From the sequence record NC_048731.1: 64,000 nucleotides of DNA, one strand, 5' to 3'. Every line of letters starts with the position of its first letter. Within the stretch, counting starts at the first letter, position 1. Below the pieces are notes generated by a model, which did not search any database, had not been told where the DNA came from, and saw nothing but the letters and a program-made list of their open reading frames with translations. This document shows positions 1-64,000 of the stretch, piece by piece. The DNA comes from Escherichia phage fp01. Position numbers and translations under genes: made by a program.

Positions 1-226
1 TCCAAAGAACCCTACAATACGCATGTAGAACAAGCATTCTTTGGCTGTCATATTATTTACTGCTTTTTTCTGCTTTTCATCTTTAAACTTCTGTTCTTGA
101 TCATCAATACGTAGATACTTAATAAACCATTCAGCAGAGTATTCGTCCAAATGTCTAATAATAGCTATCGCATACCCAGCACCAATTAAAAACCAAGTTG
201 TAACAAGAATTAGTAATGTAGTCATA
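1..226 (-). CDS. partial CDS (start at 226, C-terminus beyond window edge); small hydrophobic/membrane protein
   Basis: ATG at 224-226 preceded by GGAGATAAT SD-like sequence; open frame to position 1; translation MTTLLILVTTWFLIGAGYAIAII... is hydrophobic. Confidence 0.35.
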
Positions 227-335
227 TTATCTCCAGTTATGGCTAGCAGCCACCTCACCACTTACCGCACTAAGGGGCACGACTCCCTTATCCGTAACAG
301 TTGCAGGTGACGCAACTCGGTCCTACGCGAGTTCT

Positions 336-620
336 TTAAGTATTCTGCATTTCAGCTTTAAATTTTTTCATATTACGAGTCTTTCTATAAAAGAAAAACA
401 CAGATGTTGGGCCTAGAAGAATATCCACAATAAATATCATAGATCTAGCACATCTGAGTAATGTTTTATCATCAAGAGGTGGCAGATCTAACGGTCGAGT
501 TTTATGTATAACGTATAATAGTACATCTTTATTCTTAGAAATATACAGATCATCAACCAAGCTGTAAATAGCAACCACAGACCCAATGACGAACCAAAGA
601 GCAAATGGGGAGATAATCAT
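336..620 (-). CDS. hypothetical small membrane protein
   Basis: ORF track 94 aa; hydrophobic N-terminus; part of a tightly packed minus-strand gene string. Confidence 0.5.
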   Translation of the reverse strand: MIISPFALWFVIGSVVAIYSLVDDLYISKNKDVLLYVIHKTRPLDLPPLDDKTLLRCARSMIFIVDILLGPTSVFFFYRKTRNMKKFKAEMQNT

Positions 621-913
621 TTCAGATCCTTTTCATTAATTAGAATATTAGTAAACAGTGGGGTAAATCCCAGGCTCATAGTAGGTCCAAACGTATTCAT
701 GGCTACCCATAATTGCATAGTGATCATCCCATCTTTAATCTCTGGATCTTTATATTCTTCTATACGTTTTTTAGCAAAGGCAACTACATCTGGAGTACTA
801 CCGTTCTTTACAACATGATCATGCCAAAACTGAGCGTTTTCACTCCGTAAGAATGTTAAAACATCCTTAGTTGCTGGAATCTGCACTGTGCTATTGATGT
901 TTAGTCTTTTCAC
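617..913 (-). CDS. hypothetical protein
   Basis: ORF track 98 aa; 4-nt overlap with neighbour, typical operon packing. Confidence 0.5.
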   Translation of the reverse strand: MKRLNINSTVQIPATKDVLTFLRSENAQFWHDHVVKNGSTPDVVAFAKKRIEEYKDPEIKDGMITMQLWVAMNTFGPTMSLGFTPLFTNILINEKDLK

Positions 914-1310
914 GTTCTTCTCTCCGACGTTTGCGTTCTTTCATCATATGAGCTGCTACAACTTCATGGTAGTAGTCATTAATGTTATCTTCTGGCAAGA
1001 AGTGCTTAATAGTCTCTAGCTGACAAATAACTCGATGAAGATGGTTATTTGGTAGACATAATTTTATACCTGCAACAAATCCAGAGAAGCCTGGAACACT
1101 GAACATGGGTTGAGCTTCTACTCTACCTTCAGAGTTGATATTAAGCTCAATTGAGATACCCATTTTCATGCTATAAAGCTGGCAATATTCTCCATTACCA
1201 GACCTTGACCAAACAGTAAAATCCTCATCAATTTGATCTTGAATTTCTGTAATAGCAAATTTAATTCTAGGGTCTAAATTATTCATCTTCACCTTCAAAG
1301 TCGCAATCAT
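891..1310 (-). CDS. hypothetical protein
   Basis: ORF track 139 aa. Confidence 0.5.
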   Translation of the reverse strand: MIATLKVKMNNLDPRIKFAITEIQDQIDEDFTVWSRSGNGEYCQLYSMKMGISIELNINSEGRVEAQPMFSVPGFSGFVAGIKLCLPNNHLHRVICQLETIKHFLPEDNINDYYHEVVAAHMMKERKRRREEREKTKHQ

Positions 1311-1584
1311 AACGACAAGTAAAAGAACTGGAGCTATTAGTACGTTGAGTGGTTATTTCACCGCGTTTGCTAATAGTAACGGCTGGAGTAGAGAAGTTTT
1401 TATTAGTATAGATTTCTACTTTACCATTACGTTCTTTAACATCACGAACTTTACCATACTCGGTAATAATGCCGTTCTGTTGGACTTTAACATTACCATT
1501 TTTCATAGAAACTTTGGTAGATGCCAGAGAACCGAAACTAACTGCGGAGATCATCAATGTAATAATAAACTTATTCATCTTCAT
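1279..1584 (-). CDS. small secreted/lipoprotein-like protein (signal peptide), Cys-rich acidic C-terminus
   Basis: Start moved to ATG 1582-1584, which has a GGGGAGG SD immediately upstream; N-terminus MKMNKFIITLMISAVSFGSLA looks like a signal peptide; C-terminus ...CRYDCDFEGEDE. Confidence 0.5.
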   Translation of the reverse strand: MKMNKFIITLMISAVSFGSLASTKVSMKNGNVKVQQNGIITEYGKVRDVKERNGKVEIYTNKNFSTPAVTISKRGEITTQRTNSSSSFTCRYDCDFEGEDE

Positions 1585-1852
1585 CCTCCCCACTACAATC
1601 ACGACATACATCATAATCGTTGAAAGAACGTTCGTGAGCTTCACACCACCAAGAACAAGAATCGCAGAGAAACATTTCGGTTTTCTCTAGTGCTTGACCT
1701 AAAAGATCATCAGCTTCCTCAGCAGTAATCTTCAATCCGCACACATCTGCCACACGTTCTTTAATTAAACGACCTGCTTCGTGGTAAGACATACAGGTTC
1801 CCGCAACATCATGTTCAAGAACATGAACAGCACAGTCTAGACGAGTTTTCAT
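1571..1852 (-). CDS. hypothetical Cys-rich protein with acidic C-terminal tail
   Basis: ORF track 93 aa; C-terminus CDSCSWWC...CRDCSGEDEDE resembles the tail of the adjacent gene. Confidence 0.5.
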   Translation of the reverse strand: MKTRLDCAVHVLEHDVAGTCMSYHEAGRLIKERVADVCGLKITAEEADDLLGQALEKTEMFLCDSCSWWCEAHERSFNDYDVCRDCSGEDEDE

Positions 1853-1882
1853 TTCAAACCTCTCTCATCAATTTATAAACAT

Positions 1883-1911
1883 ATTATAGCAAGAAAAGAG
1901 AGGTTTAGCAA
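1883..1911 (-). promoter_or_regulatory. T5-type early promoter (-10 TATAAT / -35 TTGCTA, 17-bp spacer), minus strand
   Basis: plus-strand attata 1883-1888 and tagcaa 1906-1911; conserved flanking aatttataaa block. Confidence 0.55.
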
Positions 1912-1928
1912 ATGAATTATTTCAGAAT

Positions 1929-2276
1929 TTAGTCATAGCACCACCATAACCCACGTTTACGCATGTCATGATCGCGATTATAATCATAATTTTCTGGATC
2001 TTTCATCACGCGGTGGAGTTCTTGACGATTCCCCTGACGAACCATTTTATTAGAATGCCACTTAACATTCTTACTAATGGAATTCCAGTTATAACCATCC
2101 TTTTTCTCATTACGAATAGTTGCTTCCTTCATTTCTTTTTTGATGTCATCCCAGGATTTGGCATAAATAACACGAATCCAGTAGCCATTTTCTTTGAGGA
2201 AAGAATATTCTTGAGAGAATTGTTCTTTAGACTTCCACCACTGATCACCAGATTGTTTACGATAAGTACGGCTCAT
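1929..2276 (-). CDS. hypothetical protein (Trp/Tyr-rich)
   Basis: ORF track 115 aa. Confidence 0.5.
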   Translation of the reverse strand: MSRTYRKQSGDQWWKSKEQFSQEYSFLKENGYWIRVIYAKSWDDIKKEMKEATIRNEKKDGYNWNSISKNVKWHSNKMVRQGNRQELHRVMKDPENYDYNRDHDMRKRGLWWCYD

Positions 2277-2353
2277 ATTACCTCCATTAAGTCTTTTAAA
2301 TTAACCTAATGTGGATGAATTTTATTACACATATATTATGTACCTTTATACAG

Positions 2354-2386
2354 AAAAACCCCAGACTACTTATTCAATAGCTGGGG
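2354..2386 (-). terminator. rho-independent terminator (minus strand)
   Basis: hairpin CCCCAG...CTGGGG (2359-2386) with A-run 2354-2358 on plus = U-run after the hairpin on the minus transcript. Confidence 0.5.
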
Positions 2387-2397
2387 TTTGTTATTAA

Positions 2398-2703
2398 TTA
2401 CAGATCGGGGTGTTCATCTTCGAACGCTACGAAGCCATCAAATTCATCATTTGAAATACCACCAGTATAGGTGATGTCCGCAATCATCGCTTCCATTTTC
2501 CTGATCTCCGAGGTTTTCATACCTGCTTTACTATTCTTATAATATTTGCGAGGGTTCCCACACATCCAACAAGAACAGATGCAAGGAGTAGTAGTGATAA
2601 TACCTAACCGCTTAGGGCTTTCTTCATGTGGGAAGACTGTCCAGTACTTCTTGCGGTTGTTCTTCACACGTTGCCGGTGATGGCGTCTTAATGCTCGATC
2701 CAC
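2398..2703 (-). CDS. hypothetical Cys-containing protein
   Basis: ORF track 101 aa. Confidence 0.45.
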   Translation of the reverse strand: MDRALRRHHRQRVKNNRKKYWTVFPHEESPKRLGIITTTPCICSCWMCGNPRKYYKNSKAGMKTSEIRKMEAMIADITYTGGISNDEFDGFVAFEDEHPDL

Positions 2704-2784
2704 ACATTCCTCCTAAAACTTGGGAGATAAACGGAGTTTGCTCGACTACCTTGCGTAGCTGGGAGAAATCGTATCCAAACCCCA

Positions 2785-3153
2785 TTACATCGCCTGAGTA
2801 AATGTACGACTAATAACGTCGTTCTGTTGTTCACGAGTCAGTGCATTAAATCGAACAGCGTAGCCAGAGACACGGATGGTCAACTGAGGATATTTTTCAG
2901 GATGTTTCTGCGCATCCAAAAGCTGATCACGGCTTAACACATTGACATTTAGGTGCTGACCACCTTCGATTTGAGGGGCGACTTCCACCTTAACTTCACG
3001 GAAGGCTTCAGGATCGAATTGTGGTGTGATACCTTCTAGATCTTCAACTAGAACTTTCTGTTTAAGTTCACCATTGTCGGAGTATAGCTGAATAATCTGA
3101 TTTTCATGAACAAGGTTAATTACGCCAGATTTAAGATTTTGATATGCTTTCAT
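2785..3153 (-). CDS. autonomous glycyl-radical cofactor (GrcA/YfiD-like spare-part protein)
   Basis: 122 aa; C-terminus ...[35 protein letters not shown] carries the RVSGYAV glycyl-radical motif and GQHLNVNV block typical of GrcA and PFL C-termini. Confidence 0.8.
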
Positions 3154-3195
3154 TAGATCTCCCCGATATTAGAATTTGGCTCAGCTATTTATTCT

Positions 3196-3390
3196 TTATA
3201 CTTTTCCATAGTATACGGAAACTGTCTTACCAGTTTGGTTCATGACATATGCTACTTCATCTTCTTTTAAAAAGATGGCTTGATCTACTCCAACTATAGC
3301 CAATCTTTTATTTCTAGGATTAAAGCTTACACTTTTGCCTGTATGAATCTGTTCCCCATTCTTGGCTGACATTATTTTAATTGTTAACAT
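3196..3390 (-). CDS. hypothetical protein
   Basis: ORF track 64 aa. Confidence 0.4.
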   Translation of the reverse strand: MLTIKIMSAKNGEQIHTGKSVSFNPRNKRLAIVGVDQAIFLKEDEVAYVMNQTGKTVSVYYGKV

Positions 3391-3427
3391 AGCTGCTCCT
3401 AAATTTGGCTATCTCTAGCCCTTTTAA

Positions 3428-3503
3428 TGGTAGTTAGTAGTGGATTTGAACCACTGTAGTCGCTCCGTATGAAGGAGGTGCATAACCACTCTGCCAACTA
3501 ACT
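3428..3503 (-). tRNA. tRNA, anticodon CAT (Met/Ile2 family)
   Basis: cloverleaf read by eye: acceptor AGTTAGT/ACTAACT, T-arm AGTGG-TTCAAAT-CCACT, anticodon loop TTCATAC, encoded CCA. Confidence 0.7.
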
Positions 3504-3599
3504 ATTATGTTTTACTAGACTAAGTAAGTATTCTTTATACTCTTTAGACCAATTAGCTTTTTTAAACTTTCCTGGACGCATAGTCTTAATTCCTAAATT

Positions 3600-3676
3600 T
3601 GGTACTCCGGGAGGGATTTAAACCCCCGATCTCTCGGTTATCAGCCGAGTGCTTTAGATCGCTAAGCTACCGAAGC
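3600..3676 (-). tRNA. tRNA-Ile (anticodon GAT)
   Basis: acceptor GCTTCGG/CCGGAGT (wobbles), D-stem GCTT/AAGC, anticodon stem CTCGG/CCGAG with loop CTGATAA, CCA encoded. Confidence 0.7.
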
Positions 3677-3677
3677 A

Positions 3678-3905
3678 TTAACATTTTACAGCAGAACGTT
3701 TGCCATTTCTGGGTGCACCTGGAAGTCGTGCACGTTCTGACATTCTTCGCTTAATCTTTGAGATATTTTCTAGTGTTTGTTCTTCAGGCTTAATACCTGA
3801 AACACTACACCACTGATTACCATCCCATGCGGTAATGATCATAACACCATTACTCATGATCTTTTCTGTAAAAGTAATCCTCATTATAGCAACTCGTCTA
3901 AGCAA
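3678..3905 (-). CDS. hypothetical protein
   Basis: ORF track 75 aa. Confidence 0.4.
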   Translation of the reverse strand: MLRRVAIMRITFTEKIMSNGVMIITAWDGNQWCSVSGIKPEEQTLENISKIKRRMSERARLPGAPRNGKRSAVKC

Positions 3906-4177
3906 GAGGTATATTTAAGTTTACCATCTTTATCTACTTTGATTTCGACTTCCACTCGTGGTACTTGACGAACTACACCATGAATCATCTTATAGTTAAT
4001 AGACTTAGATGGTTCATAATCTTTTGGAAAGACTTGCTTAACCGTTACTACCTTGTACCCATCACGCGGTGTTAGTACAACTACTTGATCACCTTCTTTG
4101 ATTTTCCAAGAGCCAGGAAATTCATAAGTATAGCGTTGACCACCAGTTTGGAACACAACAGAAAGATAACGTTTCAT
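3884..4177 (-). CDS. hypothetical protein
   Basis: ORF track 97 aa; lies directly downstream of promoter 4208-4236. Confidence 0.5.
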   Translation of the reverse strand: MKRYLSVVFQTGGQRYTYEFPGSWKIKEGDQVVVLTPRDGYKVVTVKQVFPKDYEPSKSINYKMIHGVVRQVPRVEVEIKVDKDGKLKYTSCLDELL

Positions 4178-4207
4178 TTGGCTTCCCTCTCATTAATTTA
4201 TATAAAT

Positions 4208-4236
4208 ATTATAGCAATAAATAAGAGAGAAAGCAA
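4208..4236 (-). promoter_or_regulatory. T5-type early promoter (minus strand)
   Basis: plus attata 4208-4213, aagcaa 4231-4236, 17-bp spacer; flanking aatttatataaat block. Confidence 0.55.
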
Positions 4237-4244
4237 ATGAATTT

Positions 4245-4412
4245 TTAATAAAGTTTAGTCACTTCATAAACTATACTACGAGATTCTTTATTACGTTCTA
4301 TTAAATTAGCATATGCTTTTTCAGCTTCATTTTTAGTATTAAAGTCTATAACGTGGGAGGTATTCGCTCTATTTGATTGACTATACCAGATAACTACTAA
4401 CAGTTTAAACAT
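4245..4412 (-). CDS. hypothetical small protein
   Basis: ORF track 4245..4439; start trimmed to an internal Met because the upstream part overlaps the tRNA at 4427-4513. Confidence 0.3.
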   Translation of the reverse strand: MFKLLVVIWYSQSNRANTSHVIDFNTKNEAEKAYANLIERNKESRSIVYEVTKLY

Positions 4413-4426
4413 ACTAGTCCTTAAGT

Positions 4427-4513
4427 TGGTGCTGGGCACAGGATTCGAACCTGCAATGGGATTACTCCTCCTGATTACAAATCAGGTGCATTCAACCATT
4501 CTGCCAACCCAGC
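4427..4513 (-). tRNA. type II tRNA (long variable arm), anticodon loop TTTGTAA; identity uncertain
   Basis: acceptor GCTGGGT/GCCCAGC, T-arm GCAGG-TTCGAAT-CCTGT, variable arm GGA-GTAA-TCC, CCA encoded; loop position 34-36 reads TGT, which is atypical for a type II body. Confidence 0.55.
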
Positions 4514-4521
4514 AGAACCCG

Positions 4522-4686
4522 TTATTTCAACGGGATTTCTTTTTCAATAACAGGAGACTTATCAGTCATGACTGTCATTGCCATTTGTTGTAGAAATTCA
4601 AAGGTGAAGGCTACACGTTCTTCACCAATCTCTACTTCTACACGTTTCTTTTGTTTGTCGATCTTAACTTTTAGGTTATCAGCCAT
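4522..4686 (-). CDS. hypothetical small protein (54 aa)
   Basis: manual translation MADNLKVKIDKQKKRVEVEIGEERVAFTFEFLQQMAMTVMTDKSPVIEKEIPLK; below the ORF-track size cutoff. Confidence 0.3.
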   Translation of the reverse strand: MADNLKVKIDKQKKRVEVEIGEERVAFTFEFLQQMAMTVMTDKSPVIEKEIPLK

Positions 4687-4930
4687 TAGAGATTACAGTA
4701 CTGGTAGTTGGCAGTATTACAGATGAAGCAACAGTGTTTAAATGCTTTCTCCAGTCTAGGTTAAATTGTTTTCGAAAATCTTCATAAGGTTCTTCCGGAT
4801 AAAAGCTAAAACCTCCTTTTTCATCATTCAGGATAACAGAGCCGTCAGTTTGTTCGTATGCTCGGTATGTTTCTCCAATAATAATAACTCGTTTATCGGT
4901 ACTTTTATTACGAAATTCAAAAACGTGCAT
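4679..4930 (-). CDS. hypothetical protein
   Basis: ORF track 83 aa. Confidence 0.4.
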   Translation of the reverse strand: MHVFEFRNKSTDKRVIIIGETYRAYEQTDGSVILNDEKGGFSFYPEEPYEDFRKQFNLDWRKHLNTVASSVILPTTSTVISNG

Positions 4931-4946
4931 AACGTTTCCTTAAAGT

Positions 4947-5022
4947 TGGAGCGGCTAGAGGGAATCGAACCCTACTCAGCGAGGCTTGGAAGGCCTGCGA
5001 CACAACCCGTGTGCTTAACCGC
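4947..5022 (-). tRNA. tRNA-Gly (anticodon TCC)
   Basis: acceptor GCGGTTA/TAGCCGC, anticodon loop CTTCCAA, T-loop TTCGATT, CCA encoded. Confidence 0.65.
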
Positions 5023-5030
5023 TTATTGTT

Positions 5031-5108
5031 TGGCAGGGGATATTGGATTTGAACCAATGATCTCGACTTCAAAGGCCGAAGCTTTAGGCCAGGCTAAGCT
5101 AATCCCCA
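5031..5108 (-). tRNA. tRNA-Gln (anticodon TTG)
   Basis: anticodon stem TCGGC/GTCGA with loop CTTTGAA; T-arm ATTGG-TTCAAAT-CCAAT; position 1-72 unpaired; CCA encoded. Confidence 0.65.
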
Positions 5109-5114
5109 ACTGTT

Positions 5115-5190
5115 TGGCAGAAGGTAGTGGGTTCGAACCACTGATCGGGGTTTCAGAGACCCCAGCCTTAACCGACTTGGCTAACCTTCT
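5115..5190 (-). tRNA. tRNA-Gln (anticodon CTG)
   Basis: acceptor AGAAGGT/ACCTTCT, anticodon stem GGGGT/ACCCC with loop CTCTGAA, T-arm AGTGG-TTCGAAC-CCACT, CCA encoded. Confidence 0.65.
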
Positions 5191-5749
5191 TCTTAATACT
5201 TTTTGGATCTTTACCTGTTAAGGATTTATAACGTTTACGTAGTCCGTTATCAGATAACCCTAACTCTTTTGATGCTTTAACCCATGAATAGTTTATTACC
5301 CAATATTCTATTTGCTCTGCTGTAATATCAGGGCTACTCTTAGGTTTACAGTCAAAACAAGTTTTAGAGGAAGAATTTATTTGTTTATTACAGTAAGGGC
5401 ATTTATTACCACCTATTGTATGCCCCCTTTCAACTGTAGTTTTTATTCTATGCTCTTCCTTGGTCATGACCACCAGATTATCTAAGGAAAAGTTCAATTT
5501 ATTCCTATCTTTGTGATCCACTTCTAGTTCAGATTCTAGTGAAGGTAAATCTTTAAATACTCTAGCTAATAATCTATGCAATACAATAGAGACATTCTTA
5601 CCCTGCTCATAGAACGTTACAAACGGATACCCTGCACTACCTAAGTGATGTGTTAGTAATTTATTACTCTTAGTAGAGTAAACCTCCCCATATGGGGAGA
5701 TTAAGTATTTGGGATACTCCGGAATTACTTTGAAATTCTCTAATTTCAT
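5168..5749 (-). CDS. HNH homing endonuclease
   Basis: 193 aa; HNH motif VDHKDRNKLNFSLDNLVVMTKEEHRIK; Cys pairs CPYC/CFDC; 3' end overlaps the tRNA-Gln(CTG) gene by about 23 nt. Confidence 0.7.
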   Translation of the reverse strand: MKLENFKVIPEYPKYLISPYGEVYSTKSNKLLTHHLGSAGYPFVTFYEQGKNVSIVLHRLLARVFKDLPSLESELEVDHKDRNKLNFSLDNLVVMTKEEHRIKTTVERGHTIGGNKCPYCNKQINSSSKTCFDCKPKSSPDITAEQIEYWVINYSWVKASKELGLSDNGLRKRYKSLTGKDPKSIKKKVSQVG

Positions 5750-5750
5750 C

Positions 5751-5951
5751 TTACTCTACAGGAACCGTGGCGATTGGTTCTGGATCTTCTAAACGTTTGC
5801 CTTCATGATCTACTCGAATAACTCCGCATCCCTCGCAAATCACAACAGCACCGTAGCCTTCTTTAACTTCAGCTTCTGTAATCAAACCAGAAAGATCACC
5901 AGTATCTCTGCCCCACATATCAATGGAGCATTGTTTGCAGAAATCAGCCAT
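5751..5951 (-). CDS. hypothetical Cys-rich small protein
   Basis: ORF track 66 aa; CKQC ... CEGCG motifs. Confidence 0.45.
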   Translation of the reverse strand: MADFCKQCSIDMWGRDTGDLSGLITEAEVKEGYGAVVICEGCGVIRVDHEGKRLEDPEPIATVPVE

Positions 5952-5976
5952 ATTTTATTTCCTATTTAAGTTAATT

Positions 5977-6053
5977 TGGGGTGGCTAGTGGAATTCGAAT
6001 CCACATAGGCCTGATTCACAATCAGGATCATTAACCAATTATGATATAGCCAC
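5977..6053 (-). tRNA. tRNA-His (anticodon GTG)
   Basis: acceptor GTGGCTA/TAGCCAC, discriminator C, D-stem TCAT/ATGA, anticodon stem CCTGA/TCAGG with loop TTGTGAA, CCA encoded. Confidence 0.75.
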
Positions 6054-6422
6054 AATTGAAAACTCGCAGGGTTAGCGAAACCTTCCTCAATTAGCATGTT
6101 CTAGAATACTAATCAAGTTATCTCCTATTGCACGCAGCTCAAGACGAGTACGAATTTTCAATTGTGGCGGCTCTCCGAAACTCTTCTACTCTAGCCTTAG
6201 CAGCTTACTCCCGAACGCATGTCGGGAAAGTCTTACTAAGAGCATCAAATAGCACCGTTACACTTTGAGCCATAGATATATCAAGAAGCAGAAGGACTTG
6301 AACCTTCACGAGATAGACCATTTATCTCAGCCGCTTTATGAGGTATGTTGCAGGGAGTGGATGTTCCCTATAAACCTTTTAGGCAGCCCCGTCTACCGAT
6401 TCCGGCATACTTCAAGAATTTT

Positions 6423-6596
6423 TTATAAACCAGCAGAAGCCTCATTTAAAGCATCAACAATAGCTTCACGTTGGGTCATTCCGTACCCGGTGGAATCTAG
6501 GTGTGGCAAATAAGCCATCCATCCCTTATCTGTTTCATGAAGACATGCTTTAAATTTTTTACCATCCTTCATTGTTACAGTAACTGTTTTGCTCAT
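6423..6596 (-). CDS. small HicB-like (antitoxin-fold) protein, 57 aa
   Basis: manual translation MSKTVTVTMKDGKKFKACLHETDKGWMAYLPHLDSTGYGMTQREAIVDALNEASAGL; the Y-x-P-x-L-x-G-x-G-x-T-x-x-EA-x-x-A-x-x-EA pattern resembles HicB/UPF0150 N-domains. Confidence 0.4.
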   Translation of the reverse strand: MSKTVTVTMKDGKKFKACLHETDKGWMAYLPHLDSTGYGMTQREAIVDALNEASAGL

Positions 6597-6616
6597 AAGA
6601 CTTCCTTATAGTTAAT

Positions 6617-6706
6617 TGGCAGAAGATAATGGAGTCGAACCATCACCGTATCGCTACAGCGGGCTGGTTTTCAAGACCAGTTACGTACCACTACGTCCTA
6701 TCTTCT
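6617..6706 (-). tRNA. tRNA-Ser (anticodon TGA), type II
   Basis: acceptor AGAAGAT/ATCTTCT, anticodon stem CTGGT/ACCAG with loop CTTGAAA, long variable arm, CCA encoded. Confidence 0.7.
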
Positions 6707-6712
6707 ATTGTT

Positions 6713-6803
6713 TGGCGGAAGAGGAGAGATTTGAACTCTCAAGCCGTTTTACCAGTCAGCCGCTTTCCAAGCGGTTTTCGTCGCCAATTCGATTTGCTCT
6801 TCC
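6713..6803 (-). tRNA. tRNA-Ser (anticodon GGA), type II
   Basis: acceptor GGAAGAG/CTCTTCC, T-arm GAGAG-TTCAAAT-CTCTC, anticodon loop TTGGAAA, long variable arm, CCA encoded. Confidence 0.7.
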
Positions 6804-6915
6804 AATAATAAGATGATGCCTCTATCACACCAGGCAGTTACGCCTCGCTGGGATTCGAACCCATTAAAACAGCTCAACCGAGATAGTAGGTTTAATTTAC
6901 TCTGACCATCAAATT

Positions 6916-7000
6916 TGGTGGGGCTAGGGAGACTCGAACTCCCACGCATTTAAGCTACGGAATCTAAGGCCGTATTGTCTACCAGTTCCAGCATAGCCCC
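6916..7000 (-). tRNA. tRNA-Leu (anticodon TAG), type II
   Basis: acceptor GGGGCTA/TAGCCCC, anticodon stem TACGG/CCGTA with loop CTTAGAT, T-arm GGGAG-TTCGAGT-CTCCC, CCA encoded. Confidence 0.65.
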
Positions 7001-7005
7001 GAATT

Positions 7006-7079
7006 TGGTGGAGAAAGAGGGAGTTGAACCCTCGTCTTCTGCGTGCAAAGCAGATGTTCTACCATTAAACTATATCCCC
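7006..7079 (-). tRNA. tRNA-Ala (anticodon TGC)
   Basis: anticodon stem TCTGC/GCAGA with loop TTTGCAC, T-arm GAGGG-TTCAACT-CCCTC, CCA encoded. Confidence 0.65.
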
Positions 7080-7411
7080 AAATTCTTTAGTTTACTAAGG
7101 CTATTAGCTCGGCGTAACTACAGCACCTTCGCTTCGAGCGGAAGGAACTGCGTCATCTCGCAAACCCAATACACTATTCAGTTGCCACTGAATCTAGTGG
7201 ACTAATCTAGAACTTCTCCCGAATCGTAGGGATCGTGCTTTTTGGCAGCCAGTCCTAGGTCGAGCTAATACCTTAGTGAACTAAATTGATGGATACCAGA
7301 CTAATTTTGCTACGACGTTTATCCTGAGGATCTCTTTTTCGGTAGCTCTGCTAGTGTAGACGTCATACACCTGATATCTAGGCAGCTATTTTCGCATCAA
7401 TTTATATAAAT

Positions 7412-7440
7412 ATTATAACAAGAAATTAAGCATCAAGCAA
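7412..7440 (-). promoter_or_regulatory. T5-type early promoter (minus strand) firing into the ORF-free region 7080-7405
   Basis: plus attata 7412-7417, aagcaa 7435-7440, 17-bp spacer; flanking caatttatataaatatt block. Confidence 0.55.
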
Positions 7441-7458
7441 CTGCGTTTTTCTTGAAAT

Positions 7459-7537
7459 TGGTAGATCGCCTGGGACTCGAACCCAGAACCTTCCGATTAA
7501 AAGTCGGATGCTACTAAACCTATTGAGCTAGCGATCT
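7459..7537 (-). tRNA. tRNA-Lys (anticodon TTT)
   Basis: acceptor AGATCGC/GCGATCT, anticodon stem TCCGA/TCGGA with loop CTTTTAA, T-arm CTGGG-TTCGAGT-CCCAG, CCA encoded. Confidence 0.75.
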
Positions 7538-7538
7538 A

Positions 7539-7706
7539 TTAGTAACCATTATATACTTCTTTAATAGAGTGAACTTTCAAGTAAGGGTGATTAGTATTAA
7601 ATTCTACCATTACTTCATCCCAATTTTTACCATAATGAGCAAGTAAGGATTTTGATGTATTCTTACCTAATCGTTTGTCACTTACTACTAATCGAAATAC
7701 TTTCAT
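7539..7706 (-). CDS. hypothetical small protein (55 aa)
   Basis: manual translation MKVFRLVVSDKRLGKNTSKSLLAHYGKNWDEVMVEFNTNHPYLKVHSIKEVYNGY; below ORF-track cutoff. Confidence 0.3.
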   Translation of the reverse strand: MKVFRLVVSDKRLGKNTSKSLLAHYGKNWDEVMVEFNTNHPYLKVHSIKEVYNGY

Positions 7707-7726
7707 TTCGAAATCCTCTATTAAAA

Positions 7727-7804
7727 TGGAAGCGGGTGCAGGGATCGAACCTACCTCTTTCTAGCTTATGAGACTAGCGATCTCTACCAGAGATCTAACC
7801 CGCA
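7727..7804 (-). tRNA. tRNA, anticodon CAT (Met/Ile2 family)
   Basis: D-stem GATC/GATC, anticodon stem CTAGT/GCTAG with loop CTCATAA, T-arm GTAGG-TTCGATC-CCTGC, position 1-72 unpaired, CCA encoded. Confidence 0.65.
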
Positions 7805-7810
7805 ATTGTT

Positions 7811-7886
7811 TGGTCAGTGCGGCAGGACTCGAACCTGCGACCCGAAGCATCCAAGGCTCCCACGCTACCAACTGCGCTACGCACTG
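7811..7886 (-). tRNA. tRNA-Pro (anticodon TGG)
   Basis: acceptor CAGTGCG/CGCACTG, D-arm GCGC-AGTTGGTA-GCGT, anticodon loop CTTGGAT, T-arm GCAGG-TTCGAGT-CCTGC, CCA encoded. Confidence 0.75.
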
Positions 7887-7917
7887 TTAATTTTTGTTAA
7901 CTCACTTTATAAAATAC

Positions 7918-7946
7918 ATTATACAGATAATTAAGCAGAATAGCAA
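7918..7946 (-). promoter_or_regulatory. T5-type early promoter (minus strand) upstream of tRNA-Pro/tRNA-Met
   Basis: plus attata 7918-7923, tagcaa 7941-7946, 17-bp spacer. Confidence 0.5.
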
Positions 7947-8083
7947 ATGAATTTTTAATAAATTTACTTATTGTGTAGGCCACCTGGAGGCTACCAACCC
8001 CACGGCTGACAAAGAAGTTTGCGAGACCTCTCTTAAATGCCAGAATAGACCCGCCAATCTATCGGAACCTACATAATAAGTAA

Positions 8084-8207
8084 ACTTTATAGTGTCATTC
8101 TAGACAGGACTCGAACCTGCTATCACTTGTGCGGACTTACGAGAACCATTCTTTCACTCGAGTCGAACGAGCTTCTGCCCTAGCCAAGCTGGTTTCCCCA
8201 TCAACCA
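8084..8207 (-). ncRNA. elongated tRNA-like gene (about 124 nt): perfect acceptor stem, D-arm and T-arm plus a ~49-nt insertion
   Basis: minus-strand 5' ATTCTAG (plus 8201-8207) pairs perfectly with 3' CTAGAAT (plus 8088-8094); D-arm TGGT-TGATGGGGAA-ACCA; T-arm GCAGG-TTCGAGT-CCTGT; an extra internal hairpin CTCG-TTCGACT-CGAG; no canonical anticodon arm. Confidence 0.35.
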
Positions 8208-8338
8208 CGCTAGAATGTTTGATTGTTTTCAGTGCAAGAGTCCGAGTCTTGGACACGACCGCTTCGCAAGTACATAGGCAGCTTATCATGAGTCAGCACT
8301 TCCGAATTGCTAGCTCCGTGTTCTGCACTGAAATTTTG

Positions 8339-8686
8339 TTAATTTAATAGTAAAGTATTATCTACTTCACCATTAATTGTTCGGCATTCTTCTGGGATTG
8401 CTGGGGTGGCCTTGTATTCCCACCACTCAGAACCATCATATTCACCACGTTCTAACCAAGTTCCATCAGTAAACCATACGTTACCGTAAAGCAATTGTCC
8501 ACCGAAACCAGAATCATATTTAAAGTCTAGATTATTTAGAAAATCTTCAATATCTTTTTCTGTATAACCTACTGGTAATACCCAAACTTCTTTGTCCCCA
8601 TAATAACCGAATTCTATCTTAATACACTTAACTTCAGAATTAGTATTCTTTAGGGCAAGTAACAACTCTTCTTTAGCATTAATCAT
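8339..8686 (-). CDS. hypothetical protein
   Basis: ORF track 115 aa. Confidence 0.5.
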   Translation of the reverse strand: MINAKEELLLALKNTNSEVKCIKIEFGYYGDKEVWVLPVGYTEKDIEDFLNNLDFKYDSGFGGQLLYGNVWFTDGTWLERGEYDGSEWWEYKATPAIPEECRTINGEVDNTLLLN

Positions 8687-8712
8687 AGCGTATTTCTCGT
8701 ACTAGTTTAGTT

Positions 8713-8788
8713 TGGTACACCCACTAGGACTTGAACCTAGAACCCTCCGCTTAAGAGGCGGTAGCTCTAACCATTGAGCTATGGATGT
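8713..8788 (-). tRNA. tRNA-Lys (anticodon CTT)
   Basis: acceptor ACATCCA/TGGGTGT, D-arm GCTC-AATGGTTA-GAGC, anticodon loop CTCTTAA, T-arm CTAGG-TTCAAGT-CCTAG, CCA encoded. Confidence 0.7.
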
Positions 8789-8969
8789 ATATTTGAAGAA
8801 TCTCTCGTAAGAATTTCTTCAAATACCCTCTCCTGTGAAAAAGGGATTTGCTTAATTATTGTGGCTAGGGCGCGGTAAAGCAGCTTTCTAGTCGGAAGCC
8901 CCAGAGCATATCCGTCTAAAGACCATATGTGACCTCCCCTATCTTTACCTACTCTGTACCCTAATTGTT

Positions 8970-9046
8970 TGGCGCGACCGATGGGATTCGAACCCACATT
9001 CTCTCCCGTGACAGGGGAGTACCATTACCAAGCCAGCCCCGGTCGC
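8970..9046 (-). tRNA. tRNA-Asp (anticodon GTC)
   Basis: acceptor GCGACCG/CGGTCGC, anticodon stem CTCCC/GGGAG with loop CTGTCAC, T-arm GTGGG-TTCGAAT-CCCAT, CCA encoded. Confidence 0.75.
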
Positions 9047-9055
9047 ATAATTCAT

Positions 9056-9241
9056 TTACTCAGCTTTGAGTTTTTCAATAGCTGCATTAAGTTCCTTAAG
9101 AAACTCTTTTCGTACATTAAGACGATTAAGACTTACTAGTATATCATGTTTAAGTTCTTCGATGTATTTCTTCTCCACTTCAATATTGTTGATAGTGCTA
9201 TCACGATGAACTTCTAGCTGCGCAATTACATTCTTGGACAT
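9056..9241 (-). CDS. hypothetical small coiled-coil protein
   Basis: ORF track 61 aa. Confidence 0.4.
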   Translation of the reverse strand: MSKNVIAQLEVHRDSTINNIEVEKKYIEELKHDILVSLNRLNVRKEFLKELNAAIEKLKAE

Positions 9242-9343
9242 GCTTGTTTCCTCAGTTATTAATGAAAATGGTATCTGTGGCTGAATTCGATATCAGCAAT
9301 GATAGCTGGTTGGCTACCGGTTTACTTAACTCTACACAGAATT

Positions 9344-9426
9344 TGGCGGGCCGTGTAGGATTCGAACCTACGTTGTCTTTCGACATGGATTAACAGTCCA
9401 CCGCCAAACCGCTTGGCTAACGACCC
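9344..9426 (-). tRNA. tRNA with anticodon GTT (Asn by loop position) but an extended variable arm
   Basis: acceptor GGGTCGT/ACGGCCC, anticodon stem GTGGA/TCCAT with loop CTGTTAA, variable GTC-GAAA-GAC, T-arm GTAGG-TTCGAAT-CCTAC, CCA encoded. Confidence 0.55.
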
Positions 9427-9578
9427 TAAATTTATATTGCTGACTAGGATTTTCACCTAGACGGAGTTAGCACCGTAGCGTGTAGCGGCATACCTCTCCA
9501 AACCGTGCCTCATCTTTCAATTACGGAGACAGTGTTCCTACGCGTGCCTGAATTGATTTAACAATTCTTTCAGCAAAT

Positions 9579-9654
9579 TGGACGACCGCATGAGATTTAA
9601 ACTCACATAAAAAGGATTTGCAATCCTTCGCCTAAGCCATTCAGCCAACGGTCG
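9579..9654 (-). tRNA. tRNA-Cys (anticodon GCA)
   Basis: acceptor CGACCGT/GCGGTCG, anticodon stem AAGGA/TCCTT with loop TTGCAAA, T-arm GTGAG-TTTAAAT-CTCAT, CCA encoded. Confidence 0.7.
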
Positions 9655-9703
9655 ATTTATCTTGTTCTGTCATGTTGCTCCCCACAGTTCAATTTATGTA
9701 ATT

Positions 9704-9732
9704 ATTATACAGAACTTTTGGAAACTAAGCAA
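9704..9732 (-). promoter_or_regulatory. T5-type early promoter (minus strand)
   Basis: plus attata 9704-9709, aagcaa 9727-9732, 17-bp spacer; overlaps the 3' end of ORF 9725-10012. Confidence 0.45.
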
Positions 9733-10012
9733 CTACATTTTTTAAGAATTTGATGCCTTTCTTTTTCTTCTTATATTTCCACGTTAATGGATTCTGTCGA
9801 TTGTGAACGCTTGAGATCTTCGTCTCGTCAAAGTTCTTCAATATCATGTAATCACAAGATAATTGTTCTAGTGGAATGTGATCACCATCAAAAGCATATA
9901 CATAAGGCTGTTGACTAGCACGATAATGATAGACTTTGTTAATTCTACGTTTCAGCGACTTATCCGCGCAGTAAATAAAGAAGTTTTCAGGATGCATCAG
10001 CAGCTCCTTCAA
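9725..10012 (-). CDS. hypothetical protein
   Basis: ORF track 95 aa. Confidence 0.45.
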   Translation of the reverse strand: MKELLMHPENFFIYCADKSLKRRINKVYHYRASQQPYVYAFDGDHIPLEQLSCDYMILKNFDETKISSVHNRQNPLTWKYKKKKKGIKFLKNVVA

Positions 10013-10014
10013 TT

Positions 10015-10089
10015 TGGTGCACCCTGTTCGTATCGAACGAACCTCTCAAGCTCTTCAGGCAAGCGCTAATCCATCTCAGCTAAAGGTGC
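10015..10089 (-). tRNA. tRNA-like gene with atypical anticodon arm (identity unresolved; possible pseudo-tRNA)
   Basis: acceptor GCACCTT/AGGGTGC, T-arm GTTCG-TTCGATA-CGAAC and CCA are good; no clean 5-bp anticodon stem with a 7-nt loop could be drawn. Confidence 0.4.
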
Positions 10090-10095
10090 AAATTT

Positions 10096-10178
10096 TGGCA
10101 AACCTACTAGGACTCGAACCTAGACCGTACGGTTTTGGAGACCGACATGCTGTCCAGTAACACTCTAGGAATGCAGGA
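10096..10178 (-). tRNA. tRNA-like gene, candidate anticodon CCA (Trp), weak acceptor stem
   Basis: T-arm CTAGG-TTCGAGT-CCTAG, anticodon stem CGGT/ACCG with loop CTCCAAA, CCA encoded; acceptor stem has two T-T mismatches. Confidence 0.4.
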
Positions 10179-10180
10179 AT

Positions 10181-10257
10181 TGGCGTCCTGTGCGGGGATC
10201 GAACCCGCAAATCCTACCTTGAAAGGGTAGTGACTTTACCAGTTTGTCTAACAGGAC
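10181..10257 (-). tRNA. tRNA-Glu (anticodon TTC)
   Basis: acceptor GTCCTGT/ACAGGAC, anticodon stem CTACC/GGTAG with loop CTTTCAA, T-arm GCGGG-TTCGATC-CCCGC, CCA encoded. Confidence 0.75.
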
Positions 10258-10263
10258 TTAAAT

Positions 10264-10350
10264 TGGTGGGGAAAGATGGAGTCGAACCACCCGAGTCGCA
10301 ATGACAACTGATTTACAGTCAGCTCTGCTACCACTTACAGAATATTCCCC
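10264..10350 (-). tRNA. tRNA-Tyr (anticodon GTA), type II
   Basis: anticodon stem GCTGA/TCAGT with loop CTGTAAA, long variable arm, T-arm GGTGG-TTCGACT-CCATC, CCA encoded. Confidence 0.7.
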
Positions 10351-10482
10351 CATATTTAGAAGTATTCAAAAAATTCTAATTTAAACACTTTTAAATATGT
10401 TTCCAAATTAGATAACTATTATACCAAGTTTTAAGGCACTGAGCAAGTCAAATTTTAAAGAACTTGCTCAGTGCTGTATTAG

Positions 10483-10758
10483 TTAGTCGAACTTAGGAGT
10501 GACAGTTAAGGAGAATGGAAGTTCGAAAACTTCTTCACCCTCATCACTAACAGTAATTACACGACCTTTAAGTTCAGACATTGAAATATCAATATCAGCT
10601 TTTGCATCCGGAGCCATGCCAGCTTCAACACATTTAGCTTTAATTTCCGGCAGAAGTTCTACATCGTAGAAATAAAGCCATTCAATCTCACCTTCCCAGC
10701 CTTCCCAGGATTTACAGATTGCACTTTCAATACCAGCTGCTATAACACGATTTTGCAT
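10483..10758 (-). CDS. hypothetical protein
   Basis: ORF track 91 aa. Confidence 0.5.
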   Translation of the reverse strand: MQNRVIAAGIESAICKSWEGWEGEIEWLYFYDVELLPEIKAKCVEAGMAPDAKADIDISMSELKGRVITVSDEGEEVFELPFSLTVTPKFD

Positions 10759-10848
10759 TCGTTAACTCCTTCATCAATTTATATAACTATTATATCAGAA
10801 ATTTAAAGCAAAAGGCAAGTACATTTTTAAAAATTCTATTTGGAGGAG

Positions 10849-11055
10849 CTAAACTCCAGATTCTTCAGCCAAGTCTAGACTAATAAGAGATATAGCCATA
10901 ATTGCCGCTCCATGCTCTTTTTCTCCAGTCTCTTTAGCTAGAGTTATAATGTCAAGAAATTGCTTATGAAAATCTGCAACCTCTTGAGTTATACCTGCCT
11001 CAGCAATCATGCCTTTAAGCATGAAACGTTGTGCTGTAATTTCAGGATTAGCCAT
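10849..11055 (-). CDS. hypothetical protein
   Basis: ORF track 68 aa; ATG overlaps the stop of the upstream small ORF (TAATG-style coupling). Confidence 0.45.
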   Translation of the reverse strand: MANPEITAQRFMLKGMIAEAGITQEVADFHKQFLDIITLAKETGEKEHGAAIMAISLISLDLAEESGV

Positions 11056-11215
11056 GTTGTTTCTCCAGTTTCATCTTTAATAGTCTACAAATAAAATCAA
11101 TGTCTTCATCCGTGCCTAGATCTCTGTCTTCAAGAGTTGCCTTGAAGTTTTTAGTCAATTCCATGAGGATAACTTCCCTAGAACGACGTGTTGGCGGAGG
11201 TGGATGTCTATACAT
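11048..11215 (-). CDS. hypothetical small protein (55 aa), Pro-rich N-terminus
   Basis: manual translation MYRHPPPPTRRSREVILMELTKNFKATLEDRDLGTDEDIDFICRLLKMKLEKQHG; below ORF-track cutoff. Confidence 0.3.
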   Translation of the reverse strand: MYRHPPPPTRRSREVILMELTKNFKATLEDRDLGTDEDIDFICRLLKMKLEKQHG

Positions 11216-11230
11216 CTTATTTCCTTAATT

Positions 11231-11307
11231 TGGTAGGGGTGGTGGGATTCGAACCCACAAAACCTGAATTTTAAGTCCAGTACCTATGCCAATTCGATTA
11301 CACCCCC
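11231..11307 (-). tRNA. tRNA with anticodon TAA (Leu by loop position) on a short-variable-loop (type I) body
   Basis: acceptor GGGGGTG/CACCCCT, anticodon stem CTGGA/TTCAG with loop CTTAAAA, 5-nt variable loop, T-arm GTGGG-TTCGAAT-CCCAC, CCA encoded. Confidence 0.55.
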
Positions 11308-11408
11308 GTGTAATCAGTTTATTAGTTGATACATATTATAGCCTAGTGAAAACCCTACTACTAGTCCCACAAACCAACCAATATAATAATCTTTTAGTTT
11401 CACAGGTA

Positions 11409-11594
11409 TTATCCTCTTTCAATATCTAGAGAAATACCACAGTTAGGATTAATACCTGTACCCTTGCAATTTGGGCAAACCCATATATTGCAAAAAGTAT
11501 CTCCTGCTTCTGCATCAGAACTTTCACCAATTCCCCTACACTCAGGGCAGGCACACTTTTCTAGCTCTTGCTTGAGTTCTTGAAACTTGGACAT
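11409..11594 (-). CDS. small zinc-ribbon protein
   Basis: ORF track 61 aa; CACPEC...CPNC Cys pairs. Confidence 0.45.
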   Translation of the reverse strand: MSKFQELKQELEKCACPECRGIGESSDAEAGDTFCNIWVCPNCKGTGINPNCGISLDIERG

Positions 11595-11603
11595 ATAGTC
11601 TCC

Positions 11604-11792
11604 TTAGTCAATTACTTTTGAGGCTTCAAGGTAGTCGATATAGTGTACGTTTTCTACCGTAATCATATAATCTGCCACTTTATCCATAGCTTGGGCTTCA
11701 GAGGTAGCTCTGGCTAGCCTATATCCTTTTTTATATTCATCCGGGTATTCTCTATCTTGAATAAACACAACATAAACTATATACAGATCCAT
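11604..11792 (-). CDS. hypothetical protein
   Basis: ORF track 62 aa. Confidence 0.45.
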   Translation of the reverse strand: MDLYIVYVVFIQDREYPDEYKKGYRLARATSEAQAMDKVADYMITVENVHYIDYLEASKVID

Positions 11793-11810
11793 TTGTGACC
11801 TCTATTTAAT

Positions 11811-11888
11811 TGGTGGCTCCCCGAGGATTCGAACCTACGTACCTTCCGGTTATGAGCCGGGTGCTCATACCATATGAGCTTGAGAACC
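11811..11888 (-). tRNA. tRNA, anticodon CAT (Met family)
   Basis: acceptor GGTTCTC/GGGAGCC, anticodon stem CCGG/CCGG with loop CTCATAA, T-loop TTCGAAT, CCA encoded; third CAT tRNA in the array. Confidence 0.6.
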
Positions 11889-11894
11889 AAAATC

Positions 11895-11983
11895 TGGCGG
11901 AAGAAGTGGGAATCGAACCCACAAGGCTATATTTCAAACCGACAGATTAGCAATCTGCTGCAATACCGTTATGCTATTCTTCC
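11895..11983 (-). tRNA. tRNA-Ser (anticodon GCT), type II
   Basis: acceptor GGAAGAA/TTCTTCC, anticodon stem GCAGA/TCTGT with loop TTGCTAA, long variable arm, T-arm GTGGG-TTCGATT-CCCAC, CCA encoded. Confidence 0.7.
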
Positions 11984-12004
11984 GAGTTTATAAGATATAT
12001 TATA

Positions 12005-12574
12005 TTAGAAATTTAGCTTCATAGCAAGAAAATTTTTCAAGTTTTCGGTAGACATCTCATCCACATCTACGGGAGAAACAAAGCCGTTTAATTTTCTAGC
12101 AAATTTTTCACCCGCAGGATCATTATCCCCGACAGCTACCAATTTAAAGGGTAGTAATTTCAGTTGCTTTAATAACGCTTTTCCTGGAGAAGAACCCAAC
12201 ATTGCTAGGGCTGGATAACCAGCATTATGTAATGCAACTGCCTTAAATACAGATTCAGCAATCAATACTACTTTTTCATCTCCATTGAGAGTTTCTAGTC
12301 CCCATACACACTGTGTAGTGGAGTAGGTAAAATATTTAGCCTCAAAAGGGCACTTACCATGCCCTTTTGGAGCAGAAGGATTATACGTCTGATAGCCCCG
12401 CAACATCCCAGAGAAGTCATACAATGGGACTGTTAGCCATCCTTCCGGACTTAACCAGCAATGATATTTATCTGTATCAAATCCTCTAGATAAGAGGTGC
12501 TGTGTTAGCTCATCAACATTCATATCTGGTTCCTCTCTCAAATTTATAGATATATTATACAGAGAATTTAGCAT
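12005..12574 (-). CDS. hypothetical protein with Toprim-like acidic motif (LVAVGDNDPAGEKFA)
   Basis: ORF track 189 aa; DxD-containing motif resembles Toprim domains; promoter 12554-12582 immediately upstream. Confidence 0.5.
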   Translation of the reverse strand: MLNSLYNISINLREEPDMNVDELTQHLLSRGFDTDKYHCWLSPEGWLTVPLYDFSGMLRGYQTYNPSAPKGHGKCPFEAKYFTYSTTQCVWGLETLNGDEKVVLIAESVFKAVALHNAGYPALAMLGSSPGKALLKQLKLLPFKLVAVGDNDPAGEKFARKLNGFVSPVDVDEMSTENLKNFLAMKLNF

Positions 12575-12582
12575 TCAAGCAA
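12554..12582 (-). promoter_or_regulatory. T5-type early promoter (minus strand)
   Basis: plus attata 12554-12559, aagcaa 12577-12582, 17-bp spacer. Confidence 0.5.
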
Positions 12583-12698
12583 TCAAATTTTTTAACTTTT
12601 TATAGGAAAATCATAGGGCACTTAAGGGTAGCAGATAAGTGGTGAGGACCAAAATTTGTGCCCCCACTAAAAATCCGGGGGCAATTTTTAAAGACCCC

Positions 12699-12727
12699 TT
12701 GACATTTTCGCTGGGGTAGTGTAAAGT
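12699..12727 (+). promoter_or_regulatory. sigma70-like promoter (TTGACA-17-TAAAGT) for the plus-strand low-complexity cassette
   Basis: TTGACA 12699-12704, TAAAGT 12722-12727; diverges from promoter 12554-12582. Confidence 0.5.
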
Positions 12728-12789
12728 ATATGTTATGGATGAGTGATCAAAGAGACACACATTTTCTATATACTAGGAGGTGTCAAAAA

Positions 12790-13773
12790 ATGACAGAAGA
12801 AGTAGCTAAGAGTCCTGAGACCGTCGCTAGCGTTGCAGCAGAACTGCACCGTCACGAGGAATCAGATAAGAAAAAGTGGGAGAAGGTCAGAGCCTACGAA
12901 GAAAAACATCGTGAACACGATGATGAAGAAGATGATGATGAACATTGTCATAAATATGGAAAACATAAAATGCAAGAACCAGTAAACGTATTCACTAGTG
13001 GCTTCCCTGGCCTACTGGGTGGTTACCCAGCAAACGCAAGTGCTTTCGGTGGTGAAGGTATGGGACTATTCGGAGCTATCCTAATCGGTGCTCTATTAAC
13101 AGGCGGATTCGGTGGTTTCGGTGGATTCGGTGGACGTGGTGTAGTTGGTGAAGGTACCGCAGTTGATGCAGTACTTCAGAACCAAGATACCGCTAGTATT
13201 CTAGCAGCTATTAACACTACTCGTACAGAAGCTAACCAGGGTACTGGGGCTGTTTTAAGCGCAGTTAACAATGGTTTTAGCCAGACATCCCAAAACCAGA
13301 GCCGTGATACTCAGTCTGTACTAACTACGATCTATGGTACAGGTGCTAATCTGTCTAATCAGATCTGCCAGGAAACTCGCAACGTTATTCAGGGTCAGTT
13401 CGATCTTTCTCGCCAGATTGATCAATCTTTCGCAGCTAACCAGATAGCTCGTGCACAAGATAAGTTTGATTCTGCACAGATCGCTTTCCAGCAGACTTTA
13501 CAAACTAATAACCAGTTTGCCGCTGTTCAGGCTCAGATGTGTGCTAACCAGAACTCTCTGGAACGTCAGATCGCTGAATGTTGCTGTGAACTTCAGACTG
13601 CGATCGCTGGTGTAACTACTGCACGTATCCAGGATGAGTTAGACGCATGTCGCCTACGTGAAGCAATCGCTGCGGGTAGTGGTGCTAACGGTCAGGTAAT
13701 TAATCAAATCGCTTTAAGTCTTGGTGCTATCACTCAGACTCTGGCTGGTCTGCAGGCTAAACTGCCGGCTTAA
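12790..13773 (+). CDS. low-complexity protein: acidic His-rich N-terminus, Gly-zipper hydrophobic segment, Q/N/A-rich C-terminal half
   Basis: ORF track 12730..13773; start placed at ATG 12790 with AGGAGG SD upstream; GLFGAILIGALLTGGFGGFGGFGGRG segment; CCC in ...IAECCCELQ. Confidence 0.6.
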   Translation: MTEEVAKSPETVASVAAELHRHEESDKKKWEKVRAYEEKHREHDDEEDDDEHCHKYGKHKMQEPVNVFTSGFPGLLGGYPANASAFGGEGMGLFGAILIGALLTGGFGGFGGFGGRGVVGEGTAVDAVLQNQDTASILAAINTTRTEANQGTGAVLSAVNNGFSQTSQNQSRDTQSVLTTIYGTGANLSNQICQETRNVIQGQFDLSRQIDQSFAANQIARAQDKFDSAQIAFQQTLQTNNQFAAVQAQMCANQNSLERQIAECCCELQTAIAGVTTARIQDELDACRLREAIAAGSGANGQVINQIALSLGAITQTLAGLQAKLPA

Positions 13774-13794
13774 TATTAAGGGGAGGAGCCCATT

Positions 13795-14211
13795 ATGAGT
13801 AAATATGGTTTTGTAAATAACGGACTTAATCAAAGTATGGGCTCCCAGCAGCCCATTCCGGGTCTGGATAATCCCTACTTACAACAGTTGCAACAGCGTT
13901 TAGCAGAAGCGCAACAGATGCAGCAACAACTCCAGCAAAATCCTGGAAGTGTGAGTCCTATGCAAATGATGCAGCAAATGAGCGGGCAGTCGCAAATGCC
14001 TCAACAAATGCAGCAACAGATGCCACAGCAGCAAGTTCAGCAACAAACCCAACAACCGCAGGTTTCTGCGGAAGGACAGGCAGTACTAGCCCTTTTCGAA
14101 GACTTCGCAAAGACAGAGGATGGGAAGCAGCTTGTATCACTTATGGGTAAGTTTAATAGCTTCTGCCAAAGCCAAATTGCAAAAGCTCAAAATAGTGGTA
14201 ATAACTCCTAA
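13795..14211 (+). CDS. Gln-rich low-complexity protein
   Basis: ORF track 138 aa; SD GGGGAGGAG upstream; QQLQQRLAEAQQMQQQLQQ... repeats. Confidence 0.6.
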   Translation: MSKYGFVNNGLNQSMGSQQPIPGLDNPYLQQLQQRLAEAQQMQQQLQQNPGSVSPMQMMQQMSGQSQMPQQMQQQMPQQQVQQQTQQPQVSAEGQAVLALFEDFAKTEDGKQLVSLMGKFNSFCQSQIAKAQNSGNNS

Positions 14212-14220
14212 GGAGGAATT

Positions 14221-14415
14221 ATGTGTTGCAGAAAATCTGTTTCGTGCTGCCCAATGCCTGTAGCACGTTGTTGCTCTCCAGCAATGTTTACGCAAATACC
14301 GGCGTTCAATCCGTTTGCCTTTAAGCCTACTCTTATCCTGCCCCCTAGAGTAGATTTTCAGTCAAGATTGGCCTCCCGTATGGGTGGTTGCTGTAACAAG
14401 AGTATATGGTTCTAA
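14221..14415 (+). CDS. small Cys-rich protein (CC pairs)
   Basis: ORF track 64 aa; SD AAGGAGGA upstream; MCCRKSVSCCP...RCCSP...GGCCNKS. Confidence 0.5.
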   Translation: MCCRKSVSCCPMPVARCCSPAMFTQIPAFNPFAFKPTLILPPRVDFQSRLASRMGGCCNKSIWF

Positions 14416-14430
14416 AGAACCAAACAATAA

Positions 14431-14466
14431 AGCCCCTAGTCGAAAGACTTAGGGGCTTTTTCTTTT
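14431..14466 (+). terminator. rho-independent terminator (plus strand)
   Basis: hairpin AGCCCCTAGTC-GAAA-GACTTAGGGGCT followed by TTTTTCTTTTT. Confidence 0.6.
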
Positions 14467-14479
14467 TCCTTAAATACAG

Positions 14480-14510
14480 AAAAGCCCGCGCTCTCGGAGG
14501 AAACGCGGGC
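14480..14510 (-). terminator. rho-independent terminator (minus strand) after the SPFH gene
   Basis: hairpin GCCCGCGCTCTCGGAGGAAACGCGGGC with A-run 14480-14483 on plus = U-run on the minus transcript. Confidence 0.55.
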
Positions 14511-14535
14511 TTGGTTCGAAGATTACGTGTAACTA

Positions 14536-15483
14536 TTACTTGTTACGCATATCCATAATCATTTGACCATCATAGCCAGTGCCAACTACAGTCTGAGGTA
14601 CACCACCTTGATATTTCTGAGCACGAATCATCTCAACTTCCAGTTGTTTCCAACGAATCATCTCAGGAGTAATGGTACGTTGCAGTGCGGCGTTAGCTTC
14701 AGCTTCTTTCTTAGCTGCGTACAGTTTAGCATCTGCGTCACGTTCATTAGCGATAGCTTGGTTGTTGCGAGCTTCACGATCAGCTTCTGCTTGTTTAACT
14801 TTCTGCTGAGCTTCTTGTTCAACACGAGCAAGCTCAGCTTTCGCAGCATTAACTTGCTCTTCACGAACTTTGGTATTCTGTACCTGTTCCATGATTACCG
14901 GTGGCAAAGTAATATCCTGAAGGAACACCTGCTTAACTGTGTAACCATATGGGCGCGCATACTCTTCAACTTCCTGTTGAATTGCGGTTTGCAATTGAGC
15001 CTGAATTTTAGCATCAAATAAATCTTGTGCTTTAGGTACAGACTTACCAAACTCACGAATAGTAGACAGTAATTTTTCAGTTACATATTTGTCTAATGCT
15101 TGATCCTGAGTACCTGCATTAATACGGTTAATCGGTGCCTTAGAACCATCAAACTGCAACATAACAGTCAGGTCAACAGTGGATTTAAACTTATCCTGAC
15201 TAGGGACCTGAAGTTTATCTAATTTTAGAGCAATATCTTTAGTACTAAAAGTATCGAAAGAAGCAAAAGGATTTACAATATGAAAGCCGGGTAATACTGG
15301 GCTAGGGTCAACTTTACCCAGGAAAGTCTGGGTTTTAACAGTACCGTCTTGAACAACAGTGTAAGAGTTAAGAGCCAGAACTAAACCTACCAAACCAACT
15401 GCAGCCCCAATACCCCAACGTTTGATATTACGCATTAATTTTTGCTCATAAGTCAGTTCTTTAGTGTTTTTAGTAGCAAACAT
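14536..15483 (-). CDS. SPFH/band-7 (stomatin/prohibitin/HflK-C-like) membrane protein
   Basis: 315 aa; N-terminal TM helix (WGIGAAVGLVGLVLAL), SPFH-like core and C-terminal Ala/Glu/Gln-rich coiled coil (VREEQVNAAKAELARVEQEAQQKVKQAEADREARNNQAIANERDADAKLYAAKKEAEANAALQR). Confidence 0.8.
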   Translation of the reverse strand: MFATKNTKELTYEQKLMRNIKRWGIGAAVGLVGLVLALNSYTVVQDGTVKTQTFLGKVDPSPVLPGFHIVNPFASFDTFSTKDIALKLDKLQVPSQDKFKSTVDLTVMLQFDGSKAPINRINAGTQDQALDKYVTEKLLSTIREFGKSVPKAQDLFDAKIQAQLQTAIQQEVEEYARPYGYTVKQVFLQDITLPPVIMEQVQNTKVREEQVNAAKAELARVEQEAQQKVKQAEADREARNNQAIANERDADAKLYAAKKEAEANAALQRTITPEMIRWKQLEVEMIRAQKYQGGVPQTVVGTGYDGQMIMDMRNK

Positions 15484-15517
15484 ATATTTCCTTTGTTTTA
15501 GTTACAGTTAATAAAAT

Positions 15518-15592
15518 TGGCCGAGGTGACAGGATTCGAACCTGCATAAAGGAATTTAGAAGACTCCTGCCTCTCCCTTAGACTACACCCCG
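15518..15592 (-). tRNA. tRNA-Arg (anticodon TCT)
   Basis: acceptor CGGGGTG/CACCTCG, anticodon stem GGAGT/ATTCC with loop CTTCTAA, T-arm GCAGG-TTCGAAT-CCTGT, CCA encoded. Confidence 0.65.
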
Positions 15593-16094
15593 TTTAAGTA
15601 TTTTTAAGAACTCTCGTAAAAACTCTTAAAAATACAGACGATACCGGGAGAGTCATAAGTCTCACTCATTAAGTATTTCAAGACAAAATACGGTAACGTC
15701 TATTATTTTCCAGTTTAAGTCAGGGTGACTTAGTGGTTATGTCCTGCGGTATATTGAGGACTCGGTTAGGCTTGGGGTCATGACTTCCCGCCTTTTGCTG
15801 CTACTCAACAGGAATTATCGCGAATTACCTGTGCTATTGTGCACCATTAGTGACATCTCTCATGTCAGCATTTCCCACTTTGTGGATAGCTTGAAAAACT
15901 ACTCCGATATGGAGAAAGAACTTCACTATCCTAGAATACCTTCTAAAGTTCTTCTTTAGTCTGGACATAGTTAAATCGTAATAAAACTATTCAGCAGACT
16001 GGTTGGTTAGTCTGGAACCAACTACCGCGTGGTTTAGGCAGTGCGCAACTAACCTCGGAAGCTTTTACATTAAAAGCACCAGTTATCCAGTTCT

Positions 16095-16175
16095 TACCGA
16101 CCGTAGGATTCGAACCTACATCTTCCACCAGTTACGGCTTGATAATACCAATTATACTAGGACGGCAGTGTTACT
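16095..16175 (-). ncRNA. degenerate tRNA-like element (pseudo-tRNA)
   Basis: T-arm GTAGG-TTCGAAT-CCTAC and acceptor GCCGTCC/GGTCGGT are present, but the D-arm is aberrant and no anticodon stem can be drawn. Confidence 0.35.
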
Positions 16176-16389
16176 ACATAAGTGATTTCCACACCCCACT
16201 ATTTATAAATTAGAGAAGAGTTTAGGGGAGAGGTTTCAGACGCCTCATTTTACACGTTCTAGCCACTAACCGGGATTGCCGCCCCCTGTGTACTAGTTTT
16301 ACAACTAACCCACCGACTCTATTCAATGCGCTCCGGTTGGGATTCTGCACTCAGCGTAATCGGCTCGCTGTTCCCTAATTTATGAATAT

Positions 16390-16418
16390 AGTATACAGAA
16401 TTTAAAGGCATTTAGCAA
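16390..16418 (-). promoter_or_regulatory. T5-type promoter (minus strand, -10 TATACT) firing into the ORF-free region 15593-16389
   Basis: plus agtata 16390-16395, tagcaa 16413-16418, 17-bp spacer. Confidence 0.45.
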
Positions 16419-16426
16419 ATAAATTT

Positions 16427-16870
16427 TTAATTAAATTCGCCAGCAATCTGAGCAGCAGTACCACCATCATAACGCCCAGGAAATTCTTCCTTAATCGCTT
16501 TCATCAGCATACCTTTTGTAATTCCAGGGTTTAGCTTAACTAATTCTGCAAAGTATTTACGAATCTCAGTATCAGATAACTGAGGGGGCAGATACTCCTG
16601 CAACCACTTATTTAGAATGTATTCATACTGAGCAGACTGCAAGCTATAACTATCAAGATCTTGACCATGAAGTTTAGCTTTCATCTGGTTAATGCTTTTT
16701 AGTTGAGCTTTGAGATAAGACACAAACTGTTCAGAAGTGATGAAATCTTTATCAATACGCTGAAGATCCCCGATTATGGTCTGATAGCTTTTAGCGATTT
16801 CTTTATCAGAACCATTAAACTTAGAATCCTGCAAAGCTCTGCGCAAAACATCTAAAATATTTTCTTCCAT
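16427..16870 (-). CDS. GatB/YqeY-domain protein
   Basis: 147 aa; C-terminal ...GMLMKAIKEEFPGRYDGGTAAQIAGEFN resembles YqeY/GatB C-domains. Confidence 0.65.
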   Translation of the reverse strand: MEENILDVLRRALQDSKFNGSDKEIAKSYQTIIGDLQRIDKDFITSEQFVSYLKAQLKSINQMKAKLHGQDLDSYSLQSAQYEYILNKWLQEYLPPQLSDTEIRKYFAELVKLNPGITKGMLMKAIKEEFPGRYDGGTAAQIAGEFN

Positions 16871-17040
16871 TATTTCATTCCTAACGCCTGGTTAAAAGAT
16901 TGTTCTGTCATAACTGCTGAGACTTTGGCGAAATCAAACTTTTTAGGGTTTGTAGTGATTTCAGCAACGTTAGAAGTTTTAACAGTTTTCGTAGTACGAA
17001 TACCGCGGGTGTTAACACCAATAATTACAACTGATTTCAT
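16870..17040 (-). CDS. hypothetical small protein (56 aa)
   Basis: manual translation MKSVVIIGVNTRGIRTTKTVKTSNVAEITTNPKKFDFAKVSAVMTEQSFNQALGMK; stop overlaps the downstream ATG (TAATGG). Confidence 0.35.
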   Translation of the reverse strand: MKSVVIIGVNTRGIRTTKTVKTSNVAEITTNPKKFDFAKVSAVMTEQSFNQALGMK

Positions 17041-17071
17041 ATTTTGCTTCCTCTCATTAATTTATGGAAGT

Positions 17072-17100
17072 ATTATACGGAAATTTAAGTATTTAAGCAA
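17072..17100 (-). promoter_or_regulatory. T5-type early promoter (minus strand)
   Basis: plus attata 17072-17077, aagcaa 17095-17100, 17-bp spacer. Confidence 0.5.
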
Positions 17101-17108
17101 GTAAATTT

Positions 17109-17576
17109 TTAAGTTTTAGTGACAACAGGTTTATAGAATGTATGTCCCTTAATCTTAGTTGTTTTCTTAAATTTCTTTGTCCAGTAAGGTTTATCTTTAC
17201 CACTATGGAAGTATAGTGCTCCATATGTAGGATCTTGTGGTAAATCAACGTAGTATATCACTCTAGCTAAATTCTTAGCGGTTTGCCAAGCCTCATCAGT
17301 TTTATCAACTTTTGGTCTCTTAGATACCCAAGAGAACTGGTTAGACTGATATACTACTTTACAGTAGGAATCTGGGAATTTACCGGAGTTTACACGGTTT
17401 TTAGTAACATGTGCAATCGCCGTCATTCCCTTTATGCCCTCACCACGACTCTCGAAATAGATATTTTTAGCAATGCAATCTATTTCTTTTGCATCATGCG
17501 ATGCCTGACTACTAAAGCTGAAGGTAAGGGCAGCTACTAAAAGCAAAGCTGCCTTCATTCTTTTTACTCCTGCCAA
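17109..17576 (-). CDS. cell-wall hydrolase, SleB-like (Hydrolase_2 family), with signal peptide
   Basis: 155 aa; N-terminal signal peptide MKAALLLVAALTFSFSSQA; CIAKNIYFESRGEG...AIAHVTKNRV...YCKVVYQSNQFSW conserved blocks. Confidence 0.7.
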   Translation of the reverse strand: MAGVKRMKAALLLVAALTFSFSSQASHDAKEIDCIAKNIYFESRGEGIKGMTAIAHVTKNRVNSGKFPDSYCKVVYQSNQFSWVSKRPKVDKTDEAWQTAKNLARVIYYVDLPQDPTYGALYFHSGKDKPYWTKKFKKTTKIKGHTFYKPVVTKT

Positions 17577-17881
17577 TCATATTCAACACGATTGGGATTT
17601 TCTTTATACCCTAAGTCAAGCAAATCATTACGCATATTTTGCTTAGCTACTGGGTTCGAGGTTACTAGTACCACTTTCTTTGGTCTCTGCCCAAATTCTA
17701 AGAGTAAACGAAGAATTTGATAACCTTCCATACCATCTACAGCCAAGTCATTATCCATATAAACGAAATGGCCTGTGGTATCAGTTTTATTCAGAAACTC
17801 TACAGCGGCTTCTGGGGTTCGAATGATAATGTCCATTCCGTGAAGATTACGCACATCATCAATCAAAATATGAAAAGTCAT
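17564..17881 (-). CDS. hypothetical protein (receiver-like fold possible)
   Basis: ORF track 105 aa. Confidence 0.5.
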   Translation of the reverse strand: MTFHILIDDVRNLHGMDIIIRTPEAAVEFLNKTDTTGHFVYMDNDLAVDGMEGYQILRLLLEFGQRPKKVVLVTSNPVAKQNMRNDLLDLGYKENPNRVEYDWQE

Positions 17882-17911
17882 AATAGCCTCGTTTCATCAA
17901 TTTAAAAATAT

Positions 17912-17940
17912 ATTATACATATAATTTAGTAGATTAGCAA
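17912..17940 (-). promoter_or_regulatory. T5-type early promoter (minus strand)
   Basis: plus attata 17912-17917, tagcaa 17935-17940, 17-bp spacer. Confidence 0.5.
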
Positions 17941-18323
17941 ATACATTTTTAAATTGTGAAACTAGTAAACCGATAAACAGCCTAGAGGCGCCACAGGCCA
18001 TATCTTATGAGCCATGTACCTTTGATCTAGGGTTTGAATCATCAACGAATACTTTGCATCTTTTAGCTTTAGAAGTTTAGAAGTTTGAGTTCTTTAAACT
18101 TTTCAGCTTTCATACTTAAATGTTGATCTTTGAAGTTGTGTCGGTAATATCAACGACGCTTTGTTCTTACGTGTCAGCTTAAAAGGCTGGTGTAATAAAC
18201 ATAATCTCCAATAGATTATACTTTATAGTATGGTCAGCGGTCTTATTTAACCTCGTATTTCAACCGCTACTGCGAGGTAAGATGCTTGGGCTTTCGTCTA
18301 CCGATTTACTAGCTTTTAAATTA

Positions 18324-18962
18324 TTACTCTACTTCAATGAAGGTAGAGGCGTTAGACTCGGACAGAACAAAGTCAACATTTGTTGCAAAGTCCTGGTATT
18401 CCTCGTCATGCTGCTTAATCAGCTTCTCCAGTTCCAGCGGATCAATCAAGAATGGAGTATTCTTGAGTTCCAGCAGGTTGAGCTGCATTTTAACTTCATC
18501 TTCGGAAGTTTTCTTATCGCGGGTAGCCATGCTATCCTGCAAACGCTCATATTTAGCATCAAACTGTGCTTTCTGCGTATTAAACTTAACCGTAGCGGCA
18601 TGGAACTGCTTACGCATATTAGCCAGCAGTTGGGCTTTAAGTTCCATAGAACGCTTAGCTTCAATTGCTTCCGCAACAGTCATTTTACGAGAACCGATCT
18701 CAACTACTGTTTCCGCATTGCTCTTAATCAGAGCAGCTTTGATACGATCACGCTGGGACATCATATCCAGGAGAGATTGGAAATCTGCCTTAATACGAGC
18801 AGACAGATCGTCTACTTCGATTGCAGCGCCAACTACAACCTTATTTTTATCTTTACCTTCACCAACAGCGATCAGGAGTTGTTGTTCAGTAGCTTTACGG
18901 ATTTTAGCTTCCAGAGATTTGATAGTTGCCAGAGCGCGAGTTTTAGAGATACGAGTAGTCAT
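18324..18962 (-). CDS. hypothetical coiled-coil protein
   Basis: ORF track 212 aa; chosen over overlapping plus-strand ORFs because it fits the minus-strand gene string. Confidence 0.55.
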   Translation of the reverse strand: MTTRISKTRALATIKSLEAKIRKATEQQLLIAVGEGKDKNKVVVGAAIEVDDLSARIKADFQSLLDMMSQRDRIKAALIKSNAETVVEIGSRKMTVAEAIEAKRSMELKAQLLANMRKQFHAATVKFNTQKAQFDAKYERLQDSMATRDKKTSEDEVKMQLNLLELKNTPFLIDPLELEKLIKQHDEEYQDFATNVDFVLSESNASTFIEVE

Positions 18963-19015
18963 TATTTGCTTCCTTATATGAAGTTTGAGATTTGAATTTA
19001 TTTAAATTTGGTCTA

Positions 19016-19198
19016 TTACAGACCAATTGCCAGCAGAGTGCGCAGAACAGTATCATTACTGTTATCAATTTTAGGATTAGCACGATTTAGCAGATCAAAG
19101 ATTTTCTGGATACCTGATTGACGTTCAGCCATACGACGGATACCCAGATTACGAGTAGCTTTCTTACCATTTTTACGAACATTTTTAGATACTGGCAT
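19016..19198 (-). CDS. hypothetical small basic protein
   Basis: ORF track 60 aa. Confidence 0.4.
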   Translation of the reverse strand: MPVSKNVRKNGKKATRNLGIRRMAERQSGIQKIFDLLNRANPKIDNSNDTVLRTLLAIGL

Positions 19199-19238
19199 AT
19201 TTGTTTTCCTTTTATTGTTTTCTCAAATTTATGAATAT

Positions 19239-19267
19239 ATTATACAGAATTTTGGAGCCGGAAGCAA
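19239..19267 (-). promoter_or_regulatory. T5-type early promoter (minus strand)
   Basis: plus attata 19239-19244, aagcaa 19262-19267, 17-bp spacer. Confidence 0.5.
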
Positions 19268-19268
19268 A

Positions 19269-19970
19269 TCAAATTTTCATTTTTTCGATCATAGCTGCAA
19301 CACAATAGCTCTCAACTAAGGCATCAAATGCTGGGTCGTGCTTAACCGGGTAGATCCCATAACGAATAGTGTCCATCTTCTCCATTTTAGCTATTGCCCA
19401 GCTAATACCTTCGGTCTCTAGAGCCTTATAACTGTATCCAGCTTGCATCCAGAGATTACGAAGAGATCGAACATTACCCAAATTCCAGAATTTCCACGGA
19501 ACTACCTCTTCATTGGTTCCAGCATGGAATGTGTTTGCAGAGTAGATAGTCATATCAAACTCTGGGCCATTACCATAATACAAAGCATTTTCGCCTAGAG
19601 CCAACTCCATAATATTTTGAGCCATAGAGTAGGCAGCATAGTTTGAGCCTAATTTATTAGTGCAATGATGTTTACCATTTTGGAAGGCAATCAGTTTTGG
19701 ATTACGTTCCTTCATAGCTTCCATAATGTGAATAGCAGATGGGCTATGTTTAGCTTGATCCATCCAGAATGCTAGAGTAGATGCTGTAACTTTGGCACCA
19801 GAATTAAGCTGATCCTGCACATCCAAAGTAACAAATACTAGATCAGGGTCTTTATCAATTCCATGCATAGCCACAAAAGCGAATGAAGGCATTGCGATAT
19901 GAGTAGTACCACAATCTCCTGGAGTTCCCAGAGATTCGATATCTAGCATACCAAATGGTTTTACTTTCAT
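19269..19970 (-). CDS. DEDDh-type 3'-5' exonuclease (DnaQ/RNase T-like)
   Basis: 233 aa; MLDIESLGT (Exo I D-x-E) near N-terminus and HDPAFDA (Exo III) near C-terminus. Confidence 0.6.
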   Translation of the reverse strand: MKVKPFGMLDIESLGTPGDCGTTHIAMPSFAFVAMHGIDKDPDLVFVTLDVQDQLNSGAKVTASTLAFWMDQAKHSPSAIHIMEAMKERNPKLIAFQNGKHHCTNKLGSNYAAYSMAQNIMELALGENALYYGNGPEFDMTIYSANTFHAGTNEEVVPWKFWNLGNVRSLRNLWMQAGYSYKALETEGISWAIAKMEKMDTIRYGIYPVKHDPAFDALVESYCVAAMIEKMKI

Positions 19971-19998
19971 AACTTATCCTTTATTGTGTAGAAAACTA

Positions 19999-20220
19999 TT
20001 AAAGAGCTGTCTCTTTAATAGACTCCCACTTCTTGGGGTCTTTAAAACCAGGAAGCATATCCTCACTGACATCCCAGTTCTCTTCCATATAGAGGTCATC
20101 TAAGTCTAACTCATCCACTGCTAGATCCATTACCTCATGACTAGAAAGTCGTGTATAATCCCTAGCGGACTTATGAGTGCTAGCACGGTTAAAATCGTTC
20201 TTTGCTACAAAATTATGCAT
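19999..20220 (-). CDS. hypothetical protein
   Basis: ORF track 73 aa. Confidence 0.4.
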   Translation of the reverse strand: MHNFVAKNDFNRASTHKSARDYTRLSSHEVMDLAVDELDLDDLYMEENWDVSEDMLPGFKDPKKWESIKETAL

Positions 20221-20261
20221 AGTTTCTCCAAATAAGAGGGGCTTTCGCCCCCTGATTTAAA

Positions 20262-20477
20262 TCACTTGCCCAGCAGTTTAAGGATATTTTCCATAATAGT
20301 TTGGGCAGATTTTTCACTCTTGTTGGTTTCAGCCAACTTTAAAGCGAGTTCTTCCTGCTGTTTCTGAATATCAGCTGCGATTTTTTGATCAGCCTCAATA
20401 CGAGCTTGAAGCTCATCAGTGATAGTGGTAAAGGAAGCAACGATTTCAGTAACAGAACGTGGTTTCTTAGAGAACAT
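20262..20477 (-). CDS. hypothetical protein
   Basis: ORF track 71 aa. Confidence 0.4.
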   Translation of the reverse strand: MFSKKPRSVTEIVASFTTITDELQARIEADQKIAADIQKQQEELALKLAETNKSEKSAQTIMENILKLLGK

Positions 20478-20541
20478 AAAAAATATCCTTGATTAGTTAG
20501 AGAATTAGTAGATTGTAGGGGCTTCTGCCCCTATTTATCTA

Positions 20542-21057
20542 TTACTTCGCTTTACGCTTGCGAGCTGGTTTAGCAGATTTACGAGCAGAATCACCCGTGA
20601 ACTTAATGCCTACACCGTAACACAGAGCACGAACATTATCTTTAATATACTCTACGCCAAAGATATTTGGCTTAACAGAACCAAACTGTCCACGAGTATC
20701 ACGCAGTACATCTGCTGTTGGTTTACGCTTCTGGTTAACTGCCTTCTCATAGTCTTTCATAGACATACCATTACGAGGGAACAGTTCAGCCCCAGCGTTG
20801 AAGCTCAGGGAAACTGGGACAGATTTGTGGCCGTAATTTTCTACATACATAACCATTTTGTAGGATTTACGGGTGGCATTTTTAGCTTTAGGCTTCTGAC
20901 GAATCGGAGCCGGACTATTCAGTGCTTGCGCAGCCTGAGCATCGGTAGGATGCTTACGCAGGTGGCGTTCCAGACGAGCTTTGCGATTAGCCTCGGTCTG
21001 TGGGAAAGTTTTAACTGCCGGAGCTGCTTGAGTTTTTGCGTTTTTCTGCTTAGCCAT
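20542..21057 (-). CDS. hypothetical basic (Lys/Arg-rich) protein
   Basis: ORF track 171 aa; basic termini. Confidence 0.5.
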   Translation of the reverse strand: MAKQKNAKTQAAPAVKTFPQTEANRKARLERHLRKHPTDAQAAQALNSPAPIRQKPKAKNATRKSYKMVMYVENYGHKSVPVSLSFNAGAELFPRNGMSMKDYEKAVNQKRKPTADVLRDTRGQFGSVKPNIFGVEYIKDNVRALCYGVGIKFTGDSARKSAKPARKRKAK

Positions 21058-21095
21058 TATTTATTTTCCTTTTTGTTTATCAATTTATGAAGTAT

Positions 21096-21124
21096 ATTAT
21101 ACGAGAATTTGAAGCGTTTAGCAA
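21096..21124 (-). promoter_or_regulatory. T5-type early promoter (minus strand)
   Basis: plus attata 21096-21101, tagcaa 21119-21124, 17-bp spacer. Confidence 0.5.
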
Positions 21125-21140
21125 ATGAATTTTTTAAAAA

Positions 21141-21419
21141 TTATCTACCAACCATCTTAGCTTGTTCGGCATCTGAGACATATTGATACGCTCCTTTATT
21201 ATACGCCGGAGCAGTACACATTTTCTTACGCTCAATCTCTTCTTGAGCTTTTCTTTCGCGTTCAGCTAATTCTTCGTCCAGATAAACTAAACGTTGTTCT
21301 GGAGGAGGTGGAAGACGTGTTTCTGGCTCACCAATATTAGCCTCTCTTATTTGACGAGGTGATTGTGCACGTTTTCTCAATGGTTTAAATCCTAATGAAT
21401 TTGAGTTATAAATCCGCAT
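21141..21419 (-). CDS. hypothetical protein
   Basis: ORF track 92 aa. Confidence 0.45.
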   Translation of the reverse strand: MRIYNSNSLGFKPLRKRAQSPRQIREANIGEPETRLPPPPEQRLVYLDEELAERERKAQEEIERKKMCTAPAYNKGAYQYVSDAEQAKMVGR

Positions 21420-21446
21420 AAAGCCCTCCTCACTTTCAATACGAAT

Positions 21447-21475
21447 ATTATACTAAATTAGAGGGCTTTAAGCAA
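21447..21475 (-). promoter_or_regulatory. T5-type early promoter (minus strand)
   Basis: plus attata 21447-21452, aagcaa 21470-21475, 17-bp spacer. Confidence 0.5.
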
Positions 21476-21496
21476 GAAAATTTTTTAATTTATTTA

Positions 21497-21973
21497 TCAC
21501 ATCTCAGCCATTTCAGCTTCAGTAATAACTGTGTTACACAATGCATCTACGGCTTCATTACCACTAATACCAGAATGTCCTTTAACCTTAATAAAGGTGG
21601 GGTTAGTATTATGAAAGTTAATATACTGCTGTGTTAACTTAAATGCTTCTTGCCAAAGTTCTAGATTAAGAGGAACTTCACCATCTGCTTTCTTCCAGCC
21701 TTTCCTTTGCCAAGAAAACATCCAACTTTCCATGCCATTTTTGCAATAAGCAGAGTCAGTATAGATAGCAATTGGTCTATTATCTTTTTTAACAGACCAA
21801 CGTAGAGCTTCTACAATAGCTGTGAGTTCCATCTCATTATTTGTAGTTTTAGGATTATAACCAGATTTAGAACCTAAACGATCGTCGTTATCATCATAGA
21901 CAATAAAACCCCAAGAACCTGGACCTGGGTTAGACTTACAAGCACCATCTGTGTAAATGTGGAAAACGCTCAC
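21497..21973 (-). CDS. rnhA: ribonuclease HI
   Basis: 158 aa; IYTDGACKSNPGPGSWG N-terminal motif, internal NNEMEL (catalytic Glu) and TDS blocks, C-terminal HSGISGNEAVDAL. Confidence 0.85.
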   Translation of the reverse strand: MSVFHIYTDGACKSNPGPGSWGFIVYDDNDDRLGSKSGYNPKTTNNEMELTAIVEALRWSVKKDNRPIAIYTDSAYCKNGMESWMFSWQRKGWKKADGEVPLNLELWQEAFKLTQQYINFHNTNPTFIKVKGHSGISGNEAVDALCNTVITEAEMAEM

Positions 21974-22518
21974 TTATTAAGTTCCTCTACTGGTGGGTAA
22001 TAGTTGGTATAGAAATCTTCTATAACTGCTTCGCTACCATGAAGTGTTTTTCTTAGTTCATTAGCCTTTATGACCGCACTTTCTAGGTCTAAGTAGTCAA
22101 AAACACCCCCGTAAATATTTTTACCATTATTATCAATCACCTGTACTTGCCATTTCTGTAGTTGTTTGTTCCAGTGTACACCTAGATATCCAGATTTACT
22201 CGATGCGGTACAATTTCTATTATTAGACTGGCTTGTAGCTTCTCTTAGATTTATCCACCTATTATCTGACCTAATTCTATTTTTGTGGTCTATTAAATCA
22301 GGTATTGATCCTGTCATGTATAGAAAGGCTAACCTATGTGCTAAATAATCTATTTTATCTATCTTAATAGTTATATAGCCATCTTTTCTTAGGTATCCAG
22401 CGGGCGAACCTGCTTTTCCTCCCCTACCACGACTCACCTTATTAGTAAATATACCAGTATCTGGATCATAGATTAGTATTTCTTTTAATCTTTCTTGGCT
22501 AGGTAACTTTTTACTCAT
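21970..22518 (-). CDS. HNH endonuclease (homing-endonuclease-like)
   Basis: 182 aa; IDHKNRIRSDNRWINLREATSQSNNRN HNH motif. Confidence 0.75.
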   Translation of the reverse strand: MSKKLPSQERLKEILIYDPDTGIFTNKVSRGRGGKAGSPAGYLRKDGYITIKIDKIDYLAHRLAFLYMTGSIPDLIDHKNRIRSDNRWINLREATSQSNNRNCTASSKSGYLGVHWNKQLQKWQVQVIDNNGKNIYGGVFDYLDLESAVIKANELRKTLHGSEAVIEDFYTNYYPPVEELNK

Positions 22519-22894
22519 CTAACCATCCTATGTCTATACTAAGTAATGCTTTTATTCCTGTAATACCTGTACCATAAGTGTTATATCGAATAGCACTTCT
22601 GCTCTTTACTTCAAGTATATTTTCATACTCTGTATTTTCTAGAATTTCTGTAGATATACCTAAATATCCTAATTGATCTTCCTCGTCCCAACCCATATCT
22701 TCTAGAAGATTTAGACGTAACTCTACCTTCTCATCTCCATTTCCTACAGAGTAGTAGTCTTCTAAAGTCCTGAATTTAGAAGTGATAGAGTCTAGTATTA
22801 ATAATACCTGTTCCTTAGTAATAGTTTCTTTATCACCCTGCAAGTAATTGGAGTAATTCAGAAGGGCTTGTTCTAATTCAATTTCTTTACTCAT
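22511..22894 (-). CDS. hypothetical acidic protein
   Basis: ORF track 127 aa. Confidence 0.5.
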   Translation of the reverse strand: MSKEIELEQALLNYSNYLQGDKETITKEQVLLILDSITSKFRTLEDYYSVGNGDEKVELRLNLLEDMGWDEEDQLGYLGISTEILENTEYENILEVKSRSAIRYNTYGTGITGIKALLSIDIGWLDE

Positions 22895-22993
22895 TTTATT
22901 ATCCTTTTGTACTTATTGAGTATATTATATTTGAAATTGTACTCAATAAGCAAGTACAATTTCAAATATAATAGCCCCGAAGGGCTACTTAAG

Positions 22994-23833
22994 TTAAGAG
23001 GACATCTTAGCTTTAAGAGCTGGATGTGGATCATATCCTTCCAGCTTGAAAGACCAGGCCGCAGTATTATTCTCTAATAAATCATAAAGATCTACAAATT
23101 CTGGCATTACTAGAGTTGGCAAAGGACGTGGTTTACGTTTCAATTGCTCCTCTACTTGCTCTATATGATCACTATAAATATGTGTATCTCCACCACTAAA
23201 AATGAGATAACGAGGTTTTAATCCAGTCAGTTTTGCTAGGATATGTGTTAGTAAAGCATAACTAGCAATATTGAAAGGTAGACCTAGAAAACAGTCTACA
23301 GAACGTTGTGTCCATTTAAGATCTAAGTATCCATCATTACTTACGTAACATTGGAAACCATAGTGACATGGTGGTAATGCCATCTTATCCAGTTCAGCTA
23401 CGTTCCATGCAGATACTAGGTGTCTACGACCATGTGGATTATTCTTGAGACCCTCAATGAGTTCTAGGATCTGATCTCGTCCACCAAAGTTGCGCCATTG
23501 TTTACCATATACTGGCCCCAGATTACCTCTGTCATAACCCATGCTTATGGCTTGGTCTTCATAATTTGGAGTCCAGATAGTCCACTGTCCTTCGTCACGC
23601 CCAAATGTGAATACTCGTAGATCATGGAGATTTGTAGATCCAGATAAAAACCATAGGAGTTCTCCAACTACCGATTTCCAAGCTAGACGTTTAGTGGTTA
23701 CAGCTGGAAATCCTTCACGTAGGTCGAACTTAGCATAGGAATCGAAAATCGAAACTGTGCCTGTCCCCGTACGATCGTTACGTGGTTCACCTAGTAAAAT
23801 TACATCTGTTAGAATTTTTAAATATTGTTGCAT
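22994..23833 (-). CDS. thyA: thymidylate synthase
   Basis: 279 aa; ...RTGTGT..., LPPCH active-site Cys context, DLKWTQRSVDCFLGLPFNIASYALLTHILA conserved blocks. Confidence 0.95.
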   Translation of the reverse strand: MQQYLKILTDVILLGEPRNDRTGTGTVSIFDSYAKFDLREGFPAVTTKRLAWKSVVGELLWFLSGSTNLHDLRVFTFGRDEGQWTIWTPNYEDQAISMGYDRGNLGPVYGKQWRNFGGRDQILELIEGLKNNPHGRRHLVSAWNVAELDKMALPPCHYGFQCYVSNDGYLDLKWTQRSVDCFLGLPFNIASYALLTHILAKLTGLKPRYLIFSGGDTHIYSDHIEQVEEQLKRKPRPLPTLVMPEFVDLYDLLENNTAAWSFKLEGYDPHPALKAKMSS

Positions 23834-24366
23834 TAATAAGTAACCAATTCCTGTACAAATCGCAGGCTGTTATCACTGTTTGCGCCAGTTGCGTAAACTA
23901 AACGAGTAGATTCATAGTTGTAATCTAGAATCGTATTATCCAGATGTACATCTGCCTCTAGTTTTTGAGTACTAAAGATCGTGGATACAAAAGCACTTTC
24001 AATATGTCCATGAATATACATTTCGTACAGTAATGTTGCACCACCTAAAACCACTGTCTGTTGATCTTTTAAGAATGTAGGTAATGTATCCCCAATCTTT
24101 GAAATTGGGGTATAGATACCCTGTTTAATCTCATCAGGCAGAGGACGATCCGCACGAATAAAGAGGTCGGATTCTCCAATCATACGTTGCCGAACAACTT
24201 CTGGAAGTGCTAAATAAGTACCCGCACCAATGATGATGTTATCTGGGTTCAACACGTCCAGTTGAGAATAGAAAGCATCTAGTTCTTCTTTGAAGGAACC
24301 CCATGGAAGTTTACCTCGGAGGCCGAACTCCCCATTCGGCCCAACTGCATACATTGCTGTAATCAT
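23833..24366 (-). CDS. dihydrofolate reductase
   Basis: 177 aa; start overlaps thyA stop; DHFR-like N-terminus MITAMYAVGPNGEFGLRGKLPW. Confidence 0.8.
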   Translation of the reverse strand: MITAMYAVGPNGEFGLRGKLPWGSFKEELDAFYSQLDVLNPDNIIIGAGTYLALPEVVRQRMIGESDLFIRADRPLPDEIKQGIYTPISKIGDTLPTFLKDQQTVVLGGATLLYEMYIHGHIESAFVSTIFSTQKLEADVHLDNTILDYNYESTRLVYATGANSDNSLRFVQELVTY

Positions 24367-25508
24367 AAGAAATCTCCAAATTCATTACCCAGATCTTTCA
24401 GAGTATCAGTAGAGGTTTCGGTGACTTGACCTACACGATATGCTGCACCAATCTGGATTTCTTGTGGAGCAGGCTGTAAAGAAGTGGTATCCAACCAGTT
24501 CATGATCCACGGAATAGGGTTTTTGGTGATTACTGGTAAATGACTAGGCCATTCTACACCGATGTGCATAAATGCATTACGTCCCACAAAATACAGATAT
24601 TCTTCTAGAAGTTCTGCATTTAAACCAATCAGACTACGACCTTTGAAAATGAAATGACCCCACTCAATTTCAGTTTTCAGAGTTTTCAGAAGCTGTGCGG
24701 GTGCTTTAGCCAATGCTTCATCCACCAGATCTTTGTCAAACTGCTGGAACATAATCTGGATGATTGCTTTAGACATCTGAGTGTGTAGAGCTTCATCTTT
24801 AGCGATTAGTTGTAGGTTTTTAGCAATACCTTGCAGAATATCGTTCTCTGCTAATGCAAAGGTACATGCAAAGGATGCGTAAAACTGCATTGCTTCCAGA
24901 CCGTAGATTGCAAAGTAAGCATCTAATAGCTTAGCCTGAGTTTCACGTTTAACTTCAGGAAACTCGGTTTCTGGGTAAGTATTATCGCCACGATGATCAC
25001 GTACTGCTAGGAAATACTGACCTAACTGATATAGCTCATCAAATAGCTCAACAGAATCAGCGATGCGTGCGAATGCTTCCTGGTTTTTGGTTACAGAATC
25101 AATAAATTCTGCTGGATCAGTCAGCACATTACGAATAATATTACTATATGCACGGCTATGCAGATCTTCGAAGTAGCTCCACTGCTTGAGCATACCTTCC
25201 AATTCTGGACGACTTACAAGTGGCATAATAGCTGCTTCAGGAGCACGACTGATAAAGGAGTCAGTTTGGGTTTGCCATGCTAAGTTCAGGAGTGTAATTT
25301 CCTGAATTTCACGTGGGAGATTGGGCCATTGTTTCTTATCTGCTTCCAGACTGATTTCAGTTTCAGTCCAAAATTGAGAGCGTTGCAGAAGTGCCAGACG
25401 TTCTAGTTCTGGATGTGCTACACGTACATAATCTGCGATACCGAGAGAATCTCCCAGGAAAAGGTCAGCGTTAGTATGGTCCCAATTCAGGTTTAGTAAA
25501 GTAGTCAT
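24363..25508 (-). CDS. nrdB: ribonucleotide reductase class Ia small subunit
   Basis: 381 aa; di-iron ligand blocks (...EALH..., ...FKGRSLIGLNAELLEEYLYF...) and conserved C-terminal tail. Confidence 0.95.
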   Translation of the reverse strand: MTTLLNLNWDHTNADLFLGDSLGIADYVRVAHPELERLALLQRSQFWTETEISLEADKKQWPNLPREIQEITLLNLAWQTQTDSFISRAPEAAIMPLVSRPELEGMLKQWSYFEDLHSRAYSNIIRNVLTDPAEFIDSVTKNQEAFARIADSVELFDELYQLGQYFLAVRDHRGDNTYPETEFPEVKRETQAKLLDAYFAIYGLEAMQFYASFACTFALAENDILQGIAKNLQLIAKDEALHTQMSKAIIQIMFQQFDKDLVDEALAKAPAQLLKTLKTEIEWGHFIFKGRSLIGLNAELLEEYLYFVGRNAFMHIGVEWPSHLPVITKNPIPWIMNWLDTTSLQPAPQEIQIGAAYRVGQVTETSTDTLKDLGNEFGDFL

Positions 25509-25539
25509 TGATTTTCCTCTTTCTCACTATTTCAGGAAT

Positions 25540-25568
25540 ATTATAGCAAATCTGGTAGCGATTAGCAA
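25540..25568 (-). promoter_or_regulatory. T5-type promoter (minus strand) for nrdB
   Basis: plus attata 25540-25545, tagcaa 25563-25568, 17-bp spacer. Confidence 0.5.
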
Positions 25569-25580
25569 GTAAAATTTCAA

Positions 25581-25606
25581 AGAAAAAGGAGACCCGAAGA
25601 TCTCCT
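25581..25606 (-). terminator. hairpin plus U-run between nrdA and nrdB (minus strand)
   Basis: AGGAGACCCGAAGATCTCCT hairpin with flanking A-run on plus (U-run on minus transcript); sits upstream of the nrdB promoter. Confidence 0.45.
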
Positions 25607-25614
25607 TGTTTTTA

Positions 25615-27945
25615 TTAAATAGTACAACCACCGGATGCACAACCTGCTGCTTCTTCTCCAGCACCCCCACCATTTGCGGTATTGAAGTTAGCATAATACC
25701 AAGTTTTCCACCCATACTTAACAGCAGTCATGAAATCACGAACTACTACTGGGCCAGGAATAATTTCATTCTCAAACTTGGTGTAGTCATAGTACATATT
25801 CGTACTGATAGACTGACTGAAGAATTTCTGCATAGTTGCTACCCATTTGATCCACTCGATACGATCTACATCATAAGCCAATTTATAGCTCATTAACGTT
25901 TCCCAATCGGTTGCACCTGGAGCAATTGCAATTACTTTATTTACTGCACTACCTTTAATAGATACAATCTTACGAGGCGGTTCGATAGAGTTAGTAACTC
26001 CTAGCAGAACAGAAGAACTTTCTCCGGGCATCTGAGCAGTCAGAACAGAGTTACGCATACCATATTTCAGAATATCTGCACGCAGAGACTCCCAATCCAT
26101 TTCTAGACCTACGGATACCAGTTCATCAACAGTTTTCTTGTACGTGTCGATTACCAGGATTCCTTTAGATGGTTTAGTACGATCAAACCACTCACATGCA
26201 CCCTGTTCCTTAGCCAGGCGTACAGAGGCTTTATGCAGGAAGTAAGACAGTTTTTCAGCCTCACGGTGGATCCAGTTACGAGCTTCAATACCTTCGTAAG
26301 CCAGACCTTCTGCTGCCATTGCACCTGCTGCGTTCATTAGGCCAATACCAACATTACGACGTTTCTTAGCCGTATACTCCATAGTTGGGAACGGATAATC
26401 CTGAATTTCAATAATTGTATCAACGAATTTCAGAAGGATGTAGCAAGTTTTTTCCCACTCAGCTAGAGATTCCATGCGTCCAAGTACAACACCACCTAAG
26501 TTACACAGAGATACTTCACCAATATCCTCCGGCTTCATTTGATCAAGCTGCTCTTTTGTCTTATACAGCTCTGTGATATGATGGAACGGGCGTGTAGGCT
26601 GAGTAATTTCAACACAAAGGTTTGTCATGCGGATCGGATCAAGGAAGTTACCGTGACGATTAGATTCCCCGATGTGATGAGCATACATACGTCCTGTTTC
26701 CATTCGGATACGTAGCCAAGTATCTAGGATTTCTTTTGCAGAGACTTTAGGAGCTGCAGGAACTGTTTTTCCTTCGTGGTCGATCTTTGTAAGAGATGCC
26801 ACACGTTTCTCCGCTGCCACGTAGATTTCTTCAAATTTAGCCTCGTCATCACTATAAAACGCTTCATGAACTTCTGGAGCATAGAAGTATGAAATTAGCG
26901 TAATATCTTCGTTTTTAAGATAACGTTTTAACAAAAGATTGTTAAAGCTCAGAGAATAGTCCATCTTATCGATTTTATTCTCATCTGTAGCACGTTGTTG
27001 CTTAACCTGCATCAATTGAATGATTTCAGGGTCGAAGTATGGATAAGACACTGTAGCAGAACCACCACGAGTTTGCTGAGTATTGGCCTTTACTGAGCGG
27101 TCAATGTGTCGATAATATGGCAGTTTTCCGGAATGCGGGAATGCCCCATTTCGCACCGGATCAGCAATTGATCGGCTTTCAAGATGATACCCGATTCCCG
27201 CTCTGGCTGCGACCATTTTGAAGACGATGTGCTCGGCGGTGTCGATTGAATCCAACGTGTCAGTGGAATCCACGAGGCAGCAACTAGCAAATCCACGGTC
27301 ACTAGAGCGCAGACCAACCAGTGGCGGCGTAGGAACGTTAATTTTGTGGAGCGACATTGCGTTGTAGAGATCGATTGCATCTAGAATTGTCCAGTTAGGT
27401 TGAGATAGCATCGCCATTGCCATACCCATGTAGGCAAACTGCGGAGTTTCATAAATTTCACCAGTGGCTATGTTACGGCGGGAATACTTATCAAAGAACT
27501 GCTTCAGCCCACCACTAGTAAAAAGACGGTCACGATCATGGTCGATAACCTGATTCAGAGCTTCAAATTGCTCATCGGTAATCCATGCACTCATGTCTTC
27601 CCATGCACCTACGCTAACCATATGGTCATGGAAGAAGCGTAGAGAAGGTGGTTCGAAAGAATCATAAAGGCGTTTACGCATTTGCGCAAGACGTAATTCC
27701 TTTGCTGGCACATCATATGCTGGATTATCTTTAATAAGACTTTCAGCAGCTTTAATTAATGCATCCATCAGAGTGTCGGAATCTACAACCCCTTTAGGCA
27801 GAGTTTTTTGAGCAGCCATAGTAATGGCTGACCAACTTACATCAACTGTTTTGCAACCATACTCTGCCCAACCATTGATTTTTTCAGGAGCAAAGTCTTC
27901 TACAGTACCGTCACGTTTAATTACTTTTTCAATGCGATGGCTCAT
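25615..27945 (-). CDS. nrdA: ribonucleotide reductase class Ia large subunit
   Basis: ORF track 25615..28050; start moved to ATG 27943-27945 (MSHRIEKVIKRDGT..., AAGGAAAG SD upstream), giving about 776 aa; ATP-cone N-terminus and Cys-containing C-terminal tail. Confidence 0.95.
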   Translation of the reverse strand: MSHRIEKVIKRDGTVEDFAPEKINGWAEYGCKTVDVSWSAITMAAQKTLPKGVVDSDTLMDALIKAAESLIKDNPAYDVPAKELRLAQMRKRLYDSFEPPSLRFFHDHMVSVGAWEDMSAWITDEQFEALNQVIDHDRDRLFTSGGLKQFFDKYSRRNIATGEIYETPQFAYMGMAMAMLSQPNWTILDAIDLYNAMSLHKINVPTPPLVGLRSSDRGFASCCLVDSTDTLDSIDTAEHIVFKMVAARAGIGYHLESRSIADPVRNGAFPHSGKLPYYRHIDRSVKANTQQTRGGSATVSYPYFDPEIIQLMQVKQQRATDENKIDKMDYSLSFNNLLLKRYLKNEDITLISYFYAPEVHEAFYSDDEAKFEEIYVAAEKRVASLTKIDHEGKTVPAAPKVSAKEILDTWLRIRMETGRMYAHHIGESNRHGNFLDPIRMTNLCVEITQPTRPFHHITELYKTKEQLDQMKPEDIGEVSLCNLGGVVLGRMESLAEWEKTCYILLKFVDTIIEIQDYPFPTMEYTAKKRRNVGIGLMNAAGAMAAEGLAYEGIEARNWIHREAEKLSYFLHKASVRLAKEQGACEWFDRTKPSKGILVIDTYKKTVDELVSVGLEMDWESLRADILKYGMRNSVLTAQMPGESSSVLLGVTNSIEPPRKIVSIKGSAVNKVIAIAPGATDWETLMSYKLAYDVDRIEWIKWVATMQKFFSQSISTNMYYDYTKFENEIIPGPVVVRDFMTAVKYGWKTWYYANFNTANGGGAGEEAAGCASGGCTI

Positions 27946-28087
27946 TTGGCTTTCCTTTTTATAGTTATCAGGATTTAAGGAATATTCTACATTATTATTG
28001 GTCATTAGGCAAATAAAATTTTCTGATAGAAAAGGCCCGAGTATTTTCATACCCAGGCCCTGTATATTACCAGTCTAGCTTTTTAGC

Positions 28088-28308
28088 TTATTCAATTACT
28101 TTAGCTCTAGCTACTTCTTTTAATAGAATATCTATGGAGGTGCTCAGCTCGTTATAATTGAATGGTTTATTTGGATTTGAGGTTACAATTTTCCACGCTA
28201 GGGTTGTCTTAGGACTTTCTTCTCCTTCCTTACGTGTAATAATATTAGCAGCACTCAGTGAAGTACGATGTATTTTAGTTTTACGGCTCAGATGAACGAC
28301 GTTTCCCA
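28088..28308 (-). CDS. hypothetical protein
   Basis: ORF track 28088..28378 trimmed to ATG 28306-28308 (MGNVVHLS...) just after the phoH stop. Confidence 0.4.
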
Positions 28309-28310
28309 TA

Positions 28311-29063
28311 TTACACCTTCCCCATGTCTTTAAAAATATCATAGAATGCTTTAGACTCGACAGAACGAACGTTATCAATCAATTCGATCATTGAGAATGG
28401 GGCATTTTCGTATTTCTCATAGACTTCCATAAGGAGTGCTAGACCTGAGTCACCTTTAATGTCTTTCTGAGCTATATCTCCGCAGATAATTAAACGGCAG
28501 TCTTGTCCTACACGAGTTAGGAGACAAATCATTGCCTCAACGGAAATATTCTGAGCTTCATCGACAATTACATAGGAGTTGTTGAAAGTTCTGCCACGAG
28601 CATGTTCTACAGCCAAAAATTTAATTTTCTGACGTTCGACATATCCTTTATATGCATGATCGCCGATGGCCCATTTCATACCATCAGCTATTGGCTCCAA
28701 CCAAGGCTCTAGCTTTTCCGCTAGATCACCAGGAAGCATACCAAGAGACTTACCCAGAGGTTCATTAGGACGTACGAGGATCACTTGCTCAATATCTGAG
28801 TGAAGGTCTACGAGTTCCTGAGCTGCAAGAACGGACGGAATAAAGGTTTTACCAGTACCTGGCTCACCGATACCCACAGTCACTGTGTTGTTCTTGATCA
28901 TATTGATATATGATTTTTGCTCGCGGTTTTTACCTACTAGGGATTTAGCAACTGGATTAGCGTAATCATTAGAAAAATCAGCCTGAATTACGTTATTCTC
29001 ATACTTGTTGCCACGCTTTCTTGAACCATTGCGGTTCTCTCTTTTTTGACGTGCTTTTCCCAT
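28311..29063 (-). CDS. phoH: PhoH-like ATPase
   Basis: Walker A GEPGTGKTF, Walker B VIVDEAQN; start set at ATG 29061-29063 with AGGAG SD 8 nt upstream. Confidence 0.9.
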   Translation of the reverse strand: MGKARQKRENRNGSRKRGNKYENNVIQADFSNDYANPVAKSLVGKNREQKSYINMIKNNTVTVGIGEPGTGKTFIPSVLAAQELVDLHSDIEQVILVRPNEPLGKSLGMLPGDLAEKLEPWLEPIADGMKWAIGDHAYKGYVERQKIKFLAVEHARGRTFNNSYVIVDEAQNISVEAMICLLTRVGQDCRLIICGDIAQKDIKGDSGLALLMEVYEKYENAPFSMIELIDNVRSVESKAFYDIFKDMGKV

Positions 29064-29136
29064 AAATAACACTCCTATAGTGTACTTCGCTAACAGAGGA
29101 TCAACAAAAAGATCTTGTTTATCAACTTACAAATAT

Positions 29137-29165
29137 ATTATACCAATATATACAGTAAAAAGCAA
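29137..29165 (-). promoter_or_regulatory. T5-type promoter (minus strand) for phoH
   Basis: plus attata 29137-29142, aagcaa 29160-29165, 17-bp spacer. Confidence 0.5.
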
Positions 29166-29357
29166 CTACAATTTTAAATAAGCCTATGATATTGCATTTA
29201 AATAAAAAATTTGCTTGCTTTTAACGTGAGATGTGTGATACTAGATAATCATTTTATATCGCGTACACGAGTGCGTGATTATACAATTTTTAATAGAGAT
29301 TGGCAAATAAAATTTTTTGACTCAGATCATGTTACAGAACTTTATAGTAAAATATTG

Positions 29358-29386
29358 TTGACATCCGCCCTCGAATGAGTTATAAT
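29358..29386 (+). promoter_or_regulatory. consensus sigma70 promoter (TTGACA-17-TATAAT) for nrdD
   Basis: TTGACA 29358-29363, TATAAT 29381-29386; GAAGGAGAG SD before ATG 29416. Confidence 0.6.
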
Positions 29387-29415
29387 AGTAGTCTTAGTTA
29401 GAGAAGGAGAGTATA

Positions 29416-31290
29416 ATGAATCGCAATGAAGAACTAAAATATAAAGAAATGCAGGCGTTAATTAGAAACTGCAAAGAGATTATCGAAGGGTCAGCAGACG
29501 AAGAGCTGCTGTTTAATAATGCCAATAAACCCTCAGAACGTTTTCCTACACAAAGGGATATGCTTGCAGGTGAGTTGAGTAAGTATCTGATTCTAGAAGA
29601 AATGCCAATTCAGATTCGAAATGCTCATATGATTGGGGATATTCATTTCCATGATGCTGATTATGCTGCATTAGGCATGACTAACTGTTGCCTGGTAGCT
29701 CTGGAAGATATGTTAAAGAATGGTATGAAGGTTGGTAATGCTGAAATTAGCACTCCAAACTCTATCACTACTGCGGCGGCTATCACTGCTCAGATTATCA
29801 CTCAAGTTAGCTCCCATCAGTATGGTGGTACTTCTGTAGATCGCCTTGATGAAGTATTAGCCCCTTATGTTCGTAAATCATATGATAAAAATCATGCGTT
29901 TGCAAAACGTTGGACTAAGGATGAAGCCAAAGCATCCGTAATGGCTACGGAGATGACTGAAAAAGAAGTCTATGACGCTTGTCAGGGTTTAGAATATGAA
30001 ATCAATACCATGTTCAACTCTAATGGTCAGAGTCCATTTATTACCTTTGGTTTTGGTCTAGGAACTTCTTGGGAAGCACGTCTAGTACAGAAAGCAATAC
30101 TGAAAGTACGCATGGATGGTTTAGGTATCAATAAACGTACAGCTATCTTCCCGAAACTGGTATTTGTACTTCGTGATGGCGTAAATATGAAACCAGGAGA
30201 TGTTAATTATGACATCAAGAAGTTAGCTATGAAATGTACTGCTGAACGTATGTATCCAGATTATATCAGCTATGACAAGGTTGTAGAAGTTACTGGAGAC
30301 TACAAAGTTTCTATGGGCTGCCGTTCATTCCTAGCTGCTACAGAAGATGGTGAAACTGCCGGCCGTAATAACTTAGGTGTTGTTTCTGTAAACTTGCCTA
30401 GAATTGCTATCGAAGCTGAGGGAAATATTGACCTATTCTTTGATTTGCTTGAGCTACGTGTGGATACAGCGTTAAAAGCATTGGAGTGGAGAGTTGATCG
30501 CTTAAAATACATTCAAGCTAAAGCTGCACCTATCCTCTATATGTCAGGAGCCTTTGGGTTACGCTTGGAGCCTGATGAGTATGTATTCGATCATTTCTAT
30601 AACCGTGCTTCTGTATCTCTAGGGTATATTGGTTGCCATGAAATGCTACAGTTTATGTTTGGCAAAGATGTAGACACAATGTCCGAGACCTGCATCAAGT
30701 TTGTTCAGCGTGTATTGCAGTACATGCGGGATAGAGTCGATCAGAAGAAGGAAGAAACTAAGTTAGGTTATAGCCTGTATGCTACACCATCAGAATCCCT
30801 ATGTGACCGTTTTTGTCGTCTAGACCGTGAATATTTCCCAGAGCATGAAGATATTCTGTCCAAAGGATACTACACTAACTCGCACCACCTTGATGTAGAA
30901 CGTAAAGTTGCTCCCAATGTGAAATTTGATTATGAATCTAACTTTACTCCGATTGCTTCTGGTGGGTGCATTTCCTATGTAGAACTACCGGATATGAAAC
31001 GATTCCCAGATGCACTGGAATGGGTTATTAATTATGCTGCTAGTAAGGTTCATTACTTCGGTATTAATACCCCAGTGGATTCTTGTGGTAAATGTGGATT
31101 CTTAGGTGAAACAATAGCATCCGAAGATGGATTTAAGTGCCCTATCTGTGGTAATCATGACCCCGAAACTCTTGAAGTAACTCGTCGAGTTTGTGGGTAT
31201 CTTGGAAATCCGGGTGCTCGTCCATTTAACCCCGGCAAACAGCACGAGGTTATGGGCAGAGTGAAACATCAGGATATTCGAGCTAAATAA
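29416..31290 (+). CDS. nrdD: anaerobic ribonucleoside-triphosphate reductase (class III)
   Basis: 624 aa; C-terminal Zn-ribbon CGKCGF...CPICG followed by glycyl-radical motif TRRVCGYLG. Confidence 0.95.
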   Translation: MNRNEELKYKEMQALIRNCKEIIEGSADEELLFNNANKPSERFPTQRDMLAGELSKYLILEEMPIQIRNAHMIGDIHFHDADYAALGMTNCCLVALEDMLKNGMKVGNAEISTPNSITTAAAITAQIITQVSSHQYGGTSVDRLDEVLAPYVRKSYDKNHAFAKRWTKDEAKASVMATEMTEKEVYDACQGLEYEINTMFNSNGQSPFITFGFGLGTSWEARLVQKAILKVRMDGLGINKRTAIFPKLVFVLRDGVNMKPGDVNYDIKKLAMKCTAERMYPDYISYDKVVEVTGDYKVSMGCRSFLAATEDGETAGRNNLGVVSVNLPRIAIEAEGNIDLFFDLLELRVDTALKALEWRVDRLKYIQAKAAPILYMSGAFGLRLEPDEYVFDHFYNRASVSLGYIGCHEMLQFMFGKDVDTMSETCIKFVQRVLQYMRDRVDQKKEETKLGYSLYATPSESLCDRFCRLDREYFPEHEDILSKGYYTNSHHLDVERKVAPNVKFDYESNFTPIASGGCISYVELPDMKRFPDALEWVINYAASKVHYFGINTPVDSCGKCGFLGETIASEDGFKCPICGNHDPETLEVTRRVCGYLGNPGARPFNPGKQHEVMGRVKHQDIRAK

Positions 31291-31295
31291 GCTAA

Positions 31296-31330
31296 TCAGC
31301 CGGGTTGCTAGTCGACCTGGCTTTTATTTT
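31296..31330 (+). terminator. terminator-like hairpin plus T-run after nrdD
   Basis: AGCCGGGTTGCTAGTCGACCTGGCT hairpin followed by TTTTATTTTATTT. Confidence 0.45.
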
Positions 31331-31332
31331 AT

Positions 31333-31361
31333 TTGCTTTCAGCCAAAAATTTATATATAAT
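31333..31361 (+). promoter_or_regulatory. T5-type early promoter (plus strand)
   Basis: TTGCTT 31333-31338, TATAAT 31356-31361, 17-bp spacer; downstream AGATTTATAAATTTGAGAGGAG block. Confidence 0.55.
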
Positions 31362-31389
31362 AGATTTATAAATTTGAGAGGAGAAAGAT

Positions 31390-31770
31390 ATGGAATTAAA
31401 ACCCTATATAGTTGAATCTACATGTGGTAGTTTCCATCTGGGTGTGGATGATATTGCTGAGGCTGTCTTTGCTGCCACAGGTGATTACTCGCATATAGAG
31501 GGTGTTGCATACCCTACCATTATTGGCGATTGGGTGGGAACAAATCTAGATGTATCGCCTTATAACCCATATTGCTTGTTTGATGAAGATAGAGATGAAG
31601 TAAAATGTAATCTTGAATTTGTGTATAATAGAGTGTTAAAAGTATACCAACGTAGCCCCAATGGGTACGAAGATATTACTTGGAGTATTAAACAGTATCT
31701 TAAAGATATATACTCTAGTTTTTCTGACGAAGACCTAGAAACAGTTGCAGTGGAGTTTAATAATGACTAA
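31390..31770 (+). CDS. hypothetical protein
   Basis: ORF track 126 aa; no radical-SAM CxxxCxxC motif, so not an NrdG-type activase. Confidence 0.5.
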   Translation: MELKPYIVESTCGSFHLGVDDIAEAVFAATGDYSHIEGVAYPTIIGDWVGTNLDVSPYNPYCLFDEDRDEVKCNLEFVYNRVLKVYQRSPNGYEDITWSIKQYLKDIYSSFSDEDLETVAVEFNND

Positions 31771-31969
31771 GAATGTGAAACATCTTAAATATCGCTTAAT
31801 TTACAATGGACGTATGGAAACAGAAGATCTGGCCCAATTAGCTATTAATTCTAATGAGGTTACAGTGCGTGCGCTGGCAATTGAAAAGTTGCGTGCCTCT
31901 TATGAAAATCGTGTTATGGAACTAGAGGAGAAACTTTATGGCATTCTCGAAGCCGATGCTACCAGATAA
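31745..31969 (+). CDS. hypothetical protein
   Basis: ORF track 74 aa. Confidence 0.4.
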   Translation: MQWSLIMTKNVKHLKYRLIYNGRMETEDLAQLAINSNEVTVRALAIEKLRASYENRVMELEEKLYGILEADATR

Positions 31970-32159
31970 GGGTTTAAACGCTGCTTTGGAAAACGCATTA
32001 ATGCAGCACTGGGAAACTGGCTATAAGGATGGTGTTGAATCCTGTGCTACTATGCTAGAAGTTATTGCTAATACCTTAATGGAGAAAGGCAATAAAGAAT
32101 TAGCTGAGCTATTAGACAGTATTGGGCAAAATTTCAGAGAACAGGTGAAAAATGCGTAG
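31938..32159 (+). CDS. hypothetical protein
   Basis: ORF track 73 aa. Confidence 0.4.
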   Translation: MAFSKPMLPDKGLNAALENALMQHWETGYKDGVESCATMLEVIANTLMEKGNKELAELLDSIGQNFREQVKNA

Positions 32160-32988
32160 ATTAATTATTATTAGCGGTGCGGGTTTGAGTGTTGAAAGTG
32201 GTGTACGAGCTTTTCGTACTGATACTGCTAGTGGTAAAGCATTGTGGGATGATTATGATCTAGAAGAAGTATGTAATATTCATGCCTTTCGTGGTAACTT
32301 CTATCATAAAACCCATATGTTTTACAACAAGCGTCGTGAAGAGCTAAAAACTGTTGAACCCAATCTTGCGCATTTGCGTATTGGTGAATGGTATAAACAA
32401 TATCCAGGTCAGGTAGTAAACTTGACTACCAACGTTGATGACCTTATTGAGCGTGCTGGCGTTCCAAATAGTGACATTCTGCACATTCACGGATATTTAA
32501 AAGAGGTTGTTGTAGCTGATAGCTACAATAGTAGCAATAAACGGATTATTGATGTAGGATACAATTCTATTGATCCAGATGATTATAAATGGGTTAAACC
32601 TAATGTAATCTTCTTTGGGGAGCATGCTCCAGCGTATGCAGAAATGTACAATGTTTTTGATGGTATTACCAGTCAAGATATGATCATTGTGGTTGGTTGC
32701 TCTAACCAAGTAATTAACTTCTACTGGGAATTATTTCCTGTTCTTAATTTGAATGCTGCCAAACTAATGGTAGTTAACTACTATGATAGTGCCCTCGCAG
32801 CGGAACCGGGCTATCAAGGTATGACTCGTAGTGAGATGTACCAACTGGAAGAACGTGGTATCCCTTACTGGAGTAAAGGTGCGGTAGATGCTTTTAGTGA
32901 CCCTGATTTTATTGCTCGTGTAGAAGCTCATTTAGAGGGTAGACCTTATGTGTCGAGAAGCAAGGGAAACAGATATGTCCATAGTTAA
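32152..32988 (+). CDS. Sir2-family (sirtuin-like) NAD-binding protein
   Basis: 278 aa; GAGLSVESGVRAFR N-terminal motif, TTNVDDL block and HIHGYL (catalytic His); no CxxC...CxxC zinc-binding cluster. Confidence 0.7.
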   Translation: MRRLIIISGAGLSVESGVRAFRTDTASGKALWDDYDLEEVCNIHAFRGNFYHKTHMFYNKRREELKTVEPNLAHLRIGEWYKQYPGQVVNLTTNVDDLIERAGVPNSDILHIHGYLKEVVVADSYNSSNKRIIDVGYNSIDPDDYKWVKPNVIFFGEHAPAYAEMYNVFDGITSQDMIIVVGCSNQVINFYWELFPVLNLNAAKLMVVNYYDSALAAEPGYQGMTRSEMYQLEERGIPYWSKGAVDAFSDPDFIARVEAHLEGRPYVSRSKGNRYVHS

Positions 32989-33157
32989 ACCTGTGTATAC
33001 ACATCCTGATGATATATTTGTATGGGCGGACGGTAGTTGGTGCTATCGCTGTGAGCTGTGGGAAATGGATTATAAATCCGATGACTATGGTGTTATATAT
33101 GTTGATACGGTTGAGTATGATACGTTCTTAGAAAGGAACAAAAATGGAAATAAGTAA
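32948..33157 (+). CDS. hypothetical protein
   Basis: ORF track 69 aa. Confidence 0.35.
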   Translation: MCREARETDMSIVKPVYTHPDDIFVWADGSWCYRCELWEMDYKSDDYGVIYVDTVEYDTFLERNKNGNK

Positions 33158-33650
33158 TACTCCAATTATTTTTCTAGACATTGATGGGGTGCTCAATTCG
33201 AGCATCTCCCACCATCATGCACCTGATAATGAAAAGATTTTCTTTGGAAGTGACTGGGTTTTCAAACCCCTTCTCAAGGCTTTTCAGGATTTTATTCGTC
33301 CTTCTCCGATAATGATTGTTGGAGTATCCTCATGGTTCTCTGTCAGGAATGAGATGGAGAACGTTCAGATTATGACCGGATTAGGTCTTATCGATCGTTT
33401 TCTTGGTACAACGGATTTTACTGGGGGTGGATTATCTAGAGGTAATTCTGTTCTTCGTTTCGTTGAAAAGCATAAGCTCAAACATTGGTGTGTGCTTGAT
33501 GATGCTGGTGCTATGATGTATCAGTATCCAACGGTTATAGTCAACGGTAGGACTGGGATAAATCTTCAAGATTTAAAAGCTGTTAGCTATATGCTAGAAT
33601 TTAGCCCAGATCTTGAAATGTGTAAATCCTTACAACAATTTAAGGTGTAA
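33144..33650 (+). CDS. HAD-superfamily phosphatase-like protein
   Basis: 168 aa; HAD motif I IFLDIDGVLN near N-terminus, later VLDDAG acidic motif. Confidence 0.6.
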   Translation: MEISNTPIIFLDIDGVLNSSISHHHAPDNEKIFFGSDWVFKPLLKAFQDFIRPSPIMIVGVSSWFSVRNEMENVQIMTGLGLIDRFLGTTDFTGGGLSRGNSVLRFVEKHKLKHWCVLDDAGAMMYQYPTVIVNGRTGINLQDLKAVSYMLEFSPDLEMCKSLQQFKV

Positions 33651-33652
33651 AT

Positions 33653-34081
33653 ATGTTCAATAATGTATTCTCTAAAGAAGCTAACCCAATTTTGGTTAAC
33701 TTTTGGCGTACCCTCCCGGCTAGCCTGTATAATGAGGCTATTAACTCTTTGAAAATATGGTGTGAGAATAACGAAATCTCCTTTGCTTTTAAAGATGATA
33801 TTGATGAGGCCCCTTGTATTGGTTTAATTGTTCAGGTAGAGGAGGGTCTTGAAGAGATTGTCGGCTGGAAAGAGTTAGATGAAATGGGCTTAGTTTTTGC
33901 ATTAAACTATAAGCTGTTTATGCCTGCTAAGCATCGCCTCGTTGTTAACTATAAAACTAGTGAATCTCCTGGTTTTCAGGTTAATGAACGTTATGGTTGG
34001 TCTTACTCACCGGAAGAAGTAAATGAGGGGATTCAGAAACTTCGACGTTTCGGGTATATGATCCCAGGTTTAACTGCTTAA
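33653..34081 (+). CDS. hypothetical protein (paralog A)
   Basis: 142 aa; shares PCIG...W.EL..MGL..ALN..LF.P...PG motifs with the next gene. Confidence 0.5.
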   Translation: MFNNVFSKEANPILVNFWRTLPASLYNEAINSLKIWCENNEISFAFKDDIDEAPCIGLIVQVEEGLEEIVGWKELDEMGLVFALNYKLFMPAKHRLVVNYKTSESPGFQVNERYGWSYSPEEVNEGIQKLRRFGYMIPGLTA

Positions 34082-34090
34082 GGAGGCAAA

Positions 34091-34483
34091 ATGGAACAAG
34101 TATATTGGCGTCAGATTGACCCTAGTTTGGTAAAGCGTGCGGAAAAGCTGCTACAACGTTGGTTGGGAGTAAGACAAGCCTCCTTCACTTTTCCGGAGCA
34201 GCAAACGGATGATCCCTGCATTGGCGTTTTCCTGTCTGGGTATGCCGGGGAATGGGAGATGGACTGGAATGAATTGTCCGCTATGGGTTTAATTGTTGCC
34301 CTAAATTTCTCTTTGTTCCATCCACGTGGTTTTGCCATATGTCGTGTGCCGGATGATGGCTGTTCGCCACATCTTTTACAGGTGGAAGACGATATTTGGG
34401 AGTACACTCCAGGTATTCTCAAAGAAGCTAAAGAACAGTTAAACAGTGTTGGGATCTATGTTCCGGGATTAAATGATGAATAA
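34091..34483 (+). CDS. hypothetical protein (paralog B)
   Basis: 130 aa; tandem paralog of 33653-34081; GGAGG SD upstream. Confidence 0.5.
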   Translation: MEQVYWRQIDPSLVKRAEKLLQRWLGVRQASFTFPEQQTDDPCIGVFLSGYAGEWEMDWNELSAMGLIVALNFSLFHPRGFAICRVPDDGCSPHLLQVEDDIWEYTPGILKEAKEQLNSVGIYVPGLNDE

Positions 34484-34667
34484 AGAATATTGGGTATGTT
34501 ATGGTAAAATTAAAAAGTGGAATAAGGGTCAACTTTCAGCTAAGCAAGTAAAATTTATGGCAAGATATTTGACTGATCCCACTTTCGATATTAAAAAGTT
34601 AAGTAGCTCAAACCGCGCTATTATACTTAAATTTGCTAGTACTATTCGTGGTCTTTTTTATGATTAA
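34473..34667 (+). CDS. hypothetical protein
   Basis: ORF track 64 aa. Confidence 0.4.
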   Translation: MMNKEYWVCYGKIKKWNKGQLSAKQVKFMARYLTDPTFDIKKLSSSNRAIILKFASTIRGLFYD

Positions 34668-34743
34668 TCCGTATAACCGAGTCATTTTGACTCGGTTTTC
34701 TCTATGCTCAAAGACACTGATAGCACCTTTGGGAAAAATTTAC

Positions 34744-34772
34744 TTGCATGATGCCCAAAATCTTGATATAAT
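34744..34772 (+). promoter_or_regulatory. T5-type early promoter (plus strand)
   Basis: TTGCAT 34744-34749, TATAAT 34767-34772 with TG extension; downstream ATTTATATTGAATTGAGAG block. Confidence 0.55.
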
Positions 34773-35073
34773 ATTTATATTGAATTGAGAGACATTAGTA
34801 AAAATTGATTTTGCTAATTTTTCTTGTTTACAATCCGCGATACGGAACAGTTAGGCTGCCCCATTAAGGGTTGTTTTAACTGTTACGTGTTAGTTTTTAA
34901 ACAAATAGTTAATAGAATACTTAGCGATCTGCGTCCCATAGGAACCCTGGTAAGGCCTCGAAGCAACCTAGTATGAGGTGGTTGTGAAGTGAGATGGGAG
35001 GAGTGAAAAACTACCGAGACGTGATTCTGTAAGTTATATTGCATCTAGTATGAGCTAGTACATGAAGCATTAG

Positions 35074-38061
35074 GTGAGCAAATCTGGCTTAGCGGCCATC
35101 CTCAAGGATTTGTGCGGTATAATGAGGCAGCAGCGCAGCGTGAAAGTGGAAGTTGCCACCCCACTTCAGTATTTGCGATTAATTGTTGAGAAATTGACAG
35201 TAACAGTTGTTCTATTCTTTCTGAATAGTCCTAAAGAAAACTTATTTCATTTCCAACACAGGAGTATTGTTGTGTTCTCAATCCTACAAGGTCATGCAGG
35301 ATTTCATCGCGATTTAGCCACTGGCATTTGGCGAGAAGTTAAAGCAGAAGACTATCTTTTTGCTAAAAGATTTTCCTCAAAGCATCCTGAAGGTAAACCA
35401 GCTTCAATGCCCTTCAAGTTTGATGTAATTGATGAAATTGATCCTCAAACCCTAGTAGAAATGCTCCCCCTTATGAGACGTTTAACGTCTGACCCTCATA
35501 TCGTTGCGGTACGAGGACGATGTCTTGCACCCAAAAATAATGTGCGACGTAAGAAGGGCAACTTTAATGTATCTAACCCAAGTCATATAATTGCAATGGA
35601 CGTGGATGGTATTGTAGATACAGGTGGTTGTAACAAGTTTGATCTTGTTGGCATGGCTCGACATATTATTAGGATGTTAAATAGTATTAGTGAGGATATG
35701 TTTCCTCTTGATGCAGGGTTTATTGCTCATGCATCGTCTTCGGCTGGGCTAAAACCAGGTATCCGAATGCACTTAATACTAGAATCTAATGTTAAAGTAA
35801 CTCAGGGTCAAATCAAATTCTTATTTACATCTATCAACGAAAGTAGTAGACAAAAGTATGGCTTTGATATTGCCGACTTAGCTTATTACTCTTCCGTACA
35901 GCTCCATTATTTTGCAGATCCGTTGTTTACCGATGGTATAGTAGATCCGTTTAAAGCGGAGGGTGCTTCACGTCTGGTATTTGTTAAGGGTTCTAAAGTA
36001 AATTTACCCAATAATCTGGTTGACTATGAAACAACTAGAGGTGAGTTTAAAGAAGAGTTCTACTCTTTACTCGACCAAATTAAGGGTAAAAAAGCTGCCT
36101 CTGATAAAGTAGAAGAAACTATCAGCGAACTAGAAGAAGCTGAGGATGGAGTGTATCTACGTATTATTCCTAAACTCTATCACAGGGCTTTGGAGGATGG
36201 TGTTGATTTTGCATGGTTAGAAAAAGAAATCCGTCCAGCCTTATCAGAATATATTGCAACTAAAGATAATAGTCGTAATATTCAAGACTACTTTAATAAT
36301 GGTCGTAAACAGGCTCTAAAAGCGTTTGTTAATAATTCTAAACGTGATATACCGGATGTTTTAAAAGGTATTCCACTTAAAAAGCTAGAAACTAACTCTT
36401 TAGAGACTGATAACTTCTTGAAATTAAATACTGTACCACCAGAAGGTTATATGACTTTTGTAAAAGCAAGTTTAGGTACAGGTAAAACTACAGCGGTTGT
36501 GCGTTGGTTAGATTCAGGAGTTATTAAAGGTAATTTCTTAGCAATTACCAATACTCGAGCACTGGTATCTTCAAATGCTAAGAAATTTAGTGCAGGACAA
36601 TATGATAAGTCTGTAGATATGCTTAATTTTAAGCGTGGTGCTATTGACCGTATGTCCACAACTATTCACTCTTTGCATAAGTTCAAGAGTTTTATTGGTC
36701 AAATCGATGCAATCTTTATCGATGAATGTGATGCTGTAATGAATGACCTATTGTTCGCCCCTGTTGTTAAACAACGTCGTGAATGTATTCAGGTTCTTCG
36801 GGATATTCTTGCAACTGCAAAAATCATTATATTATCTGATGGTGATATTAGTGCAGAAACAATTGAAGCATATGGTTCTTTGATTGAGTTTGATAAACCG
36901 GTTGCATTTTATAATCATCACCGTAAAATGCTGTCAAAAGCTCATGCTTACGAGTTCCCTGACGAATCCAGTATTTGGGTTGCACTTCAGACTTCTCTAG
37001 AGATGGGTGAGAAATCTATTCTGGTATCTGACTGTGGGCCGGATGAACTGAATGAGAAGGGCATGGCGTTGCGTCGTAATACGGGTGCATTAGTTAAGGA
37101 AATCCACTCAAACTCTACGTCTGATGTAGATATTAGACGTATTCTGGATTACACAACTAATGAGCTAATTGACCAACAAATTGATTGCTTATTATGTAGT
37201 CCATCCGTAACGAGTGGTGTTGACTTTAACTATTTTGATAACGTATTCGTTATCACTAGAACTAGTAACCAAGCGCCAAACATGCGTTTCCAAGCAATCA
37301 GGCGCGACCGTGGTGCTCAGAACATTTATTATTTTATTGATAAATCTACGAGTGGATTCTCCGCAGGTTCTGAGCAATATAACATTGATGAAGGTTGGCT
37401 GGAGTTAGCACAGCAATTATACGCACGTCGAAGAGAGCTGGAATCTAGGAACTATACTAGTACTTTACGTTATTATTTGCTTGATCAAGGTGCAACTATT
37501 GATATTTTCAGTGAAAGCTGGGGAACTATCGAAGGTGCAGGAAAAGAGTATACGGAAGAGCGAATCAAAGCTATATTGTATTCAACTCCTGATTATTGTG
37601 CTCCACGTCATGCAGATGCGTATGAAGCTAAACTACTTCTTGTTCGCTATTATCATCTTGAATCTATTAAAGATGTAACAGTTGAGCATGTTGAACAATA
37701 TATCAAGGATAAACCGAATGATCGAGCAGCATTCTTCCATAAAATGCACGAGATGTTCTGGGAAGATATTAAGAAGTGTTCAAATGTCACTATCAAACCA
37801 TTCATAGAAGCTCTGAAAGGTAAGAAGAAAGATTTCTTCCTTAAAACAGGTCAGAGTGCTAACCCAAAATATGCCAGAATGTATCTTGGTATGATGGGTA
37901 TTGGTAAGGATATGAACACGGAGAATATTGTAGACTGGTACAGAACTTATTGTAAAATCGAGTGTATGCCAATCCCGTATAAGTTTATGACTGATGAGGA
38001 GAAACATATGCATGATGAAGCAATGGCAGAGCTAGGTGCTAGAAATGACAGTGAAGAATAA
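35074..38061 (+). CDS. large P-loop NTPase (helicase/origin-binding-like replication protein)
   Basis: 995 aa; Walker A ASLGTGKTTAV and Walker B IFIDECDAV; ORF-track start is GTG and the true start is uncertain. Confidence 0.65.
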   Translation: MSKSGLAAILKDLCGIMRQQRSVKVEVATPLQYLRLIVEKLTVTVVLFFLNSPKENLFHFQHRSIVVFSILQGHAGFHRDLATGIWREVKAEDYLFAKRFSSKHPEGKPASMPFKFDVIDEIDPQTLVEMLPLMRRLTSDPHIVAVRGRCLAPKNNVRRKKGNFNVSNPSHIIAMDVDGIVDTGGCNKFDLVGMARHIIRMLNSISEDMFPLDAGFIAHASSSAGLKPGIRMHLILESNVKVTQGQIKFLFTSINESSRQKYGFDIADLAYYSSVQLHYFADPLFTDGIVDPFKAEGASRLVFVKGSKVNLPNNLVDYETTRGEFKEEFYSLLDQIKGKKAASDKVEETISELEEAEDGVYLRIIPKLYHRALEDGVDFAWLEKEIRPALSEYIATKDNSRNIQDYFNNGRKQALKAFVNNSKRDIPDVLKGIPLKKLETNSLETDNFLKLNTVPPEGYMTFVKASLGTGKTTAVVRWLDSGVIKGNFLAITNTRALVSSNAKKFSAGQYDKSVDMLNFKRGAIDRMSTTIHSLHKFKSFIGQIDAIFIDECDAVMNDLLFAPVVKQRRECIQVLRDILATAKIIILSDGDISAETIEAYGSLIEFDKPVAFYNHHRKMLSKAHAYEFPDESSIWVALQTSLEMGEKSILVSDCGPDELNEKGMALRRNTGALVKEIHSNSTSDVDIRRILDYTTNELIDQQIDCLLCSPSVTSGVDFNYFDNVFVITRTSNQAPNMRFQAIRRDRGAQNIYYFIDKSTSGFSAGSEQYNIDEGWLELAQQLYARRRELESRNYTSTLRYYLLDQGATIDIFSESWGTIEGAGKEYTEERIKAILYSTPDYCAPRHADAYEAKLLLVRYYHLESIKDVTVEHVEQYIKDKPNDRAAFFHKMHEMFWEDIKKCSNVTIKPFIEALKGKKKDFFLKTGQSANPKYARMYLGMMGIGKDMNTENIVDWYRTYCKIECMPIPYKFMTDEEKHMHDEAMAELGARNDSEE

Positions 38062-38278
38062 AAAATGGGAAACAAGGAAGTTCCCAGTAAAAGAACGTAA
38101 AGTTCCTGTTTACGACACTTCGGAAAAGCTATGTAGGGTGGTACCACATAGATTAGCTGGCATCCCTAACATATCCGAGTGGTTACTTAAACAACGGAAA
38201 ACAAACGTGTCTCTTCGCATCGGCTTTGAGTTAGATAAAGTCTATGCTGAACTTGCTTCTTTGCTCAAGGAATCGTAA
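38036..38278 (+). CDS. hypothetical protein
   Basis: ORF track 80 aa. Confidence 0.35.
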   Translation: MLEMTVKNKKWETRKFPVKERKVPVYDTSEKLCRVVPHRLAGIPNISEWLLKQRKTNVSLRIGFELDKVYAELASLLKES

Positions 38279-38286
38279 AAATTTAT

Positions 38287-38315
38287 TTGCATAGTGCAAA
38301 AAATTTCTGTATAAT
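38287..38315 (+). promoter_or_regulatory. T5-type early promoter (plus strand)
   Basis: TTGCAT 38287-38292, TATAAT 38310-38315; downstream AGATTCATAAATTTGAGAGAGGAG block. Confidence 0.55.
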
Positions 38316-38346
38316 AGATTCATAAATTTGAGAGAGGAGTTTAAAT

Positions 38347-39051
38347 ATGGCTGGTTCTCGTAGAAAGAAACATATCCATGAAATCCCTGATGAAGTCTTT
38401 AAAAAGGTTATAGAGCATCTGGGGAACGGTGGTACTAAGAAAGCAGCATGTGAAATGCTCGGCGTATCATCTAATCCAACTATGGAAAGGATGATTGAAG
38501 AATGGCAAGACCGCCAGATTCAAGTTGCCGAAATGAAGAAAAAGAAACGTGGCACACTTATTGAAGGCATCGAGCTAGCTAACGTTATTGAGCAGTATTT
38601 GTCTGGTGATTCTTTTGAAGAGATTGCCGATCGTAATTATCGCTCTGTAGCAATGGTTAAATCTGTTCTGGAACGATATGGTGCTCTACTTCGTTTGAAC
38701 GATATTGTAGATCCATTGAATCCTCCGATTATTCCTGATGATGCTGTAGCAGAAGAATTTGCAGTTGGTGAGCTTGTTTGGGTTCCTGGATACCAGTGTA
38801 TCGGTGAAATCAAAAAAGCAATGGATAATCCTGTTGGTTGCTACCGTGTATGGCTTCTATCAGAAGGCAAACAACAGAACGTCCATTATATGAATTACGA
38901 GCTGGCCTCTGTTAAACATCTGGAAAAGCTAGGGGTTGACGTAAAGTCTCTGGGATATAAATGGACTCGTGAAGAAATTATTACGTTGATTAACGAAGCT
39001 GTTAAGGCTGCCCTGAAACTTGATAAAGAAAAAGGAAAACGCCGTGAGTAA
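38347..39051 (+). CDS. putative DNA-binding protein with N-terminal HTH
   Basis: 234 aa; TKKAACEMLGVSSNPTMERMIEEW helix-turn-helix-like segment. Confidence 0.5.
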   Translation: MAGSRRKKHIHEIPDEVFKKVIEHLGNGGTKKAACEMLGVSSNPTMERMIEEWQDRQIQVAEMKKKKRGTLIEGIELANVIEQYLSGDSFEEIADRNYRSVAMVKSVLERYGALLRLNDIVDPLNPPIIPDDAVAEEFAVGELVWVPGYQCIGEIKKAMDNPVGCYRVWLLSEGKQQNVHYMNYELASVKHLEKLGVDVKSLGYKWTREEIITLINEAVKAALKLDKEKGKRRE

Positions 39052-39295
39052 GCTAACTGATTTGCTTAAAGATGGGGAAGTAAAAACTCTGTACCGTAGA
39101 AGCTGGGATAATGATAATAATGGCTTAGTATTACTAACTCTAGATGCTGATTTGGATGTAGTTACCCAACATACCTGGGTAGCTGGTAACTATCCGTATA
39201 GCGAGGTTGTAGCATTAACAGTATGCGAAGCTATTGCGGACGATTGGGAGGTTTCCAGCATCGATGATATGCTCGCTGTTGGCCTAGTGGAGTAA
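39020..39295 (+). CDS. hypothetical protein
   Basis: ORF track 91 aa. Confidence 0.4.
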   Translation: MIKKKENAVSKLTDLLKDGEVKTLYRRSWDNDNNGLVLLTLDADLDVVTQHTWVAGNYPYSEVVALTVCEAIADDWEVSSIDDMLAVGLVE

Positions 39296-39312
39296 CTACT
39301 GAAAAATTTCAG

Positions 39313-39341
39313 TTGCTTAATCCTATAATTCTTGATATAAT
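39313..39341 (+). promoter_or_regulatory. T5-type early promoter (plus strand)
   Basis: TTGCTT 39313-39318, TATAAT 39336-39341, 17-bp spacer. Confidence 0.5.
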
Positions 39342-39398
39342 ATTCTCATAGTTTGAAAGAACTATTCTGTTTAATTCTTAATTAAGGAAATATAAAAT

Positions 39399-39809
39399 AT
39401 GACTACTCCAACTCAGTGGACTGATGAACTGTTCGAAAAAATGTCTTCCGAATACGTTGCTCGTATGGAGCAATTCCCAGAGGATGAACGTCCGGGTGTT
39501 AGCATGGAAATTGTTAGCGAAATTGCCCAAGAAAATGGTGTAACTCCGAACGGTTTTCGTATGAAGCTGACTAAAGCAGGTTTGTATATCAAGAAAGCTG
39601 CTGGCTCTGCTTCTAAATCTAGCGCATCTACAGGAGAAAAAGCTTCTGGTGGTTCTCGTACTTCCAAAGCCCAAGCTCATGCCGACCTTCGTTCAGCATT
39701 CTCTGATGCTGGCCTAGCACCAGATTTTCTGGATGATGCAATTATCGACAAACTGACCGGTAAAGCGGCTGCTCATCTGGCAGAAGCAATCCGAGCTATC
39801 ACTAAGTAA
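39399..39809 (+). CDS. hypothetical protein
   Basis: ORF track 136 aa; AAGGAAATATAAAAT ATG context. Confidence 0.5.
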   Translation: MTTPTQWTDELFEKMSSEYVARMEQFPEDERPGVSMEIVSEIAQENGVTPNGFRMKLTKAGLYIKKAAGSASKSSASTGEKASGGSRTSKAQAHADLRSAFSDAGLAPDFLDDAIIDKLTGKAAAHLAEAIRAITK

Positions 39810-39823
39810 TAAGGAGATTATAC

Positions 39824-40114
39824 ATGAACAAGCAAGAAATTATCTCCGCATGTGAAGCTCATAACGAGTTCTATCTTCATTACGAGAAATTACGCCAAAA
39901 AGGTACTACGTACCTTCAAGGTACTATGGATTTTTCTGATAAGTACCTTAGTAAACGATTTGCCCAGGAGCGTATTCGTCAACCAAAAGACGACGAGATT
40001 CTAGTATTTAGTCGTACTAATGATAGCTTCCGTTTTATTCCTGTAAATAAGGTGAAACGTATTACTTCATTGTCTAGTGAACTCGATAGAGCTACGCCAG
40101 TAGGCAAAAAATAA
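39824..40114 (+). CDS. hypothetical protein
   Basis: ORF track 96 aa; AAGGAG SD upstream. Confidence 0.45.
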   Translation: MNKQEIISACEAHNEFYLHYEKLRQKGTTYLQGTMDFSDKYLSKRFAQERIRQPKDDEILVFSRTNDSFRFIPVNKVKRITSLSSELDRATPVGKK

Positions 40115-40161
40115 TAAAGAAAAGGAGAGCTTCGGCTCTCCTTTGTTGTATATGGGTTATA

Positions 40162-40827
40162 GTGAAAAAGTTAACAGCAAAGCAAATAAATAAAGAATTA
40201 GAGCCGCGAGGTTTTAGTATAGTAAGTGAGTGGATTAATATAAGGACACCCGCCATATTTAAGTGCTCAAAAGGTCACCAATGGAGGGCATACCTAAACA
40301 ACATAAGAAAAGGTAGTGGTTGTCCACACTGTAGTAATAAAGCTAAGCTTACTATAGAGCAAATAAATCAACAATTAGCCAATAGAGGTATAAAACTTGT
40401 ATCCACGTATATCAATGCCCATAGTCAAGCAGTATTCGAGTGCGAAGAAGGACATAGGTGGACTAGTAGCGTGGATAAGATTAAAAATGCAGGAAGATCT
40501 TGTCCTATCTGTATAGCTACAAGCTATTTGTATATATTTTATAGCCAGCAGCTTGGAACAAAAATAGGAACATCTAAAAGTCCAGAGAGAAGACTTTTAG
40601 AGATCAAAAAAGATTCTAATCTAGAGGACTTGAGTGCATATGGAGTATACTCTTGTGAGGGGTCAGCATATAATCTAGAAAATAAAGCACATAGATTCTT
40701 TAGTGCTACACAGATATTTACAGAATCAATATTTGACGGTTCTACTGAGTTTTTCAATATTCAACCAGAGGAGGCAGAGGAATATCTCCTAAGTCAGGGA
40801 GCAATAAAATGTCAGGAGATAATGTAA
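40162..40827 (+). CDS. putative endonuclease with tandem zinc-ribbon repeats and GIY-YIG-like segment (homing-endonuclease-like)
   Basis: 221 aa; duplicated CSKGHQW...CPHC / CEEGHRW...CPIC modules, then YLYIFYSQQLGTKIGTSKSPERRLLEI; GTG start in ORF track. Confidence 0.45.
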   Translation: MKKLTAKQINKELEPRGFSIVSEWINIRTPAIFKCSKGHQWRAYLNNIRKGSGCPHCSNKAKLTIEQINQQLANRGIKLVSTYINAHSQAVFECEEGHRWTSSVDKIKNAGRSCPICIATSYLYIFYSQQLGTKIGTSKSPERRLLEIKKDSNLEDLSAYGVYSCEGSAYNLENKAHRFFSATQIFTESIFDGSTEFFNIQPEEAEEYLLSQGAIKCQEIM

Positions 40828-41120
40828 ATCAGGATTATGTTGGACATGTAGATGATCAGTCCATAGTTATCTGGGAAAGAGAAGATGGCCAACAGGTTAG
40901 GCTAACTGTATCTGAGTTTAGGGGGAATCTATACTTAGGAATTAGGTACTGGCTCCAAGATATAGAAGGTGAATGGTTTCCAACAAAAAGTGGATTCAGT
41001 ATGCCCTACACTCTAGAAACAACATCTCATTTATTTAAGGCATTTACTAAAATATTATCTAATAGTGAGGTTTTATTAGAAGTAGAAAAAGAAGCTAAAC
41101 GCCTGGCGGAAAAAGAATAA
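40809..41120 (+). CDS. PC4/Sub1-like ssDNA-binding domain protein
   Basis: 103 aa; QVRLTVSEFRGNLYLGIRYW...WFPTKSGFSMP resembles PC4-family domains. Confidence 0.45.
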   Translation: MSGDNVNQDYVGHVDDQSIVIWEREDGQQVRLTVSEFRGNLYLGIRYWLQDIEGEWFPTKSGFSMPYTLETTSHLFKAFTKILSNSEVLLEVEKEAKRLAEKE

Positions 41121-41126
41121 ATGTAT

Positions 41127-41155
41127 TTGCTTTCAACTCAGTTTTGTTATATAAT
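41127..41155 (+). promoter_or_regulatory. T5-type early promoter (plus strand) for ligase A
   Basis: TTGCTT 41127-41132, TATAAT 41150-41155; downstream ATTTATATAAATTGATGAGAG block. Confidence 0.55.
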
Positions 41156-41186
41156 ATTTATATAAATTGATGAGAGATACAAATAA

Positions 41187-42158
41187 ATGACTAATGTAAA
41201 AGACTTTATTAAACGTTGTCAAGAAGCATATTACCAGGGAATGTCTTTAATCTCTGACGAAGAATATGATCGTCTGATTAAAAGATTTCCGTTAGAAGAA
41301 GAGATCGGGCCTAAGGGTGATATTCCACATCTGTATCGTATGTATTCTTTACAGAAAGTTTATTATAATCGTGGAGATAAACCCCCATTTAACCCGTTAG
41401 GTCAGGTAGAAACTGATAAGTTAGATGGTTGTGCGATTTCTCTGTTATATATTAATGGCGAATTTGTTCAAGCACTAACTCGTGGCAATGGTATTCTAGG
41501 GAATGATGTCACAAGCAACGTAAGATTGCTGAACATCCCCAAAAAGATTTCCCAAAAAGTACCTACTCAAATCACTGGTGAAGTTCTAATTACAAAAGAA
41601 GTAGAAAATAAACGTAACTTTGCCTCTGGTGCTATTAACCTCAAAGATAGCGATGATTTCGTACAACGTATCGGAGAAGGTGGTTTAATCTTCGTTGCAT
41701 ATGGTATCCAGTGTTCTGCTGAATCTGTAGGTATTACAGAAACGTATTTAAAAGATATGCTTTGGCTAGAGAATGAGAACTTCTTAACAGTTGTTAATGT
41801 GCGTTCCTTCTTTAAATGGATTCCGACGGATGGTAAAGTTGTTCGTATTAATGACAACAACAAATTCTTCCGAGAAGGCTGGACTAATAAATTCCCTCGT
41901 GGAGCATTCGCTATTAAAGAGGATGAAGAAGGCGAGATTACAACTCTTACTAAAGTTGAATGGCAGGTAGGGGCTTCTGGTAAAGTAACTCCAGTTGGTT
42001 ATTTCGAACCGGTAATTATTGATGATGCTACAATTGTTAAGGCGACTCTTAATAACGTTGATTATATTAACTCTCTTGATCTAGAGATCGGTTGCCAGAT
42101 TCGAGTGATTCGTGCCGGTGGTGTAATCCCGTGCATAGTAGAGCGAGTATACGATTAA
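41187..42158 (+). CDS. NAD-dependent DNA ligase, adenylation/OB-fold subunit (ligase part A)
   Basis: 323 aa; adenylation motif KLDGCAI with TRGNG block. Confidence 0.8.
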   Translation: MTNVKDFIKRCQEAYYQGMSLISDEEYDRLIKRFPLEEEIGPKGDIPHLYRMYSLQKVYYNRGDKPPFNPLGQVETDKLDGCAISLLYINGEFVQALTRGNGILGNDVTSNVRLLNIPKKISQKVPTQITGEVLITKEVENKRNFASGAINLKDSDDFVQRIGEGGLIFVAYGIQCSAESVGITETYLKDMLWLENENFLTVVNVRSFFKWIPTDGKVVRINDNNKFFREGWTNKFPRGAFAIKEDEEGEITTLTKVEWQVGASGKVTPVGYFEPVIIDDATIVKATLNNVDYINSLDLEIGCQIRVIRAGGVIPCIVERVYD

Positions 42159-42301
42159 TACATAACCCTTTGCTACCCATCCACCATATCGGAATTATAA
42201 AGTGGTTATTGACATTTTCGCCGCTTAGGTATATACTATTATCATTCAGTTGAGGGATAGAAAGTTATGGCGAGGGTAAGCAAAGTTAGTTAAAATTGTA
42301 G

Positions 42302-42330
42302 TTGCTAAATGCTTAAATACTTGCTATAAT
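42302..42330 (+). promoter_or_regulatory. T5-type early promoter (plus strand) in the ligase A/B spacer
   Basis: TTGCTA 42302-42307, TATAAT 42325-42330; downstream ATTTATATAAATTGATAAGGAAG block. Confidence 0.55.
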
Positions 42331-42357
42331 ATTTATATAAATTGATAAGGAAGAAAT

Positions 42358-43140
42358 TTGATGAAAATCGAAATTCCAACACAATGTCCCTCTTGTGGTT
42401 CTAAGCTAGATCTTGTCAACGGACAATTATTCTGTCGGAATAAGTCCAACTGTCCAGCGCAATCAAGTAAGTTAATTGAGAACTTCTGTACAAAAATGAA
42501 GTTAAAGGGCTTTGGCCCAAAAACTATTGAGAAGCTGGAGCTGACGAAGATTTCAGAACTATTTTACCTAACCGAAGAAGATTTGGTTAGAGCCGTGGGT
42601 AGCAAGGTTGCCGCTAAGTTAATTAGCGAATTAAATACTAAAGTTCGCGGAGACATTGACTTTGGTTCAGTTCTCGGTTCTTTAGGAATCCCTCTAATAG
42701 GAGAGGTTGCAGCAAAGAAATTATCCCAAAATTGCACTAGCTTCCACGATGTGAAGGCTGACGGCAAGGCTGGAGAAAATTATAAAGCCTGGCTAAATTC
42801 CCCACAAGGCAGGGATGTTATCGAACTACCGTGGAAATTTTCAACCGGTATTAAGGGCACTAAAGCTAATATCATCATTACAGATGAATTAGTTGCCCAG
42901 CCAAATGGAATCGCGGTATGTATTACCGGATCTTTGCAAGATTTTGCAAATAGAACGGATGCAACAAACTATTTAGAAGGTCTAGGATATACGGTTAAGA
43001 AATCCGTTACCAAAGACGTCAAATACCTGATCTGTGAGGATGAATCAAAACGTTCTTCCTCATCTTATAAGAAAGCCGAAACGAATGGGATAGAAATCCT
43101 GTCGATTAAAGAACTATTGGAGAAAAATAATAATGTCTAA
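42358..43140 (+). CDS. NAD-dependent DNA ligase, Zn-finger/HhH/BRCT subunit (ligase part B)
   Basis: 260 aa; CPSCGSKLDLVNGQLFCRNKSNCPAQ zinc finger; C-terminal BRCT-like region. Confidence 0.8.
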   Translation: MMKIEIPTQCPSCGSKLDLVNGQLFCRNKSNCPAQSSKLIENFCTKMKLKGFGPKTIEKLELTKISELFYLTEEDLVRAVGSKVAAKLISELNTKVRGDIDFGSVLGSLGIPLIGEVAAKKLSQNCTSFHDVKADGKAGENYKAWLNSPQGRDVIELPWKFSTGIKGTKANIIITDELVAQPNGIAVCITGSLQDFANRTDATNYLEGLGYTVKKSVTKDVKYLICEDESKRSSSSYKKAETNGIEILSIKELLEKNNNV

Positions 43141-43900
43141 ACTGAACTGGAACGTAGAAGGTGTAACCGAGTCTCTGAAAGCAAAAGCCACTGCTCTGGG
43201 TGTTTCTGTAATCTCTCAAGAACAAGTAGCTGCTATCGCTGCTGAACTGGCTGCTGAAACTGGCAAAGATGTTACTGCCCGCTCTGTTGGCTCTAAACTG
43301 CGTAAAGAAGGTTTTGAAGTACAGAAAGCTAACGAAGTACAGAAATCCCCGTGGACTCCTGAGCAGGAAGCTGAACTGGTTGATTTCCTGAACGCTCATG
43401 CTGGTCAGTATACCTATGCTGAAATCGCTGCTGCTGTAGCTGGTGGCCAGTTCGGTGCTAAACAGGTACAGGGTAAGATTCTGAGCCTGGAAATGACCGC
43501 TTCTGTTAAGCCAACCGAAAAAGCTGCTGCTGTTCGTTCCTTCACTCCGGATGAAGAAACTGATTTTGTTAATCAGGTTGTTGCTGGTGCTACTATTGAA
43601 GCTATCGCTGCTCACTTCGGTCGTAATATCAAGCAGATCCGTGGTAAAGCTCTGAGCCTGCTTCGTGAAGGTCGTATCGCGGCTATGCCGGTACAGGAAA
43701 CTTCAAGTGCTAAAACTCGTGAAGATCTGTTAGAAGGTCTGGATCTGGTTAACATGACTGTTGCTGAGATCGCTGAGAAAACTGGTAAATCTGAGCGCGG
43801 TGTTAAATCTATGCTGTCTCGTCGTGGTCTGGTTGCTAAGGACTATGATGGTGCCGCTAAGCGTGCTAAACTGGATGCAAAAGCTGCGGCTGTTGAATAA
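43133..43900 (+). CDS. abundant-type repeat protein (four ~55-aa HTH-like repeats), E. coli-optimal codon usage
   Basis: 255 aa; repeated ...EIA...G......K.LSL... modules; strong CTG/GCT/CGT/GGT codon preference unlike neighbouring genes. Confidence 0.6.
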   Translation: MSKLNWNVEGVTESLKAKATALGVSVISQEQVAAIAAELAAETGKDVTARSVGSKLRKEGFEVQKANEVQKSPWTPEQEAELVDFLNAHAGQYTYAEIAAAVAGGQFGAKQVQGKILSLEMTASVKPTEKAAAVRSFTPDEETDFVNQVVAGATIEAIAAHFGRNIKQIRGKALSLLREGRIAAMPVQETSSAKTREDLLEGLDLVNMTVAEIAEKTGKSERGVKSMLSRRGLVAKDYDGAAKRAKLDAKAAAVE

Positions 43901-43917
43901 TCTGGTAAATTAAACCT

Positions 43918-43950
43918 AAGGGGAGGGGGCTATGCTCCTTCCCCTTTTTG
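43918..43950 (+). terminator. terminator-like hairpin plus T-run after the repeat protein gene
   Basis: AAGGGGAGGGGG...CTCCTTCCCC hairpin followed by TTTTTG. Confidence 0.45.
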
Positions 43951-43982
43951 CATTTAGAAGGCACGAAAGCGTGCAAAGGAGA

Positions 43983-45455
43983 ATGACCTTGTTTAACGTG
44001 CAAGCTGTAGTGTTGAAGATGCTTCTAGCTTCCGAACAGAAGCAAATAGCATTGGAAACATTCTCAAAACTGCATAAAGATCATTTTAATGACGCTTTCT
44101 CCTCAATTTACCAAGCCGTCCAGAATTATTATAAAAAATATAACACAATGCCGTCCATTGACGCACTTATGCTTGAAGCTAATAGGAACGCCCGCCTTTC
44201 TCAAGCTCTAGTCGTCTTAGCTAACACTCAAATTCCAGAAGTGAGCATGGAACAGGCACTTGAAGTCCTAGAAGCCGAGTATACGCAGGATTTATTCTTG
44301 AAGCTTCTAGAAACAGACGTGCTTCAAGATTTAACAATGCTGGATCAGGGAGAAATTCTCAACCGAGTTGCCTCCCTTCACTTAAAATTAGAAGAGAAAG
44401 TAACGAATACTGGAAAAGTATTCAACGCAGATAACATGCGTATTTTCCAGAGAGAAGAAGATACCAAACTGAACTTAATCGCTCTTGGTATTTGTAATGA
44501 GTTCGACGCTCAAATTGGTTTAGCTCGCACAGAAACGTTACTGCTTGGTGGTTGGCGTGGTACTGGTAAATCCATTATCTGTTCAAACATACAGGTTCAG
44601 CAATATTTGAATGGAGATATTGCTCCATACTTCTCAATTGAGATGAAAGAACATGAAGTATTTAGACGTAATCTAGCCATGTTAGCTGGTGTATCAGCAC
44701 TAGCAATGCGTAATAATACTCTAGAAGGTGCAGCTCTGTTGAGATTAGCCAGAACTAGAGCTAGAATGTTTAATGGTGGTGAAGAGCTTTTCGATAACTT
44801 CGTTAAACAGTATACAATGGCTAAGATGAGTGATTTCTACGATATGGAGAGTAAGCTAATAGAAGGGTATGAACTACATACTCCTATGATTATTGTTTAT
44901 GATCCTGAACTGTCCATTACAACAGTTGACGTAGAATTAAATAAGTTAGTTGCTAGATATGGTGATAAAGTTACAGTAGCTTTACTTGATTATATTAACC
45001 AAACCCGACTTCCAGACTCTAAAACCATTGATATGTATGACTGGAAAGAACAGATGGTTGTTAGCTCGTCTTTCAAATCTATCTGTCAGAAACATAACGT
45101 GGCTGGCGTAGCTCCTTACCAGATCGATCAAGATGGTAGAACACGTATGTCAAAGGGGATTCTTGATTCCGCAGACATGGCTGCTAATCTTAATGCTGCA
45201 AAAGCTGATAATGGTCAAGGTGCTATTATGTTTGACTTCGTTAAGACTCGTTCTTCTGATAGCGTGAAGTTTATGCCTAAAATGAACTGGGAAACCCTGC
45301 GGATGGATAACACTACCAATCTAGCAATGGAAGATATATCTCAAATGGAAGCTGAGTTCGTTATCCCTATTGAGAAGGATAAGCCGGCTCAACCTAAACG
45401 TGCTAAGAAAGACAAAACTGAAAATTCAACAGGTGAACAGGCCAGCGATATATGA
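43983..45455 (+). CDS. DnaB-like replicative helicase
   Basis: ORF track 43932..45455; start moved to ATG 43983 (MTLFNVQ...) after AAGGAGA SD and downstream of the hairpin; Walker A GGWRGTGKS. Confidence 0.75.
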   Translation: MTLFNVQAVVLKMLLASEQKQIALETFSKLHKDHFNDAFSSIYQAVQNYYKKYNTMPSIDALMLEANRNARLSQALVVLANTQIPEVSMEQALEVLEAEYTQDLFLKLLETDVLQDLTMLDQGEILNRVASLHLKLEEKVTNTGKVFNADNMRIFQREEDTKLNLIALGICNEFDAQIGLARTETLLLGGWRGTGKSIICSNIQVQQYLNGDIAPYFSIEMKEHEVFRRNLAMLAGVSALAMRNNTLEGAALLRLARTRARMFNGGEELFDNFVKQYTMAKMSDFYDMESKLIEGYELHTPMIIVYDPELSITTVDVELNKLVARYGDKVTVALLDYINQTRLPDSKTIDMYDWKEQMVVSSSFKSICQKHNVAGVAPYQIDQDGRTRMSKGILDSADMAANLNAAKADNGQGAIMFDFVKTRSSDSVKFMPKMNWETLRMDNTTNLAMEDISQMEAEFVIPIEKDKPAQPKRAKKDKTENSTGEQASDI

Positions 45456-46342
45456 GTAGAATAACAGAACTACTTGATCTGAAAGGCATTGAATATAAAG
45501 ACACAGGTGGGGACATCCTCATCTGTTGTCTCAATCCAGATCATGACGATAAACACCCAAGTTTGCGTATTGATCCTGAAACAGGTATTATGCACTGCTT
45601 GAGTTGTGGCTTCGGTAAAGGTATACCGAGCATTTACCATTATTTTAATGAGACTCAGTACCGACAGTCTCCAAGACTATCGCAGGTACGTAAAAAGATT
45701 TCAGAGATTAGGAATGGATCTACGAATCTTGCAATTCCTGAATCTGCTTACCTTTTCGAAGGTGATTTCCGAGGTATAAGTTCTAAGACCTTGAAGAAAT
45801 ATTTTGCTTTCCAACACCAAGCAGACTGGGAAGGCAGAATTGTATTCCCAATCACAGATGCTGTTGGACGCAATATCCTATTTTTGGGTCGTTCTATAAA
45901 CAGTTCTGCCCCTCCTAAATACTTAGTAAAACCAAAACAAGTTTCACCACCGATTTTCCCTGTACGATATAATACTCCAGTTCTTATTCTAGTTGAAGGT
46001 ATCTTTGATATGCTGAACCTAGAGGATAATGGTATAGACTATGCTTCTTGCTGCTTTGGCACACATCAGTTCACCTCAGATAACATTGCAGATAAGTTCA
46101 GTCCTTATATTATTGCTGGTGTTAAAGTTGTTGTTATCTTACTAGATAATGATGCTTCTGGTAATAAGGCTGCACAAGCATTGGCCAAATTAATTCGTAC
46201 AAAAACGCGTTTAACACCTGTAGTTGCTAACTTTCTTCTACCAGAAGGCAAAGATCCAGGTGACTTAAACAAAGATGAAATTGATATGTTAGCAAAACGT
46301 ATTGAAATTTTAGTTGCTGAATCGCTTAAAGATTTGGTATAA
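45452..46342 (+). CDS. DNA primase (DnaG-like: CHC2 zinc finger plus Toprim)
   Basis: 296 aa; CCLNPDHDDKHPSLRI...HCLSCG zinc finger; Toprim EGIFDMLNL...LLDNDASGNKAA. Confidence 0.85.
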   Translation: MSRITELLDLKGIEYKDTGGDILICCLNPDHDDKHPSLRIDPETGIMHCLSCGFGKGIPSIYHYFNETQYRQSPRLSQVRKKISEIRNGSTNLAIPESAYLFEGDFRGISSKTLKKYFAFQHQADWEGRIVFPITDAVGRNILFLGRSINSSAPPKYLVKPKQVSPPIFPVRYNTPVLILVEGIFDMLNLEDNGIDYASCCFGTHQFTSDNIADKFSPYIIAGVKVVVILLDNDASGNKAAQALAKLIRTKTRLTPVVANFLLPEGKDPGDLNKDEIDMLAKRIEILVAESLKDLV

Positions 46343-46404
46343 TATATTGGTAAGTTAGAGAAGAAACACTGAAGTTATACTTACTTACCAAGAGGAGATT
46401 AAAT

Positions 46405-48972
46405 TTGAAAATCGCAGTAGTTGATAAAGCTCTAAATAACACTCGTTACGATAAACATTTCCAGCTATACGGCGAGGAAGTTGATGTATTCCATATGTGT
46501 AACGAGAAGTTATCTGGTCGTTTGCTTAAAAAGCACATTACTATTGGAACACCAGAAAACCCATTTGATCCGAATGATTATGATTTTGTTATACTAGTAG
46601 GTGCTGAACCTTTCCTGTATTTCGCAGGTAAGAAAGGCATTGGTGACTATACTGGTAAACGTGTAGAGTATAATGGATATGCTAACTGGATTGCGAGTAT
46701 CAGCCCAGCCCAGTTACACTTTAAGCCTGAAATGAAACCAGTTTTCGATGCAACAGTAGAAAATATCCACGATATTATCAATGGTCGTGAGAAGATTGCA
46801 AAAGCTGGTGATTACCGTCCTATTACTGACCCTGATGAGGCGGAAGAATATATCAAGATGGTGTATAATATGGTTATCGGACCTGTCGCATTCGACTCCG
46901 AAACCTCAGCACTATACTGTCGAGATGGTTATCTGCTAGGTGTTTCTATATCTCACCAAGAGTATCAGGGTGTATATATCGATTCTGATTGTCTCACAGA
47001 GGTTGCAGTATATTATCTCCAGAAAATTCTGGATAGTGAAAACCACACTATTGTTTTTCACAACTTGAAGTTTGATATGCACTTTTATAAGTACCATCTG
47101 GGACTTACTTTTGATAAAGCACATAAAGAACGCAGGCTCCATGATACTATGTTGCAGCATTATGTTCTAGATGAGCGTCGTGGTACTCATGGCTTGAAAT
47201 CTCTAGCAATGAAGTATACCGATATGGGTGACTATGACTTTGAACTAGATAAGTTCAAGGAGGATTACTGCAAAGCACATAAAATCAAGAAAGAAGATTT
47301 CACCTATGATTTAATTCCGTTTGATATTATGTGGCCTTACGCTGCGAAAGATACTGATGCCACCCTACGTTTGCACAACTTCTTCTTACCAAAAATTGAG
47401 AAGAATGAAAAACTTTGCAGCCTGTATTATGATGTCCTAATGCCTGGTTGTGTATTTCTCCAGCGTGTTGAGGATCGTGGTGTACCTATTTCTATTGATC
47501 GTTTAAAAGAAGCACAGTACCAGTTAACCCATAATCTGAATAAAGCTCGTGAGAAGCTGTATACTTATCCAGAAGTAGTTCAGCTAGAGAAAGATCAGAA
47601 TGAAGCGTTTAACCCAAACTCTGTTAAACAACTCCGTGTTCTTCTGTTTGACTATGTTGGCTTAACTCCAACAGGTAAATTGACGGATACTGGAGCAGAC
47701 TCTACAGATGCAGAAGCTCTGAACGAATTGTCTACGCAGCATCCAATTGCTAAGACTCTACTAGAGATTCGTAAGCTGACTAAGCTGATCTCTACTTACG
47801 TTGAGAAAATTCTTCTGAGTATTGATGCAGATGGTTGCATTCGTACTGGCTTCCACGAACACATGACTACTTCTGGTCGCCTGAGTTCTTCTGGTAAACT
47901 GAACCTGCAACAGTTACCTCGTGATGAATCTATTATCAAGGGCTGTGTAGTAGCTCCTCCCGGGTATCGTGTAATCGCATGGGACTTAACAACTGCGGAA
48001 GTTTATTATGCTGCTGTTCTATCTGGCGATAGAAATATGCAACAAGTATTTATCAACATGAGAAATGAACCAGATAAATACCCGGACTTCCACTCTAACA
48101 TCGCACACATGGTATTTAAGCTCCAATGCGAACCTCGTGATGTTAAAAAGTTATTCCCAGCTCTGCGTCAAGCAGCTAAAGCAATCACCTTTGGTATTCT
48201 ATATGGTTCTGGCCCAGCTAAAGTAGCTCATTCTGTTAACGAAGCTCTTCTGGAGCAGGCTGCTAAGACAGGCGAACCGTTTGTAGAATGTACGGTTGCA
48301 GATGCTAAAGAGTATATCGAAACTTACTTCGGTCAGTTCCCGCAGCTTAAGCGTTGGATTGATAAGTGCCACGATCAGATCAAGAATCATGGATTTATCT
48401 ATAGTCACTTTGGTCGTAAGCGTCGTCTGCACAATATCCACTCCGAAGACCGTGGTGTTCAGGGTGAGGAAATCCGTTCTGGATTTAACGCAATCATTCA
48501 GTCTGCTTCTTCTGATAGTCTCCTTTTAGGTGCTGTAGATGCAGATAATGAGATCATTTCTCTTGGCCTAGAACAAGAGATGAAGATTGTTATGCTGGTT
48601 CATGACTCCGTAGTTGCTATTGTTCGTGAGGATTTGATCGACCAATACAATGAAATCCTGATTCGTAATATTCAGAAAGACCGTGGTATCAGTATTCCTG
48701 GCTGTCCGATTGGTATTGATTCAGATTCTGAAGCTGGAGGTTCTCGTGACTACTCTTGTGGTAAGATGAAGAAGCAGCATCCATCAATCGCTTGTATTGA
48801 TGATGATGAATATACCCGCTATGTCAAAAGTGTGTTACTTGATGCAGATTTCGAGTATAAGAAACTAGCTGCAATGGATAAAGAGCATCCAGATCACAGC
48901 AAATACAAGGATGATAAGTTTATTGCTGTATGTAAAGATTTGGATAACGTGAGAAGGATTCTCGGTGCTTGA
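46405..48972 (+). CDS. family-A DNA polymerase with 3'-5' exonuclease domain (T5-type Pol)
   Basis: 855 aa; FDSETSAL exo motif, KAITFGILYGSG motif B, LVHDSVV motif C; TTG start after GAGGAG SD. Confidence 0.95.
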   Translation: MKIAVVDKALNNTRYDKHFQLYGEEVDVFHMCNEKLSGRLLKKHITIGTPENPFDPNDYDFVILVGAEPFLYFAGKKGIGDYTGKRVEYNGYANWIASISPAQLHFKPEMKPVFDATVENIHDIINGREKIAKAGDYRPITDPDEAEEYIKMVYNMVIGPVAFDSETSALYCRDGYLLGVSISHQEYQGVYIDSDCLTEVAVYYLQKILDSENHTIVFHNLKFDMHFYKYHLGLTFDKAHKERRLHDTMLQHYVLDERRGTHGLKSLAMKYTDMGDYDFELDKFKEDYCKAHKIKKEDFTYDLIPFDIMWPYAAKDTDATLRLHNFFLPKIEKNEKLCSLYYDVLMPGCVFLQRVEDRGVPISIDRLKEAQYQLTHNLNKAREKLYTYPEVVQLEKDQNEAFNPNSVKQLRVLLFDYVGLTPTGKLTDTGADSTDAEALNELSTQHPIAKTLLEIRKLTKLISTYVEKILLSIDADGCIRTGFHEHMTTSGRLSSSGKLNLQQLPRDESIIKGCVVAPPGYRVIAWDLTTAEVYYAAVLSGDRNMQQVFINMRNEPDKYPDFHSNIAHMVFKLQCEPRDVKKLFPALRQAAKAITFGILYGSGPAKVAHSVNEALLEQAAKTGEPFVECTVADAKEYIETYFGQFPQLKRWIDKCHDQIKNHGFIYSHFGRKRRLHNIHSEDRGVQGEEIRSGFNAIIQSASSDSLLLGAVDADNEIISLGLEQEMKIVMLVHDSVVAIVREDLIDQYNEILIRNIQKDRGISIPGCPIGIDSDSEAGGSRDYSCGKMKKQHPSIACIDDDEYTRYVKSVLLDADFEYKKLAAMDKEHPDHSKYKDDKFIAVCKDLDNVRRILGA

Positions 48973-49462
48973 TTTCAAATTGCCCGTATATGCTTTACGG
49001 GCGTTTGTATCAATTGAGCAAGAGGGTGATTATTCCGTAATTACAACAAGGTATAATAAATATGTGCTAGATAACAGGAAGTTGCCTGGCACGTTTTCTC
49101 AACGTAGGCTTATTCTATTTGAGAAACGGAAAGAATTACCCTACAAGCTCTACCCTATTAGAGGTAGAATATCAATGTTGTCTCAATTAGTTGGGTCAAA
49201 GCGTAGCCAATTTATAGATTCTGATGGAAATCTTATTAACTGGAAGAAAACTACATTCTATGATGTTGTCACCTCTAAAGTTTTGCATTCAGCTAGAATT
49301 TATAATGGAAAATACCAATGCTATGTAGCTAAAGTTCCATACCCATTTGTATTATCCTATGTTCCAGCTTATATAAGCTATATTCTGGTAAATAATAGCC
49401 CTGTTATTTACCAAGTCCATCAAGAGGAGCCTGAAATTCCTAGACTTAGAATAAAATTATGA
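48965..49462 (+). CDS. hypothetical protein
   Basis: ORF track 165 aa. Confidence 0.45.
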   Translation: MLDFKLPVYALRAFVSIEQEGDYSVITTRYNKYVLDNRKLPGTFSQRRLILFEKRKELPYKLYPIRGRISMLSQLVGSKRSQFIDSDGNLINWKKTTFYDVVTSKVLHSARIYNGKYQCYVAKVPYPFVLSYVPAYISYILVNNSPVIYQVHQEEPEIPRLRIKL

Positions 49463-50811
49463 AAGTTGTTATATCTAATAAAGCCTATTTCAAGCCCGAT
49501 GATGAACTTTGGGATTATTGTAGTAAGCAAACCACTTATCACATAGAGACAATGACTAGTAAATACCCTATTATGTATAAGAATAGTGGTGTTGTTGCCA
49601 AAGAGATTAAGTGGATTCCTATCACTCGTCTAGATTTATTAGATGCTAAAGGAGTAAAATACGAATTAGTCGATAAACGCACATTAGCTCCGGCAGATAT
49701 ACCAAAACCTAAGTTCAAGCTGCGTGAAGAAGATCAGCTTCCAATATACGAAGAATGCGATGATACCTGTATTATTAATGGTAAGCCTGGATTTGGTAAA
49801 ACTATCCTAGCCCTTGCACTTGCGTATAAATTTGGCCAAAAAACTCTGGTAATATGTACGAATACATCCATTCGTGAGATGTGGGCAGCAGAAGTTCGTA
49901 AATGGTTTGGGTTTGAACCGGGTATCATAGGTTCTGGGAAATACAATATTGATCCACCAATTGTAGTCAGTAATATTCAAACAGTGAATAAACATGCGAA
50001 TAATCTTTCTAAAGTATTCGGTACTGTTATAGTTGATGAAGTTCACCATTGTGTGGCTACAACTTTCACTAACTTCCTAGAAATATCATGTGCTCGCTAT
50101 AAGATTGGACTATCCGGTACATTAAAAAGAAAAGATGGTCTACAAGTTATGTTCAAAGATTTCTTTGGATATAAGATTTTTAGCCCACCGGTTAATAATA
50201 CTGTTGCACCTACAATCCATAGGTACTCTGTACCTGTTGAGTTATCAGGAAATCAGAATGTGCCATGGGCATTACGTGCTAATGATGTGTACAATCATCC
50301 TGAGTATCGAGAAACTATTATAAACCTAGCACATTTATATGTGAATATGGGGCATAAAGTACTCATTGTAAGCGATAGAACAGAGTTAATCCAAACAGTA
50401 CTAGAAGCTCTTGCACAGCGTGGTGTTACAACTTATGAAATTATAGGGGCAACCCACTTAGATGACCGATTAAAAATCCAGGAAGATATAGCAAAAGGTG
50501 GACCTTGTGTACTTGCAGCAGCTCAGAGTATCTTCTCTGAAGGTATTTCCCTTAATGAGCTATCTTGTTTAATAATGGGAAGTCTTATTAATAATGAATC
50601 TCTCATTGAACAGCTTGCAGGACGTGTTCAACGTATTGTCGATGGTAAACTCGACCCTATTGTTGTAGATCTAATCATGAAAGGTGGTACTGGGCTAAGA
50701 CAGGCTTCTGGACGTATGGCAGTATATCGTAACAACGGGTGGAAAACTATTACCACGACTCCGGAGAAAGCAGTTCAATTAGCTAAAATTGCATTTGGCA
50801 ACAGCTCATAA
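49459..50811 (+). CDS. SF2 DNA helicase (DExH-box)
   Basis: 450 aa; Walker A GKPGFGKT, DExH VIVDEVHH. Confidence 0.85.
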   Translation: MKVVISNKAYFKPDDELWDYCSKQTTYHIETMTSKYPIMYKNSGVVAKEIKWIPITRLDLLDAKGVKYELVDKRTLAPADIPKPKFKLREEDQLPIYEECDDTCIINGKPGFGKTILALALAYKFGQKTLVICTNTSIREMWAAEVRKWFGFEPGIIGSGKYNIDPPIVVSNIQTVNKHANNLSKVFGTVIVDEVHHCVATTFTNFLEISCARYKIGLSGTLKRKDGLQVMFKDFFGYKIFSPPVNNTVAPTIHRYSVPVELSGNQNVPWALRANDVYNHPEYRETIINLAHLYVNMGHKVLIVSDRTELIQTVLEALAQRGVTTYEIIGATHLDDRLKIQEDIAKGGPCVLAAAQSIFSEGISLNELSCLIMGSLINNESLIEQLAGRVQRIVDGKLDPIVVDLIMKGGTGLRQASGRMAVYRNNGWKTITTTPEKAVQLAKIAFGNSS

Positions 50812-50823
50812 ATGATGTATAAT
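50795..50823 (+). promoter_or_regulatory. T5-type promoter (TTGGCA-17-TATAAT) overlapping the helicase stop
   Basis: TTGGCA 50795-50800, TATAAT 50818-50823; downstream ATATATACATAAATTTGAGAGAG block. Confidence 0.5.
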
Positions 50824-50894
50824 ATATACATAAATTTGAGAGAGAAAGTTTCGGATTGATAAGAAAGTCCGAAGCAGAAAAATAAAAATTTTAG

Positions 50895-50924
50895 TTGCTA
50901 AATTCTCTCGAAATCTAGTATAAT
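50895..50924 (+). promoter_or_regulatory. T5-type promoter (TTGCTA-18-TATAAT), second of a tandem pair
   Basis: TTGCTA 50895-50900, TATAAT 50919-50924; downstream ATATACATAAATTCGAGGAG block. Confidence 0.5.
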
Positions 50925-51031
50925 ATATACATAAATTCGAGGAGAAAACAAAAATTAAATTCTTCGATTATGAAAAGCTATACTTACTAGCTAGAGGAAA
51001 TTCCGACCTAATTATTAAGCTATTCAAAAGA

Positions 51032-51316
51032 ATGCTTACAGAGCCTGATGCTCACCAACTATTGGTCGGTTCCTCATTCATTTTGAATGAATCAACTATT
51101 GTTGATAATCCAAATAAATTGTCTAATAGACAACTGGCAGAATATCTAGGAATTTTAAGTCTACGAAATTATGCCGAATACAAGTTTACAAACGATCCTA
51201 GTTTGGACATGCAATATGTTCCAGTATGGATACCACGTTTAGTAATCGACACTAACCCACTAATCGCAATTAACAAATCGAAATTAATCTTTAAAGAGGA
51301 AATAAAATATGGCTAA
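51032..51316 (+). CDS. hypothetical protein
   Basis: ORF track 94 aa. Confidence 0.4.
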   Translation: MLTEPDAHQLLVGSSFILNESTIVDNPNKLSNRQLAEYLGILSLRNYAEYKFTNDPSLDMQYVPVWIPRLVIDTNPLIAINKSKLIFKEEIKYG

Positions 51317-52082
51317 GTCTTGGGGCGAAACTACTGGCGGTTCTAACGATAAAATCGAATTCCTGAAGTTCAACAACGGTATCACTCGTGTTCGTATCGT
51401 TTCTGGTGTTCTTCCACGTTATGTCTATTGGCTGACTAATAAAGAGGGTAACGTAGCTCCTTTTGAATGTCTCCGTTTTAACCGTGACAAAGAGAGCTTT
51501 GTTCGTGGTAAAGCTGATCCAGTTCATGAGATGGGCTTCTTCGAGAAAGAGCTGGATAAAGATGGTAATCGTGTTCCGCTGAAACCGAAGAAAAACTATA
51601 TCGCTTTTGTTATTGACCGTTCTGATAACAAACTGAAAGTAATGGAAGTCAAGGCTACTATTCTGAAAGGCATCCAGTCTATCATGAAGCAGCTGAGCCT
51701 GGCAACTCCGTTTGATATTGATATTTCTATCGAGAAAAAAGGTAAAGGTTTCGATACTGAGTATGATGTACAGCAGATTGCTGCTATGCAGTTCCAGATT
51801 AAGCTGCAAGATCCTAACAGTGCGGAATCTAAGCAATATGCTGCGGATGTCGATCTGATCGGTGAAGCTATGTGTGATGAAGATGGCGACATCATTAAGT
51901 TCGAAAAAGTTCCTTCTCTGGAACAAACCTATCCGGTTCCTACCTATGAAGAGCAGAAAGAAGCAATTCAAGCCTTCATGGAGGGTCGTGAGAATAAAGA
52001 TGATGATGCCAAATCTGGTAATAGCAATGCAGGCTCCCAGAAAGGTATTGACTCAGAAGCTGCAAGCGATCTGGACGACTAA
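51309..52082 (+). CDS. putative ssDNA-binding protein with acidic C-terminal tail
   Basis: 257 aa; C-terminus ...AASDLDD; optimal codon usage; sits among replication genes. Confidence 0.5.
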   Translation: MAKSWGETTGGSNDKIEFLKFNNGITRVRIVSGVLPRYVYWLTNKEGNVAPFECLRFNRDKESFVRGKADPVHEMGFFEKELDKDGNRVPLKPKKNYIAFVIDRSDNKLKVMEVKATILKGIQSIMKQLSLATPFDIDISIEKKGKGFDTEYDVQQIAAMQFQIKLQDPNSAESKQYAADVDLIGEAMCDEDGDIIKFEKVPSLEQTYPVPTYEEQKEAIQAFMEGRENKDDDAKSGNSNAGSQKGIDSEAASDLDD

Positions 52083-52087
52083 TAAAT

Positions 52088-52113
52088 AGAGGGGCTTCGG
52101 CCCCTTTCTTTTT
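52088..52113 (+). terminator. rho-independent terminator (plus strand)
   Basis: AGGGGCTTCGGCCCCT hairpin followed by TTCTTTTT. Confidence 0.6.
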
Positions 52114-52118
52114 AACCA

Positions 52119-53096
52119 ATGAGAATATTATTTAGTGCTGATCATCATATCAAACTAGGACAAGATAAAGTTCCAAAGGAATGGCAGAAGCGTCGCTTCC
52201 TGATGCTAGGAGAACGGTTAAATGATATATTCCATAATCATAACTGTGATCTTCATATTGCTGGTGGTGATATACTTGATGTTGCCGACCCGTCGTCAGA
52301 AGAAATAGAACTGCTTGAACAGTTCATGTCAAGACTTGACCATCCAGGCAAAATCTTTACTGGAAATCATGAAATGTTAACTAAAACCATTTCATGTCTA
52401 TATCATTATGCAGGAGTTATTAATAAAGTAACGAGCGGGAAGTGGGAAGTAATTACCAAACCATATCGTTCCCCTGAATTTGATATTGTTCCATATGACG
52501 AAATCCATAAATCTAAGTGGAAACCATCTGAATCAAAACTATGTTTCACGCATGTTCGTGGTGAAATCCCTCCACATGTAAAACCAGAAATTGATCTAAC
52601 TAAGTATAACTGTTATGATACTGTAATTGCTGGCGATTTACATTCTTATACTAATAGCCAGACTATCGGATCTACTAGACTTCTCTACCCAGGGTCTCCA
52701 TTAACTACATCGTTCCATAGAGAACGCACAAAAGGTACAAATGGTTGTTTTATCGTTGATACCGACACATTAAAAGTAGAATGGATTGAACTCGGTGATT
52801 TACCACAACTGATTCGTAAAACAATCGGAGCCGGTGAAGAGATGGAACCTAGTGATTATGATCGTGTAGTATATGAAGTTACTGGTGACGTTGTTCAATT
52901 AAAGTCAATCAAAGACTCTGATTTATTAGATAAGAAGATTAACCATCGAGTTACTAAAGACGCTAAGTTAAATCTTGTCGATCTTGATATGTTAGGTGAA
53001 CTTGAACTTTACTTCCGTGAAGTCGAGAAGCTATCTCAAGGCGACATTGATAGAATCTTGGCTAGAGCTGCGAAATATGTCAAAGATTACAATTAA
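52119..53096 (+). CDS. SbcD/Mre11-family nuclease
   Basis: 325 aa; calcineurin-like phosphoesterase motifs DHH, GGD, GNHE. Confidence 0.9.
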   Translation: MRILFSADHHIKLGQDKVPKEWQKRRFLMLGERLNDIFHNHNCDLHIAGGDILDVADPSSEEIELLEQFMSRLDHPGKIFTGNHEMLTKTISCLYHYAGVINKVTSGKWEVITKPYRSPEFDIVPYDEIHKSKWKPSESKLCFTHVRGEIPPHVKPEIDLTKYNCYDTVIAGDLHSYTNSQTIGSTRLLYPGSPLTTSFHRERTKGTNGCFIVDTDTLKVEWIELGDLPQLIRKTIGAGEEMEPSDYDRVVYEVTGDVVQLKSIKDSDLLDKKINHRVTKDAKLNLVDLDMLGELELYFREVEKLSQGDIDRILARAAKYVKDYN

Positions 53097-54915
53097 GACA
53101 CTAAAATTTAGTAACGTTATGTCTTACGGTAAGGACATCGTAATTCATTTCGATAAGAATCCAGTTACTCAACTAATTGGTGGCAATGGGCTAGGGAAAT
53201 CCACTATTGCTACTGTTATTGAAGAATTGTTTTATAACAAGAACTCACGGGGTATTAAGAAGGACGCCCTGTTCTCTTGGTCTACTCCGAAAAAAGAGTA
53301 TGATATGCACGCTTACTTCTCGAAAGATGAAGATGAGTATGAATTGCATAAAGTAGTTAAATCAACTGCTAAAGTAACTCTTATTAAGAATGGAGAAGAT
53401 ATTAGTGGCCACACGGCAACTCAAACATACAAGATGATTGAAGAGATTATGGGTGGTGACTTCCAAACATTCACCAAACTAATTTATCAATCAGTGGGTT
53501 CCAATCTAGACTTTCTAAAAGCAACAGATGCAACACGTAAGGCTTTTCTTGTCAACTTGTTCAATCAAGAACAGTATAAAGAAATGTCAGAAACTATTAA
53601 GGCTGACCGTAAAGAAATAGCAAATACCTTAAATAATTTGCAGGGCCAAATGGCTGTAATTACGAAGATCCTTAATGGAAAGAATAATCTGGGAACTTTG
53701 CAGGAACCTGTAGAAGTACCGGAGTTTGATGAAGAGCCATTAGCACAAGAACTTACTGAATCGAAAATTAAGGCGGCATTAGCCAAGTCTCAAGAGGCTA
53801 ATATTACTAAATTGCGTAATTTGGACAAAGCTGTACAAGTTGCCGAACAATCTTTCGAACCTTTCAAAAATTTGCCCGCGCCTACTGACCAAAACGAAGA
53901 GATCTCAAGTGTTACGCGTGACCTAACGATTGTGACCTCACGTGCGGGAGAAGTTAAGAAACGTTATCAGAAGTTCAAGCAAGAGGCTTCAAATACTGAA
54001 TGTCCTACTTGTGGTACTCATCTGGATACAACTGCTGCTCAAAAAGCAATGGATATGGCTAGAATAGAATATGACCCTCTGTTCAAAGAGAAGCAATCTC
54101 TTGAAGCTAAGCTAGAACAGTTGAAGAAAGAACAACTTGAGTACGTTGCGTATACTAGAGCAAAGGATGCTTTGGATAAAGCAGTGGCAGCTAGAGACGA
54201 GTTCAAAAATTCAATGAGTGACGCCTCTTTTGAAGAACTCAATGTGCAAAACCTACAGGTGCAAATCCGACAACTAGAACAGGAAATAGCTGATGGCCGT
54301 TCTAAGGTTGCAATTGCCAAAGAGCATAATGCAAATGTCGAATTAGCCAATGCAAAATATAAAGCGAAACTAGAACAGATTGAGAAAGCTGAGGCAGAAA
54401 TGTCTGAGATTACTTCCAAACTGGATGAAGTATCAGAAGCTGTTTCTGATCTAGATATTCTGATTGCTGCATTGAAAAATCTGGTAGGGTATAAACTAGA
54501 ACATAGCGTGAAAGTATTTGAAGAGCTTATCAATAAATACCTTTCCATTATGACTGGCGGTAAGTTCGCACTTGGATTTGAACTTGATGAAACAAAATTA
54601 CAAGTAGTAATCTTCAATGATGGAAACCGTACTAGTATGGAGAATTGCTCTACTGGTCAGCAAAGTCGAATCAACCTAGCAACTCTGTTAGCTATTCGAA
54701 TGCTACTAACATCTATTAGTAAAGTTAATATTAATCTTCTATTCCTTGATGAAGTAATTAGCTTTATTGATACGAAAGGACTTGACACCCTTGTTGAATT
54801 ATTAAATGAGGAAGAAAGTCTAAATTCTATCATTGTTTCTCATGGGCATACGCATCCATTGGCCCATAAGATTACTGTCAAAAAAGATGCAGAAGGATTT
54901 TCCTACTTAGAATAA
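53077..54915 (+). CDS. SbcC/Rad50-family ATPase
   Basis: ORF track 52996..54915; start placed at ATG 53077 (MSKITIKTLKF...); Walker A GGNGLGKST, zinc-hook CPTCG, Walker B LFLDEVISFID; 20-nt overlap with the SbcD-like gene. Confidence 0.9.
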   Translation: MSKITIKTLKFSNVMSYGKDIVIHFDKNPVTQLIGGNGLGKSTIATVIEELFYNKNSRGIKKDALFSWSTPKKEYDMHAYFSKDEDEYELHKVVKSTAKVTLIKNGEDISGHTATQTYKMIEEIMGGDFQTFTKLIYQSVGSNLDFLKATDATRKAFLVNLFNQEQYKEMSETIKADRKEIANTLNNLQGQMAVITKILNGKNNLGTLQEPVEVPEFDEEPLAQELTESKIKAALAKSQEANITKLRNLDKAVQVAEQSFEPFKNLPAPTDQNEEISSVTRDLTIVTSRAGEVKKRYQKFKQEASNTECPTCGTHLDTTAAQKAMDMARIEYDPLFKEKQSLEAKLEQLKKEQLEYVAYTRAKDALDKAVAARDEFKNSMSDASFEELNVQNLQVQIRQLEQEIADGRSKVAIAKEHNANVELANAKYKAKLEQIEKAEAEMSEITSKLDEVSEAVSDLDILIAALKNLVGYKLEHSVKVFEELINKYLSIMTGGKFALGFELDETKLQVVIFNDGNRTSMENCSTGQQSRINLATLLAIRMLLTSISKVNINLLFLDEVISFIDTKGLDTLVELLNEEESLNSIIVSHGHTHPLAHKITVKKDAEGFSYLE

Positions 54916-54918
54916 AAC

Positions 54919-55401
54919 ATGGCTGTAGATAGTAGAGAGAAAGGTAAACGTGGTGAATATCAGGTAAGAGATATTCTACGTGAGCGTACAGGTCTTGAGT
55001 GGGAACGTGTTCCTGGCTCTGGTGCTTTTGGCCAGAGCCACGGACTAAAAGGTGACATCTACCTTCCACCACAAAGCGGACACATTAGTAGATACTGCTT
55101 CGAAGTTAAGTGGTATAAAGATGATAATATATCAAGTAATTTATTTAATGTTGGTGAATCCACTCTAGAGAAGTGGTGGCAGCAGTGCTCACGTGAAGGT
55201 GAGCAAATGAACTCCAAACCTGCATTAATATTCAAAAAAGACAGAGGACAGTGGTTAATAGCTTTGGATAGCTCAGACCCGATGGTTGACAACTTAATGA
55301 GTCGTACCCATATGGTGTTAAATAAGAAAGACATGGAAATCGTAATTGGTTTATTTGAGCCGTGGCTACATCATGCATCTGTTGAGGACTTAATTAAATA
55401 A
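54919..55401 (+). CDS. Holliday-junction resolvase-like PD-(D/E)xK nuclease (Hjc-like)
   Basis: 160 aa; KGKRGEYQVRDIL...RVPGSG...DIY...EVK pattern. Confidence 0.55.
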   Translation: MAVDSREKGKRGEYQVRDILRERTGLEWERVPGSGAFGQSHGLKGDIYLPPQSGHISRYCFEVKWYKDDNISSNLFNVGESTLEKWWQQCSREGEQMNSKPALIFKKDRGQWLIALDSSDPMVDNLMSRTHMVLNKKDMEIVIGLFEPWLHHASVEDLIK

Positions 55402-56276
55402 TGAGTAAATCCTGGGGAAAATTTATTGAAGAAGAGGAAGCTGAAATGGCTTCCCGTCGTAACCTAATGATTGTCGATGGAACTAACTTAGGCTTTCGCT
55501 TCAAGCATAACAATAGTAAAAAACCATTTGCCTCAAGTTATGTTTCCACTATTCAGTCTCTTGCAAAATCTTATTCTGCTAGAACTACAATAGTTTTAGG
55601 AGATAAGGGGAAGTCTGCATTCCGCTTAGAGCATTTACCTGAGTATAAGGGTAATCGAGATGAGAAATACTCTCAGCGTACGGAAGAGGAGAAAGCGTTA
55701 GATGAGCAGTTCTTCGAGTATTTGAAAGATGCTTTCGAATTATGTGAAACTACGTTCCCAACTTTCACTATTCGTGGTGTAGAAGCAGACGACATGGCAG
55801 CTTATATTGTTAAGCTCATCGGGCATCTATATGATCATATTTGGCTAATTTCTACCGATGGTGACTGGGATACTTTATTAACTGATAAAGTATCTCGCTT
55901 CTCTTTCACAACACGTCGTGAATATCATCTTCGTGATATGTATGAGCATCATAATGTTGACGATGTAGAGCAGTTTATCTCCCTGAAAGCAATTATGGGT
56001 GATTTAGGGGATAATATCCGAGGTGTTGAAGGTATTGGGGCAAAGCGTGGGTATAATATTATTCGTGAATTTGGTAACGTTCTGGATATTATTGATCAGC
56101 TTCCACTGCCTGGAAAACAGAAATATATACAGAATTTAAATGCTTCGGAAGAATTGCTTTATCGAAACCTAATTCTGGTTGATTTACCTACCTACTGTGT
56201 GGATGCTATTGCTGCTGTAGGTCAAGATGTATTAGATAAATTTACAAAAGATATTTTGGAGATTGCAGAACAATGA
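55401..56276 (+). CDS. 5'-3' exonuclease / flap endonuclease
   Basis: 291 aa; MIVDGTNLGFRF N-terminal motif, EADDMAAY, helix-hairpin-helix region. Confidence 0.9.
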   Translation: MSKSWGKFIEEEEAEMASRRNLMIVDGTNLGFRFKHNNSKKPFASSYVSTIQSLAKSYSARTTIVLGDKGKSAFRLEHLPEYKGNRDEKYSQRTEEEKALDEQFFEYLKDAFELCETTFPTFTIRGVEADDMAAYIVKLIGHLYDHIWLISTDGDWDTLLTDKVSRFSFTTRREYHLRDMYEHHNVDDVEQFISLKAIMGDLGDNIRGVEGIGAKRGYNIIREFGNVLDIIDQLPLPGKQKYIQNLNASEELLYRNLILVDLPTYCVDAIAAVGQDVLDKFTKDILEIAEQ

Positions 56277-56719
56277 TTAAAATTAAATTAACTCATCCAG
56301 ATTGTATGCCTAAGATTGGTTCCGAAGATGCTGCAGGTATGGATCTGCGAGCATTCTTTGGTACTAACCCTGCTGCAGATTTACGTGCTATTGCACCAGG
56401 CAAATCCCTAATGATTGACACCGGTGTCGCGGTGGAAATTCCGCGAGGTTGGTTCGGTTTGGTAGTTCCTCGTAGCTCTTTAGGTAAGCGTCATTTGATG
56501 ATTGCAAATACCGCGGGAGTGATTGACTCAGACTATCGTGGAACTATTAAGATGAACCTGTTCAACTACGGTTCTGAAATTCAAACTCTGGAAAATTTTG
56601 AAAGACTTTGTCAGCTGGTAGTAGTACCACACTACTCAACTCATAATTTTGAAATTGTTGACGAACTAGGGGAGACTGATCGTGGAGAGGGTGGCTTTGG
56701 AAGTTCGGGAAGTAAATAA
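56273..56719 (+). CDS. dut: dUTP pyrophosphatase
   Basis: 148 aa; AAGMDLRA, PRSSLGK, GVIDSDYRG, C-terminal RGEGGFGSSG motifs. Confidence 0.95.
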   Translation: MIKIKLTHPDCMPKIGSEDAAGMDLRAFFGTNPAADLRAIAPGKSLMIDTGVAVEIPRGWFGLVVPRSSLGKRHLMIANTAGVIDSDYRGTIKMNLFNYGSEIQTLENFERLCQLVVVPHYSTHNFEIVDELGETDRGEGGFGSSGSK

Positions 56720-56740
56720 TCTACATATCAAATAAATAAT

Positions 56741-56776
56741 AAACCCCAGAGGGATATCCCTCTGGGGTTTTCTTTT
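56741..56776. terminator. bidirectional rho-independent terminator between convergent dut and tail-fibre genes
   Basis: perfect hairpin CCCCAGAGGG-ATAT-CCCTCTGGGG flanked by A-run and T-run. Confidence 0.7.
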
Positions 56777-58904
56777 ATTGAGGTACTATCTGTACCTTTA
56801 ATTGCTTGAGTTCTTCTTCTAAGTCTTCAATCCTTTTAATAAGATCTTGAACAACATGCATAGTATCAAGAAGCATTGGAGTTGTATCAAGTTCTTTTTG
56901 TTCCTGTTCTGCCCCATTGTTATCATAGAATTTTCTAGTTTTAACATAAAGCGGTTCTATAACTTCTGTTTCCTGAGCGATAACACCTCGTCTTATACGT
57001 TGAAGATTATCGTTATTATATATGAATGTCACAAAGTTTAGATTTTTGATGTTTTCTAAAGCTTTTTCAACAGTTGTATTTTCTATAGAATGTTTAAGGC
57101 GCCTATCTGAAGTTGCATTCTTTTGTAAAGTGTATGTTTCTTCTGATCCTGGTTGCCATTTGTGGAAAAAAATATCGGAATTTAATGGTTGAATACCGAC
57201 ACGAACTCCATAAGCGTTATTAGCATCGCCAGCAATATGCCATACGGATTGTGCAAAAGATGTTCCGTTGTGATGAATCATCCCCCAGTGACACGAAGTC
57301 TTATAACCACCTTGACTAGATTGGGCACCACTAAGAAGACTATTAAAAGCGTAATTTGCTCCAATAGCCTGGTCTTCCGCGCTAAATGTACCTTTAGTAA
57401 AACCTGTTTCACTCCAAGCCATCATAGTCCCATATCTTGCTCTATATCGATCGCTACTCAGCGTACCTGTGTCATCAAAGGCAAGGTCTTTTGTCACCCC
57501 TTTTGTCTTGTTGTATACAGACAGAATCGCATAATAAAGGCCATCCATGTATGCATCGCATCGCAATCCTGCATCCGCTTCAACAACGGTGCCGATTTTG
57601 TATTGGGCCTTTACCTGTCCTGACAATGCCTTTACGCCAGAGCCTGGGCGGACAGCATCAGCATTCATTACACTCCAAGACGTATTCGCGGCAACAAAGC
57701 CACCAGAGGCACGAATCACCCAAACGCCGACAAAGTTGCGCGGAACGATTTCTGCTGCTGAACGACCATAAACAGGACTGCAGCGAGAAGCGTCAAAGTT
57801 GGTTTGTATGTACCTTGAACCAGAGCCAACCGCAGCAGGAGCGTCCCCCGAAGTTATCGACTGAAAAGCACCGTTAGTTGCCACTTGGCTTGCTAAAGAA
57901 GCCAATGTCACCATTGTGTGCGGCGCTGCGTAAGTTATATTTGGAGCGCCTGATTCAGACACAACCCCGTTGGACGATGAATTCCCGCCGTCACCCCTGC
58001 CAAATAAGGCCTGTATGGAACCAGTTTGAACACCGTTCCTGTCAGGCACTCGAAACGTTGTTGTTCCGTTACCCAAAGAATATTTACCACGCTTTGATGC
58101 GTCAGCAAGCCATTCCGCATCTGAAATCGGCGTAAGCATTTGCGCATATGCCCAAAGCTCAGGCCAGTCAGCCCTGTTAAGAAGCTGCCCATCAGAAACC
58201 ACCTCATACGGTTGAATATACGCACGGCTATCTCGAAGATGGAAATCACCGACACCGTAGTTCATCACGCCATTCATTGTGGGTCCTACTGTGCCAGTAT
58301 TAATTTTGTTCTCCACCCAACGCTTAGTTACAGCATCATAATCATTAACGGGGTCTCCCGCAAGGGGGGTAGATCCAATAGGACGAACATTTAACCACGC
58401 AGCTGCGCGATCTGCTAAATCTGATAAATTATTTTCAGTCAATAGGCTTTCGTCTTTTGTTGGCACATTATAACTTTGTCTAAAAGCTTCTTTTGATACT
58501 ACTCCAGTACCCCCTTGTTCTATAGAAAGTGCAGTGGTTAAACCTGTTAAAGATTTAATAGTTGAGTTGGCACCATCCATGTCTATACTAGCAAATCTTG
58601 ACCATGCAGTCCATGAACTGTAAAAAGATCTACTATATATCTCATTACTATTATAAGGTAAGTAAATTTGAGTACAAGAAGTTGCTAAATTGCTTGCATT
58701 ATTTTTTAAAACTAGTAATGTACCTGCAGCCGCAACAGGATAGTTAAGAGAAGTAGGAGAGTTAGCATTTTCAGATTGCCAATACTTTCCATACACACTC
58801 CCATCAAGTGTATTTAAATTTGTTCCTGTAGTAATTAAACCATATACAGGTAAAGCGGCTACATCAGTAGCCTTTAAGTTAATTTTATCAATTCTAAGAG
58901 CCAT
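56775..58904 (-). CDS. tail-fibre protein with C-terminal intramolecular chaperone (peptidase S74-like) domain
   Basis: 709 aa; C-terminal ...SDRRLKHSIENTTVEKALENIKNLNFVTFIY...QDLIKRIEDLEEELKQLK typical of auto-cleaving chaperone domains of phage fibres. Confidence 0.75.
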   Translation of the reverse strand: MALRIDKINLKATDVAALPVYGLITTGTNLNTLDGSVYGKYWQSENANSPTSLNYPVAAAGTLLVLKNNASNLATSCTQIYLPYNSNEIYSRSFYSSWTAWSRFASIDMDGANSTIKSLTGLTTALSIEQGGTGVVSKEAFRQSYNVPTKDESLLTENNLSDLADRAAAWLNVRPIGSTPLAGDPVNDYDAVTKRWVENKINTGTVGPTMNGVMNYGVGDFHLRDSRAYIQPYEVVSDGQLLNRADWPELWAYAQMLTPISDAEWLADASKRGKYSLGNGTTTFRVPDRNGVQTGSIQALFGRGDGGNSSSNGVVSESGAPNITYAAPHTMVTLASLASQVATNGAFQSITSGDAPAAVGSGSRYIQTNFDASRCSPVYGRSAAEIVPRNFVGVWVIRASGGFVAANTSWSVMNADAVRPGSGVKALSGQVKAQYKIGTVVEADAGLRCDAYMDGLYYAILSVYNKTKGVTKDLAFDDTGTLSSDRYRARYGTMMAWSETGFTKGTFSAEDQAIGANYAFNSLLSGAQSSQGGYKTSCHWGMIHHNGTSFAQSVWHIAGDANNAYGVRVGIQPLNSDIFFHKWQPGSEETYTLQKNATSDRRLKHSIENTTVEKALENIKNLNFVTFIYNNDNLQRIRRGVIAQETEVIEPLYVKTRKFYDNNGAEQEQKELDTTPMLLDTMHVVQDLIKRIEDLEEELKQLKVQIVPQ

Positions 58905-58913
58905 TTTAACTCC

Positions 58914-59219
58914 TTATGCCCACATGCGAACAGGTGTTTCTGGGTTTACTATAAATTTATCTAGTATAGAGAGATCAAAATCATCAATATTCATAATACG
59001 CAGATTAACGTGATATCCTTCTTGCACTACATACTCAATATCTTCTATATTTTGATACTCTGTTAAGGGTTTTGCAGGCTGACTGATAATACCGATAAAA
59101 TCAATACTGACATTTTCACAATATAAACTACCTGTTTCTTCATCTAAACTAAAGCCAAATTTTATCAAATTAATTTTCATTTCATCAGCATTAGTAAATT
59201 TTAGATATAAATCTTTCAT
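58914..59219 (-). CDS. hypothetical protein
   Basis: ORF track 101 aa. Confidence 0.45.
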   Translation of the reverse strand: MKDLYLKFTNADEMKINLIKFGFSLDEETGSLYCENVSIDFIGIISQPAKPLTEYQNIEDIEYVVQEGYHVNLRIMNIDDFDLSILDKFIVNPETPVRMWA

Positions 59220-59265
59220 TATAGAATCCTTAATTTTATGGGAACATTATATAATATTCCTGTAC

Positions 59266-61169
59266 TTACCGTAAGCCATTAATTTGATCATTATTTAAAG
59301 CCCTATACCATACTCGGAAATTCTTAATATGATATACAAATTTAGAAGGGGTAGGAGATGGTGATGCACCTAACCTAGACGGAATACCTGTCAAACTCAC
59401 GGGAGTACTAGTAGATTTAGCAGTTTTACCATTAAAGAAATTACTAATCTCATTCCCTGTTATTTTTTGAGCATAGGTCATAGGAGGTAGACTTTCTATA
59501 TCTGGAATAGCTAAGGTTGGCCCTGTACTAGATCTATATGTTCTTATAGTGGCATTATCAGCGCTATCACAGCGGCAGATAATGTCATACTTAGAACCTC
59601 TTACTTGCATAACTTCTACATAACTAGTATAAGGTCGTACTTTACAATTAAATTCAAAAGATACTGTGCGCTCAAAGTAGTCCGCCAGGGTTCTATAGCC
59701 GGCATTATCTGGTATACACCACCATTCATCTGCTGTTCTAGTAGTGGTGGTATCAGTGCTATTACGGATGTAAGAAGTTGGAGCTATGCCTTCCTCAACC
59801 TGTATACCCCAAATGTAGAAACCAGAAACACCATCCCCCTGGTAGACAGTAGTATTGGTATTTTTAGCCATCTGGAGTCTAAATATAGTGCTTCGACTTT
59901 CAGTGGCTGCAAAAGAAACCCAAATTCTATATATACCTCCAGTTAATCTCTCATACCCCCCTCTAATATTACTAGCAGAACCACTTGTAGCAACAGTTTC
60001 ATTTTTAATATCAAAAAACATACCAACAGTTGTACCGGAAGCTACACGTAGATATACTAAACGGTTAGCGGTATCATCTTTAACATAAGCAGAATAGCAA
60101 TAAAAAGTATCAGCAGTCAAAGATATCCATTTATCGTTGCAGTAATGCTCGCCGTCATTGGTATTCTCGGTAAACTTAGTCATCAACATTTCGCCAGTCG
60201 GGCACGCCGAAGCATTAGGAGTTGTAATAACTAGACTACCTCCAGTAATTGCTTCTGAATTAGTATATAAATTAGTGCACTGAGACTCCATTAATAAACC
60301 TTGCTTTTCAAATCTAGGTTCATTAATATCTGCAAAACACATTTTACCACTTTTATCTATATAACTGGCGGTAGTTGAGCGAGTAAAATTTGCAGATTTT
60401 GTTGGCAATTCCAGAGTTACATCATTAATTGTTGCTAAATCGTAGGGGGCCATACCAGATAATAATCTCATATCATCAGTTAAAGGTACCCAAACATCCG
60501 GATAAGGGACAGGTTCATACATAATAATACTAGCAGCAGAAGCAGCGGCGGCAGCTTCAGAAGCTTTAGCATTAATTTCAGAAGCTTTAGCGTTAGTCTC
60601 TGAAGCTTTAGCATTAGTCTCAGAAGNNNNNNNNNNNNNNNNNNNNNNNNNNNNNNNNNNNNNNNNNTTTTACTTGCTAATGCATTAGTTTCGCTAGTAG
60701 CAGCATTAGTTTCCGAGGTTTTAGCTTTGGTTTCACTAGATTTTGCATTAGTTTCTGATGCTTTTGCATTAGTCTCGGATGTTTTAGCCTTAGTTTCACT
60801 AGCTTTCGCATTAGTCTCAGATACTTTAGCTGCTGCGGCTGATGCTGCAGATCTATCCGCTGATGCAGCAGATTGAGTAGCAGATGTAGCGGACTGAGTG
60901 GCAGAGGCTTCAGAAGCTCCAGCAGAAATAGCAGCTTCCTGTTCAGAATCCTTAGCATTAAGTTCTGAAGTCTTAGCAGCTATCTCAGAAGCTTTTGCAG
61001 CTGCAGCAGATTTAGCCGTAGCCTCAATAGAGGATACTAATTCACTTGCAGTAATAGAGCTAATAGAATTACCTAGAGTTACAGTATATCTAGGAAATTT
61101 ACTAGCAGTAGCTTTAGTATCATCAATATTTAATATCTGTTGTACAATAATCTTAGTAGTTACTGCCAT
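59266..61169 (-). CDS. tail-fibre protein with N-terminal S-E-T-N-A-K-A heptad repeats, interrupted by an assembly gap
   Basis: ORF track splits it (59266..60522 and 60480..61169); the frame of the downstream ORF stays open upstream through SETNAKASETNAKASEINAKASEAAAAAS to the N run, matching the repeat in the upstream ORF. Confidence 0.55.
60627..60667. other. assembly gap (41 N) inside a repetitive coding region
   Basis: run of n characters flanked by near-identical 21-nt repeats (aagctttagcattagtctcag...). Confidence 0.95.
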
Positions 61170-61591
61170 TATTTAGTTACCCCATCACTGATAAATACTT
61201 TACCCTCCATTATGCGAAAGGAGCTAATTGCAGATCCTACAACATCTCTAGTCATGATTATATCATAGTATCCTGCTAATCGCTGACGGGGGTTATACTT
61301 ATCTCTATCTTTAGATGCTTTAGCTCCTAGATTTTCCACGGATTCTACTGGCAAACTTATAGCCACAGCCCCCTGGGCAGCATCAATAATATTAGTAGTA
61401 AAGGATGCTAGGGTTTCTGCGTTCTCTTCTAGACTACTTTTTATAACACCTCTTAGAGAATACCCCGTTAAATTAACAGGGGTATTTGTAGGTGGGTAAG
61501 TACTATCATCAACATCTAAGAACTGCATCATTAAACCATATGGTACTTTCTCATCTATTACTAAGTCTATAACTCTATTTTCAGTACTCAT
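61169..61591 (-). CDS. hypothetical tail-associated protein
   Basis: ORF track 140 aa; start overlaps neighbour stop. Confidence 0.45.
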
Positions 61592-61594
61592 TAT

Positions 61595-63652
61595 TTACCT
61601 TATATGGATGTACCCGTTTTGCAGGTCTATCTTCATTCTGTAATAGGCTTCCGGGTTGGAGGATAGTGCTGCTGCACGATCATATATAATATTTACACCG
61701 ATTTGGGATAGGAAAGCATTACCAGCAACTATTTTACTAGCAGTTACAGTACCATTAACTATCATATCACCGTGTAAGACCATAGCAGGGCTAACCCATG
61801 CCGAGCCATTCCATTGTCTAGTAAATGCTGTTTGCGGAGCATTACTATTAAACTCAGTTAATACATCGTATTTAACAGGCGGGGAACCAAAATTACTTTG
61901 GAAGAAGGAGTTAGCACGACTATCGTCCCATCCTCCTAATCCGGCCACTCCAAGAGAATACATGCCCGGACCTCTCTGGCCATCCGCACCAATAGTACCT
62001 TCAGTACCACTCCACTGAACAACATCCGCCCAACTAGTACCTTCCAATAATTTATTTGTAACAGGGTCTAGAGTACCAGTTGTAGCATAAATATTCTGAG
62101 TCATATCAGTACGGTTAGGTGGTGTTTTAGACCATCCAGGAGGCGGATAATCTTGCTCCAATGGTTTTGCTGGCAAACTTTTACCAAGTTTATAAACAAA
62201 TACTGTTTGTTTACCCTGCATCCCAGTACCAATATCTACGTCTCCATTAGGAGTACCAATAACAACTCCACTAGAAATACGAAGAGTATCGCCATCATAG
62301 CGTATCCACTGAGTAGCATTACCTATATCTAACTTTGGCTTAGCAGAAGTGTTATCCATTCCCATCCAGATACCAGATTTTGTATCTCCCCAAGTTTTAC
62401 CTTGAGTATAGATTGCCGGGTTATCTTGGCCAGTTAGATTAGTCATTACAAAGTTAGCAGCATTGATAGTTTTAGTTATAATACTACCATCAACGTTAAC
62501 TATCTTTTTAATAGGGTCGAAAGATATTGGTGCTTTTCCTTCTGCATCTAGGAGGCCTATATTAATAGCACCAGTAGCAGCATCGATTAAAAATGTTTGC
62601 TTCCACGTGGAGCCATCTTTGATCTTACCTTTAATATACGCATAGTTTACTTCTATACCAGTTTCATTAACAAAGCTATTATCAAGATGGGTGTCCTCAT
62701 TTAGTATAAAAGTCTGTACTGCAGAATCTGTAACATCTTGAGCATTTGGCCCCCACGCTATAGAGGAGACCTTAAATTTATGCTCAATTTTCCACGGAAA
62801 CGATATAATAGTTGCCGCTTGTGCAGCACCTACGTTAATTTTTTGGGCCTTAGTCCATCCAGTTCTTGCAAATTCTGTGGAATCTATATAAGAAACGACA
62901 AATTCCCGAACATTGGCTCCAGATCCCCTATTCCACTCCCACTGTACACGAAGGTCATATCTCTCTTTACCATCTGCAATTCTTGCAGCCTTGAAGGTAA
63001 TATTGCTAGGAGCAGTGGGCGGTACAAAGTTATACTCTACAGTAAGAACTTTAGAAAATTCAAAGTATCCAGAGGAGTCTACCGTTACACCATCAGGCAT
63101 AGTAACTTGCCCTGATATGCGTACTTTATAATCACCAATAGGGACACCACCAAATCTAATAGTGGGGGATAACGGACCTACATAATATTTTACCCACGTA
63201 CTATTTGAAGGTTGAGTACTTTTTAACTCAATAGTACAGTAGCTTGCTTCACCAGTTGTTTCTACGACAACTATCGGTGCACCTACCCCAACATCCACAG
63301 GTTCTGATTCAGATCTTGCTGCAACAATTGTTGGCTTCTCTTTTGTCCTAAAGTTAGTCTCATTAGAGAGATTGATACCAATCTTAGCCTCTAACAGTTC
63401 AGAATCAATAATAGAGTCGTAAAAAGCCCCTTGAATCTCATAAGAGGTTGAAGGGGTCAGATTATTAATCATTACGAAGAAAGTATCTATACCAGTATAA
63501 TCACGTCTATCTATACTTTCTCCTGTCTTTAACCAAAAAGATCTGCCAATAACGTCATAGTCAGTATATATAGAATGCTGGACATATGCCATTGTATATC
63601 CAGTCATTATACTATTTAAGACCATTTTGGCTGGTGCATTATTCGAAATCAT
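61595..63652 (-). CDS. tail/baseplate structural protein (beta-rich, fibre-like)
   Basis: ORF track 61595..63667; likely start is ATG 63650-63652 (MISNN...) overlapping the upstream stop as TAATG; Gly/Thr/Ser-rich with no enzymatic motifs. Confidence 0.55.
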   Translation of the reverse strand: MISNNAPAKMVLNSIMTGYTMAYVQHSIYTDYDVIGRSFWLKTGESIDRRDYTGIDTFFVMINNLTPSTSYEIQGAFYDSIIDSELLEAKIGINLSNETNFRTKEKPTIVAARSESEPVDVGVGAPIVVVETTGEASYCTIELKSTQPSNSTWVKYYVGPLSPTIRFGGVPIGDYKVRISGQVTMPDGVTVDSSGYFEFSKVLTVEYNFVPPTAPSNITFKAARIADGKERYDLRVQWEWNRGSGANVREFVVSYIDSTEFARTGWTKAQKINVGAAQAATIISFPWKIEHKFKVSSIAWGPNAQDVTDSAVQTFILNEDTHLDNSFVNETGIEVNYAYIKGKIKDGSTWKQTFLIDAATGAINIGLLDAEGKAPISFDPIKKIVNVDGSIITKTINAANFVMTNLTGQDNPAIYTQGKTWGDTKSGIWMGMDNTSAKPKLDIGNATQWIRYDGDTLRISSGVVIGTPNGDVDIGTGMQGKQTVFVYKLGKSLPAKPLEQDYPPPGWSKTPPNRTDMTQNIYATTGTLDPVTNKLLEGTSWADVVQWSGTEGTIGADGQRGPGMYSLGVAGLGGWDDSRANSFFQSNFGSPPVKYDVLTEFNSNAPQTAFTRQWNGSAWVSPAMVLHGDMIVNGTVTASKIVAGNAFLSQIGVNIIYDRAAALSSNPEAYYRMKIDLQNGYIHIR

Positions 63653-64000
63653 TAAATGGATGCCCACTCCACAGACTGTTCTCCATCATCTCCTTCCGCT
63701 CTAATACGAAAATATAGTTTTCTATTGATTCCTAGAGCATCACTATTATGAAGAGCAAAATCTGCCTTATTATACATTAATAAATAGTCATAAGTATACT
63801 GATTTTCAATACGTACACTTCTTAGCATTCTATTCTGGGAATCATAGATTTCCAGAGTATAGAATATACTTTCTATTATATCTTCTTCTGGTATCCTATC
63901 CCAAGCTAGTTTTACATCTGGGCCTACAAATTCAGTTACATCCCCAGAAGCCGTATTAGTTACCCTAAAATTAGATACTACGCTTAGGTTTTTAGCAGAG
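63652..64000 (-). CDS. partial CDS (C-terminal part; N-terminus beyond window end), probable tail structural protein
   Basis: open minus-strand frame from the window edge to stop at 63652-63654 (...EWASI*). Confidence 0.4.
   Translation of the reverse strand, partial: SAKNLSVVSNFRVTNTASGDVTEFVGPDVKLAWDRIPEEDIIESIFYTLEIYDSQNRMLRSVRIENQYTYDYLLMYNKADFALHNSDALGINRKLYFRIRAEGDDGEQSVEWASI

Follow-up and report, generated by a model that had tools for sequence, protein, structure and literature searches.

The HNH endonuclease gene located in the tRNA cluster of Escherichia phage fp01 (positions 5168–5749, minus strand) is, by the sequence comparisons described below, the ortholog of hegD of phage T5, which encodes F-TflII. 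Together with the tRNA-Gln(CUG) gene into which it extends, this gene probably forms a selfish mobile unit that replaces the resident, approximately 59%-identical tRNA allele of endonuclease-free phages and homes by nicking the DNA of a rival phage. Since the gene corresponds to the known F-TflII of T5 at its known position, the finding itself is already known, and both the enzyme and its overlap with a tRNA gene are on record. The analysis was carried out on 64,000 nucleotides of the sequence record NC_048731.1, hereafter called the window.

The window region was compared with phage sequences and 515 phage records were matched, most of them T5-like phages of Escherichia and Salmonella. The identity was 97.6% with Citrobacter phage Cit2 and 92.9% with phage T5, and the window is thus assigned to a T5-like phage (Tequintavirus) on the basis of its similarity to these genomes. 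A total of 23 tRNA genes were found in the window using ARAGORN, all of them on the minus strand.

The original prediction of an HNH open reading frame at this locus was borne out, on the minus strand. The Pfam search revealed HNH_3 (E 1.1e-9; 38.2 bits, cut-off 24.8) and, at the N-terminus, NUMOD4 (E 1.2e-6; 29 bits, cut-off 23.4), and the protein was also matched by PHROG 59 'HNH endonuclease' (E 2e-31). The structure of I-HmuI (1U3E) was aligned to residues 14–109 with an E-value of 3.5e-10, including the D-H..N..N core. The segment DHKDRNKLNFSLDNLVVMTKEEH of the window protein aligns with VDHKDGNKDNNLSTNL of I-HmuI, which contains the catalytic His and Asn motif, and according to this alignment the motif is intact. 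I-HmuI of Bacillus phage SPO1 is likewise a member of HNH_3 (PMC5714182), and the NUMOD4-type N-terminal region and the HNH core of both proteins can be aligned. However, the I-HmuI gene resides in a group I intron, whereas the window gene is free-standing, and its product has a CxxC..CxxC segment and another type of C-terminal module. It is located in neither an intron nor an intein and lies between the stop codon of a 66-aa ORF and the tRNA gene.

The window protein and T5 HegD are of equal length and identical in 190 of 193 residues (95.1% identity at the nucleotide level). The synteny is also kept, with a homolog of T5.062 on one side of the gene and tRNA-Gln2 on the other, and with the same tRNA overlap. 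In the curated T5 record, hegD (T5.061) is annotated as 'H-N-H endonuclease F-TflII'. According to papers citing Akulenko et al. 2004, F-TflI, II and IV were reported as site-specific endonucleases, and F-TflII is described as site-specific and making single-strand breaks (Akulenko 2004, as cited in PMC6105707, PMC10644984 and PMC2330249). The citing papers also describe the sites of the F-Tfl single-strand breaks as asymmetric and name the F-Tfl genes as the chief source of local differences among T5-like genomes. Nicking activity is predicted for the window protein from its orthology to F-TflII, to which it is 98% identical.

The tRNA-Gln(CUG) gene scored 58.0 bits with the Rfam tRNA model, the gathering score being 29, and was about as good as the endonuclease-free alleles of this gene (58.5–60 bits). 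As predicted, the endonuclease gene ends approximately 23 nt inside it; the overlap is exactly 23 nt. The 5′ acceptor strand and D-arm of the tRNA (AGAAGGTTAGCCAAGTCGGTTAA) encode the endonuclease tail (K)KVSQVG and its TAA stop codon, and the 5′ end of the tRNA, i.e., the RNase P site, falls inside codon K187. An equal overlap of 23 nt is annotated in T5 and was also found in KS_S14 and Cit2, and the orthologous F-TflII genes of T5 and the window end with the same C-terminal tail, VSQVG followed by the stop codon. Unlike the intact gene of the window, the T5 copy of tRNA-Gln(CUG) is degenerate (39.1 bits, a non-cloverleaf fold, annotated as the pseudogene tRNAQ2(CUG)). The flanking backgrounds also differ, and T5 tRNA-Gly1 and the hegC/tRNA-Ser2 pair are absent from the window. 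A false call of tRNA-Gln(CUG) from coding sequence was considered and rejected, given the score of 58 bits, the cloverleaf, and the persistence of the tRNA where the endonuclease is deleted. The tRNA gene is undamaged by the overlap and should therefore be retained in the annotation as a real gene. The coordinates of the locus and of the other features are listed in Table 1.

Table 1. Features of the F-TflII locus and of the two other endonuclease-type loci in the window.
Feature	Position	Strand	Evidence
T5-type early promoter −10 and leader 25-mer, at the T5 P13b position; closest promoter on the upstream side of the endonuclease	7393..7417	-	T5/BF23 promoter annotation
66-aa CxxC..CxxC ORF, homolog of T5.062 / ORF trn 2.15, phrog_2210, left flank of the endonuclease	5751..5951	-	sequence
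AAGATCCA, 8-nt direct repeat of deletion class 1, copy on the upstream side	5781..5788	-	
AAGATCCA, copy of this repeat on the downstream side, at a distance of 577 bp	5204..5211	-	
hegD / F-TflII ortholog, free-standing I-HmuI-like HNH nicking homing endonuclease (activity predicted by orthology), 193 aa	5168..5749	-	ATG start; Pfam, PHROG, 1U3E
Overlap of endonuclease and tRNA, exactly 23 nt	5168..5190	-	sequence
tRNA-Gln(CUG) (Gln2), endonuclease-linked allele, intact cloverleaf	5115..5190	-	ARAGORN; Rfam 58.0 bits; minimum-free-energy fold
tRNA-Gln(UUG) (Gln1), T5-type allele	5031..5108	-	ARAGORN
T5 promoter/leader 25-mer, position of T5 P11	4189..4213	-	
Gene 2, second free-standing HNH endonuclease gene, HNH_3, phrog_99	21970..22518	-	Pfam HNH_3 E 8.4e-14
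Variable block, 953 bp: gene 2 and 127-aa ORF 22511–22894 (phrog_26840), between rnhA and thyA	21968..22920	-	
Gene 3, two treble-clef zinc fingers (DUF4379, CapR) and T5orf172/MUG113 (GIY-YIG-like) domain, putative endonuclease	40162..40827	+	Pfam; PHROG
Variable block with gene 3, 779 bp	40045..40823	+	
PC4-like regulator gene just downstream of gene 3, divergent allele	40809..41120	+	

The promoter scan did not reveal a private promoter between the P13b-type 25-mer and the start of the endonuclease gene, where promoter-like hits were below the shuffle expectation. The conserved 25-mers at the P13b and P11 positions thus place the endonuclease gene within one long tRNA/mRNA transcript. As the 5′ end of the tRNA lies inside codon K187, RNase P maturation of the tRNA would take away the stop codon of the endonuclease. 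For T4 SegB, it was proposed that tRNA processing truncates the mRNA of the homing endonuclease (Brok-Volchanskaya et al. 2008; PMC2330249), and the same source reports, by personal communication, a proposal of similar down-regulation for F-TflI/II (PMC2330249). By analogy, we infer that tRNA processing may limit the expression of F-TflII. With no promoter of its own and with the stop codon lost at tRNA maturation, the endonuclease would probably be expressed at a low level. Its ATG is preceded by the TAA of the 66-aa ORF with 1 nt between them (TAAGATG), and this arrangement could allow translational coupling.

The junctions and alleles of the locus were examined by anchored manual comparison. 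A full-length F-TflII ortholog was found in 17 records (about 13 phages) out of approximately 515 with the locus. A clean empty site was found in phage 5 (AJ604531), where the homolog of the 66-aa ORF is followed by 9 nt and then by tRNA-Gln2. The 66-aa ORF protein of the window is identical to that of phage 5, in which this ORF directly adjoins the tRNA, and the left junction of the cassette is located exactly at the stop codon of this ORF. In BF23 and BB1, the slot of the endonuclease contains a non-nuclease 78-aa ORF (trn 2.16*), and the BB1 tRNAs at this place differ as well.

The pair of tRNA-Gln genes of the window differs strongly from that of phage 5/BF23, with an identity of 58.8% for Gln2 (CUG) and 60.8% for Gln1. 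The window-type pair was found in 30 records, including all 17 carriers of the endonuclease, and the endonuclease was found in none of the other approximately 485 records, i.e., those without this pair. In approximately 86 further records (e.g., IrmaTschudi), the window-type Gln1 occurs alongside a BF23-like Gln2. These mixed haplotypes locate a boundary of recombination to the CCA end of Gln2. Gln1 co-varies with the cassette in some backgrounds, yet it also occurs alone in the approximately 86 records. The linkage of alleles in carriers and non-carriers, taken together with the mixed records, thus defines the minimal mobile unit as the endonuclease plus tRNA-Gln(CUG), at about 5115–5750. This interval coincides with the one singled out in the original prediction. 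It should also be noted that this linkage is in part a necessary consequence of the physical overlap between the endonuclease gene and the tRNA gene. Simple insertion of the endonuclease into or beside a resident tRNA, as had been supposed, did not hold: the overlapped tRNA belongs to the cassette and replaces an allele with approximately 59% identity.

The flanks of the cassette were also compared. The upstream flank of the window is 99.6% identical to that of the endonuclease-free phage 5 and 93.8% to that of T5, and the upstream flank of T5 is 97.8% identical to that of the endonuclease-free BF23. The downstream flank of the window is 97.0% identical to that of the endonuclease-free BB1; that of the carrier KS_S14 is 97% identical to BF23 and 69.5% to the window. 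The similarity of the flanks is therefore incongruent with the presence of the endonuclease, which means that one cassette is found in several backgrounds, and for each of them there is a nearly identical counterpart with an empty site.

Of the 30 records in which the linked tRNA allele occurs, 13 lack the endonuclease. Deletions were classified in eight of the endonuclease-less phages with this allele, and three classes were revealed, with every junction located at a short repeat (AAGATCCA, AGCCAA or GAAGAA). In the first class (WP85, FFH1, Elw and Es2), the junction is AAGATCCA and the 66-aa ORF continues in frame into the last 12 endonuclease codons (..LEDP/KSIKKKVSQVG and stop). In the second class (DT57C and Gostya9; AGCCAA), the 5′ acceptor strand of the tRNA is lost, with a score of 39.8 bits in DT57C, and in the third (APCEc03; GAAGAA) the tRNA is intact. 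The complete C-terminus of the 66-aa ORF is common to carriers and BF23-type non-carriers, so the deletions are derived and not ancestral states. Judging by these junctions, the endonuclease has been lost three times independently, and the linked tRNA allele was kept.

The mechanism that would account for these data is as follows. In a mixed infection, the enzyme would nick the DNA of the rival phage in or next to the resident tRNA-Gln allele, and recombinational repair would copy the endonuclease and the linked tRNA allele from the carrier genome. The divergent tRNA allele of the carrier would lack the target site, and the carrier would thereby be immune. Once a lineage is immune, the endonuclease would become dispensable and could be repeatedly lost by microhomology deletion, with the tRNA allele staying behind as a footprint. 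No F-Tfl cleavage site is annotated in the tRNA-region records of BF23 or phage 5, and the proposal that the enzyme targets the resident tRNA-Gln allele therefore rests on linkage and on the analogy with T4 SegB. The tRNA gene is a plausible target of F-TflII that fits the cassette data.

According to the description of SegB (PMC2330249), the enzyme prefers a site inside one of the tRNA genes of the rival phage, and the cut leads to preferential inheritance of the tRNA region. Like the window gene, segB is located inside a phage tRNA cluster, its end abuts a tRNA and truncation of its mRNA was proposed (PMC2330249). Unlike F-TflII, an HNH protein that nicks DNA, SegB has a GIY-YIG fold and makes double-strand cuts. 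The available text of the SegB description (PMC2330249) also makes no mention of a linked replacement tRNA allele. [quoted passage not shown]

It is unlikely that the gene is kept for the benefit of the phage and not by homing alone, with nicks excluding the markers of competitors or reshuffling and amplifying anti-defence tRNAs; this reading is compatible with homing and does not exclude it. For the endonuclease, dN/dS was 0.017–0.052 at a dS of 0.13–0.36 among four carriers, which indicates strong purifying selection on the F-TflII protein. A ratio this low means stronger constraint than would be expected if the gene were purely parasitic, and it may be a sign that the gene benefits the phage. 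The tRNAs of T5-like phages are reported as anti-defence factors, xenologous tRNA alleles cluster beside nuclease genes, and the reported amplification of tRNA-Tyr by SegB against Septu (PMC13096335) offers a precedent. However, the gene is rare (17 of approximately 515 records) and was deleted at least three times independently in lineages that persist. In addition, neither duplication nor amplification of the locus was seen in the window or in the examined relatives, and no defence system targeting tRNA-Gln was linked to the gene here.

The overlap with a tRNA is not restricted to this locus. In T5, BF23 and phage 5, all long ORFs overlapping tRNA 5′ ends (5/5) belong to nuclease families of two unrelated superfamilies. 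T5 hegC (HNH_3) extends 14 nt into tRNA-Ser2 and hegB of phage 5 extends 8 nt into tRNA-Pro; in BF23, ORF trn 2.12.1 extends 10 nt into tRNA-Lys and ORF trn 2.8 extends 24 nt into tRNA-Asn. Family scans classified both BF23 ORFs as T5orf172/MUG113 proteins. The suggestion that the ORF/tRNA overlaps of BF23 are unspecific to endonuclease genes was accordingly rejected, both long overlapping ORFs being T5orf172 proteins. In F-TflI (hegC) and F-TflIII (hegB) of T5 and phage 5, as in F-TflII, the 3′ end of an HNH_3 ORF lies in a tRNA and the linked alleles are divergent (72% and 59%). The C-terminal module of these genes is shared with the F-TflII gene at 75–83% nucleotide identity. They differ from it in their partners, tRNA-Ser2 and tRNA-Pro, and both are absent from the window.

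The overlapped tRNAs are 59–77% identical to the alleles of genomes without the given nuclease gene, and most other tRNAs are 93–100% identical. When the window was compared with BF23, divergent tRNAs were found in three of three cases where the nuclease gene differs and in four of the 18 others (Fisher p = 0.026). The four divergent tRNAs without a differential nuclease gene are Thr, Gln1, Leu1 and Trp, so that a resident endonuclease is not required for an allele to be replaced or for the replacement to persist.

These data bear on the possibility that the overlap reflects incidental packing, in which case the target would lie elsewhere (in the 66-aa ORF, an intergenic region or a distant locus) and the tRNA allele would hitch-hike from the donor. 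This is quite unlikely. The T5-type tRNA region is very compact, short non-nuclease ORFs of BF23 also enter tRNAs (27-aa into tRNA-Met and 63-aa into tRNA-Cys), and some tRNAs are divergent with no nuclease gene nearby. However, all five long overlapping ORFs are of nuclease families and the tRNA allele that accompanies each of them is divergent, whereas tRNA-Met and tRNA-Cys, overlapped by short ORFs only, are 99–100% identical between genomes. In addition, SegB, in an analogous position in T4, is reported to cut in a tRNA gene (PMC2330249).

A wider interpretation, which we hold to be rather improbable, would make the HNH nickase and the xenologous tRNA a drive for tRNA-allele replacement. 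HNH and T5orf172 nucleases would then swap, diversify or amplify anti-defence tRNAs, with RNase P acting as governor. Genes of the HNH and T5orf172 types, although they belong to unrelated superfamilies, converge on ending inside tRNA 5′ ends, and this convergence forms part of the drive interpretation. If this is true, what the 2026 study reports for SegB would apply more widely, to nicking endonucleases as well as to Demerecviridae.

It is highly improbable that ordinary homologous recombination in conserved flanking sequence, with the 66-aa ORF at one end and tRNA or ORF sequence at the other, is enough to spread the cassette passively, with the nuclease uninvolved or inactive here: T5-like genomes are highly mosaic, the same slot holds a non-nuclease ORF in BF23 and BB1, and the incongruence of the flanks reveals recombination and not its cause, but this reading is opposed by the intact catalytic motif under strong purifying selection, by the 98% identity to F-TflII, reported as a site-specific nickase (Akulenko 2004, via citing papers), and by the repeated location of nuclease genes beside replaced tRNA alleles.

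Two other genes of the window are independent free-standing cassettes of the endonuclease type and of the same general kind as the F-TflII unit. The second HNH gene was found where it had been predicted, between rnhA (21497–21973) and the thyA block, with the 127-aa ORF lying between it and thyA (22994–23833). Its protein has 100% amino acid identity in HMD-P3 and at least 80% in about 30 records, and the gene 2 family comprises 2968 phage records. The variable block of gene 2 is present in 31 of 442 records; 64 bp are found in its place in DT571/2, and about 300 bp with another small ORF in S130.

The third gene lies between replication genes and the ligase gene, in agreement with the prediction of a zinc-finger/GIY-YIG-like gene there, and the PC4-like gene is located between it and the ligase. 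The Pfam matches were to MUG113 (38.6 bits; cut-off 22.3) and T5orf172 (27.8 bits; cut-off 20), the zinc-finger matches were also above the cut-off, and phrog_681 'endonuclease' matched with an E-value of 3.4e-48. The T5orf172 and MUG113 families presumably belong to the GIY-YIG clan of Pfam. To our knowledge, nuclease activity has so far been demonstrated for no member of the T5orf172/MUG113 family, and that of gene 3 is putative, predicted from family membership. Gene 3 shares its domain family and its polymorphic occurrence with the BF23 ORFs trn 2.12.1 and 2.8; unlike these ORFs, which overlap tRNAs, it has two N-terminal treble-clef zinc fingers and is located in the replication module, not in the tRNA cluster. 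About 12 records contain it at above 60% amino acid identity, and diverged paralogs occur at other genome positions. The block with gene 3 is present in 10 of 440 records, with 129 bp in its place in Cit2 and IME178. The PC4-like gene is approximately 71% identical to those of Cit2 and HMD-P3, and the next gene is 97% identical.

The comparison with relatives lacking the insertions, by which the insertion sites were to be defined, revealed clean empty-site alleles for all three genes. None of them is universally present: they are carried by 17 of 515, about 31 of 442 and 10 of 440 records, respectively. Different subsets occur among close relatives, Cit2 having gene 1 without gene 3 and HMD-P3 having gene 2 only, and in the closest relatives each of the three genes occurs independently of the others. 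A local tblastn with the three proteins revealed no further paralogs in the window, and no other large window-specific or endonuclease-like insertion was found relative to HMD-P3, so that the predicted count of three insertions is reasonable. The view of these genes as three free-standing homing endonucleases, putative in the case of gene 3, is supported by their nuclease families, their rarity and their clean empty sites.

The results leave the knowledge of the F-TflII enzyme itself unchanged, and the additions of this comparison are incremental. They are the inclusion of the tRNA in the mobile unit, the footprints of three independent deletions, the strong selection on the F-TflII protein and the association of nuclease genes of two superfamilies with replaced tRNA alleles. 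For annotation, the open reading frame can confidently be called an F-TflII-type HNH homing endonuclease, hegD. The locus at 5115–5749 is a clean natural case of the life cycle of a homing endonuclease that can be read from public T5-like genomes, from invasion with a linked immune allele through upkeep under selection to repeated loss by deletion. That replaced tRNA alleles go together with nuclease genes also bears on the reshuffling of the phage tRNA repertoires that act against host defences.

The 3′ end of hegD, the HNH endonuclease gene that overlaps tRNA-Gln(CUG), contains a C-terminal module of about 133 nt. Its DNA identity to the corresponding 3′ regions of further endonuclease genes in the T5 family, namely hegA/F-TflIV (BF23 and T5), hegB/F-TflIII (phage 5) and many genes annotated as "homing endonuclease", was 75–83%. 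The remainder of hegD was not alignable to these genes. The sequence comparison suggests that these genes share, or have exchanged, a C-terminal DNA-binding module.

The tRNA linked to the endonuclease is intact in most other carriers, whereas the T5 copy is degenerate: compared with the window, pairing in the anticodon stem and T stem is gone, and the sequence scores 39 bits and is annotated as a pseudogene. Among endonuclease carriers, the reference phage T5 is the atypical one with respect to the state of this tRNA.

In BF23, two ORFs annotated as hypothetical, ORF trn 2.12.1 and ORF trn 2.8, encode proteins with a T5orf172/MUG113 (GIY-YIG-like) domain, and their 3′ ends run into tRNA-Lys and tRNA-Asn, respectively. 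The window lacks both ORFs, and its tRNA-Lys and tRNA-Asn are divergent from the BF23 alleles (77% and 62% identity). Identity to the BF23 counterparts also fell within the range of 53–64% for tRNA-Thr, tRNA-Leu and tRNA-Trp, which have no adjoining nuclease gene in either the window or BF23. By analogy with the deletion classes at tRNA-Gln, where loss of hegD left the linked tRNA allele behind, these three tRNAs may mark sites from which an endonuclease gene has disappeared.

Immediately downstream of the third endonuclease-type gene (zinc fingers and T5orf172/MUG113 domain) is a gene for a PC4-like transcriptional regulator, whose identity to its counterparts in the relatives Cit2 and HMD-P3 was about 71%, versus 97% for the adjacent ligase gene. 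As in the tRNA-Gln case, a nuclease gene is thus accompanied by a divergent allele of its neighbor.

Positions of the features analyzed in the window and in related phages
Feature	Record	Position	Strand
25-mer copies	window	1864, 4189, 7393, 10770, 17053, 17893	−
tRNA-Thr	window	4427–4513	
tRNA-like element	window	4950–5023	−
tRNA-Gln(CUG)	window	5115–5190	−
hegD C-terminal module	window	5200–5333	
tRNA-Leu	window	6916–7000	
tRNA-Trp	window	10096–10172	
tRNA adjoining tRNA-Ser(gct)	window	11814–11888	−
PC4-like gene	window	40809–41120	+
25-mer copies	window	41150–41174, 42325–42349	+
tRNA-Gln(CUG)	T5	2100–2175	
ORF trn 2.12.1	BF23 (AJ604530)	4478–4951	
ORF trn 2.8	BF23 (AJ604530)	6749–7267	

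An Rfam search found a tRNA (40.3 bits) next to tRNA-Ser(gct), at the position of the T5 tRNA-Ile2(CAU); it was not called by ARAGORN, and thus the window contains at least 24 tRNA genes. The position of tRNA-Gly1 of T5 and BF23 is occupied in the window by a tRNA-like element whose D-arm is unusually long and whose anticodon loop is CUUCCAA (Gly, UCC). ARAGORN made no call for this element, and its Rfam score of 30.9 bits was below the threshold (best model: tRNA-Sec). BB1 contains an identical, unannotated sequence. Several T5-like genomes in public records, including MG065692 and MG065642, name Campylobacter or Listeria as the phage host, which is probably an error or the result of contamination.

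A conserved 25-mer, TATAATATTTATATAAATTGATGAG, was found in eight copies in the window (up to four mismatches), all oriented as the local genes. These sites coincide in position with the early promoters annotated in T5 (−10 box and leader), and the 25-mer helps to set the limits of transcription units.

Follow-up and report, generated by a model that had tools for sequence, protein, structure and literature searches.

What does the short reading frame at positions 6423-6596, lying among the tRNA genes of this phage, encode, and what is the nature of the apparently empty stretch next to it? The initial annotation had proposed that the 57 residues form a solitary HicB-like antitoxin domain and that the adjoining interval could be the remnant of an inserted element. 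We considered both proposals in the context of the window, i.e. the whole 64-kb stretch of DNA that was analyzed. The ORF is present as claimed, on the minus strand with an ATG start, and it is the orthologue of the gene variously recorded as T5.063 (AAS77109), ORF060 (AAX11997) and ORF trn 2.14 (CAE53217). Its product, MSKTVTVTMKDGKKFKACLHETDKGWMAYLPHLDSTGYGMTQREAIVDALNEASAGL, shows 100% identity to trn 2.14 of phage 5 and 96.5% identity to T5 ORF060 (AY587007), which is the same as T5.063 (AY543070, 30651-30824). In a profile scan PHROG 16298, a family labelled function unknown, matches residues 1-57 of 57 with E = 2e-41, and this full-length match together with the conserved synteny makes the ORF a member of the T5.063/PHROG 16298 family. 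T5.063/ORF060 of T5 and trn 2.14 of phage 5 and BF23 are of equal length and occupy the same slot between tRNA-Ser(UGA) and RNA1, with no material difference from the window ORF; hereafter we refer to the gene and its orthologues as T5.063.

A megablast search with positions 5900-6800 of the window recovered 510 phage records, all of them T5-like Demerecviridae with a best identity of 99%, and this comparison assigns the window to a T5-like phage (Tequintavirus), of which it is the tRNA region. Between 3.4 and 15.6 kb ARAGORN detects 23 minus-strand tRNA genes, and two further ones that it missed can be added, placing the ORF inside a tRNA array just as originally described. Between them, the curated record AJ604531 ("Bacteriophage 5 tRNA gene region") and the T5 record AY543070 leave no feature of the region unannotated, and the ORF along with the adjoining RNAs has already been annotated for some twenty years in T5, BF23 and phage 5. 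In the literature we found no functional study under the names T5.063 or ORF060 or the T5 locus tags. The features that concern us here are the following:

4947-5022, minus strand: tRNA-Gly(UCC), missed by ARAGORN; 76/76 identical to phage 5
5168-5749, minus strand: HNH/NUMOD4 homing endonuclease, orthologue of T5 hegD (F-TflII)
6055-6160, minus strand: RNA III, 106 nt; 105/106 identical to AJ604531 rnaIII; fold z = -2.7
6165-6271, minus strand: RNA I, 107 nt; 104/107 identical to AJ604531 rnaI; fold z = -2.2
6272-6416, minus strand: RNA1, tRNA-like; 141/145 identical to AJ604531 rna1
6420-6616, minus strand: presence/absence cassette of about 197 nt (RBS, ORF and stop), from alignment A4
6423-6596, minus strand: T5.063 orthologue, ATG start, 57 aa
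6601-6607, minus strand: Shine-Dalgarno AAGGAAG, read from the sequence, 4 nt before the ATG
6617-6706, minus strand: tRNA-Ser(UGA), found by ARAGORN, directly upstream of the ORF on the transcript
6713-6803, minus strand: tRNA-Ser(GGA), missed by ARAGORN; 90/91 identical to phage 5; reaches just 24 bits in Rfam, as tRNA-Sec
7099-7270, minus strand: RNA 2H, a fourth annotated stable RNA; 168/172 identical
7386-7460, minus strand: promoter P13b; 75/75 identical to the P13b annotated in AJ604531

On the transcript the 3' end of tRNA-Ser(UGA) is followed by 20 nt, the ORF, about 6 nt and then the tRNA-like RNA1. AJ604531 annotates a ribosome-binding site at the spot equivalent to the AAGGAAG of the window. 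The nearest annotated promoter upstream of this tRNA-ORF-RNA run is P13b, from which expression of the ORF is probably driven.

With respect to the adjoining interval, 6054-6420, the earlier description of it as ORF-free holds on the gene strand, which has no ORF of at least 60 aa, the sole longer frame being a spurious antisense one of 82 aa. The T-arm-like motif reported there is also real (GAAGGTTCAAGTCCTTC at 6291-6307, minus strand) and is part of RNA1. The interval is not a remnant of an inserted element, since it is filled by RNA III, RNA I and RNA1, three conserved RNAs that carry the annotation "stable RNA with unknown functions" in T5, BF23 and phage 5; what survives of that proposal is that the ORF itself behaves as a clean presence/absence cassette. 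The result is useful chiefly as a correction, in that the supposed ORF-free remnant is a set of three stable RNA genes. RNA1 aligns end-to-end with the Rfam tRNA model over 6283-6414, albeit below threshold (25.2 bits against a gathering score of 29), and folds as a type-II cloverleaf with an insertion of about 45 nt at the anticodon-loop position and a long variable arm. On a distant metagenomic phage contig (L009) the slot of RNA1, following the ORF, holds a bona fide tRNA-Ser(GCT) at 4261-4347, whose T-arm matches that of RNA1 at all 17 nt; RNA1 could have arisen from tRNA-Ser(GCT), by degeneration or interruption. The 3' end of RNA I (...GAGCC-G-CCA) pairs with a 5' GGCUC in the layout of an acceptor stem, discriminator base and CCA, which suggests that this 107-nt RNA, though it does not otherwise resemble a tRNA, has a tRNA-like 3' end. 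The next 'empty' gap, which separates tRNA-Ala from tRNA-Lys, is similarly occupied by RNA 2H and P13b.

Elsewhere in the array, the hegD orthologue overlaps the 5' part of a tRNA-Gln(CUG) at 5115-5190, a tRNA that is annotated as a pseudogene in T5. Between tRNA-Ser2 and tRNA-Leu, where T5 carries the hegC endonuclease, the window, like phage 5, has no hegC. The presence of a T5-like hegD along with the absence of hegC indicates a mosaic tRNA region, T5-like in some of its arrangements and phage-5-like in others.

Predicted fold of the T5.063 protein

To describe the protein we used 17 family sequences, which were aligned for structural modeling and also served for the family scans. The AlphaFold2 model of T5.063 (pLDDT 94.6, pTM 0.78) predicts with high confidence a compact single domain, in which a four-stranded β-meander (strands at residues 2-8, 14-22, 25-30 and 35-39) is stacked against one C-terminal helix (42-55); the protein ends two residues past this single helix, at 57 aa. 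G12, G37, D48, A49, N51, E52 and L57 are invariant in the family and the P31-H32 pair is nearly so. The calculated pI lies between 4.2 and 6.7 in 16 of the 17 sequences, with a net charge of 0 to -5, the exception being P0019 (pI 9.3), which has an over-called N-terminal extension overlapping tRNA-Ser. A Foldseek search of the PDB with the model recovered nothing at E < 0.1, the top match being the first dsRBD of R2D2, while a search of BFVD returned T5.063 itself and uncharacterised small phage proteins, with an annotated "Antitoxin" appearing just at E = 0.46. These searches point to a generic βββα core, extended at its N-terminus by one more strand, and the predicted fold is accordingly compatible with, rather than diagnostic of, the HicB N-domain.

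A core of this kind could also belong to a truncated dsRBD-like or Sm-like RNA-binding protein acting in the processing, stabilisation or chaperoning of tRNA-Ser, RNA1, RNA I or RNA III. The predicted βββα core does resemble that of the dsRBD (PF00035, α-β-β-β-α), and sub-threshold LSM matches appeared in the family scans. However, the protein lacks both helix α1 of the dsRBD and its basic RNA-contact residues (the KKxAK region), its charge being neutral to acidic; furthermore, there is no match to the Pfam dsrm model, and a dsRBD comparison by hhalign yielded a probability of 2.4% across 13 columns. We regard a role in RNA binding as unlikely.

Cassette distribution and selection

The RNA block flanking the ORF has matches in 498 records, of which 271 reach at least 80% coverage, as against about 106 for the ORF, T5.063 being present in roughly a fifth of T5-like phages. 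In beppo, GSP044 and slur09, which are devoid of the cassette, the tRNA-Ser 3' end ...CCAAAT is joined directly to CTTGAAGTATGCC, the RNA1 5' end, whereas the window and T5 both carry the cassette (alignment A4) between the 3' end of tRNA-Ser(UGA) and the 5' end of RNA1. Short AAT/AATT repeats make its boundaries ambiguous by a few bases. In slur09 and GSP044 the tRNA-Ser abutting RNA1 (L012/L013, ~1267-1361) clearly differs in sequence from the tRNA-Ser(UGA) of the window; in some lineages, therefore, the neighboring tRNA has been replaced alongside the cassette polymorphism.

Presence of the gene in related phages, which the initial annotation had proposed to check, is borne out by tblastn: it is full length in about 106 phage records, which fall into two branches of >90% and approximately 57-61% identity. 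It always follows tRNA-Ser(UGA) in Tequintavirus, Epseptimavirus and a more distant metagenomic phage (L003-L007, L009/L010). Profile searches, including a HMMER search of 1.8 billion representatives that yielded just two more true members, extended the family to metagenomic members with as little as 39% identity, for 16 clusters altogether; eight other hits from the HMMER search were set aside as spurious, being long repeat proteins aligned in several short matches or hits for which no matched stretch was given. A scan of 185,579 bacterial and archaeal species, each represented by one genome, detected no relatives. In IMG/VR the 14 loci are all on T5-like contigs of 95-121 kb, bar a 14.5-kb fragment of the BF23 tRNA region. 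The two most distant members, P0023 and P0024 (39-46% identity), have Y-E-A-H-C-N in place of the conserved W-x-A-Y-L-P-H-L and are without the P-H motif. P0023 (L008, 546-719) is encoded in a T4-like run of small genes, beside a Phage_T4_Y00F protein and without tRNAs, and hence the domain is not intrinsically tied to tRNA arrays.

Across six orthologues the pairwise dN/dS ranges from 0.09 to 0.41, third-position changes are about twice as numerous as those at either other codon position, and every indel comprises whole codons, the length varying from 57 to 60 aa with a shared C-terminus and stop. Even for orthologues just 57-61% identical, at which point dS is saturated, dN/dS is 0.1-0.3. 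The ORF is thus conserved as a coding sequence in its relatives, and by this pattern of substitution T5.063 is a real gene under purifying selection. The 82-aa antisense ORF (6265-6513, plus strand), which would compete with it, is spurious, as stop codons interrupt it in T5, SPC35 and SB10.

These observations bear on whether the ORF is a passenger cassette of little or no function, which could be a hitch-hiker in co-conversion by an HNH homing endonuclease or a mere chance ORF. Such a cassette would show the clean presence/absence polymorphism seen here amid highly conserved tRNA and RNA flanks; HNH homing endonuclease genes are close by (5168-5749 in the window; hegC and hegD in T5), and no fitness effect of T5.063 is apparent in T5. 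Against this, purifying selection is strong at deep divergence, the surface residues, length and C-terminus are conserved, and divergent orthologues sit at the same site in two genera as well as in metagenomic phages. Purifying selection, together with the invariant surface residues and the conserved length and C-terminus, excludes a chance ORF and implies that the protein sequence itself is selected. We consider a passenger origin of this kind quite improbable.

Resemblance to HicB antitoxins

The initial annotation was based on a sequence pattern, which in the ORF takes the form Y29-x-P31-x-L33-x-x-x-G37-x-G39-x-T41-x-x-E44A45-x-x-x-A49-x-x-E52A53. The motif is indeed present, but its spacing is EA-x-x-x-A, the EA-x-x-A given earlier being one residue short. 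Scans of all 17 family members with hmmscan against Pfam, NCBIfam and PADLOC at E <= 10 returned no HicB/UPF0150, dsrm or defence family, and the family profile likewise recovered no HicB among PDB sequences, with nothing significant there (LSm at E = 0.077). For a direct comparison HicB N-domain profiles were seeded with PDB-verified sequences from E. coli (6hpb), S. pneumoniae (5yrz) and Y. pestis (4p78), to which database relatives and 51 phage-borne N-domains were added. In hhalign T5.063 matched the narrow profile with a probability of 0.5% and the wider one with 10-13%; with the latter, the score was 19.0 over 39-42 columns, laying β2-β3-β4-helix of T5.063 onto β1-β2-β3-α1 of HicB. None of 240 composition-preserving decoys reached 19.0 (column shuffle: mean 8.9, sd 2.0; block shuffle: mean 10.4, sd 2.6, maximum 18.2), and in a fold-matched control the dsRBD profile scored 15.1 over 13 columns against T5.063 and the HicB N-domain scored 16.5 against the dsRBD. 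When a HicB N-domain HMM was run on segments of the window, the ORF obtained 3.1 bits and ranked 6, which is indistinguishable from random segments. The decoy and control scores together point to a faint, non-random likeness between T5.063 and the HicB N-domain, slightly above that to the dsRBD and far under the accepted threshold for homology. This profile signal may stem from very distant ancestry or from convergence.

Hence, of the proposal of a HicB-like N-domain, a compatible predicted fold and the faint signal in profile comparisons stand, whereas family membership and the suggested function do not: none of Pfam, NCBIfam, PADLOC, the PDB profile search and hhalign yielded a significant HicB profile match, and membership of T5.063 in the HicB family is not demonstrable. 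In terms of architecture, the predicted βββα core of T5.063 resembles that of the HicB N-domain (PF15919, HicB_lk_antitox; 6g1c, 6hpb, 4p78, 5yrz), for which the arrangement is β-β-β-α-β (partial RNase H-like or TTHA1013-like); the model has one additional strand at the N-terminus and none following the helix. The C-terminal RHH or HTH domain with which canonical HicB binds DNA for autoregulation is missing from T5.063, as it is from some single-domain UPF0150 proteins, and, unlike HicB, T5.063 has no bacterial homologues and is found solely in virulent phages.

The absence of an adjacent HicA-like partner, also part of the earlier proposal, is confirmed and extends to the whole 64-kb window: no HicA was found among the neighboring genes with Pfam or in the window by six-frame phmmer (best E = 0.41, 726 segments), and none is present in the gene lists of the contigs that carry T5.063 homologues. 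As a positive control, all 58 of the 58 genuine phage HicB loci with full flanks have an adjacent HicA. That the ORF is an orphan HicB-type antitoxin, i.e. a stand-alone N-domain which neutralises host HicA-type mRNA interferases and so blocks abortive infection, is in light of these comparisons very unlikely, and we advise against passing a HicB label on in annotations of T5.063.

A looser version of this idea, to which we would give a shade less credence still, is that T5.063 might be an extremely diverged, minimal and toxin-free HicB-N-like domain, a portable decoy with which the phage would counter toxins or defences, its target being RNases of the HicA type (dsRBD fold) or some other basic effector of the host. 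A decoy of this type would account for the facultative and host-dependent nature of the cassette and for the invariant acidic face of the helix. If so, it would supply a function for one of the many small ORFs in the T5 tRNA region, home of a tRNA that defeats PARIS; and were the HicB-like signal functionally real, a classic virulent phage would have a toxin-free antitoxin mimic added to its means of counter-defence.

Dispensability and a candidate role

Two viable T5 deletions remove the gene: Δ29191-32442 of T5-123 takes out the whole of T5.063 and Δ30661-38625 of T5Mos all but 10 nt of it (coordinates of AY543070.1; PMC11464382). In a CRISPRi-ART screen of T5 the gene was classed as 'Not Fit' with 7 guides, under the entry "unknown function, phrog_16298" (PMC11879866 supplement). 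T5.063 is therefore dispensable in laboratory E. coli, where its deletion or knock-down is without cost. Other elements of the region offer precedents: the suppressor of PARIS maps away from T5.063, to the T5 tRNA-Lys (PMC11464382), and the CRISPRi-ART supplement (PMC11879866) gives T5.076 as an anti-retron protein.

Our preferred reading, which we hold as a tentative but real possibility, is that the product of T5.063, a dispensable accessory gene, would be a stand-alone binding module directed against a host or competitor factor relevant in some hosts only. The protein would be made from a polycistronic early tRNA/mRNA transcript starting at P13b and would presumably act stoichiometrically through protein binding. 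Most plausibly, it would serve as an inhibitor or decoy of a factor of the host or of a competing element and be needed only in certain hosts, a type of host-range or counter-defence role suggested by analogy with those shown for other dispensable elements of the T5 region. The likely interface would combine the solvent-facing helix face bearing the invariant D48, N51 and E52 with the loop at P31-H32 and the C-terminal tail (...SAGL), which is likewise invariant. In T4, Dmd is a phage-encoded stand-alone antitoxin-like inhibitor that acts against RnlA/LsoA. What T5.063 would share with it is the concept only, that of a small dispensable early phage protein with no cognate phage toxin, there being no sequence or demonstrated structural relationship between the two.

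Next to these genes, the window encodes an orthologue of T5.062 (trn 2.15) at 5751-5951 on the minus strand, a 66-aa CxxC...CxxC protein without a Pfam match that is called a 'transcription factor' in phage phiP4. T5.062 was scored 'Semi-Fit' in the CRISPRi-ART screen and is among its notable genes (PMC11879866); in apparent conflict with this, the deletion of the viable mutant T5-123 spans T5.062.

Follow-up and report, generated by a model that had tools for sequence, protein, structure and literature searches.

A covarying secondary structure in an ortholog of RNA2H, a stable RNA annotated downstream of promoter P13b in the tRNA region of T5-like phages

What is transcribed from an early promoter that stands inside a phage tRNA array and points at some 330 nt without an apparent gene for a protein or a tRNA? 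The question is raised by positions 7080–7411 of the window, that is, of the whole stretch of 64,000 nucleotides analysed here. The source is a T5-like phage (Demerecviridae, Markadamsvirinae), and ARAGORN located 23 minus-strand tRNA genes in the window at 3.4–15.6 kb. A preliminary description, made from the letters of the DNA, had presented the segment as a candidate for a structured non-coding RNA of about 330 nt, driven by a promoter of its own. In this study, the promoter, identity, secondary structure and distribution of the segment were investigated by sequence comparison, and the readings that compete for it were weighed.

The promoter and the start of the transcript are placed as follows (positions are those of the window).

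7412–7453, minus strand: promoter P13b, of the T5 early type, read from the sequence; its pattern is enriched in the window and it matches the annotated P13b.
7405, minus strand: inferred transcription start, the A of AUAAAUUGAUG, 7 nt past the −10 element.

The elements of P13b on the minus strand are an A5 tract (7450–7446), a −35 element TTGCTT (7440–7435), a 17-nt spacer and a −10 element TATAAT (7417–7412), the last preceded by an extended −10 motif TGn at 7420–7418 (read TGT-TATAAT). The pattern TTGCTW-N17-TATAAT occurs at 18 sites in the window against 0.09 expected. One of the 18 is 7412–7440 (minus), exactly where the preliminary description had put a T5-type promoter. The site was not listed by a generic sigma-70 scan because TTGCTT matches TTGACA at three of six positions only, and a search with the T5-consensus pattern was used in place of that scan. 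For a T5-like phage, TTGCTw/TATAATA has been published as the consensus of the promoters (PMC3326045). In addition, the annotated 75-nt P13b of record AJ604531 aligned by blastn to 7460–7386 with 100% identity, and a start at 7405 would put this annotated span at −55 to +20. The start sequence at 7405, ATAAATT, is presumably like that of T5 PN25.

The same comparison gave the segment behind the promoter a name. By megablast, the studied region shared 99.5% identity with Escherichia phage phiLLS, and its identity to many T5-like phages of Salmonella and Escherichia was about 98%. One of the matches, AJ604531 ('Bacteriophage 5 tRNA gene region'), carries a curated P13b and rna2H at the same spot. 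In GenBank, rna2H is labelled as a misc_RNA of 172 nt, a 'stable RNA with unknown functions'. Three records carry both P13b and misc_RNA rna2H, namely AY543070 (T5), AJ604530 (BF23) and AJ604531 (Salmonella phage 5); in T5 (AY543070), rna2H is complement(31808..31979) and P13b is 32001..32075. The RNA2H feature of AJ604531 aligned by blastn to 7270–7099 (minus) over 172/172 positions with 97.7% identity, and 168 of the 172 bases of T5 rna2H (AY543070) are identical in the window copy. The order tRNA-Lys, P13b, RNA2H, tRNA-Ala, tRNA-Leu is common to the window and the T5-group records, with RNA2H on the same strand, 3′ of P13b and 5′ of tRNA-Ala(UGC) and tRNA-Leu(UAG). The 22-bp stem that closes the domain is likewise common to both. 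Two differences accompany this agreement: a tRNA-Val precedes P13b in T5 and BF23 and is absent from the locus in the window, and the window locus has a long 5′ module (103-nt interior), as in phage 5, phiLLS and SPC35 but not in T5 and BF23.

As judged from alignment and gene order, 7405–7089 (minus) is the ortholog of the T5/BF23/phage 5 locus 'promoter P13b + RNA2H'. RNA2H is already known, having been annotated, without a function, since the tRNA regions of T5, BF23 and phage 5 were deposited. Because the same element carries a curated rna2H annotation, the segment picked out in the preliminary description was correct as a find and was not new: a structured, promoter-driven non-coding RNA is supported by three GenBank records and by the covarying fold described below, but the candidate is not a new one. 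The 'stable' status and the end positions of RNA2H used here were taken from the annotation of the GenBank curators. No mention of RNA2H by name was found in the open-access literature, and the spot is left without annotation in most T5-like records among the megablast matches. New in the present analysis are the covariation-backed secondary structure, the modular exchange of arms, the RNase III-like geometry of the ends and the long/short polymorphism of the 5′ module.

The transcript consists of a variable 5′ hairpin module and a strongly structured domain of 172–194 nt, and not of the single RNA of about 330 nt that had been supposed. Over all 332 nt the folding z-score was −4.2, and for the 194-nt domain (7282–7089, minus strand) it was −5.4; the first 123 nt at the 5′ end fold weakly by themselves (z = −1.6). 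The parts of the transcript are listed below in the order of transcription.

7283–7403, minus strand: 5′ hairpin module, with the stem AAAUUGAUG (7403–7395) / CAUCAAUUU (7291–7283) and an interior of 103 nt (7394–7292).
7261–7282, minus strand: 5′ strand of stem P1, AGUUCACUAAGGUAUUAGCUCG, forming 22 bp with 7111–7089.
7099–7270, minus strand: RNA2H as annotated, 172 nt, from 5′ UAUUAGCUCG... to ...CGAGCUAAUAGCC 3′.
7207–7258, minus strand: P2 arm, in which CUAGGACU (7258–7251) pairs with AGUUCUAG (7214–7207), according to RNAalifold and the minimum free energy (MFE) fold.
7162–7214, minus strand: near-invariant core of about 50 nt, AGUUCUAGAUUAGUCCACUAGAUUCAGYGGCAACUGAAUAGUGUAUYGGGUUU.
7112–7161, minus strand: P4, a long irregular hairpin with the base GCG...CGC and the tip CCUUCCGC-UCGAA-GCGAAGG.
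7089–7111, minus strand: 3′ strand of stem P1, CGAGCUAAUAGCCUUAGUAAACU, the partner of 7282–7261.
7080–7088, minus strand: spacer AAAGAAUUU, 9 nt, before tRNA-Ala (7079–7006), from the sequence and ARAGORN.

P1 is the closing stem of the domain; its 22 bp contain one mismatch and one bulge, and it encloses several arms. Both sequence elements singled out in the preliminary description are real parts of this fold: the long-range complementary pair AGCUCG...CGAGCU is the inner portion of P1, and the GC-rich hairpin is the tip of P4. The P2 arm encloses P2a (7249–7237), which is small and has an A-rich loop, and P2b (7232–7217), a variable hairpin. The core contains the hairpin UUCAG-YGGCAA-CUGAA (7192–7177).

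The fold was evaluated on alignments of 31 distinct full transcripts and then of 41 distinct RNA2H domains, drawn from GenBank phages, IMG/VR and metagenomes. Standard pairs occupied 95.2% (model A) or 94.6% (model B) of the cells, compared with 27–44% when the partners were slid by 1–3 columns; the two models, which differ in the core, are described below. With the 41 sequences, the covariation score was 0.153–0.167 against at most 0.056 in controls, and 13–14 pairs had changed on both sides. RNAalifold counted 12 compensatory pairs, and none of 500 shuffles attained the observed values of pairing or covariation. The secondary structure of the RNA2H domain is conserved and covaries across T5-like phages, so that the conserved structure on which the preliminary description had staked its non-coding RNA is present.

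The individual helices are documented by their own changes. In P1, 99.7% of the cells are paired among the 41 homologs, with one GC→AU compensatory change (in phage bombadil) and three G-U changes; P2 is likewise 99.7% paired, with one compensatory change (EH3). P2b is a 16-nt hairpin in the Tequintaviruses and a hairpin of 38–44 nt, of three kinds, in the Epseptimaviruses, where CG→UA and CG→GC changes were found in 10 sequences. P4 exists in three sequence versions, each folding into a hairpin some 50 nt long. Changes on both sides were seen at eight pairs of its main helix and at one of its GCG/CGC base; at one P4 base pair (alignment columns 149/197), 27 sequences have CG, 12 have UA and 2 have AU.

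Two pairings compete for the core. Model A contains the pairing CACUA/UAGUG along with CUAGGACU/AGUUCUAG. Model B contains UCUAG/CUAGA (7211–7207 with 7197–7193) and pairs the loop AGUCC (7203–7199) with GGACU (7255–7251); CACUA/UAGUG and the pairings of model B are mutually exclusive. Model A was favoured thermodynamically in 39 of the 41 sequences, with pairing probabilities of about 0.96 for CUAGGACU/AGUUCUAG and about 0.85 for CACUA/UAGUG, and has one compensatory change in its support. In SE7 and EH3, adjacent pairs of UCUAG/CUAGA are swapped from AU,GC to GC,AU, by which that hairpin is preserved and the competing helix is broken; in EH3, a further C→U change re-forms the first helix (CUAGGACU/AGUUCUAG). 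In each of the 41 sequences, the AGUCC loop and GGACU match as perfect complements. Both core pairings may be used, a suggestion drawn from two sequences.

Two peripheral arms and the 5′ module behave as exchangeable cassettes, while P1 and the core of about 50 nt are almost invariant. Two forms of the 5′ module (long and short), four of P2b and three of P4 were distinguished. Among the 31 sequences they occur in nine combinations, and both the long and the short 5′ form are found with P4 version 1 as well as with version 2. The modules therefore reassort by recombination within conserved blocks. The stem AAAUUGAUG/CAUCAAUUU of the 5′ module is kept in every homolog. In T5 and most relatives, a hairpin of 9–10 bp with a GAAA loop replaces the 103-nt interior; this short hairpin has compensatory variants in one homolog (L080) and a flipped loop in two (L034 and L039). 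The 103-nt interior was found in 83 phage records, each at least 95% identical, solely at this locus. It was considered as a separate structured RNA in its own right and rejected, given the z-score of −1.6, the disagreement between MFE and centroid structures and the little variation among its copies.

Megablast with the core domain returned 303 T5-like records; with the whole region the figure was 530, promoter-only matches included. No homologs beyond T5-like phages were found by blastn ('distant') among 50,697 phage records; the other blastn matches, in Klebsiella and other phages, covered the promoter only and proved to be ordinary promoters that precede protein-coding genes. When IMG/VR, JGI metagenomes and the genomes of 185,579 bacterial species were scanned for patterns, T5-like contigs were obtained, and besides these only chance 16–18-mers, which the covariance model rejected as homologs. 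This model of the domain, R1, gave no match when it was run on the tRNA loci of Demerecviridae of Aeromonas (Shenzhenvirus), Providencia (Priunavirus) and Vibrio (Cetovirus). In the collections searched, RNA2H is found only in Tequintavirus, Epseptimavirus and close relatives. As no homolog was found outside the Markadamsvirinae, deep conservation gives no independent support. With regard to host mimicry or an antisense role, blastn at E ≤ 1 detected no similarity in 5,426 complete E. coli genomes, and elsewhere in the window there were chance matches of at most 13 nt only.

The fold and the gene order suggest how RNA2H might be produced. Host sigma-70 RNA polymerase would start at the T5-type early promoter P13b and would read through the 5′ hairpin module, the domain closed by the 22-bp stem, tRNA-Ala and tRNA-Leu. 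No terminator was predicted in 6500–8200, and since none stands between P13b and the tRNAs, RNA2H would be made within the tRNA-Ala/Leu precursor. The annotated ends, U7270 (5′) and C7099 (3′), are opposed inside P1 with a 2-nt 3′ overhang, 12 bp from the base of the stem and 10 bp from its top. In the 41 homologs, the 22-bp P1 brackets the product, as does the helix of about 20 bp or more expected of an RNase III substrate. This end geometry suggests that RNase III performs the excision, as do the siblings RNA III and RNA IV, which are also enclosed by stems. A nuclease specific for double strands, most probably RNase III of the host, would release the 172-nt species from the tRNA precursor, and the 10-bp terminal helix left after excision would shield RNA2H from exonucleases.

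Once excised, RNA2H would most likely act in trans, in an accessory role in which its invariant core binds a factor of the host or the phage. Recognition of a partner, and hence action in trans, is thought likely because the sequences of the core and P1 are conserved while the arms vary. Any role would be accessory because the locus is dispensable in laboratory T5 deletion mutants; it lies within the viable non-essential T5 deletions 29191–32442 and 30661–38625 (PMC11464382). The loss of the core in one natural phage (L092, below) points the same way, although several hundred T5-like records have kept the element. T5 tRNA-Lys counters the PARIS defence and T5 tRNA-Tyr counters a retron, and since phage tRNA regions counter host defences in this manner, RNA2H may be a reasonable accessory or anti-defence candidate. 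Taken jointly, an orthologous P13b and RNA2H, read-through of the precursor, a conserved fold, RNase III excision and a trans-acting accessory role form an account that we consider somewhat probable as a whole. That RNA2H acts in trans through a core which, after excision, binds or mimics a host component (e.g. an RNA-processing factor or a defence sensor) and which may switch between two conformations is offered tentatively, as a rather unlikely proposal in this explicit form. If the trans-acting reading is true, RNA2H would represent a new class of phage accessory non-coding RNA, and RNAs III and IV would count as other examples of that strategy.

The serious alternative is that the segment works in cis, as a leader or processing cassette that organises how the tRNA-Ala/Leu precursor of P13b folds, how stable it is or how endonucleases separate its parts, and that the 172-nt species is a long-lived by-product without function. 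We regard this as a real possibility, if not a likely one. The segment is co-transcribed with the tRNAs and lies directly upstream of them with no terminator between; its arms and 5′ module are freely swapped and resized; and the region is dispensable in the T5 deletion mutants. Moreover, an IMG/VR phage (L092) has deleted the whole core between two GCTCGA repeats and has kept the promoter and P1. Dispensability in the laboratory and this natural deletion are equally compatible with a by-product. However, an invariant core some 50 nt long would not be needed by a mere spacer or processing stem, P1 is near-invariant on both strands though the neighbouring arms have diverged past alignment, and RNA2H has been kept in hundreds of genomes. 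The conservation of stem and core could instead derive from recent recombination sweeps in a mosaic region rich in homing endonucleases, and not from purifying selection on a function in trans; the modules clearly do reassort.

The other alternatives, a tRNA-like RNA, a DNA-level element and small proteins, are poorly supported. RNA2H could be a degenerate or expanded tRNA-like RNA, comparable with T5 RNA1–3, in which an acceptor-like end (helix + G + CC) engages tRNA enzymes. Its place within the tRNA array, beside annotated tRNA-like RNAs, and its annotated 3′ end (...helix-GCC) would suit this reading, as would the MFE fold of the window copy, in which four helices are joined by linkers of 2, 1, 4 and 0 nt in the manner of a cloverleaf. 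This 2-1-4-0 junction was nevertheless dropped because one of the four helices on which its linkers depend, a G-U-rich one, has an A-C mismatch in 33 of the 41 homologs. ARAGORN found no tRNA in 7080–7411, and cmscan with the Rfam clan CL00001 (tRNA/tRNA-like) gave no match at E ≤ 10 in the same interval. The T-loop/D-loop signature is absent, the helix tips, where such loops belong, are the most variable parts, and the curators who labelled RNA1–3 'tRNA-like' did not apply that label to RNA2H. We hold a tRNA-like nature to be very unlikely and consider it weakly refuted already.

The Rfam scan proposed in the preliminary description assigned the segment to no family. No match was obtained in 7080–7411 by gathering score or at E ≤ 10, and in Rfam 15 (4227 models, including Y RNA, 6S, ribozymes, GOLLD/ROOL and riboswitches) nothing came near a gathering threshold; the sole entry touching the region (21.6 bits, E = 1.6) lay over the promoter and is noise.

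Conservation at the level of DNA, as an inverted repeat or a conserved block serving recombination, homing or replication with RNA folding incidental, was judged highly improbable. Conserved blocks do alternate with swapped modules, as at recombination joints, and HNH homing endonuclease genes are present in this region of relatives. The domain also folds with equal energy on both strands (z = −5.7 for plus and −5.4 for minus), but a z-score of about −5.5 on either strand results from the inverted repeat, so folding energy is uninformative on the strand. The covariance model is informative: R1 gave 242.6 bits for the minus strand, as against 34.3 for the plus strand. Pairing is kept by the compensatory changes, and among the pairs so kept are G-U pairs, which would read A-C on the opposite strand. 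By the covariance model and the G-U pairs, the transcribed (minus) strand is the structured one; furthermore, a dedicated promoter points at RNA2H, and GenBank annotates a stable RNA there.

The absence of a credible ORF and of a tRNA behind the promoter, as the preliminary description had it, held up in these null results from ARAGORN and Rfam and in the ORFs of at least 20 aa. These are 6975–7205 (plus, 76 aa), 7104–7169 (minus, 21 aa) and 7281–7370 (minus, 29 aa); the first runs antisense through tRNA-Ala and tRNA-Leu and had rightly been discounted, and no reading frame was found to be conserved among homologs. One or more small proteins encoded by the two minus-strand ORFs, where some automated annotations call a 'hypothetical protein', can hardly be entertained, given that four of the seven long-form variants carry a premature stop (TGG→TGA) in the 29-aa ORF, that phage 5 has lost 1 nt of this ORF (frameshift), that the ORF lies in a segment missing from most relatives, that indels of 1, 22 and 25 nt, not multiples of three, occur among the domain homologs, that a Shine-Dalgarno sequence is absent and that substitutions track base pairing.

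The preferred reading thus remains a P13b-driven RNA2H with a conserved fold, probably excised from a tRNA precursor. Stable non-tRNA RNAs of T5-like phages are present in curated GenBank entries, lie outside Rfam and are omitted by most automated annotations. The coordinates, alignment and covariance model for RNA2H could seed an Rfam family.

Several known systems resemble RNA2H in part. Y RNA/YrlA, 6S RNA and GOLLD/ROOL are multi-helix RNAs whose 5′ and 3′ ends are paired, and some of them are located beside phage tRNA genes; RNA2H differs from them in size and motifs and has no Rfam match at E ≤ 10. T4 produces 'species 1' and 'species 2' (rnaC and rnaD), stable non-tRNA RNAs that derive from tRNA-cluster precursors and are dispensable in the laboratory. 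Their likeness to RNA2H is one of concept only, the phages being unrelated, and homology is not claimed. RNase III stalks are the stems that flank 16S and 23S rRNA in their precursors, and RNase III sites are also known in T7 early RNA. RNA2H is similarly bracketed, by 22 bp that make about two helical turns, and its annotated termini leave 2 nt protruding at the 3′ side, yet the sequence of its stem is far more conserved than recognition by RNase III requires.

The closest comparison is with the other stable RNAs of T5. RNA I, III and IV and the 'tRNA-like' RNA1, 2 and 3 are, like RNA2H, co-transcribed with tRNAs, annotated without a function and present in the window. They are smaller (73–145 nt) than RNA2H, and RNA1–3 have recognisable tRNA arms, which RNA2H has not. 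The 'H' of its name led us to consider RNA2H as a homolog of T5 RNA2; this was rejected, as no similarity was evident and RNA2 has a tRNA T-arm. Beyond a single 10-nt box, RNA2H has no sequence similarity to the other T5 stable RNAs. That box, AGUUYACUWA/UWAGUAAAYU, is common to P1 of RNA2H and the stem base of RNA IV, and both RNA III and RNA IV are closed by terminal stems of 18–23 bp, as RNA2H is by P1.

Six further annotated T5 stable RNAs have orthologs in the window, with 97-99% identity to the features of the phage 5 tRNA gene region (AJ604531), and no Rfam entry exists for RNA III, RNA I, RNA1, RNA IV, RNA2 or RNA3.

Orthologs of annotated stable RNAs, each placed by its match to an AJ604531 feature
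6055-6160, minus strand, RNA III ortholog
6165-6271, minus strand, RNA I ortholog
6272-6416, minus strand, RNA1 ortholog
7972-8074, minus strand, RNA IV ortholog
8093-8217, minus strand, RNA2 ortholog
9269-9341, minus strand, RNA3 ortholog

Long terminal stems enclose RNA IV (7960-7979 with 8068-8087; 20 nt, 90% complementarity) and RNA III (6049-6066 with 6151-6168; 18 nt, 94% complementarity). At its base, the RNA IV stem has the box AGUUYACUWA / UWAGUAAAYU in common with the closing stem of RNA2H, the stable RNA downstream of promoter P13b. This box occurs at no other site within the tRNA region and may represent a common processing signal or a duplication.

A natural variant without the entire RNA2H core was detected in a 108-kb IMG/VR phage contig (IMGVR_UViG_2706796640_000001; L092:2234-2333). 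The deletion lies between two GCTCGA direct repeats, one located in the closing stem P1 and the other in the loop of the long hairpin P4. P1 is retained, as are the promoter and the 5' hairpin.

The T5-type promoter pattern TTGCTW-N17-TATAAT occurred 18 times in the window against 0.09 expected, with 14 sites in minus-strand and four in plus-strand orientation, and several sites have the downstream sequence ATTTATATAAATTGAT in common.

Example sites of the promoter pattern, from the pattern search
1883-1911, TTGCTW-N17-TATAAT site
4208-4236, TTGCTW-N17-TATAAT site
7918-7946, TTGCTW-N17-TATAAT site
41127-41155, TTGCTW-N17-TATAAT site

The annotated P13b span (75 nt) overlaps tRNA-Lys(UUU) by 2 nt (7459-7460); a tRNA-Val gene lies between tRNA-Lys and P13b in T5 and BF23, whereas it is absent from the window and phage 5.

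Within the array, tRNA-Ser(GGA) (6713-6803, minus strand) is annotated in T5, BF23 and phage 5 and is 98.9% identical here; it was not called by ARAGORN, its score with the tRNA-Sec model of Rfam was only 24 bits, and it has no suppressor activity according to the curators' annotation. Two segments, 11814-11888 (minus strand, 40.3 bits) and 16095-16166 (minus strand, 35.5 bits), matched tRNA in Rfam with scores exceeding the gathering threshold, and neither was called as a tRNA by ARAGORN; judged by its position, the former probably corresponds to tRNA-Ile2(CAU) as annotated in phage 5. The segment of approximately 110 nt between tRNA-Leu and tRNA-Ser(GGA) (6804-6915, minus strand) is gene-free; in T5 this position is occupied by hegC (F-TflI), a gene for an HNH homing endonuclease.

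In Providencia phage vB_PreS_PR1 (KY363465; L100:741-1072), an annotated promoter is followed by 332 nt of ORF-free sequence and then by a tRNA. The fold of this stretch, in which the RNA2H covariance model found no match, has a z of -3.65, is closed by a long stem and contains a T-arm-like hairpin. The arrangement of promoter, ORF-free sequence and tRNA in this distant genus of Demerecviridae is analogous to that of the RNA2H locus.
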